Assembly: GCF_000012925.1 (NCBI RefSeq)
Contig: NC_007517.1
Span: forward strand, 1,050,001-1,082,000
Direction: 5' to 3'
DNA: 32,000 bases
Source of the DNA: Geobacter metallireducens GS-15
GTDB lineage: Bacteria; Desulfobacterota; Desulfuromonadia; Geobacterales; Geobacteraceae
Of this stretch, positions 1-32,000 are shown piece after piece. The number at the start of each line of letters is the position of its first letter. Positions within the stretch are counted from its first letter, which is position 1. The position numbers were made by a program, and so were the translations under genes. The notes beneath the pieces are model-generated. The model worked only from the letters and a program-made list of their open reading frames with translations, was not told the DNA's origin and ran no database searches.

Positions 1-1230
1 AAGGAGCAGAAGGTGGACACCTTCAAGTGCTCCGCCCCGGGCGGGGTAAGCATCCGGGTCCTGAAGAACGGCGGCATGGGGTTCTCGTACTCCACCAGCA
101 TGGAGCCTGCCGACCTTGCCCGCATGGTGGAAAACGCCCTCGTGGGGGCCGGAGCCCAGACCCCCGATGAGCACCATGCCTTTCCCGAGCCCCGTCCCGG
201 TTCGGAGATCCCCGGGCTCTACGACGAGGGGCTGGCGGCCGTGCCCGAAGCGGAGAAGGTGGCGCGGGCCATGGAGCTGGAGCGGCTCGTCATGGCTGCC
301 GACCCGCGGGTGAAGCGGGTGCGCAAATGCTCCTTCGGCGAGTCGACGGTGGAGACCCGTATCGTCAACTCCCGTGGCGTCGATGCCACCTGCCGGGGTA
401 CGTCGGTGTCGGCCAGCGTCTCGGCTATCGCCGAGGAAAGCGGCAATTCCCAGATGGGGTGGGACTTCGACTTCGCCAACCATTTCACCGATCTGTCCGT
501 TGACCGGATCGCGACACGGGCCGTGGCCAAGGCGGTGGGGCTTCTGGGGGCCGCGAAGATCCCGACCATGCGCTGTCCGGCGGTTCTCGACAACTACGTG
601 GCCACCGAAATCCTGGAGGTGCTCGCCTCCGCCTTCCTGGCCGAGAGCGTCCAGAAGGGGAAGTCGCTCCTGGTGGGGAAAAAGGGAACCCGGATTGTCA
701 GCCCCCTCCTCCGGATTCGGGATGACGGGACCCTCCCCGGCGGCATGGGGACTGCCCCCTTCGATGCCGAGGGGGTGCCGAAGCAGAACACAATCCTCGT
801 GGAGGACGGCGTGCTCCGTGGCTACCTCTACGACACTCTCCGGGCCCGAAAAGACGGTGTCGCTTCCACCGGCAATGCCAGCCGCGGCGGCATCAAGTCC
901 CCTCCCCACATGGGAGTGTCCAACCTCTTCATCGAGAACGGCACCGTCCCCTTCGATGACCTCATGGCCGGCATCGGGCGGGGGATCCTTCTCACCGACG
1001 TCATGGGGATGCACACCGCCAATCCCATCTCCGGCGACTTCTCCGTGGGGGCCGCCGGTTTCCTCATCGAAGAGGGGAAGGTGACGGTTCCGGTCAAGGG
1101 AATCGCCATCTCCGGGAATATTCTGGAACTCTTCCAGGGAGTGGAAGGGGTGGGGAACGACCTTCGGCTTTACGGCACCGTGGGGGCGCCGTCGCTGCGG
1201 ATCGCAGCCCTTGATGTGAGCGGCGAGTAG
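1..1230 (+). CDS. TldD/PmbA (peptidase U62) family metalloprotease, PmbA/TldE-like; 5' end cut by the window edge
   Basis: ORF 13..1230 stays open in the same frame back to nt 1. The C-terminal region (GDFSVGAAGFLIEEGKV..., HTANPISGDF) is typical of the TldD/PmbA family. Confidence 0.75.
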   Translation, partial: KEQKVDTFKCSAPGGVSIRVLKNGGMGFSYSTSMEPADLARMVENALVGAGAQTPDEHHAFPEPRPGSEIPGLYDEGLAAVPEAEKVARAMELERLVMAADPRVKRVRKCSFGESTVETRIVNSRGVDATCRGTSVSASVSAIAEESGNSQMGWDFDFANHFTDLSVDRIATRAVAKAVGLLGAAKIPTMRCPAVLDNYVATEILEVLASAFLAESVQKGKSLLVGKKGTRIVSPLLRIRDDGTLPGGMGTAPFDAEGVPKQNTILVEDGVLRGYLYDTLRARKDGVASTGNASRGGIKSPPHMGVSNLFIENGTVPFDDLMAGIGRGILLTDVMGMHTANPISGDFSVGAAGFLIEEGKVTVPVKGIAISGNILELFQGVEGVGNDLRLYGTVGAPSLRIAALDVSGE

Positions 1231-1267
1231 GCTGCCATTACAGACCCGGAGTACCGGGCCGGTCAAT

Positions 1268-1306
1268 GAAACCGCCATGTTCGGATTAATACCGGGTGGC
1301 GGTTTC
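1268..1306 (+). terminator. Hairpin after the protease gene: GAAACCGCCA ... TGGCGGTTTC, followed by a weak T-rich tail
   Basis: 10-bp perfect inverted repeat at 1268-1277 / 1297-1306, followed by gtgatttc. The T-tract is poor. Confidence 0.4.
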
Positions 1307-1317
1307 GTGATTTCAGG

Positions 1318-1346
1318 TTGACAAACACCGGGCGAGTGCGGAGAAT
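1318..1346 (+). promoter_or_regulatory. Possible sigma70 promoter for iorA (TTGACA-N17-GAGAAT)
   Basis: TTGACA at 1318-1323 and GAGAAT at 1341-1346, about 30 nt upstream of the iorA RBS. Hexamer match only. Confidence 0.3.
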
Positions 1347-1376
1347 TCTCTGATTTTGCGTTGGGAGGAAAAGCAG

Positions 1377-3194
1377 GTGAGTGAACGAATGCTGTTGCTC
1401 GGCAATGAAGCCATGGCCCACGGCCTTGTGGAGGCAGGATGCAACGTGGTGGCCTCCTATCCCGGTACCCCCGCCTCGGAGATCCTTTCGTCCGTGGCCC
1501 AGTGGCGGGCCCGTTATGATCTCCCCATGCACGTGGAGTGGGCGGTGAACGAGAAGGTGGCCCTGGAGATCGCCTATGCGGCGTCCCAGGCGGGACTGCG
1601 GGCCGCAACCGCCATGAAGCAGGTGGGGCTCAACGTGGCCTCCGACCCGTTCATGAGCGCCGCCTACCTGGGGGTAAAGGGGGGCTTTCTGGTCATCAGC
1701 GCCGACGACCCCGGTCCCCACTCCTCCCAGACCGAGCAGGACAGCCGCCTCATGGCCATGGGCGCCAAGGTGCCGGTGCTGGACCCCGACTCGCCGGAAC
1801 AGGCCCGGGAGTTGGTGAAAGTCGGTTTCGAGCTCTCCGAGGCCTTCGAGATTCCGGTCATGCTCCGCCCCACCACCCGGGTCTGCCACGCCAACCAGGA
1901 CATCCTCCCCGGTCCCGTGGCCCCATCGGACCGCAAAGCCCTTTTCGAGAAAAACCCGGCCCGCTGGGCCGCCACCCCCAAGTTTCGCCACCGTCTCCAC
2001 CTGGAACTGGAGGAGAAGCTTGCAAAGATCGCCGCCTGGGAGCCCACCGCTCCCCGGCTCCTTAATCCTGCTGCCCCGGCCCGTCGGGCCATCGTCGCCT
2101 CCGGCGTCGCCGCGGCCCATGCCCGCGAAGTGCTGAATGACCTGGGGCTCCGGGAGACGCTCCCCCTCTGGCAGGTGGTACAGCCCTATCCGCTCCATGG
2201 GGACTTCGTGACCACTGTCCTCGAACAATACGACGAGATCCTCGTTCTCGAAGAGACCACCGGCGTCATGGAACTGCAGTTAGCCGACCGCTACCGAGTC
2301 AAGGGGAAACGCTCGGGCTTCGTCCCCGAAGTGGGAGAGCTGTCGCCGGAGCTGATCGAGGGGCTCATTGCCTCCTTTGCCGGGATCGAAACCCCGGAAG
2401 CTCCCGCTCCCGCCGCCGAAGGGGGCCGCCGTCCGACCCTCTGCCCCGGCTGCCCCCACCGGGCCAGCTTCTATGCCATCAAGCGTGCCGCCCCCAAGGG
2501 AATCTTTCCGTCGGATATCGGCTGCTACACCCTCGGCATCAACCTGGGAGGCGTTGACACCGTCCTCTGCATGGGGGCAGCGGTCTCCCAGGCCTGCGGC
2601 TTCTACCACGCCCACAAGATCGGCGGCGAGGTTCCCGACATCGTCGCCACCATCGGCGATTCCACCTTCTTCCACGCCGGCATTCCCCCCCTCATCGACG
2701 CGGTAGTCCAGGATGCCCGGTTCGTCCTCGTGATCCTCGACAACGCCACCACCGCCATGACCGGCAACCAGCCGACCCCGGCCTTGGGGTGGGGGGCTGG
2801 CGGGGTCCCCACGGCCACGGTCAACATGGAGGGGCTCGTGAGGGCCTGCGGGGTGAAGTTCTGCAAGGTGGGGCGCCCCGGCAACCTTCCGGCGTTCACC
2901 GACCTCATGAAGGAAGCGGTCGCCTTTGCCCGGACCGACGGGCTTGCCGTGGTCATCGCCCGCCAGCCCTGCGTGGTGGACCGCACCTTCAAGGGGGACC
3001 GCCCGCCGCGGCGAAAGGTTGCCATCAGCGACGCCTGCAACGGCTGCCGTTACTGCACCACCCAGTTCGAATGCCCGGCCCTGGTCTATGACGAGGAGGA
3101 GAAGCGGGTCGCCATCGACACCCTCATCTGCACCGACTGCGGTGTCTGCATCGACGTCTGCCCGCGGCTGGCAATCGAGGAGGTGGGACAATGA
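1377..3194 (+). CDS. iorA: Indolepyruvate:ferredoxin oxidoreductase, alpha subunit
   Basis: ORF 1356..3194. The GTG at 1377 lies 7 nt after GGGAGGA; ATG 1389 is an alternative start. The protein has a TPP-enzyme fold, two C-terminal 4Fe-4S motifs (CNGCRYCTTQFECP, CTDCGVCIDVCP) and a 4-nt overlap with iorB. Confidence 0.85.
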   Translation: MSERMLLLGNEAMAHGLVEAGCNVVASYPGTPASEILSSVAQWRARYDLPMHVEWAVNEKVALEIAYAASQAGLRAATAMKQVGLNVASDPFMSAAYLGVKGGFLVISADDPGPHSSQTEQDSRLMAMGAKVPVLDPDSPEQARELVKVGFELSEAFEIPVMLRPTTRVCHANQDILPGPVAPSDRKALFEKNPARWAATPKFRHRLHLELEEKLAKIAAWEPTAPRLLNPAAPARRAIVASGVAAAHAREVLNDLGLRETLPLWQVVQPYPLHGDFVTTVLEQYDEILVLEETTGVMELQLADRYRVKGKRSGFVPEVGELSPELIEGLIASFAGIETPEAPAPAAEGGRRPTLCPGCPHRASFYAIKRAAPKGIFPSDIGCYTLGINLGGVDTVLCMGAAVSQACGFYHAHKIGGEVPDIVATIGDSTFFHAGIPPLIDAVVQDARFVLVILDNATTAMTGNQPTPALGWGAGGVPTATVNMEGLVRACGVKFCKVGRPGNLPAFTDLMKEAVAFARTDGLAVVIARQPCVVDRTFKGDRPPRRKVAISDACNGCRYCTTQFECPALVYDEEEKRVAIDTLICTDCGVCIDVCPRLAIEEVGQ

Positions 3195-3736
3195 CCGGTC
3201 AGCAGCTCATCATCAGTGGCGTCGGCGGCCAGGGAATCCTCTTCCTGACCCGCATCCTCGCCGAAACCGCTATCAGCCTGGGGATGCCGGTCATGACCTC
3301 CGAGACCCACGGCATGGCCCAGCGGGGGGGAGTGGTCATCTCCCACCTGAAAGCGGGGGAGTTTTCGAGCCCCCTCGTGAGACCGGGGCGCGCCGACGGA
3401 CTCATCGCCATGAAGGCGGAGAACGTGGCGATCCACCGTCATTTCCTTCGTCCCGGCGGCTGGGTCGTCGTGAACGCCAAGGCCGCGCCGGCTGGCCTCG
3501 ACGGCCATCCGGTCCATGTCATCGATGCTGATACCCTTGCCCTGGAGCTCGGCAATCCCCAGTCCCTCAACCTGATCCTTATCGGCTATGCCGTGGCGCG
3601 GTTCGCCGCCTCGGGAGACTTCTTCTCTCCCGACCAGGTCATCGGGACCATAGAACGGCGCCTGGTCGAGAAGGGGAAGCTGCGGGACGCTTCCCTGGCG
3701 GCCCTTCGTCTGGGGATGGAGAATGCAGCAGGCTGA
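3191..3736 (+). CDS. iorB: Indolepyruvate:ferredoxin oxidoreductase, beta subunit
   Basis: 181 aa with an N-terminal ISGVGGQGILF motif typical of the 2-oxoacid:ferredoxin oxidoreductase gamma/IorB family. Its ATGA start overlaps the iorA stop. Confidence 0.85.
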   Translation: MTGQQLIISGVGGQGILFLTRILAETAISLGMPVMTSETHGMAQRGGVVISHLKAGEFSSPLVRPGRADGLIAMKAENVAIHRHFLRPGGWVVVNAKAAPAGLDGHPVHVIDADTLALELGNPQSLNLILIGYAVARFAASGDFFSPDQVIGTIERRLVEKGKLRDASLAALRLGMENAAG

Positions 3737-3761
3737 TTTTCGTCCGGAGGTTTCATAAACG

Positions 3762-5063
3762 ATGCTCACACGTTTTCCCGCCCCCTTTTCTTCCCCTGCC
3801 GACCTTGAACGGCTGCAGCTTGCCGGCGTGCAATGGACCGTCGCCCACGCCTGGAACAACTCCCCCTTCTACCGGGAGCGGTTCCAGCAGGCCGGCGTCT
3901 CGCCGGAGGATATCCGCACCCTCGACGACCTGCGCAGACTTCCCTTTACCACAGCCGATGACCTGCGGGCCGGCTATCCCTTTCCGCTCCGGTCGGCATC
4001 CTTTGAGGAGATTGTCCGGATCCACTCATCATCCGGTACTACCGGCAAGAGGAAGATCCTCTGCTACACCCAGAAGGATCTGGACGACTGGGCCCGGATG
4101 TTCTGCCGCTGCTACGAGCTGGCGGGGGTGACGCGGGAGGACCGGGTCCAGATCTGCGTCGGCTACGGGCTCTGGACCGCTGGAATCGGCTTCCAGGCCG
4201 CCTGCGAGCGCTACGGCGCCCTGGCTGTGCCGGTGGGGCCGGGGAACCTGGAACTCCAGACCACCTTCCTCACGGACGTCCAGTCCACGGTGGTCTGCTG
4301 CACCGCCTCCATGGGGCTGCTCCTGGCGGAGGAAGTCCAGCGGCGGGGGCTCAGGGACCGGATAAAGGTCAGGAAGGTGATTCTCGGGGCCGAGCGCTCC
4401 AGCGAGGCGATGCTCGCCAAAATCCGGGAGGGGCTCGGGGCGGAATCGGTTCACGATATCACCGGCCTCACCGAGGTCTACGGCCCCGGCACCGGCCTTT
4501 CCTGTGCCGCTCCGGGGGCAAACGGCGCCGTCCACTACTGGGCCGACTACTATCTCCTCGAAATCCTTGATCCCGAAACCCTTCAGCCGGTGGCACCCGG
4601 GGAGGTGGGTGAGATGGTCTTCACGACCCTCCGCAAGGAGGCGGCGCCCCTCATTCGCTACCGCTCCCGGGACCTCACCCGGCTGATCCCCGGTGACTGC
4701 CCTTGCGGCTGCACGTTCCCCCGTCACGACCGGATTCTCGGCCGTTCCGACGACGTGGTCATCTTCCGCGGCGTCAACATCTACCCGGGGCAGATCGATG
4801 AGATTCTCGATACCGTGGCGGGGGTCGGGAGCGAATTCCAGGTAGTTCTCGACCATGGCGCCGACGGCCGCGACTACATGACCATCCGCGTGGAGCGGGG
4901 CGAGGACGGTGCTCCGGCCGACGACCCGGCCCTTGCCCGAAAGGTCGCCTCTGCCGTCAAGCACAGCCTCATGGTTTCCTGTGAGGTGGTTGTCCTCCCC
5001 TACGGCGAGCTCCCCCGCTCGGAGGGGAAGACCAGAAGGATGTATGACAACCGGAAGTACTAA
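3762..5063 (+). CDS. paaK: Phenylacetate-CoA ligase family protein (PaaK-like adenylate-forming enzyme)
   Basis: 433 aa with the AMP-binding motif SSGTTGKRK and a PaaK-like length. The position directly after iorAB is classic synteny. Confidence 0.8.
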   Translation: MLTRFPAPFSSPADLERLQLAGVQWTVAHAWNNSPFYRERFQQAGVSPEDIRTLDDLRRLPFTTADDLRAGYPFPLRSASFEEIVRIHSSSGTTGKRKILCYTQKDLDDWARMFCRCYELAGVTREDRVQICVGYGLWTAGIGFQAACERYGALAVPVGPGNLELQTTFLTDVQSTVVCCTASMGLLLAEEVQRRGLRDRIKVRKVILGAERSSEAMLAKIREGLGAESVHDITGLTEVYGPGTGLSCAAPGANGAVHYWADYYLLEILDPETLQPVAPGEVGEMVFTTLRKEAAPLIRYRSRDLTRLIPGDCPCGCTFPRHDRILGRSDDVVIFRGVNIYPGQIDEILDTVAGVGSEFQVVLDHGADGRDYMTIRVERGEDGAPADDPALARKVASAVKHSLMVSCEVVVLPYGELPRSEGKTRRMYDNRKY

Positions 5064-5206
5064 CGGTGCTCAACATGCAACGATTGCGTGACGACATACG
5101 TTGAACGCCAGACTCGACACGGATTCTGTTGAGCATTTCACCCCTTTGTGCTACCGTTCTCCGTTGCATTTCCCTAAAAAATATTCCTTCCAGGAGACAC
5201 CTCATA

Positions 5207-7906
<2,700 letters not shown>

Positions 7907-7922
7907 TCGGGATTTCATGTGG

Positions 7923-7942
7923 GGGCGCAATTCGTTGCGCCC
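7923..7942 (+). terminator. Perfect 8-bp hairpin GGGCGCAA-TTCG-TTGCGCCC after secA, with no T-tract
   Basis: Read directly from the sequence. Its function (terminator or RNA stabiliser) is uncertain because a U-tail is absent. Confidence 0.35.
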
Positions 7943-8006
7943 GGATTGCTTGCCGTGAGGATAGGGCGTGATTAATCACCCCCCTACGCGAAAACAAGCG
8001 GAGGGC

Positions 8007-9191
8007 ATGATGAACATAAAAGGATTCAAATTCTCCGCCGTGGAGGCGGCCATCAAGAAGCCGGGGCGCCTGGACCTGGCACTGATTGTCTCCGAAACGC
8101 CGGCTGCGGTGGCAGGGGTCTATACCACGAACGCGGTGAAGGCGGCGCCGGTCCTCCTCGATCAGGAACGGACGAAAAAGGGCGCCTGCCGGGCAATTGT
8201 CGTCAACAGCGGGAACGCCAACGCCTGCACCGGTCCTGTCGGATTGGCCGATGCCCGGGAGACGACGCGGCTTGTGGCCGACGGGGTCGGTTCCGCGGAG
8301 GAGGAGGTGCTCGTCTGCTCCACCGGCGTCATCGGCGTGCCCCTTCCCATGGAGCGGATGCGAGCCGGGATTCCTCCCCTTGTCCGGGGACTCGGCACGG
8401 GCACCTTCGACGACGTGGCCCGCGCCATCATGACCACCGACACCTTTCCCAAGATGGAGGTCAGGACGGGGAAGGCCGGCGGCATGGAGTACACCGTAGC
8501 CGGCATCGCCAAGGGGGCAGGGATGATCATGCCCAACATGGCCACCATGCTCGCCTTTATCGTGACCGACGCGGCGGTGGACCCGACGTGGCTCCGGACG
8601 GTCTTTGCCGCCGGGGTGGAGCGCTCCTTCAATGCCATCACCGTGGACGGCGACACCTCCACCAACGACACCGCCCTCATCATGGCCAACGGCGCTGCCG
8701 GCAACCCGGTGCTCTCTGCCGGGAGCGACGATGCTGCCGAGTTTGTGCGGCTTCTGGACGAGGTGCTCCTGGCTCTTGCCAAGCTCATCGTCAAGGACGG
8801 TGAGGGGGCCACAAAGTTCGTGGAGATCACCGTCAAGGGGGCCCGGTCCGATGCCGACGCCAAGCGGGCAGCCATGGCGGTGGCAAACTCGTGCCTCGTG
8901 AAGACCGCATTCTTCGGCCAGGACGCCAACTGGGGACGGATCTTCGCGGCGGTGGGGTACTCGGGCGCCGAAGTGGATCCTGACCGGACCGAACTGTTCT
9001 TTGATGACGTGCAGATGGTTAGAGCCGGGGTCTTTACTGGTGGCGATGCGGAAGCGCGGGGGACCGAGATCCTCAAAAAGAGGGAATTCAGCGTGACGGT
9101 TGATCTCCACCTGGGCGAGGGGGTCTCCACGGTCTATACGTCGGACCTCTCCTACGACTATGTCAAGATCAACGCCGATTACCGGACCTGA
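8007..9191 (+). CDS. argJ: Bifunctional ornithine acetyltransferase / N-acetylglutamate synthase ArgJ
   Basis: About 394 aa. The autoprocessing site context PNMATMLAF (A|T) is present and similarity to ArgJ runs the full length. Start ATG 8007 or 8010, after GCGGAGGG. Confidence 0.92.
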   Translation: MMNIKGFKFSAVEAAIKKPGRLDLALIVSETPAAVAGVYTTNAVKAAPVLLDQERTKKGACRAIVVNSGNANACTGPVGLADARETTRLVADGVGSAEEEVLVCSTGVIGVPLPMERMRAGIPPLVRGLGTGTFDDVARAIMTTDTFPKMEVRTGKAGGMEYTVAGIAKGAGMIMPNMATMLAFIVTDAAVDPTWLRTVFAAGVERSFNAITVDGDTSTNDTALIMANGAAGNPVLSAGSDDAAEFVRLLDEVLLALAKLIVKDGEGATKFVEITVKGARSDADAKRAAMAVANSCLVKTAFFGQDANWGRIFAAVGYSGAEVDPDRTELFFDDVQMVRAGVFTGGDAEARGTEILKKREFSVTVDLHLGEGVSTVYTSDLSYDYVKINADYRT

Positions 9192-9230
9192 GGAAAGCGC
9201 GGACGAACCTGCTTCTACGGCACGGGGGTA

Positions 9231-9644
9231 ATGCTCATGAGAAAACTGTTCGCATTTCTGACGGCATTTTGGTTGTGTCTGCCTGGAGCGACAGCGTCAA
9301 TGGCTGCCGAGGGCGGCTCCCTGCGGATCACCGAGATGGCCGTTACGACCAAGGTCTCCCGCAACAATCCCATCGATGCGGTCCGGCGGATCAATCACCG
9401 GTCGGTTCCCGCCCTCTACTGCTTCACCCGGATCGTCAATCCTTCGGGGGAGGAGACGCCCATCCGGCACGTCTGGTACCGGAACGGTGAAGTGGTGGGC
9501 GAGCAGGAGCTTCAGGTCAAGGGCCAGAAGTGGCGCACCTGGAGCAAGCGTCCCATTGACCGCGATTCCATCGGCACATGGCGGGTTGAAGCCCTCGACA
9601 GCGCAGGGAAGCTGCTGAAGGCGGTTGAGTTCCGGATAAACTGA
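9231..9644 (+). CDS. Small secreted protein, DUF2914-like C-terminal domain
   Basis: Signal peptide MRKLFAFLTAFWLCLPGATASMA. The C-terminal pattern VWYRNGE...WRTWSK...GTWRVEALDSAGKLL..EF resembles DUF2914 as I remember it. ATG 9237 has the better RBS spacing. Confidence 0.6.
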   Translation: MLMRKLFAFLTAFWLCLPGATASMAAEGGSLRITEMAVTTKVSRNNPIDAVRRINHRSVPALYCFTRIVNPSGEETPIRHVWYRNGEVVGEQELQVKGQKWRTWSKRPIDRDSIGTWRVEALDSAGKLLKAVEFRIN

Positions 9645-9670
9645 GGACCGGTTCGCACAGACGCTCTGGA

Positions 9671-9690
9671 GGGGAGGCAACTCCCCTTTG
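9671..9690 (+). terminator. Hairpin GGGGAG-GCAA-CTCCCC followed by TTTG
   Basis: 6-bp GC-rich stem with a GNRA loop and a short T run, 27 nt after the stop at 9644. Confidence 0.4.
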
Positions 9691-9762
9691 CCGTTTCTGG
9701 AGAGCCGAATGATGGCCCCTGTTTTGCAAGAAAAGCTGGAGTCTGCTACCAATCGTCTGGTG

Positions 9763-10959
9763 ATGGGGTCCGCTATGTGCCGTAAGCTCTTCATTCTGCT
9801 CCTCATCCTTTTTACCTCTCTGCCGGTGTTCGCCGGCGACACCCCTCTCGCCCCCTTTCCATGGCAGAATACCGTTTCGCGCCTGATGGACAAGGCCATG
9901 GCCGACGGGCTCGTCGCCGGGGGGGTGGTGGTCGTGGGAAATCGCCACGGCATCGTCTACGAATCGGCCTTCGGCAGGGTCTCCGGTGAGTCCGGCGCCC
10001 TTCCGGTCTCGACAGAAACCATTTTCGATGTGGCATCCCTCACCAAGGTGGTGGCCACGGCGCCGGTTGTCATGGGGTTGGTGGAGCAAGGGCGACTTTC
10101 CCTTGCCGATCCCGTCACCCGCTGGTTTCCCGAGTTCGCCGGCAAGGGGAAGGATGGGGTCCTGGTGGAGCATCTGCTGACCCATACCTCGGGGCTCGAC
10201 GACTTCCCGCTTTCAGCCTCAAGTCCTCTCCTGAGCGCCCTCGAAGGGGTTGCCCGCCAGAAGCTCAAGGGGGAACCCGGCCACCGTTTCCGGTACGCCG
10301 ATATCAATTTCATCCTCCTGGGAGAACTGGTACGTCGGGTGACCGGCACACCGCTGGACCGCGTCGTGTCTGAAACCGTCTATGGCCCCCTTGCCATGAC
10401 GGCGACCTGTTTCAATCCCGGTCCGGCCGCTGCCGGCCGCTGCGCGGCAACCCTTGATGTCGGGGGCGGTCCCCAATTCGGGAAGGTTCAGGACACCACG
10501 GCCAGGCTCCTTGACGGCGTGGCTGGACACGCGGGAATCTTTACCACGGCCGGCGACCTGGCCCGCTTTTGCCGCATGATTCTTGGCGATGGAGAGCTTG
10601 ACGGCCAGCGGGTGCTCGCGGCCCCGACCCTGCGCCAGATGGCGGCCCCCCATTTCTCCCGTGGCGGCACGGTGCGCCGGGGCCTGGGATGGGACATCGC
10701 GTCACCCTACTCTTCGCCGAAGGGGAGAGGGTTTTCCGAAGCCTCCTTCGGGCACACCGGCTATTCGGGAAGCTCCCTCTGGATCGATCCCGAGAACGAC
10801 GTCTTCGTGGTTCTCCTCTCCTCGCGACTCGACTACCGGAGCACGCGGGCATTCTCGAAGCTCAGGAACGATCTCTCCACGGTGGCCTTTGCCATGCTCC
10901 ACCCAGACCTTCGGGAACTGTCCGAAATCGCCATGTTCAAGGCCCCGCAGGGCCGGTAA
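9763..10959 (+). CDS. Serine hydrolase of the beta-lactamase / PBP4* (class C-like) family, secreted
   Basis: Has the SxxK motif (ASLTKV), an HTG box (FGHTGYSG) and the signal peptide MCRKLFILLLILFTSLPVFA. The start is ambiguous (9763 or 9775). Confidence 0.8.
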   Translation: MGSAMCRKLFILLLILFTSLPVFAGDTPLAPFPWQNTVSRLMDKAMADGLVAGGVVVVGNRHGIVYESAFGRVSGESGALPVSTETIFDVASLTKVVATAPVVMGLVEQGRLSLADPVTRWFPEFAGKGKDGVLVEHLLTHTSGLDDFPLSASSPLLSALEGVARQKLKGEPGHRFRYADINFILLGELVRRVTGTPLDRVVSETVYGPLAMTATCFNPGPAAAGRCAATLDVGGGPQFGKVQDTTARLLDGVAGHAGIFTTAGDLARFCRMILGDGELDGQRVLAAPTLRQMAAPHFSRGGTVRRGLGWDIASPYSSPKGRGFSEASFGHTGYSGSSLWIDPENDVFVVLLSSRLDYRSTRAFSKLRNDLSTVAFAMLHPDLRELSEIAMFKAPQGR

Positions 10960-10996
10960 ACATCTTGACACCCACCGGGGGGCTGTGCTAGTTTTT

Positions 10997-11017
10997 CCGC
11001 GGTTGTTCGCGGTTTTT
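10997..11017 (+). terminator. Rho-independent terminator CCGCG-GTTGTT-CGCGG-TTTTT
   Basis: 5-bp GC stem plus a T5 tail, 38 nt after the stop at 10959. Confidence 0.5.
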
Positions 11018-11054
11018 CAGGACTTACGGCGCTCCTATCCGAGGAGGTTTTTTC

Positions 11055-12374
11055 ATGGGCAACAGGATTCTCCTTGCCGACGACAGCATCACAATCCAGA
11101 AGGTCGTGGGGATCATCTTCGCCAACGAGGACTGCGACCTTACTGTCGTTGACAATGGGGACTCCGCTGTGGAGAAGGCCCGCGAAGTCACCCCTGATGT
11201 GATGCTGGTGGACGCCCTCATGCCCGGCAAGTCCGGCTACGAGGTCTGTACCGCCATCCGGAAGGATCCCGCCCTCGGCACTGTCCCCATCCTCCTCATG
11301 ACCGGTGCCTTCGAGCCCTTTGACGAGGAGAAGGCCCGCCAGTGCGGCGCCGACGATTTCATCTCCAAGCCTTTCGAGTCCCAGCAACTTATCGACAAGG
11401 TCAAAACTCTCCTTGATCTTGGCAAAAGCCGGGCCGGGGCGCCGTCAGTGGCGGCAGCAGCACCGACTATGACGGCCGTGACGCCGCCTGCGGCGCCGAC
11501 AGTGGCAGAGGCGGCTGAATCAATTGCGTCCGTTGCACCAGTTGCTGCCGGGCCGGTTGAGTCCTTTGCCATTGAATTCGACGAACCCGCGTCCAGTGAG
11601 CCCCAGCCGGCCGTGACGCCACCTCCCACCCCCGAACCCACGGCCGCCAAGGTAACCGTGCCCGAACCGCAACCCTTTGTCTTCGCGGTTGAGGAGGCAT
11701 CTCCCGCCGATGATCTCTGGGGTGCTTTCGAGCTTGAGGACGAGGTTGTCGGTGACGAGCCTGTCAAGTCCAGCCAGGCGGCTGCCGATGGAGCGTCCGC
11801 CGCAGTAGACGAGGTTTCTCCCTTTGGGCTGGAACAGACTCCGGACGTCTTTGGTGCCGGAACGGGGCCTGCCGCCGAGTCGGTCGATTTCGGCTTTGCC
11901 TCTGCCAGCGACGAGTTCGGTTTTGCCGTGGCGGCGGAAACGCCTGCTCCGTCAGCTTCCGTCGAACCGGCACCCTTCAGTGCTCCCCCCATGGATGAGT
12001 CATTCGTATTCGGCGAGGAGAGCGCTGAAAGCGTTGTTGAGCCGTACGGAAGCATTTCCGAAACGCCGGTTTCCGGAGCGTTTGACCCGGGCATCGAGCC
12101 CTTTGAAATGCCCTTGAAAACGGAATTTACTCCGGCCGCCGGGGTATCTTCATTTGCTCCTGAAGAGAAACCGGTTCCGTCATCCGCGTCCTTCACTGCT
12201 GCGCCCGCTGTCGAGGGGGGTGGAGGGACCATCACCCTGACCGAGGAGCAGCTTGCTGCAGCCATCTCCCGCATTTCCCGGGAGGTCATCGAGCGGATCG
12301 CGTGGGAAGTGGTGCCCGATCTGGCCGAAACCCTCATCAAGGAAGAGATCCGCCGGATCAAGGAAGGCAGTTAG
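11055..12374 (+). CDS. Response regulator: CheY-like receiver domain, then a ~260-aa acidic Ala/Pro-rich low-complexity region, then a short conserved C-terminal helix
   Basis: N-terminus MGNRILLADDS...VMLVDALMPGKSGYEV...DDFISKPF is a REC domain. GAGGAGG lies 7 nt upstream of the ATG. I recognise no DNA-binding or enzymatic output domain. Confidence 0.85.
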   Translation: MGNRILLADDSITIQKVVGIIFANEDCDLTVVDNGDSAVEKAREVTPDVMLVDALMPGKSGYEVCTAIRKDPALGTVPILLMTGAFEPFDEEKARQCGADDFISKPFESQQLIDKVKTLLDLGKSRAGAPSVAAAAPTMTAVTPPAAPTVAEAAESIASVAPVAAGPVESFAIEFDEPASSEPQPAVTPPPTPEPTAAKVTVPEPQPFVFAVEEASPADDLWGAFELEDEVVGDEPVKSSQAAADGASAAVDEVSPFGLEQTPDVFGAGTGPAAESVDFGFASASDEFGFAVAAETPAPSASVEPAPFSAPPMDESFVFGEESAESVVEPYGSISETPVSGAFDPGIEPFEMPLKTEFTPAAGVSSFAPEEKPVPSSASFTAAPAVEGGGGTITLTEEQLAAAISRISREVIERIAWEVVPDLAETLIKEEIRRIKEGS

Positions 12375-12420
12375 GAACCGGGGACCGGGGGGCAGGGACC
12401 GGCAGGAATTGTTGCGCTGA

Positions 12421-12446
12421 AATGGGGATGACACATCCCCATTTTT
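12421..12446 (+). terminator. Rho-independent terminator AATGGGGA-TGACACA-TCCCCATT followed by TTTTT
   Basis: 8-bp perfect stem whose 3' arm runs into a T5 tract, 47 nt after the stop at 12374. Confidence 0.65.
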
Positions 12447-12474
12447 CATTTTGCAGATGAAAGAGGTTATCCCA

Positions 12475-15138
12475 ATGGCAGACAAGGAACTGGCAAAGGT
12501 CTACGAACCCCAGGCCGTTGAAGAGAAGTGGTACCGGACGTGGGAGCGGGAAGGGTACTTCCGCGCCGAAGCGGTGAGCGACAAGCCTTCCTACAGCATC
12601 GTCATCCCTCCTCCCAACGTCACGGGGGCCCTCCACATGGGGCATGCCCTCAACAATACCCTCCAGGACGTCCTCTGCCGATGGAAGCGGATGAGCGGCC
12701 ACAATGTCCTCTGGATGCCCGGCACCGACCACGCCGGCATTGCCACCCAGAACGTGGTGGAGCGGCAGCTTGCCGCCGAAGGGAAGAGCCGCCACGAACT
12801 GGGGCGCGACGCGTTCATCGAGCGGGTCTGGAAGTGGAAGGCCGAGTCCGGCGGGCAGATCATCGGGCAGCTGAAGCGCCTCGGTGCCTCCTGCGACTGG
12901 GAGCGGGAGCGCTTCACCATGGACGAGGGGCTCTCCCGGGCCGTGCGCGAGGTCTTTGTCCGCCTCTACGAGGAAGGGCTCATCTACCGGGACAACCGCC
13001 TCATCAACTGGTGCCCTCGCTGCCACACGGCCCTCTCGGACATCGAGGTGGAGCACGAGGAGAAGGCGGGAAACCTCTGGCATCTCCGCTACCCCGTGGC
13101 GGATGAACCGGGCCGTTTCGTCGTGGTTGCCACCACCCGCCCCGAGACCATGCTGGGGGACACCGCCGTGGCGGTCCACCCCGAGGACGAGCGCTACGCC
13201 GGCCTGGTGGGGAAGACGGTCATCCTGCCGCTGCTGAACAGGCAGATTCCGGTGGTGGCCGACGACTACGTGGACCGGGAGTTCGGCACCGGCGTGGTGA
13301 AGATAACGCCGGCCCACGACTTCAACGACTTCGAGGTGGGGCGGCGCCACAATCTCGACGTGATCAATGTCTTTGACGAGTCGGGGGTCATCAATGCCGC
13401 CGGCCACCAGTACGAGGGGATGGACCGCTTCGCTGCCCGGAAGAAGATCGTGGAGGACCTGGAGGCCCAGGGGCTCCTGGAGAAGATCGACGACCACGCC
13501 CTGGCCGTGGGTGGGTGCTATCGCTGCAAGACCGTGGTTGAGCCCTACCTCTCGCTCCAGTGGTACGTGAAGGTGGGCCCCCTGGCCGAAGAGGCCCTGG
13601 CCGCGGTGAAGGACGGCCGCACCCGCATCGTTCCCCAGCAGTGGGAGAACACTTACTACGACTGGATGGAGAACATTCGCGACTGGTGCATCTCCCGTCA
13701 GATCTGGTGGGGACACCGGATACCGGCCTGGTACTGCGACCACTGCGGCGAGACCACCGTGGCCAAGGTGGATCCGACCAAGTGCTCCAAGTGCGGCAGC
13801 GACGAGATCCGCCAGGAGACCGACGTGCTGGACACCTGGTTCTCCTCGGCGCTGTGGCCCTTCTCCACCTTGGGGTGGCCCGACCAGACGTCGGAGCTGA
13901 AGACCTTCTACCCCACCTCGTGCCTCGTGACCGGCTTCGACATCCTCTTCTTCTGGGTGGCCCGGATGATGATGATGGGACTCCACTTCATGGGAGAGGT
14001 GCCGTTCCGCGACGTCTACATCCACGCCCTGGTCCGCGACGCCCAGGGGCAGAAGATGAGCAAGTCCAAGGGGAACGTCATTGATCCCCTGGTGGTCATC
14101 GACCAGTACGGCACCGACGCCTTCCGCTTCACCCTGGCGGCCTTCGCGGCCCAGGGGCGCGACATCAAGCTGGCCGAGGAGCGGATCGCCGGCTACCGGA
14201 ACTTCGCCAACAAGATCTGGAACGCCTCCCGCTTCGCCCTCATGAACCTGGAAGGGTTCGATCCCGACGCCGTCGATCCGGCGGGTCTGGAGTTCTCCAA
14301 CGCCGACCGCTGGATCCTCTACCGGTTCAACGCTGCCGCGGCCGATGTGCAGGAGGCTCTGGAAGCCTACCGCTACAATGACGCTGCAACGGCACTCTAC
14401 CGCTTCACCTGGAGCGAGTTCTGCGACTGGTACATCGAGCTGGTGAAGGACGATCTCTACCGGGGTGACGAAACCCGCCAGCGGACGGCCCGCTACGTCC
14501 TTTGGCTGGTACTGGAGCATCTGTTGCGGCTCCTCCACCCCTTCATGCCGTTCATTACCGAGGAGATCTGGCAGGCCCTCCCCGGCAGGCGTCCCACGGC
14601 CACCATCATGACCGCGTCCTGGCCGACACCGGACCCCGCCTGGGATTTCGCCGCCGGTGCCGCCGAGATGGAGCTGGTTATGGAGGTGATCCGGGGGATC
14701 AGGAACATCCGGGGAGAGATGGATGTAGCCCCGTCCCGGGAGATCGCCGCCATCCTCAACTGCGGTTCAGAGGCAAGCCTCGATCTCCTGAAAAAGAACG
14801 AGGTCTACATCATGAGCCTGGCGCGGGTCTCTGACCTTGCCATCGGCACGGGGCTGGAGCGCCCGGCCGATGCGGCCATCTCGGTGGCCGGTGACGTGGA
14901 GGTGGCGGTGCCCCTCAGGGGGCTCGTGGACGTGGAGGAAGAGGAGAAGCGCCTCCTCAAGGAAATCGGCAAACTGGACAAGGACATCGAGTTCCTGGCG
15001 AAGAAGCTTGCCAATCCTTCCTTCGTTGAGCGGGCCCCCGCAGACGTGGTGGCCAAAGAGCGGGAGAAATTGACGGAGTTCAGCCAGAAGAAAGAGGTTC
15101 TCCTGGCAAGTCTCGACAAGATTCGAAATCTGAAATAA
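12475..15138 (+). CDS. valS: Valyl-tRNA synthetase
   Basis: Starts MADKELAKVYEP, with AAGAGG 8 nt upstream. Has a HIGH-type motif (HMGHAL), KMSKS, a class Ia editing domain and a C-terminal coiled coil. Confidence 0.97.
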   Translation: MADKELAKVYEPQAVEEKWYRTWEREGYFRAEAVSDKPSYSIVIPPPNVTGALHMGHALNNTLQDVLCRWKRMSGHNVLWMPGTDHAGIATQNVVERQLAAEGKSRHELGRDAFIERVWKWKAESGGQIIGQLKRLGASCDWERERFTMDEGLSRAVREVFVRLYEEGLIYRDNRLINWCPRCHTALSDIEVEHEEKAGNLWHLRYPVADEPGRFVVVATTRPETMLGDTAVAVHPEDERYAGLVGKTVILPLLNRQIPVVADDYVDREFGTGVVKITPAHDFNDFEVGRRHNLDVINVFDESGVINAAGHQYEGMDRFAARKKIVEDLEAQGLLEKIDDHALAVGGCYRCKTVVEPYLSLQWYVKVGPLAEEALAAVKDGRTRIVPQQWENTYYDWMENIRDWCISRQIWWGHRIPAWYCDHCGETTVAKVDPTKCSKCGSDEIRQETDVLDTWFSSALWPFSTLGWPDQTSELKTFYPTSCLVTGFDILFFWVARMMMMGLHFMGEVPFRDVYIHALVRDAQGQKMSKSKGNVIDPLVVIDQYGTDAFRFTLAAFAAQGRDIKLAEERIAGYRNFANKIWNASRFALMNLEGFDPDAVDPAGLEFSNADRWILYRFNAAAADVQEALEAYRYNDAATALYRFTWSEFCDWYIELVKDDLYRGDETRQRTARYVLWLVLEHLLRLLHPFMPFITEEIWQALPGRRPTATIMTASWPTPDPAWDFAAGAAEMELVMEVIRGIRNIRGEMDVAPSREIAAILNCGSEASLDLLKKNEVYIMSLARVSDLAIGTGLERPADAAISVAGDVEVAVPLRGLVDVEEEEKRLLKEIGKLDKDIEFLAKKLANPSFVERAPADVVAKEREKLTEFSQKKEVLLASLDKIRNLK

Positions 15139-15149
15139 TCATTGAAAAC

Positions 15150-15180
15150 ACGCCGTTGGGTATCTCAGCGGCGTTTTTTT
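15150..15180 (+). terminator. Rho-independent terminator ACGCCG-N13-CGGCGT followed by T7
   Basis: Stem at 15150-15155 / 15169-15174 followed by TTTTTTT, 12 nt after the valS stop. Confidence 0.65.
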
Positions 15181-15295
15181 ATCCCTCGGTCGATGGGGTG
15201 GAAGGTGTTTTGCATTTCGTTTTCTGACCCTCTTGTTGTCAAATTTGTGACTGTTGGGGGATCTTACGGAAGTGAAGGCCCGGCGTACGTAATTT

Positions 15296-17197
15296 ATGGC
15301 AGATCTCAAGCGCTACAATGACGGCCTCGTCAAGCTCGACCTCTGGATCAGGAGACTCCTGACCATGGGGGCCCCTGATCTCATCGACACCGCCCTCTGC
15401 GACGGGGCGTGCGACATCGTCCGTGCCGAAACCGGTGTCCTGACGGCCATCAATCGCCAGGCCGGTCTCCTTACCTTTACGGCGGCTTCCGGGGCCTGGA
15501 ACCAGATGATGAAAGGGGTCACGGTTCCCCTGCGCAACGGCAACATCTGCGCGGCTCTGGCCGCCTGCGGAACCCCCCTCAGGGTCGACCGCCTTTCGCT
15601 CTTTTGCCGGGAAAGCTGCGAGCTCTTCCAGGTGGTGGAGATGAATACGGCCCTGCTGGTGCCCATCTTCGACGAGGGAAGGGTGGCTGCCTGTATCGCC
15701 GCGTTCCGCATGGACAAACCCTTCGACCAGGTCGACGAGCAACTGCTCCAGCAGTATGCCCACTCTGCCTCGGCGGTGCTGCGCAATTTCCGCCTCATGG
15801 AAGATCTCAGGCGCCACGCCGCCATGCTGGAAGAGGAGGTGGCGGAGCGTTCCCGGGCCGAGGAGCGGATTCGCCAGATGGCCTATTACGATTCCCTCAC
15901 CGGGCTTCCCAACCGGCGACTCTTCAATGACCGTCTCCGGCAGTCCCTCGCCCTGGCCCAGCGCCACAAGAGGCCCTTGGCGGTCATGTTCCTGGACCTG
16001 GACCGCTTCAAGCTCATCAATGATACCCTCGGCCACGCCGTGGGAGACAGGCTCCTTATGGCGGTGGCAAAGCGCCTTAGAAACTGCTGTCGCCGCGAGG
16101 GGGACACGGTGGCGCGCCAGGGAGGCGACGAGTTCATCATCAACCTATCGGCCATCTCGGATGTGAAGGACGCCTTCACGGTGGCCCAGAAGATCATCGA
16201 CGTCTTCAGAACACCCTTCGTCATTGACGGATATGAGTTGTTCATCACCACGAGCATCGGGATCAGCGTCTATCCCCACGACGGACGCTCCGGCGATGCC
16301 CTGGTGAAAAACGCCGACGTTGCCATGTACCGCGCCAAAGAGCAGGGACGCAACAACTGTCAGCTGTTTGCCCCTGAGATGAATGCCCGGGCCTTTGAGC
16401 GGCTCTCTCTGGAGAACGACATGCGGCGGGCGCTGGAGCGGGACGAATTCGTCCTCCACTATCAGCCCAAGGTGAACGTGGAGCATGGCCAGATCGCCTG
16501 CATGGAGGCCCTGGTCCGCTGGCAGCATCCCAGCATGGGGCTTGTTCCTCCGTCCCGCTTCATTCCCCTGGCCGAGGAGACCGGGCTCATCGTTCCCTTG
16601 GGAGAGTGGGTCTTGCGAACCGCCTGCCAGCAGAACCGGGCATGGCAGGATGCCGGCTATCCCACCATGCAGGTGGCGGTAAATCTCTCACCCCGCCAGC
16701 TCCGGCAGGGAGACCTGTCGGAGACGGTGGCGCGGGTCCTGGCGGAGACCGGGCTTGCCCCGGGGTGGCTCGTCATCGAGGTTACCGAAAGCATCCTCAT
16801 GGACGATGCCGAGGAGACGATCAGAACCTTCCGGCGGCTGGATAGAATGGGGGTCCGGATTTCCATCGACGATTTCGGCACTGGTTATTCGTCGCTTCAC
16901 TATCTGAAAAAGTTTCCGGTCCATACCCTCAAGATCGACCGTTCCTTCGTACGTGAGATCGCCTCCAACCCGGACGATGAGGCCATTGCCGGCGCTGTCA
17001 TCAGCATGGCAAAAGGGCTCAACCTGGGAGTGGTTGCGGAGGGGGTGGAAACCGTGGAGCAGATGGAAGTGCTCAGGGCACTGAACTGCCGGTACATGCA
17101 GGGATTCCTCTTCAGCGAGCCCGCTCCCGCCGAGCAGTTCACCCCGGTGCTCGGTCACGCGGCCACGCCGTATCTCAACTTCGGCAAGTGGTGTTGA
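15296..17197 (+). CDS. GAF-GGDEF-EAL protein (diguanylate cyclase / c-di-GMP phosphodiesterase)
   Basis: N-terminal GAF-like region, an intact GGDEF motif ([10 protein letters not shown]) and an intact EAL motif (CMEALVRW) with the downstream DDFGTGYSS. Confidence 0.9.
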
Positions 17198-17214
17198 GCG
17201 GGAAAAGCATCTGA

Positions 17215-17233
17215 AACACGGAGCAACCGTGTT
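17215..17233. repeat. Perfect 19-nt hairpin AACACGG-AGCAA-CCGTGTT directly abutting the IS (its presumed target palindrome)
   Basis: 7-bp stem with a 5-nt loop, read directly. CCGTGTT is repeated at 18503-18509 at the other IS junction. Confidence 0.7.
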
Positions 17234-17246
17234 CTCAGTCAACAAA

Positions 17247-18502
<1,256 letters not shown>

Positions 18503-18550
18503 CCGTGTTATTATGACTGCCGTTTTCATGATTGCTTACAGGATCATTTC

Positions 18551-19330
18551 ATGTCCCCAGTGGTTATTTTTGCACTATTTTCTTTTCTCCTCGGCGCCGC
18601 GGTCGGCTCCTTCCTCAACGTCTGCATTTACCGGCTGCCGGCGGGGGAATCGGTGGTTTCTCCCCCATCCCGCTGCCCTGCCTGTGGTGCCAGAATCCGC
18701 CCGTGGCACAACATCCCGATTCTCGGCTGGCTGATCCTGCGAGGGAAGTGCCGCGACTGCGGCGCCCCCATTTCGCCCCGCTACCCCTTTGTGGAGTTGC
18801 TGAACGGCCTCCTCACCCTCGCCCTTTTCCTGAAGTTCGGGCCGTCTCCCACCTTCCTGGTCCTCTTCGTCTTCTGCTCGGCCCTGGTGGCCGTCACCTT
18901 CATCGACCTGGACCACCAGCTCATCCCCGACGTCATCAGCCTGCCGGGGATCGTGGTGGGCTTTGCTTGCTCCTTCGCGCTCCCGTGGCTTGGCTGGAAA
19001 AGTTCCCTCATCGGCATCGTGGCCGGCGGGGGAAGCCTTCTGTCCGTGGCGCGGCTCTACGAGCTCCTGACGAAGAAGGAAGGGATGGGGGGAGGCGACA
19101 TCAAGCTCCTGGCCATGATGGGGGCGTTCCTTGGCTGGCGCTCCGTGCCGTTCATCATCTTCGCCTCGTCCCTCATCGGATCGGTGATCGGCGTCACCCT
19201 CATGCTCGTCCAGAAAAAAGACTCCAAGCTCGCCATTCCCTTCGGGCCGTTCCTGGCGACGGGGGCCGTGCTCTACATCTTCTTCGGCAAGACGATCATC
19301 ACCTGGTACCTGACTTTGGGCGCCCGCTAG
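18551..19330 (+). CDS. pilD: Prepilin peptidase / N-methyltransferase PilD (peptidase A24)
   Basis: 259 aa and polytopic. N-terminal Zn-Cys motifs (CPACG...CRDCG) and the catalytic Asp context GMGGGDIKLL are present. Confidence 0.92.
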   Translation: MSPVVIFALFSFLLGAAVGSFLNVCIYRLPAGESVVSPPSRCPACGARIRPWHNIPILGWLILRGKCRDCGAPISPRYPFVELLNGLLTLALFLKFGPSPTFLVLFVFCSALVAVTFIDLDHQLIPDVISLPGIVVGFACSFALPWLGWKSSLIGIVAGGGSLLSVARLYELLTKKEGMGGGDIKLLAMMGAFLGWRSVPFIIFASSLIGSVIGVTLMLVQKKDSKLAIPFGPFLATGAVLYIFFGKTIITWYLTLGAR

Positions 19331-19340
19331 GGAGGCCTTC

Positions 19341-20936
19341 GTGAAGCAGTTTCGCTTCAGCTTCAGCTTCCTGATCCTCTCGTCCCTCTCCTTCATCCTG
19401 GTCCTCACCTGGGTGCTCCTCAGCCTCATCTCCTTCAAGACTGCCGAGAACGACCTCCTGCAGCAGAAAAGCGACAAGGCGCGGCTTCTCCTCGCGTCCT
19501 TCACGGCCCTGGTCCCCCGGGACCCGGCGGCCGTGGCGTCGTCTCCGGCCAGCACCCTGGCACAGCGGTTCGCCCGGGAAGGGGAGTTCGTGGGGCTCAC
19601 GGTGTCAGGACGCGACGGCACGGTGTTGTACAGTCTGGGATCGGAAGTCCTCGGCGACGGGATGCTCGCCGAAACCATCGCGTCCGGCGCTGAGTTAGCC
19701 CGGTTTTCCGGGGGACGCGGGACACTGCGCCGTTATGCGCCCCTTGTGCGCGACGGGAGATCCGTGGGGGCAGTCCGACTTGAGCTGTCATTAAAGGGAG
19801 AGCAGAAGCTCTTGGCCCAGTCGCGGCATCTCTTCTTGGCGTACTGTGTCCTTGATTTTCTCCTGCTTCTGGCGGTTGGCTCGTTCCTCCTCTCTCGCTT
19901 CATCGTGGCTCCCGTGCGCAGGCTTCTGGCAACCACCGAGCGCATCGGTCAGGGTGACTACAGCCATCGGGCCGCGGTGGGGGGCGGACGGGAGATCGCC
20001 GAATTGGCTGAATCATTCAACGGCATGGTCGATGCCCTGCGAGCCAAGCAGGAGGAGGCCGACCGGTATGTCCGGTCCCTGGAGCAGGCCAACCGGGAGC
20101 TCCAGAAAGCCCGGGAAGAGGCGCTTCGTTCCGAAAAACTGGCATCGGTGGGGCTTCTGGCTGCTGGTACAGCCCACGAGATCGGCACTCCCCTCACGTC
20201 AATTATGGGGTATGCGGGGCTTCTCATGGACGAGGTGGCCGATGACCCCCGAAAAGCCGACTACCTGCGCCGCATCGAACGGGATGCGGAGCGGATCGAC
20301 CGGATCGTACGCGACCTCCTCAATTTTGCCCGCCCCGCCGAGGGGACCACGGAGACCGTCGATGTGGTCGCTCTCGTGGCCTCGACCCTGGAGATGCTCG
20401 AACTGCAGGGGGCCTTCAAGGGGATTGCAGTGACCGTGGACGCCGCCGGGGAGCTTCCCCCGATCGTGGTTGACCCATTCCAGCTCCAGCAGGTGCTCAT
20501 CAACCTGTTCATAAACGCCCGCGACGCCATGTCCGATGGCGGCAAACTTGACGTCAGAACCAGTGCCGACTGGTTCACTCCCCCCGTTCAGACCACCGGT
20601 TCGTCTCTCCATGTCAGCGGGCGCCGCAGGGAAGATTTCGACGGCGTGTTCCGCGCATCCTTCGCCGCCGAGAGTGAACCGGTCCCCTGTGTCCGTATCG
20701 AGGTGGCCGACACCGGCTGCGGCATTGCACCGGAAAGACTCGGGCGGATCTTCGACCCGTTCTTTACCACCAAGGAACCCGGCAAGGGGACCGGCCTCGG
20801 GCTTGCCATCTCGGCCCGCATCGTCGATTCCTTCGACGGGCGGATCACCGTGGAGAGCTCTGTGGGGAAGGGGACCACGTTTGTCATCTGGCTCCCGGTC
20901 GCCGGGAGCGTGACGGACAAAGGAATGGAGCAATGA
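19341..20936 (+). CDS. Sensor histidine kinase (two TM segments, HAMP, HisKA, HATPase_c)
   Basis: GTG start 5 nt after GGAGG. H-box AAGTAHEIGTPL, N-box and G-boxes (DTGCGI, GKGTGLGL). The stop overlaps the start of the downstream regulator. Confidence 0.88.
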   Translation: MKQFRFSFSFLILSSLSFILVLTWVLLSLISFKTAENDLLQQKSDKARLLLASFTALVPRDPAAVASSPASTLAQRFAREGEFVGLTVSGRDGTVLYSLGSEVLGDGMLAETIASGAELARFSGGRGTLRRYAPLVRDGRSVGAVRLELSLKGEQKLLAQSRHLFLAYCVLDFLLLLAVGSFLLSRFIVAPVRRLLATTERIGQGDYSHRAAVGGGREIAELAESFNGMVDALRAKQEEADRYVRSLEQANRELQKAREEALRSEKLASVGLLAAGTAHEIGTPLTSIMGYAGLLMDEVADDPRKADYLRRIERDAERIDRIVRDLLNFARPAEGTTETVDVVALVASTLEMLELQGAFKGIAVTVDAAGELPPIVVDPFQLQQVLINLFINARDAMSDGGKLDVRTSADWFTPPVQTTGSSLHVSGRRREDFDGVFRASFAAESEPVPCVRIEVADTGCGIAPERLGRIFDPFFTTKEPGKGTGLGLAISARIVDSFDGRITVESSVGKGTTFVIWLPVAGSVTDKGMEQ

Positions 20937-22297
20937 AACAACGGGTGCTGGTCATCGACGACGAGGAGAACCTGCGGCACATGCTTGGGGCCATGCTTCG
21001 CAAGAACGGCTACCATGCCGACGAGGCGGCGGACGGTGAGCAGGCCCTCGCCATGGCGGGGGAGCATCCCTATGACTTTATCATCTGCGATATCCGGATG
21101 CCGGTCCTGGATGGGCTCGGTTTCCTCCGCAGGGCCCAGGAGGCGGGGATAGGTGGCACCATCATCATGATGTCCGCCTATGGCACCATCGATACGGCGC
21201 TCCAGTGCATGAAGGAGGGGGCCTACGACTACGTTTCCAAGCCCTTCAAAAACGACGAGATCCTGCTGGTGCTCAAGAAGGCCGAGGAGCGGGAGCGGCT
21301 CAAAACGGAAAACTGCCGGCTGCGGGCTGAGGTTGCCCGGGAGTACTCCTTCGGCGCCATCGTGAGCCGCAATCCTCGGATGCGGGAGATTTTCGAGCTC
21401 ATCCGCAAGGTCTGCGACGTGAAGACTTCGGTCCTCGTCCTGGGCGAATCGGGCACCGGCAAGGAACTGGTGGCCCGGGCCATTCACCACAACGGGAGCC
21501 GCCGGGATGCTCCCTTTGTGGCGGTAAACTGCGGCGCCATCCCCGAGCACCTTCTGGAATCGGAGCTCTTCGGCCACGTGCGGGGCGCCTTCACCGACGC
21601 CGCCTCCGACCGGACCGGGCTCTTCGAGGAGGCCCACGGCGGCACCCTTTTCCTGGACGAAATTGGCGAGATGCCCCCCTCGCTCCAGGTGAAGCTGTTG
21701 CGGGTCCTCCAGGAGGGGGAGGTGCGGCGCGTGGGGGCCGAGCGCCTCTCAAAGGTCGACGTGCGGGTTATCTCGGCCACATCCCGGGATCTGGAGCGGG
21801 AGGTGGCCGAGGGGCACTTCCGCGAGGATCTCTTCTTCCGTCTTAACGTCGTCAGCATCACCCTTCCCCCCCTGCGGGAGCGGCTGGAGGACGTGCCGCT
21901 CCTCGCGGGCCATTTTCTTAATAAACACGGCACTTCCCTTGGGAGGCCGGGAGCGCGGGTGTCTCCCGAGGCGTTGCGGCTCCTTTCCGCGTACGCATGG
22001 CCCGGCAACGTGCGGGAGTTGGAGAACTGCATTGAGCGGGCCCTCATCCTGGGAGACGGTGATGTTGTCGGCCCCGGGGCGCTCCCGGACGGGCTGCGGG
22101 GAGGTGGCGCGGGGTGGGCTATGGTGGGCCCGGACAACGACAATCTCTCCATCAAAAAGGCCGAGGAGCGGCTTGAGCGGGAGTTCATACGCCGCGCCCT
22201 CGAAAAGACCGGCGGCAACCGCACCCACGCGGCCCGGATCCTGGAAATCAGCCACCGTGCTTTGCTCTACAAACTGAAAGAGTATGATATGGAATAA
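20933..22297 (+). CDS. Sigma54-dependent response regulator (REC, AAA+, Fis-type HTH; NtrC/PilR family)
   Basis: REC domain with DIRMPVLDG. Walker A GESGTGKE, a GAFTGA-type motif (GAFTDA), ESELFGH, and a C-terminal HTH (NRTHAARILEISHRALLYKLKEY). Confidence 0.92.
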   Translation: MKQRVLVIDDEENLRHMLGAMLRKNGYHADEAADGEQALAMAGEHPYDFIICDIRMPVLDGLGFLRRAQEAGIGGTIIMMSAYGTIDTALQCMKEGAYDYVSKPFKNDEILLVLKKAEERERLKTENCRLRAEVAREYSFGAIVSRNPRMREIFELIRKVCDVKTSVLVLGESGTGKELVARAIHHNGSRRDAPFVAVNCGAIPEHLLESELFGHVRGAFTDAASDRTGLFEEAHGGTLFLDEIGEMPPSLQVKLLRVLQEGEVRRVGAERLSKVDVRVISATSRDLEREVAEGHFREDLFFRLNVVSITLPPLRERLEDVPLLAGHFLNKHGTSLGRPGARVSPEALRLLSAYAWPGNVRELENCIERALILGDGDVVGPGALPDGLRGGGAGWAMVGPDNDNLSIKKAEERLEREFIRRALEKTGGNRTHAARILEISHRALLYKLKEYDME

Positions 22298-22336
22298 TGT
22301 TGGCACGTATTAATAAAATTGTTGTAATCTTACGAG

Positions 22337-22365
22337 GGCTGTGCAATTATTGCGCAGCCTTTTTT
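22337..22365 (+). terminator. Rho-independent terminator GGCTGTGCAAT/ATTGCGCAGCC followed by T6
   Basis: 11-bp stem with one G-U pair, followed by TTTTTT, 40 nt after the stop at 22297. Confidence 0.65.
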
Positions 22366-22393
22366 AATGTTATCCATGGGGGAGGTGCCGGGG

Positions 22394-22963
22394 ATGGTGC
22401 CAGCACGCATCTCATGTCATGGCGGGAACGTCGGATGTGATAGAGGCTTCACGCTTCTTGAACTCATCCTTGTGGTGGCGATCATCAGCGTCATGAGCGC
22501 CATTGCGGTGCCGGCGTTCAGCAGTTTCTACGGTGACTTCCGGCTCAAATCCGTCGCCCGGGAGATCAGAGACCTCATTCGGGATGCAAAGCTGCTGAGC
22601 ATCCAGGACAAACCGTGCGCAATCCTGTTCGATCCCGACAGATGCATGGCAACGCTTGTCTCCGGAAAGGGGCCTGATGACGAATGGGGAACCGGCGATG
22701 AGTCGGTTGTCAGAACATTGACTCTTCCCGAGGGAGTTAGGTACGGCTATGGCAGCCGCGGACCCTTGAAAGGGCGGACGAAGGCGGAGGACGGCATAAG
22801 CTTCGGGGATAACCGATTTGTCTGCGATGCCGGCATCACGGGAGATTGGGGCGCCGTCTACCTCCAGAGCCAGGCAGGTAGTGCCATGGTGATAACGGTC
22901 AATTCCAAAGAATTTAATCTGGGTGTCTACAAGTGGCGTGGAGGGGCGTGGGTGGAAATCTAG
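22394..22963 (+). CDS. GspH/FimT-family type IV minor pilin
   Basis: Class III signal peptide ...CDRG|FTLLELILVVAIISVMSAIAVPAF with Glu at +5. GGGGGAGG lies ~9 nt upstream of ATG 22394; ORF-track start 22367 is an alternative. Confidence 0.8.
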   Translation: MVPARISCHGGNVGCDRGFTLLELILVVAIISVMSAIAVPAFSSFYGDFRLKSVAREIRDLIRDAKLLSIQDKPCAILFDPDRCMATLVSGKGPDDEWGTGDESVVRTLTLPEGVRYGYGSRGPLKGRTKAEDGISFGDNRFVCDAGITGDWGAVYLQSQAGSAMVITVNSKEFNLGVYKWRGGAWVEI

Positions 22964-22988
22964 CCCTTCGCGCCCGGGAAATGCTTGG

Positions 22989-23027
22989 AAAGGCTATGCA
23001 AAATTTGCATAGCCTTTTGTTTGTTTT
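22989..23027 (+). terminator. Rho-independent terminator AAAGGCTATGCA...TGCATAGCCTTT followed by TTTTGTTTGTTTT
   Basis: Perfect 9-12 bp palindrome centred at ~23003 with a long T-rich tail, 26 nt after the stop at 22963. Confidence 0.75.
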
Positions 23028-23106
23028 CCCGGCATGTTCAAATCTAGGTATTGTTCAACTCAGCTAAGATTAAGGGGTTTGGGGGAAGAAGGTCTGGTTT
23101 ATCGTC

Positions 23107-23122
23107 TGGCACTATGCTTGCT
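23107..23122 (+). promoter_or_regulatory. Sigma54 (-24/-12) promoter TGGCAC-TATGC-TTGCT
   Basis: TGGCAC at 23107-23112 and TTGC at 23118-23121, an exact match to TGGCAC-N5-TTGC. It lies ~40 nt upstream of the ATG at 23161. Confidence 0.8.
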
Positions 23123-23160
23123 TCCCTTGGTAAACGACCACAGAACAGACAGGATCAGAG

Positions 23161-23673
23161 ATGATTTCCAAAGCACACAACAACCGAGGATTCTCACTCA
23201 TCGAGTTGATTGTTACCGTTGCGATTATCGGCATCCTTGCCGGAATCGGGACGGTCATGTACCTGCGTGAGCTCCCGCTCTATCGGCTCAAGGATGCAAC
23301 GCGCCTACTGTTCAGCGATATCCAGAGTGCCCGCATCTGCGCCCTGCGCAACGGTGCTCCGTGCACCCTTGAGCAGTTCCCGACCAATGGAAACGGTTAT
23401 CGAATTGTCCAGAACGGGACGGTTCTCAAGACAATTGATTTGGGCGGTTTCACCGGCGTTTCATTCGGTAGCCTGAATGCCGACGCCCCTGCTCCCGATT
23501 CAGGGACCTTCACCAGCAACCAACTGGTCATTCAGCCCAGCGGAATTGCATCGACGGGAAATTTCTACCTCAAGGATAATCGCAACCCGGCGGATGGGAG
23601 AAGGATCGCGGTCAATGCCGCCGGCCGGCCGATAATTTCCTCGTGGGACAGTTCAACCTCCACCTATAAATGA
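23161..23673 (+). CDS. fimU: GspH/FimT-family type IV minor pilin (FimU-like by position)
   Basis: MISKAHNNRG|FSLIELIVTVAIIGILAGIG prepilin motif. It heads a pilV-pilW-pilX-pilY1 operon, as fimU does in Pseudomonas. Confidence 0.75.
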   Translation: MISKAHNNRGFSLIELIVTVAIIGILAGIGTVMYLRELPLYRLKDATRLLFSDIQSARICALRNGAPCTLEQFPTNGNGYRIVQNGTVLKTIDLGGFTGVSFGSLNADAPAPDSGTFTSNQLVIQPSGIASTGNFYLKDNRNPADGRRIAVNAAGRPIISSWDSSTSTYK

Positions 23674-23680
23674 GGGCGCT

Positions 23681-24073
23681 ATGAAGGCCGTTGCGAATAA
23701 TGGCTTATTTTTTCGAAGCAATGCAGGTTTCTCCCTGCTTGAGGCACTGATTGCCATTGCTATCCTATCCGTGGTGATGCTGGGGACGGCTTCGATGCTG
23801 TTCACGGGGATGTCGGGGAGTTTGGGGAGCAATAACCGGTATGTCGCCACCGCAACGGCCCAGTCCCGGATCGAAGCCCTCATGAATACTCCCTTCGCCA
23901 GCCTTGCCAGCCAGCTTACGCCAATAACGACCGTTTCCAACGGCATCAGTTACAACACAAAGTGGCAGGTAAACAATCTCACCAGCAATTTGGCCTTTAT
24001 TAATATGTCCACTACGTGGACCGACAAAAACGGCAGGCACGGCATGAATTTTTCAGTCGTCAGGTCCCGGTGA
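23681..24073 (+). CDS. pilV: Type IV pilus minor pilin PilV
   Basis: ...SNAG|FSLLEALIAIAILSVVMLG prepilin motif, 130 aa, in the position between fimU and pilW. Confidence 0.75.
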   Translation: MKAVANNGLFFRSNAGFSLLEALIAIAILSVVMLGTASMLFTGMSGSLGSNNRYVATATAQSRIEALMNTPFASLASQLTPITTVSNGISYNTKWQVNNLTSNLAFINMSTTWTDKNGRHGMNFSVVRSR

Positions 24074-24084
24074 GGAGGGGCGTT

Positions 24085-24768
24085 ATGAGCCAATCATCCC
24101 TCAACGGTCGCCGTGGATTTACCCTTGTCGAACTCCTTGTCACCATGTTTGTTGCCGCTTTGGTGATCATGGCGGCCACGACGACTTTCATCGTACAGAA
24201 CAAGATGGCGAGTGTCCAGTCCGCCACAAGTGATGTGCAGATAAGCGGTCAGATGGTGATGGATCTGCTCGAGCGCGACATCCGCATGGCCGGGTTTGGG
24301 GTGAGCAAGGCAACGGGACTGGCTGCCTCGGACAACGCCCTTGCCAACGATGCAACGTGTAGTGTCGGTACCGATGCTGTCCAGATCCGTTATTCGACGG
24401 CAATTTCATCCGGGTCGACCAGAGGTTCTCGGGCGTACAACTATTACGTCAGTAAGGACCCTGCCAACCCGGGGTTGATGCGGCAGGATCTCCTGCCGGG
24501 CGGGACAACGGATCCCATCGCGTCAAACGTAGAGGACCTGCAGATATCCGGGGTCTATGACGATGACGGTTCAGCGGTGAATCTGGGGAATGTCGATCCG
24601 GCCCGCCCCATGAGAGTTACTCTTCAGATTCTCCTGAAATCCCAGGCCAGGGATCCTGACTCCACGACAACTCCTCCGACAATTGGTAACGGTATAGCGC
24701 GGGCGGCCGACGGATACCGTAGGCGTACGTACTCGGTAACCGTCAGCCCCCGAAACTTCGGGCTCTAA
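24085..24768 (+). CDS. pilW: Type IV pilus minor pilin / assembly protein PilW
   Basis: MSQSSLNGRRG|FTLVELLVTMFVAALVIMAATT, with ATG 24085 after GAGGAGGGG. PilW-like size and position. Confidence 0.75.
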   Translation: MSQSSLNGRRGFTLVELLVTMFVAALVIMAATTTFIVQNKMASVQSATSDVQISGQMVMDLLERDIRMAGFGVSKATGLAASDNALANDATCSVGTDAVQIRYSTAISSGSTRGSRAYNYYVSKDPANPGLMRQDLLPGGTTDPIASNVEDLQISGVYDDDGSAVNLGNVDPARPMRVTLQILLKSQARDPDSTTTPPTIGNGIARAADGYRRRTYSVTVSPRNFGL

Positions 24769-24785
24769 GAACGGGAGGTAGTTCA

Positions 24786-25307
24786 GTGGTCATCCGCGGA
24801 ACTCGAAAAAAGTGGTTCTTGATGCGCATGGGAGATCAGACCGGCATGGCACTGGTGACGGTCATTACCTTTGCTGCGGTTCTCATGGCCATGATGACCA
24901 TGATGCTCAATACTACCATGGTCGAAACGGTGCTAGCGGGGGCCAGCACCGTCAGCAAGCGTACTCTCGTGGCTGCCGATGCGGGGCTCCAGTTTGTTCG
25001 GGGGACATTCGTCTACATGGGGAGCAACGGTTTTCCCGCGTCGTCCTCCACAGGCAACCTCACGGCGCAGGGGCAGGCCCAACTGCCGGCACCCCTGAAC
25101 CAGAAGGTGACCTTCCTGAACCTGACGGGGATGGGGGTCGACTCAAATCTTCTGGTCGGCAGCGGTTTCAGCAGCAGGTATGTGGCGCCCACAGCCGGTG
25201 GAGGAGCATTGGTGCTGAAACCCTATCGCAGCCGGACCGTTGCCCGTGCCGAGAACGGGACTTCACGAAAGATCGTCGAGTTTGAGGGATTCAGTCTCGC
25301 ACCCTAA
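24786..25307 (+). CDS. pilX: PilX-like minor pilin (PilX N-terminal domain)
   Basis: GTG 24786 lies 7 nt after GGGAGG. The hydrophobic segment GMALVTVITFAAVLMAMMTMML resembles PilX_N. It sits between pilW and pilY1. Confidence 0.65.
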   Translation: MVIRGTRKKWFLMRMGDQTGMALVTVITFAAVLMAMMTMMLNTTMVETVLAGASTVSKRTLVAADAGLQFVRGTFVYMGSNGFPASSSTGNLTAQGQAQLPAPLNQKVTFLNLTGMGVDSNLLVGSGFSSRYVAPTAGGGALVLKPYRSRTVARAENGTSRKIVEFEGFSLAP

Positions 25308-25356
25308 ACGGGTCGGAACTTTGTATTTCCGCACGAAACGCAGGGAGGTAGCAGCC

Positions 25357-28300
25357 ATGTTGACGAGCAGGCTCTTTAAAAAGATCATGCGGATGCTTTC
25401 CGTTCCGGTCACCATCGCCCATCTCGCTGCGGCCCCGGGTATCGCCAGGGCCGATGACACCGAAATATATTCTGCCGGAGCCACCATGAAGCCGATGGTG
25501 ATGATCATTATGGACAACTCCGGCAGCATGGGCGACCCGGTCCCCTACGACAACGCCACGGCCTATGCCGGAACATACACGAAAGACACCGTCTACCAGT
25601 ATACGTGCACGGCGCGAAACAAGAAGGGGCAGTGCACGGCAACCCAGTGGCAGGTGTATACTGGCGTCTTTACCGATCAGATAAACCGGGATGGCGGCGT
25701 TGACGTTGCTGGTCAGGACGGGATCGACGACAGTAGCACCGCGCTCAAGACCGGCAACCGTCTCAACTACGAGGCGTTGCCCACCACCAGCAAGCTGAGC
25801 ACGGCCAAGGGGGTGCTCAATAACCTGGTCGATCTGATGTACAATGACGTCGATTTCGGGTTCATGAAGTTCAACACCGAGGACGGCGGCAACATCATCT
25901 CGAAAATTGGCGCCACCATTACCGCCATGCATGGCCAGATCAGCGCCATCAACGCCACCACCTGGACTCCTCTCGCAGAGGCGCTGACCGATGCCGGTAA
26001 GTATTTCGAGGACACCTATACCGGCCAGTACAGCCCCTGGAATTCTAATAACTGGTGCCAGAAAGCCTTCATCATCATCGTCACCGATGGTGAACCAACC
26101 CACGATACCGACACAACCATCATCGGCCATTTTCTCGACCGCGGGCAGACGGGAATCACCGACGCCAACCGGGGGCAGAAATGGGACCAGGACGGTGACT
26201 ACAATATGCACAGCACTACCACCACCGATCCCCTCAATAACGACGTCTGGGTCGCCGACGATACATACAGTGACACGGTCCCCCAGACGTTTCTCGATGA
26301 TGTGGCCAAGTATCTCTATACCCACGATCTTCGTCCCGACCTGCAGGGAACCCAGAATGTAACGACGTACACCATCGGCTACGCCCATGACAGCCCCCTG
26401 CTGCAGAGAACCGCCCAGAACGGAGGGGGGCTGTACTTTACCGCTAACAACGCCGCGGAGTTGGAGCACAGCCTCCTCATGGCCCTGGACGACATCGCCA
26501 AAAAGCTTCAGACCTATACCGCTCCGGTCGTTCCCATAACCCGGACCTCAAGCGGCGACAAGATGTATCTGGCGTTCTTCAAGCCGCTGGCTTACTCCAA
26601 GTTCTGGGTCGGCGACCTCCACAAATACGGGCTGTCCAGTTCCAATCAGATCATCGACAGTGCTGGCAACCAGGCCACGGATTCATCGGGAGCCATGCTC
26701 GACACCGCCGTTCCGTACTGGAGCGTATCGTCACTGCTGAAGAGCCGGTCTACCGCCCGGAACATCTACACCTACCTCGGGACCAACAGTAACCTCACGG
26801 ACAGCTCCAATGCCTTCACGATCGCCAACACCGCCTTGACGGCCGCCGTACTCGGCAATCCGGCCAAGAGCAACGCAGCCAACGCTGCCACCGCAGCCCG
26901 CGACGACCTGATCAACTACATACACGGCCAGGACGCCTATGATGACAATGGCAACCTGAACTGGACCGAAAAGCGGGACTTCATTCTCGGTGATATCCTC
27001 CACTCCGTGCCGCTGGTGGTGGACTACAACGGACCGACGGCCACCGACCCGAACCGGCACATTTTCTTCGGCTCCAACGACGGGATGCTCCACTGCATCA
27101 ATGATGCGAACGGAAGCGAAGAGTGGGGCTTCGTGCCTCCCGACGCGCTTCCCCGCCTGAAGCTCTTTGAAGAGGGAAGCTCTCACCCGTATTTTGTCGA
27201 TGGTTCCGTAAAGCTCTACCAACTGCGGAACTCGGCCGGTGTCATCACCAAGGCGATCATCATCTTCGGGCAGCGGGCCGGAGGCGACAACTACTACGCC
27301 CTTGATGTCACCAATCCCGCGTCGCCACAATTTCTTTGGAGAATCAACGGTTCATCCACCGGCTTCTCTGAAATCGGCCAGACCTGGTCAGAACCGCTGA
27401 TAGCCAAAGTGAAGAAAAATGACAGCAACGGGGTGCCAGTCACCTATGATGCCGTTATCTTCGGTGCCGGCTTCGACTCGGCTCAGGCTAACACCAAGGC
27501 TGTCGCCGCTGCCGCCAAGGGGCGCGGAGTATTCATCGCCAACCTGCTCACCGGTGAGTTGATAAGCAGCTTCAAATACACAACCAGCAATGGAATGAAC
27601 TATGCCATTCCCAGTAACGTAGCCGCCGTGGACATGGACTCCAATGGGATTGTCGACCGGATATATGTGGGGGACCTGGGGGGCAATCTTTGGCGGATTG
27701 GGAAGTCGCCCAACAGTACTGACCCCACTGATGCCCAGAAAGACATCAACCTCATCGATAACTGGGGAATCCGCAAGCTCTTTGCCTCCAACCCGGGAGC
27801 CGACGGCAGTTCGGGGCGGAAAATTTTCTATCAGCCCGAGATAGCCTTGCAGTCGGGGCATAACTATGTTTACTTCTCTACTGGAGACCGGGACAACCCC
27901 CGTTCGACGGATGCCGTGGACCGGCTTTACGGGGTGAAGGACACCAGCCCCGATCAGAGCGTGTTCGCCACCCTTACGGAAAACAGCCTGACCAATCAGA
28001 CAGGTGTGGTAAGCAGTTCTATCTTGCCCCTGACAACAAGTGGCTGGTATGTTCGGCTCATAGCGGCTGCTGGCGAGAAGTCGCTGGCTGCGCCGGTCCT
28101 CTTCAACAAGTATGTACTGTTCGATACCTTCCTTCCCAATAATGCCCTCTGTGATATCGGTGGCGGGGCAAAGGTTTACGCCGTAAGCTACCTGAATGGC
28201 CTCTATTCGCGTTACAGTCTCGGCAACGGCATACCCACCGAGGCTGTACTGGTCGTCCGCCCGACGGGAACCACGGCTTTTGTCGGAGCCGGCGGCGGGG

Positions 28301-28449
28301 TCATTAATCTGTTAAACCTCATCCCTGATTCGCCTCCCACAGGTGGGGGAGGTGGCGGGGGAGATGGGAGTGCCAACCAGAAGCCAATACAAGAGATTTT
28401 CAATTTCGTGACCGGTATCATACCCATTTCATGGCGAGAGGTGTTCTGA
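25357..28449 (+). CDS. pilY1: PilY1 tip adhesin with an N-terminal vWA domain and a C-terminal PilY1 beta-propeller
   Basis: ATG 25357 follows AGGGAGG and is followed by a signal peptide. MIDAS-type motif DNSGS at ~25513. Ca-binding-like loop DMDSNGIVDRIYVGD at ~27631-27675, within a PilY1 C-terminal-type region. Confidence 0.88.
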   Translation: MLTSRLFKKIMRMLSVPVTIAHLAAAPGIARADDTEIYSAGATMKPMVMIIMDNSGSMGDPVPYDNATAYAGTYTKDTVYQYTCTARNKKGQCTATQWQVYTGVFTDQINRDGGVDVAGQDGIDDSSTALKTGNRLNYEALPTTSKLSTAKGVLNNLVDLMYNDVDFGFMKFNTEDGGNIISKIGATITAMHGQISAINATTWTPLAEALTDAGKYFEDTYTGQYSPWNSNNWCQKAFIIIVTDGEPTHDTDTTIIGHFLDRGQTGITDANRGQKWDQDGDYNMHSTTTTDPLNNDVWVADDTYSDTVPQTFLDDVAKYLYTHDLRPDLQGTQNVTTYTIGYAHDSPLLQRTAQNGGGLYFTANNAAELEHSLLMALDDIAKKLQTYTAPVVPITRTSSGDKMYLAFFKPLAYSKFWVGDLHKYGLSSSNQIIDSAGNQATDSSGAMLDTAVPYWSVSSLLKSRSTARNIYTYLGTNSNLTDSSNAFTIANTALTAAVLGNPAKSNAANAATAARDDLINYIHGQDAYDDNGNLNWTEKRDFILGDILHSVPLVVDYNGPTATDPNRHIFFGSNDGMLHCINDANGSEEWGFVPPDALPRLKLFEEGSSHPYFVDGSVKLYQLRNSAGVITKAIIIFGQRAGGDNYYALDVTNPASPQFLWRINGSSTGFSEIGQTWSEPLIAKVKKNDSNGVPVTYDAVIFGAGFDSAQANTKAVAAAAKGRGVFIANLLTGELISSFKYTTSNGMNYAIPSNVAAVDMDSNGIVDRIYVGDLGGNLWRIGKSPNSTDPTDAQKDINLIDNWGIRKLFASNPGADGSSGRKIFYQPEIALQSGHNYVYFSTGDRDNPRSTDAVDRLYGVKDTSPDQSVFATLTENSLTNQTGVVSSSILPLTTSGWYVRLIAAAGEKSLAAPVLFNKYVLFDTFLPNNALCDIGGGAKVYAVSYLNGLYSRYSLGNGIPTEAVLVVRPTGTTAFVGAGGGVINLLNLIPDSPPTGGGGGGGDGSANQKPIQEIFNFVTGIIPISWREVF

Positions 28450-28790
28450 TGCGTTACCTGATGGTCGTTGCGGCAAGTCTTGTGTTCTGTGTCAATCTCG
28501 CCGTGGCTGGACAGGACGTTCACCGGGGGCTCCCCACACTTTCCTCTCTAGGAGTGAATTTCACCGATCTCATGACTCCGGAGGCTCACGAAGGGGTGGT
28601 CATGGAGGTGCGGGGCGCGGGAAGCTTTATTCTTCGGGAAAAGCTCTATATTATCTGCCAGGAGAGTGATGTCGACGGCACCCCGGCAAATCAGGCGAAA
28701 TTTTCCCTGAAGAAGGGGGACACGGTCAAAGCTACCGTCTACAGGCTTCCGAACAAGACTTATTTCGTCTCAGAGCTGGAAATAAAGTAA
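28449..28790 (+). CDS. Small secreted protein of unknown function (113 aa), translationally coupled to pilY1
   Basis: The ATG overlaps the pilY1 TGA (TGATG). Signal peptide MRYLMVVAASLVFCVNLAVA. I recognise no family. Confidence 0.6.
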   Translation: MRYLMVVAASLVFCVNLAVAGQDVHRGLPTLSSLGVNFTDLMTPEAHEGVVMEVRGAGSFILREKLYIICQESDVDGTPANQAKFSLKKGDTVKATVYRLPNKTYFVSELEIK

Positions 28791-28806
28791 GGGAAGATTC
28801 ACTGTA

Positions 28807-29370
28807 TTGAATATGGGCAAACCTGTAAGAAAAACTGGGCGGACGATTGCCGTACTGGTTGTCATAATACTAGGGGCCGCGTCGATTTATGTTGTCGCAA
28901 CATGGCCCTATAACGTCGTGGGATGGATGACGTACCGCATATTGGGAAAGCCTTTCCCGTCACGGGTGACGGAGCTTCAAAACATTAAGCGTTTTCTCGA
29001 TGCGAAACGGAAGCTCAACAAGAAGGAATACGATGCGGCGTTCCAGGGATTGCAGTACCTGCGACAAAATGTGGCAGTAACATTTCCCTTTTTCAAGGAA
29101 ATTTACCTTTACCTCGGCTATATTCACGATCTGCGTGGTGATTTACGCGGCGAAGAGGCGCTTCACCGGGAGCTTGAGACAAAGGACAAGGTTTTTGCCC
29201 TATTCCTGGAAGGGTTGTATGCTATCCGGCATGGCAGGGATGTGGAGGGGAAGGGATACCTTGCCGAGTCGATAAAGCTGGATAACCAGTTCAACAGGCT
29301 CGGCAAGTACCGCGGGGTAGCCCTAAAAGCTCTCGGTACGGCAGCCCTCCCGAGAAAAAGTTCGAAATGA
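28807..29370 (+). CDS. Membrane-anchored helical-repeat (TPR-like) protein of unknown function
   Basis: N-terminal TM segment IAVLVVIILGAASIYVV, followed by a helical region with TPR-like spacing. Start TTG 28807 or ATG 28813. Confidence 0.55.
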   Translation: MNMGKPVRKTGRTIAVLVVIILGAASIYVVATWPYNVVGWMTYRILGKPFPSRVTELQNIKRFLDAKRKLNKKEYDAAFQGLQYLRQNVAVTFPFFKEIYLYLGYIHDLRGDLRGEEALHRELETKDKVFALFLEGLYAIRHGRDVEGKGYLAESIKLDNQFNRLGKYRGVALKALGTAALPRKSSK

Positions 29371-29462
29371 GGAATTTTCCCCTCAAGAAACGAACGTACA
29401 GGCCGATTAGTTAATCCAGAGGACATATACGCGAGTGTTCCTGGAAAAAACAGAATAGCTCC

Positions 29463-29546
29463 GATATCGACAATACTAAACCATCCGCGAGGGTGGGACG
29501 GAAAGCCTACAGGGTCTCTCTGAGACAGCCGGGATGCCGAAATATC
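29463..29546 (+). ncRNA. GEMM-I cyclic-dinucleotide riboswitch aptamer (c-di-GMP-I / 3',3'-cGAMP class)
   Basis: AAACC (29478-82). Stem CCATCC/GGGTGG (29481-86 / 29491-96) is capped by the GNRA loop GCGA and followed by GACGGAAAGCC (29497-29507). The 3' strand AGCCGGGATGCCGA (29527-40) resembles AGCGGGGUUACCGA of V. cholerae Vc2 as I remember it. The middle hairpin is short and atypical. Confidence 0.7.
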
Positions 29547-29582
29547 ACAATTCGTGATGCTCGGTCCCGGCATTTCTTTTTT
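29528..29582 (+). terminator. Intrinsic terminator serving as the riboswitch expression platform
   Basis: GCCGGGA (29528-34) pairs with TCCCGGC (29565-71). Inner pairs are CCGA/TCGG and ATCAC/GTGAT. Followed by ATTTCTTTTTT. The 5' arm is the same sequence as the aptamer 3' strand. Confidence 0.8.
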
Positions 29583-29742
29583 GGACCCAGAAATACAGGT
29601 TGTCAAAATATCGGCAAGGAGTGGACGGAAATTGTCAGTCATTTGCTTCAATTCATGGAGTTTCGTTGCCAGAACGATCGAAATGTTTACGGTATCAATC
29701 TTGCTTAATTCGTTTCAACTTCATTTAATATTAACTAATTCC

Positions 29743-29770
29743 TTGACATTGATTTCAATTTCAGTACATT
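29743..29770 (+). promoter_or_regulatory. Sigma70-like promoter TTGACA-N16-TACATT in an AT-rich stretch
   Basis: TTGACA at 29743-29748 and TACATT at 29765-29770, with an upstream A/T-rich UP-like tract. About 36 nt upstream of the XRE gene ATG. Confidence 0.5.
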
Positions 29771-29805
29771 TCGCCGTAAACTACCTGGCTTTGCGGGATT
29801 GGGCG

Positions 29806-30006
29806 ATGAAATTCAAGAACAACGTCAGAAAGATCAGAGAAGAACGGCTCATGAGCAAGGCTGAGCTTGCGCGCCTTGCGGGGGTCTCGCCGGCCACCAT
29901 CGACAGGATCGAGCACGGTGAGGAGTGCCGGATGGAGACAAAGAGAAAGATCATTCTTGCCTTTGGTTTTTCATTGTCCGAGAAGGAAGCGGTCTTTCTC
30001 GACTAA
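29806..30006 (+). CDS. Small XRE (Cro/C1)-family helix-turn-helix transcriptional regulator (66 aa)
   Basis: MKFKNNVRKIREERLMSKAELARLAGVSPATIDRIEHGE is a typical HTH_3 motif. The longer ORF-track start (29554) would run through the terminator and promoter. Confidence 0.75.
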   Translation: MKFKNNVRKIREERLMSKAELARLAGVSPATIDRIEHGEECRMETKRKIILAFGFSLSEKEAVFLD

Positions 30007-30027
30007 CCTTGTGAACGGGAATCACCT

Positions 30028-31083
30028 ATGTTTTTCTCCAAGAAAAAGGATCTCGTCGGCATCGACATAGGCTCCAGCTCCGTGAAGCTCGTGCAGCTCC
30101 GGGAGCAGAAGGGGGCTTGGCAGCTCCTGAATGTCGGCACGATGCCGCTGCCATCCGAGGCCATCGTCGACAATACCCTCATGGACAGCTCGGCCATCGT
30201 CGATGCGGTCAAGAACCTCGGCAAGAGCCTTTCCGTCAAGGTCAAGGAAGCTGCCTGCTCTATTTCGGGCAACACGGTGATCATACGCAAGATCAAGCTT
30301 CCCGCCATGCCTCCCGAAGAACTGGAGGATCAAATCCGGTGGGAGGCCGAGCAGTACATTCCCTTTGACATCAATGACGTCAATATCGATTTCCAGATTC
30401 TCGAGCCCGACGAGGACGATCCCACCCGCATGAATGTGCTCCTCGTGGCCAGCAAGAAGGAAATCATCAACGACTACGTGAATGTTTTCGCGGAGAGCGG
30501 GTTCAAACTCGTCATTGTCGACGTCGATTCCTTCGCGGTGCAGAACGCCTTTGAGCTCAACTATGAAAGCGGGCCGGAGGAGGTCGTGGCCCTCATCAAT
30601 ATCGGTGCCAGCATCCTCAACCTCAATATCGTCAGGGGGGGGATTTCGCTCTTCACCCGCGACGTCCAGATGGGGGGGAACCTCTTTACCGAAGAGATTC
30701 AGAAACAGTTCGCCTTGAGCAGCGACGAAGCGGAACGGGTCAAGCTGACCGGTGATCACCCCGACCAGGAGAAGTTGCGGAGCGTACTGGCGCGAATCAA
30801 CGAAACCCTCTCCATCGAGGTGCGCCGCTCCCTGGATTTCTACAACACGACCGCCGGCGAGGGGAGGGTGAGCAAGGTCTACCTGAGCGGCGGCGCGGCT
30901 AAAACCGCCATGCTCGCCGATGCGATCCAGGACAAGCTCGGCGTGCCGGTGGAGATGCTCAATCCCTTCAGGAAGATTACCTGCAGCGAAAAGGAGTTCG
31001 ATCCTGAGTATCTCCGGGAGATCGGGCCCCTCGTCACGGTTGCCCTGGGGCTGGCCGCAAGGAGGGTTGGGGACAAATGGTAA
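30028..31083 (+). CDS. pilM: Type IV pilus assembly ATPase-fold protein PilM
   Basis: Starts MFFSKKKDLVGIDIGSSSVKLVQL. Actin-like fold, 351 aa, followed by pilN and pilO. Confidence 0.93.
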   Translation: MFFSKKKDLVGIDIGSSSVKLVQLREQKGAWQLLNVGTMPLPSEAIVDNTLMDSSAIVDAVKNLGKSLSVKVKEAACSISGNTVIIRKIKLPAMPPEELEDQIRWEAEQYIPFDINDVNIDFQILEPDEDDPTRMNVLLVASKKEIINDYVNVFAESGFKLVIVDVDSFAVQNAFELNYESGPEEVVALINIGASILNLNIVRGGISLFTRDVQMGGNLFTEEIQKQFALSSDEAERVKLTGDHPDQEKLRSVLARINETLSIEVRRSLDFYNTTAGEGRVSKVYLSGGAAKTAMLADAIQDKLGVPVEMLNPFRKITCSEKEFDPEYLREIGPLVTVALGLAARRVGDKW

Positions 31084-31649
31084 AAATCAACCTGCTCCCG
31101 GTCAGAACGTCGAAGAAGAAGGAGACCGCCAGGCAGCAACTGGCGATTCTCGGCGTCTCGGCGGCTCTCGTGCTCGTTGCCGGCCTTGGCCTCTATGTCT
31201 ATGCCCAGGCAAAGATCAAAGCCACCAAGGAAGAGATTTCCAAGGCTGAAAACGACCTTCAGCAGCTCAAGGTCAAGATCGGCGAGCTGGAAAACATCAA
31301 GAAGCTGAAAGATGAGGTCACGAAGAAGCTCGATGTGCTCGCTCAGCTTCGCAAGGGGAAAACCGGCCCCGTCCGCAGACTCGCGACCCTGAGCGATGCT
31401 ACGCCCGATAAGCTCTGGATCACCAAGTATGCCGAGAGCGGAGCTAGCGTCAGCATCGGTGGGGTTGCTCTCGACGAGGATCTCATCGCCACATTCATGC
31501 GCAACCTCCAAAGATCCGAAGATTTCACGAACGTGGAACTCGTCGTGTCCGAGCAAACGGAGGTCGGCGGCGTGAAGGCCAAGCGGTTCGAGCTCACCTG
31601 TGCCCTGAAGGCGGTCAAGAACCCAGAGCCGCCCGCGCCGAAGAAATAG
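31077..31649 (+). CDS. pilN: Type IV pilus assembly protein PilN
   Basis: MVKINLLPVR is the conserved PilN N-terminus that binds PilM. One TM segment plus a coiled coil. Overlaps pilM by 7 nt. Confidence 0.9.
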   Translation: MVKINLLPVRTSKKKETARQQLAILGVSAALVLVAGLGLYVYAQAKIKATKEEISKAENDLQQLKVKIGELENIKKLKDEVTKKLDVLAQLRKGKTGPVRRLATLSDATPDKLWITKYAESGASVSIGGVALDEDLIATFMRNLQRSEDFTNVELVVSEQTEVGGVKAKRFELTCALKAVKNPEPPAPKK

Positions 31650-31669
31650 CCACCGGTTAAGGACTCTCC

Positions 31670-32000
31670 ATGGATCCGAGAATCGAAAAACTGCTGAAGC
31701 TTCCCAAGAAACAGAAGATTGCTCTTCTGGTCGCTATCCTGCTTTTTGAAGGTGCTGCCCTCTACTGGGGGCTCTTTCTGCCGCGGCAGACGGAGCTCAA
31801 GGAGCTTCGCGGCCGGCTGGAAGGGTTGCAGAACGAGGTGCGGGAAAAGGAGAGGATCGCCAACAACCTTCCCAAGCTGAAGCGCGAGTATCAGCAACTG
31901 CAGAAGGATCTCGACCTGGCCCTCACCGAACTGCCGAACCAGAAAGAGATACCCTCCCTACTGACCGGCATCACCAGTGTCGGCAAGAGCGCGGGTAACG
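31670..32000 (+). CDS. pilO: Type IV pilus assembly protein PilO, 3' end cut by the window edge
   Basis: My own translation from ATG 31670: MDPRIEKLLKLPKKQKIALLVAILLFEGAALYW...LPNQKEIPSLL. The frame is open to nt 32000. TM segment plus coiled coil, positioned after pilN. Confidence 0.8.
   Translation, partial: MDPRIEKLLKLPKKQKIALLVAILLFEGAALYWGLFLPRQTELKELRGRLEGLQNEVREKERIANNLPKLKREYQQLQKDLDLALTELPNQKEIPSLLTGITSVGKSAGN

Follow-up and report, generated by a model that had tools for sequence, protein, structure and literature searches.

The archetype of the RF01051 family is the Vc2 riboswitch of Vibrio cholerae. Its aptamer is built from three helices (P1, P2 and P3) and contains an intercalating adenine and a cytosine that pairs with a guanine of the ligand. 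Vc2 carries a G at position 20, binds c-di-GMP and controls translation; its P3 is long and includes a GAAA tetraloop receptor. The homologous c-di-GMP-I aptamer Cd1, from Clostridioides difficile, controls transcription through an intrinsic terminator and is an OFF switch, the ligand favouring the terminator. GEMM-Ib riboswitches have, in place of Vc2 G20, an adenine that pairs with the adenine of the ligand. One of these, Gs1761 (pgcA) of G. sulfurreducens, has A14 at the G20 position, is selective for cGAMP and behaves as a transcriptional ON switch by anti-termination. Its crystal structures are 4YAZ and 4YB0 (Ren et al. 2015); we considered 4YAZ as a structure of Gm0970 and rejected it, since the literature gives it as Gs1761.

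Control of Geobacter pilus-assembly and exoelectrogenesis genes by cGAMP through GEMM-Ib riboswitches has been established since 2015, and the RNA of one of them, Gm0970 of G. metallireducens, has already found use in a biosensor and as a model for NMR studies. Here we analysed a 32-kb stretch of the G. metallireducens GS-15 genome (the window). We are highly confident that the element found between its minor-pilin cluster and its xre-pilMNO genes is the Gm0970 ("pilM") GEMM-Ib riboswitch of this strain, a 3',3'-cGAMP-sensing transcriptional ON switch. Like Gs1761, it has the specificity adenine, cGAMP selectivity and anti-termination logic; unlike Gm0970, Gs1761 belongs to an extracellular cytochrome gene at a different locus, binds more tightly (about 0.5-1 nM) and has a larger effect in vivo (10-fold). 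Gm0970 shares the three helices and both ligand-contacting nucleotides with Vc2 and differs from it by the specificity base A, a short P3, a GCGA loop and a terminator platform. It has an intrinsic terminator in common with Cd1, and differs in the direction of the switch and in a binding window of 25 nt, compared with 61 nt in Cd1. Biologically, the locus therefore holds nothing new in its mode of control, and what our analysis adds is modest: a conserved promoter past the terminator, which would explain why pilMNOP responds weakly to cGAMP compared with other GEMM-Ib regulons.

Identity and architecture of the aptamer

Positions 29459-29581 of the window matched the "native full-length pilM riboswitch of G. 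metallireducens" (PMC9262584 supplement) at 123 of 123 nucleotides, with no mismatches. The published numbering mapped exactly when nucleotide 1 was placed at 29463, including the U15-G38 wobble, C37-G66, A28 and C75-G102. The PilM protein encoded in the window was identical to ABB31213.1 of G. metallireducens GS-15, and the product of the open reading frame ending at 29370 was identical to Gmet_0969 (ABB31211.1, GS-15). These two flanks make the intervening XRE gene Gmet_0970, and the riboswitch in front of it the "Gm0970" aptamer (Kellenberger 2015). The insert of the Gm0970-Spinach2 sensor (2026 preprint supplement) matched 29466-29543, with two single-base differences in the machine-read text. 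The riboswitch is already published and biochemically characterised; it is the element of Kellenberger 2015 and Landgraf 2022 (PMC9262584), without sequence difference, and not a new one.

A cmscan search of both strands of the whole window returned a full-length match to RF01051 (c-di-GMP-I) on the plus strand at 29465-29541 (43.9 bits, E = 1.3e-5, model positions 1-87 of 87; gathering score 35), and no other Rfam family reached its gathering score in the 32 kb. P2, closed by a GNRA loop, and P3 formed adjacent hairpins enclosed by P1, according to both the Rfam structure and the pairing in orthologues. The upper stem of P2 has 6 bp (CCAUCC/GGGUGG, 29481-86 with 29491-96) and a GCGA tetraloop at 29487-29490; AAACC was located at 29478-29482, GGGACGGAAAGCC followed the 6-bp stem and AGCCGGGAUGCCGA was found at 29527-40. 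In P3, the 17-nt insert of the RF01051 consensus is replaced by 5 nt. The adenine at 29475 aligned to model position 11, where the consensus is G; as this is an A in place of Vc2 G20, the element belongs to GEMM-Ib. The pocket nucleotides A29502 and C29537 were both present and invariant in nine loci (Table 1). A29502 corresponds to Vc2 A47, whose base intercalates between those of the ligand. The first-pass annotation had assigned the element to GEMM-I, and every feature that it listed, among them AAACC, the GCGA-capped stem, the P3 hairpin and the P1 strands, was present where it had placed them. It had proposed the RF01051 search as a check, and the assignment was borne out by this match, by folding and by the experiments published for this very sequence.

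Table 1. Positions in the window of the riboswitch, its expression platform, the downstream promoter and the genes that follow
Feature	Position	Strand	Basis
cGAMP aptamer P1-P2-P3 (published pilM nt 1-84)	29463..29546	+	RF01051 match; identity to published construct
P1 5' strand, GAUAUCG	29463..29469	+	pairs with 29538-29546
Specificity nucleotide A (Vc2-G20 position; pilM A13; GEMM-Ib/cGAMP)	29475	+	Rfam alignment; invariant in 9 loci
P2 hairpin	29476..29501	+	Rfam structure; 100% paired across orthologues
A40, equivalent of Vc2 A47	29502	+	Rfam alignment; invariant in orthologues
P3 hairpin, short, top GUCUC-UCU-GAGAC (29514-26)	29504..29535	+	Rfam alignment; 96% paired in orthologues
C75, equivalent of Vc2 C92, Watson-Crick partner of ligand G	29537	+	published statement; 29537-29564 pairing in folds
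P1 3' strand, CGAAAUAUC, doubling as part of terminator 5' arm	29538..29546	+	folds; invariant in 9 loci
Intrinsic terminator hairpin, 44 nt	29528..29571	+	MFE folds; equivalent in all 9 orthologous loci
U-tract, AUUUCUUUUUU	29572..29582	+	sequence; T-run after hairpin conserved in all orthologues
σ70-like promoter (putative), TTGACA-16-TACATT	29743..29770	+	consensus scan 10/12; conservation
XRE-family HTH gene, Gmet_0970, 66 aa	29806..30006	+	Pfam HTH_3, E = 2.5e-9
pilM	30028..31083	+	Pfam PilM_2, E = 2.8e-86
pilN	31077..31649	+	Pfam PilN, E = 4.7e-22

The ligand is 3',3'-cGAMP rather than c-di-GMP, a point that the first-pass annotation had left open. Taken at its family name, the element would be a canonical c-di-GMP-sensing GEMM-I riboswitch, as "c-di-GMP-I" is the sole Rfam family that it matched. 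Some GEMM-Ib members bind both ligands via a protonated adenine, and among G. metallireducens strains engineered for their c-di-GMP level, Gmet0972, predicted to be activated by cGAMP, was up in the strain with high c-di-GMP and lower cGAMP. Such a c-di-GMP sensor is nonetheless very improbable at this locus. The specificity position is A and not G, and the Gm0970-Spinach2 sensor has a Kd of 1.3 uM for cGAMP compared with >50 uM for c-di-GMP. Gm0970 is quoted as having a Kd of about 16 nM for cGAMP and an approximately 1600-fold selectivity over c-di-GMP, and it is an A20G mutant of the Gmet_0970 riboswitch that is selective for c-di-GMP. Published binding data thus already largely refute c-di-GMP as the ligand. 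The aptamer could also have been a chance look-alike, formed by an ordinary intrinsic terminator of the upstream operon: its fold on its own was no stabler than that of shuffled sequences (z = -0.6). This ordinary stability is normal for a fold stabilised by its ligand. The RF01051 score above gathering, the near-invariance of the pocket nucleotides across nine loci with unconserved flanks, and the binding of ligand measured on the identical sequence all speak against chance resemblance, which is already refuted and to which we give practically no credence.

Overlap of the aptamer with an intrinsic terminator

The native pilM riboswitch has been studied by NMR and ITC (Landgraf 2022, PMC9262584). 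Transcripts of 84-93 nt bound cGAMP with a Kd of 0.25-0.44 uM; binding was detectable from 77 to 101 nt, reached full affinity by a length of 84 (29546) and was lost at transcript lengths of at least 102 nt (29564). By NMR, P1 formed only with ligand. C75 pairs with the ligand G and is sequestered by G102 (29564) in the terminator. Landgraf 2022 likewise described a cGAMP-dependent ON switch, a behaviour that rests there on the binding data and a Markov simulation (PMC9262584). In the part of the literature available to us, we found neither a single-round transcription-termination assay nor an in vivo reporter for Gm0970.

Folding of the window sequence was in line with these data. The minimum free energy of 29455-29590 was -50.4 kcal/mol (z = -3.4), and 1 of 200 shuffled sequences folded equally well; most of this structure is the long hairpin at 29528-29571, with AUUUCUUUUUU after it. 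The 5' arm of the terminator (29528-29548) consists of the 3' strand of P3, C75 and the 3' strand of P1. The aptamer and the terminator share this strand and are mutually exclusive. When the transcript was folded stepwise, an aptamer-type fold (P2, P3, and P1 when available) persisted to about 101 nt. At 102-105 nt, C75 paired with G102 and the strand around C29537 was invaded; the full terminator appeared at 109 nt, at -40.3 compared with about -23 kcal/mol. All nine loci preserve the overlapping terminator, which carries compensatory changes in L008 and in L011. A simple terminator scanner did not flag the hairpin at 29528-29571, owing to its long, interrupted stem, which falls outside the stem and loop limits of the program.

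We propose that P2 and P3 would fold first during transcription and pre-form a pocket made of A29475, A29502 and C29537. If cGAMP were bound at transcript lengths of about 77-101 nt, P1 would close (29463-69 with 29538-46). Closed P1 would hold 29528-29548, so that the terminator hairpin could not form, and RNA polymerase would pass the U-tract at 29572-82 towards Gmet_0970 (XRE) and pilMNO. Without ligand, the nucleotides from 102 onwards (from 29564) would invade and pair with C29537 and the 3' strands of P1 and P3; the terminator would form and transcription would stop. We infer that the native polymerase terminates and reads through in this way at the pilM locus. The effect on pilMNO is probably modest in size, given the conserved promoter past the terminator. 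Both the mutual exclusion of the two folds and the ON-switch logic had been read from the DNA by the first-pass annotation. Both are borne out by the Rfam match, the folding and the experiments published for this sequence, with cGAMP as the ligand. A sequence-only reading can thus pick out a genuine riboswitch together with the logic of its expression platform.

Distribution of the riboswitch among pilM loci

The comparison covered 80 pilM loci from GTDB species representatives and two same-sequence contigs, 82 loci in all. Of the 20 closest loci, 8 carried a riboswitch detected by Rfam in the syntenic place, some 460-585 nt ahead of pilM; in the 20 more distant loci that came next, the search at the gathering threshold found none. 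A covariance model of our own, built from the pilM-linked copies and run over all 82 loci, revealed no further copies among the 80 GTDB loci; its only additional matches were the two same-sequence contigs. Weak matches in L023 and L022 (E = 0.06-0.2) were judged to be noise. In this comparison, the riboswitch occurred only in nine Geobacterales loci and the two same-sequence contigs.

All nine syntenic copies had an A at the specificity position, the same pocket nucleotides, a short P3 and a GCGA loop. Standard pairs filled 96.5% of cells when the 25 proposed pairs were examined in eight orthologues, versus at most 49.5% when the partners were slid. The P1 pairs were kept in 8/8 orthologues, one position excepted, and two P2 pairs showed compensatory changes. 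Support from covariation is thin but consistent, as most pairs never vary. Published NMR of the pilM riboswitch detected an NOE contact between the tetraloop adenine A28 and P3. The element is not a new minimal variant, as had been suggested from its short central hairpin: a short P3 and a GCGA loop are common to all nine pilM-linked copies, so that the short P3 is the rule in this orthologous group, and the loop contacts P3.

In G. hydrogenophilus (L001), PilM and the XRE protein were 99-100% identical to those of the window. Its riboswitch, at 2442-2528 of that locus, differed at several positions and scored 53.2 bits against RF01051, compared with 43.9 bits in the window, which indicates that the non-coding element diverged faster than the genes that flank it.

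The XRE gene was far more widespread than the riboswitch: it preceded pilM in 67 of the 82 loci, including those of Myxococcota and Bdellovibrio. The 66-aa HTH_3 protein that it encodes was conserved at 60-85% identity in these 67 loci, which span Geobacterales, Desulfuromonadales, Myxococcota and Bdellovibrio MAGs. As a pilM-linked regulator, it appears uncharacterised in the portion of the literature available to us.

A putative promoter downstream of the terminator and the control of pilMNO

A gap of 435 bp separates 29370 from the XRE start codon at 29806. A σ70-like promoter was predicted in it downstream of the terminator, 36 nt before the XRE start codon (Table 1). The TTGAC of this promoter was invariant in the eight riboswitch-bearing orthologues, in which the stretch between terminator and promoter was unconserved and varied widely in length. 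Among 41 loci inspected, most had a promoter motif 60-85 nt upstream of the XRE start, often the textbook TTGACA-N17-TATAAT, and many of them were without a riboswitch. As relatives that lack the riboswitch also have the motif, xre-pilMNO probably possesses an ancestral promoter of its own and need not depend on read-through past the terminator; the riboswitch would then probably be an added modulatory input and not the only gate. Judged by conservation, the xre-pilM unit appears to be ancestral together with its promoter, and the riboswitch to be an addition made upstream of it in Geobacterales. The parts of the published Gm0970/pilM work that were available to us do not discuss a conserved promoter between the terminator and Gmet_0970.

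Upstream of the aptamer (29371-29462), we found no convincing σ70 or σ54 promoter; the best σ70 candidate scored 7/12, and a -10-like CAGAAT lies at 29451-29456, 6 nt before P1. Nor was a terminator detected from 29370 up to the aptamer, so that read-through from Gmet_0969 is possible. The leader may owe its transcription to read-through out of the minor-pilin/pilY1 cluster or to an activator-dependent promoter.

These observations bear on how much of pilMNO expression passes through the riboswitch. It could be functional and yet minor and lineage-specific, with xre-pilMNO transcribed mainly from the ancestral promoter at 29743-29770, and with the riboswitch and terminator mainly insulating the operon from transcription from upstream or coupling it conditionally to it; such transcription might start at a weak leader promoter or arrive as read-through of the minor-pilin/pilY1 operon, which ends at 29370. 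We rate this at slightly under an even chance. The 10/12 score of the promoter, its conservation next to an unconserved spacer, the motif before XRE in loci free of the riboswitch, the wide spread of the XRE gene set against the few Geobacterales loci that carry the riboswitch, and the lack of both a good σ70 promoter and a terminator between 29370 and the aptamer are all in favour of it. So is the in vivo response of G. sulfurreducens, where the orthologous pilMNOP operon falls only 2-3-fold in ΔgacA, compared with 10-16-fold for other riboswitch operons. On the other side, the function of the promoter is deduced from consensus and conservation only, and the conserved motif might instead serve as an operator for the XRE protein or overlap one. 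In some orthologues, moreover, good σ70 promoters stand directly before the riboswitch (L017, 10/12; L019, 9/12), which argues for a dedicated leader transcript.

A promoter of its own, of ancestral origin, would fit both the weak 2-3-fold effect and the rise of Gmet0972 at lower cGAMP, which counts against simple ON control by cGAMP. More tentatively, and with some doubt, we suggest that the riboswitch may not be the gate of xre-pilMNO but a Geobacterales-specific input, placed before an ancestral unit with its own promoter, by which cGAMP only adds read-through to a basal level. It would then couple two pilus operons conditionally and differ in this from a classical 5'-leader switch. The minor-pilin/pilY1 operon, which ends 93 nt upstream, could be the source of this read-through, given that neither a clear promoter nor a terminator lies between. 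The first-pass annotation had placed pilMNO under direct second-messenger control. The link between the riboswitch and xre-pilMNO is upheld by the Rfam match, the folding and the published experiments on the identical sequence; its directness was overstated, in view of the conserved σ70-like promoter past the terminator and the 2-3-fold effect.

Genes upstream of the riboswitch encode a prepilin peptidase, a histidine kinase with a σ54-dependent regulator, pseudopilins (N_methyl, GspH, PilW) and PilY1; downstream, the XRE gene, pilM and pilN are followed by pilO in the same-sequence contigs. Two small open reading frames lie on the plus strand between pilY1 and the riboswitch, at 28431-28790 (119 aa) and 28807-29370 (187 aa, Gmet_0969). 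Neither product matched a Pfam family, and homologues of Gmet_0969 were seen in the G. metallireducens / G. grbiciae cluster only. About 12 kb upstream of the riboswitch, at 15296-17197 (+), the window encodes a GAF-GGDEF-EAL protein, a cyclic-dinucleotide turnover enzyme. An IS110-family transposase gene (DEDD_Tnp_IS110 and Transposase_20; 17247-18461, minus strand) is located between the GGDEF-EAL and prepilin peptidase genes.
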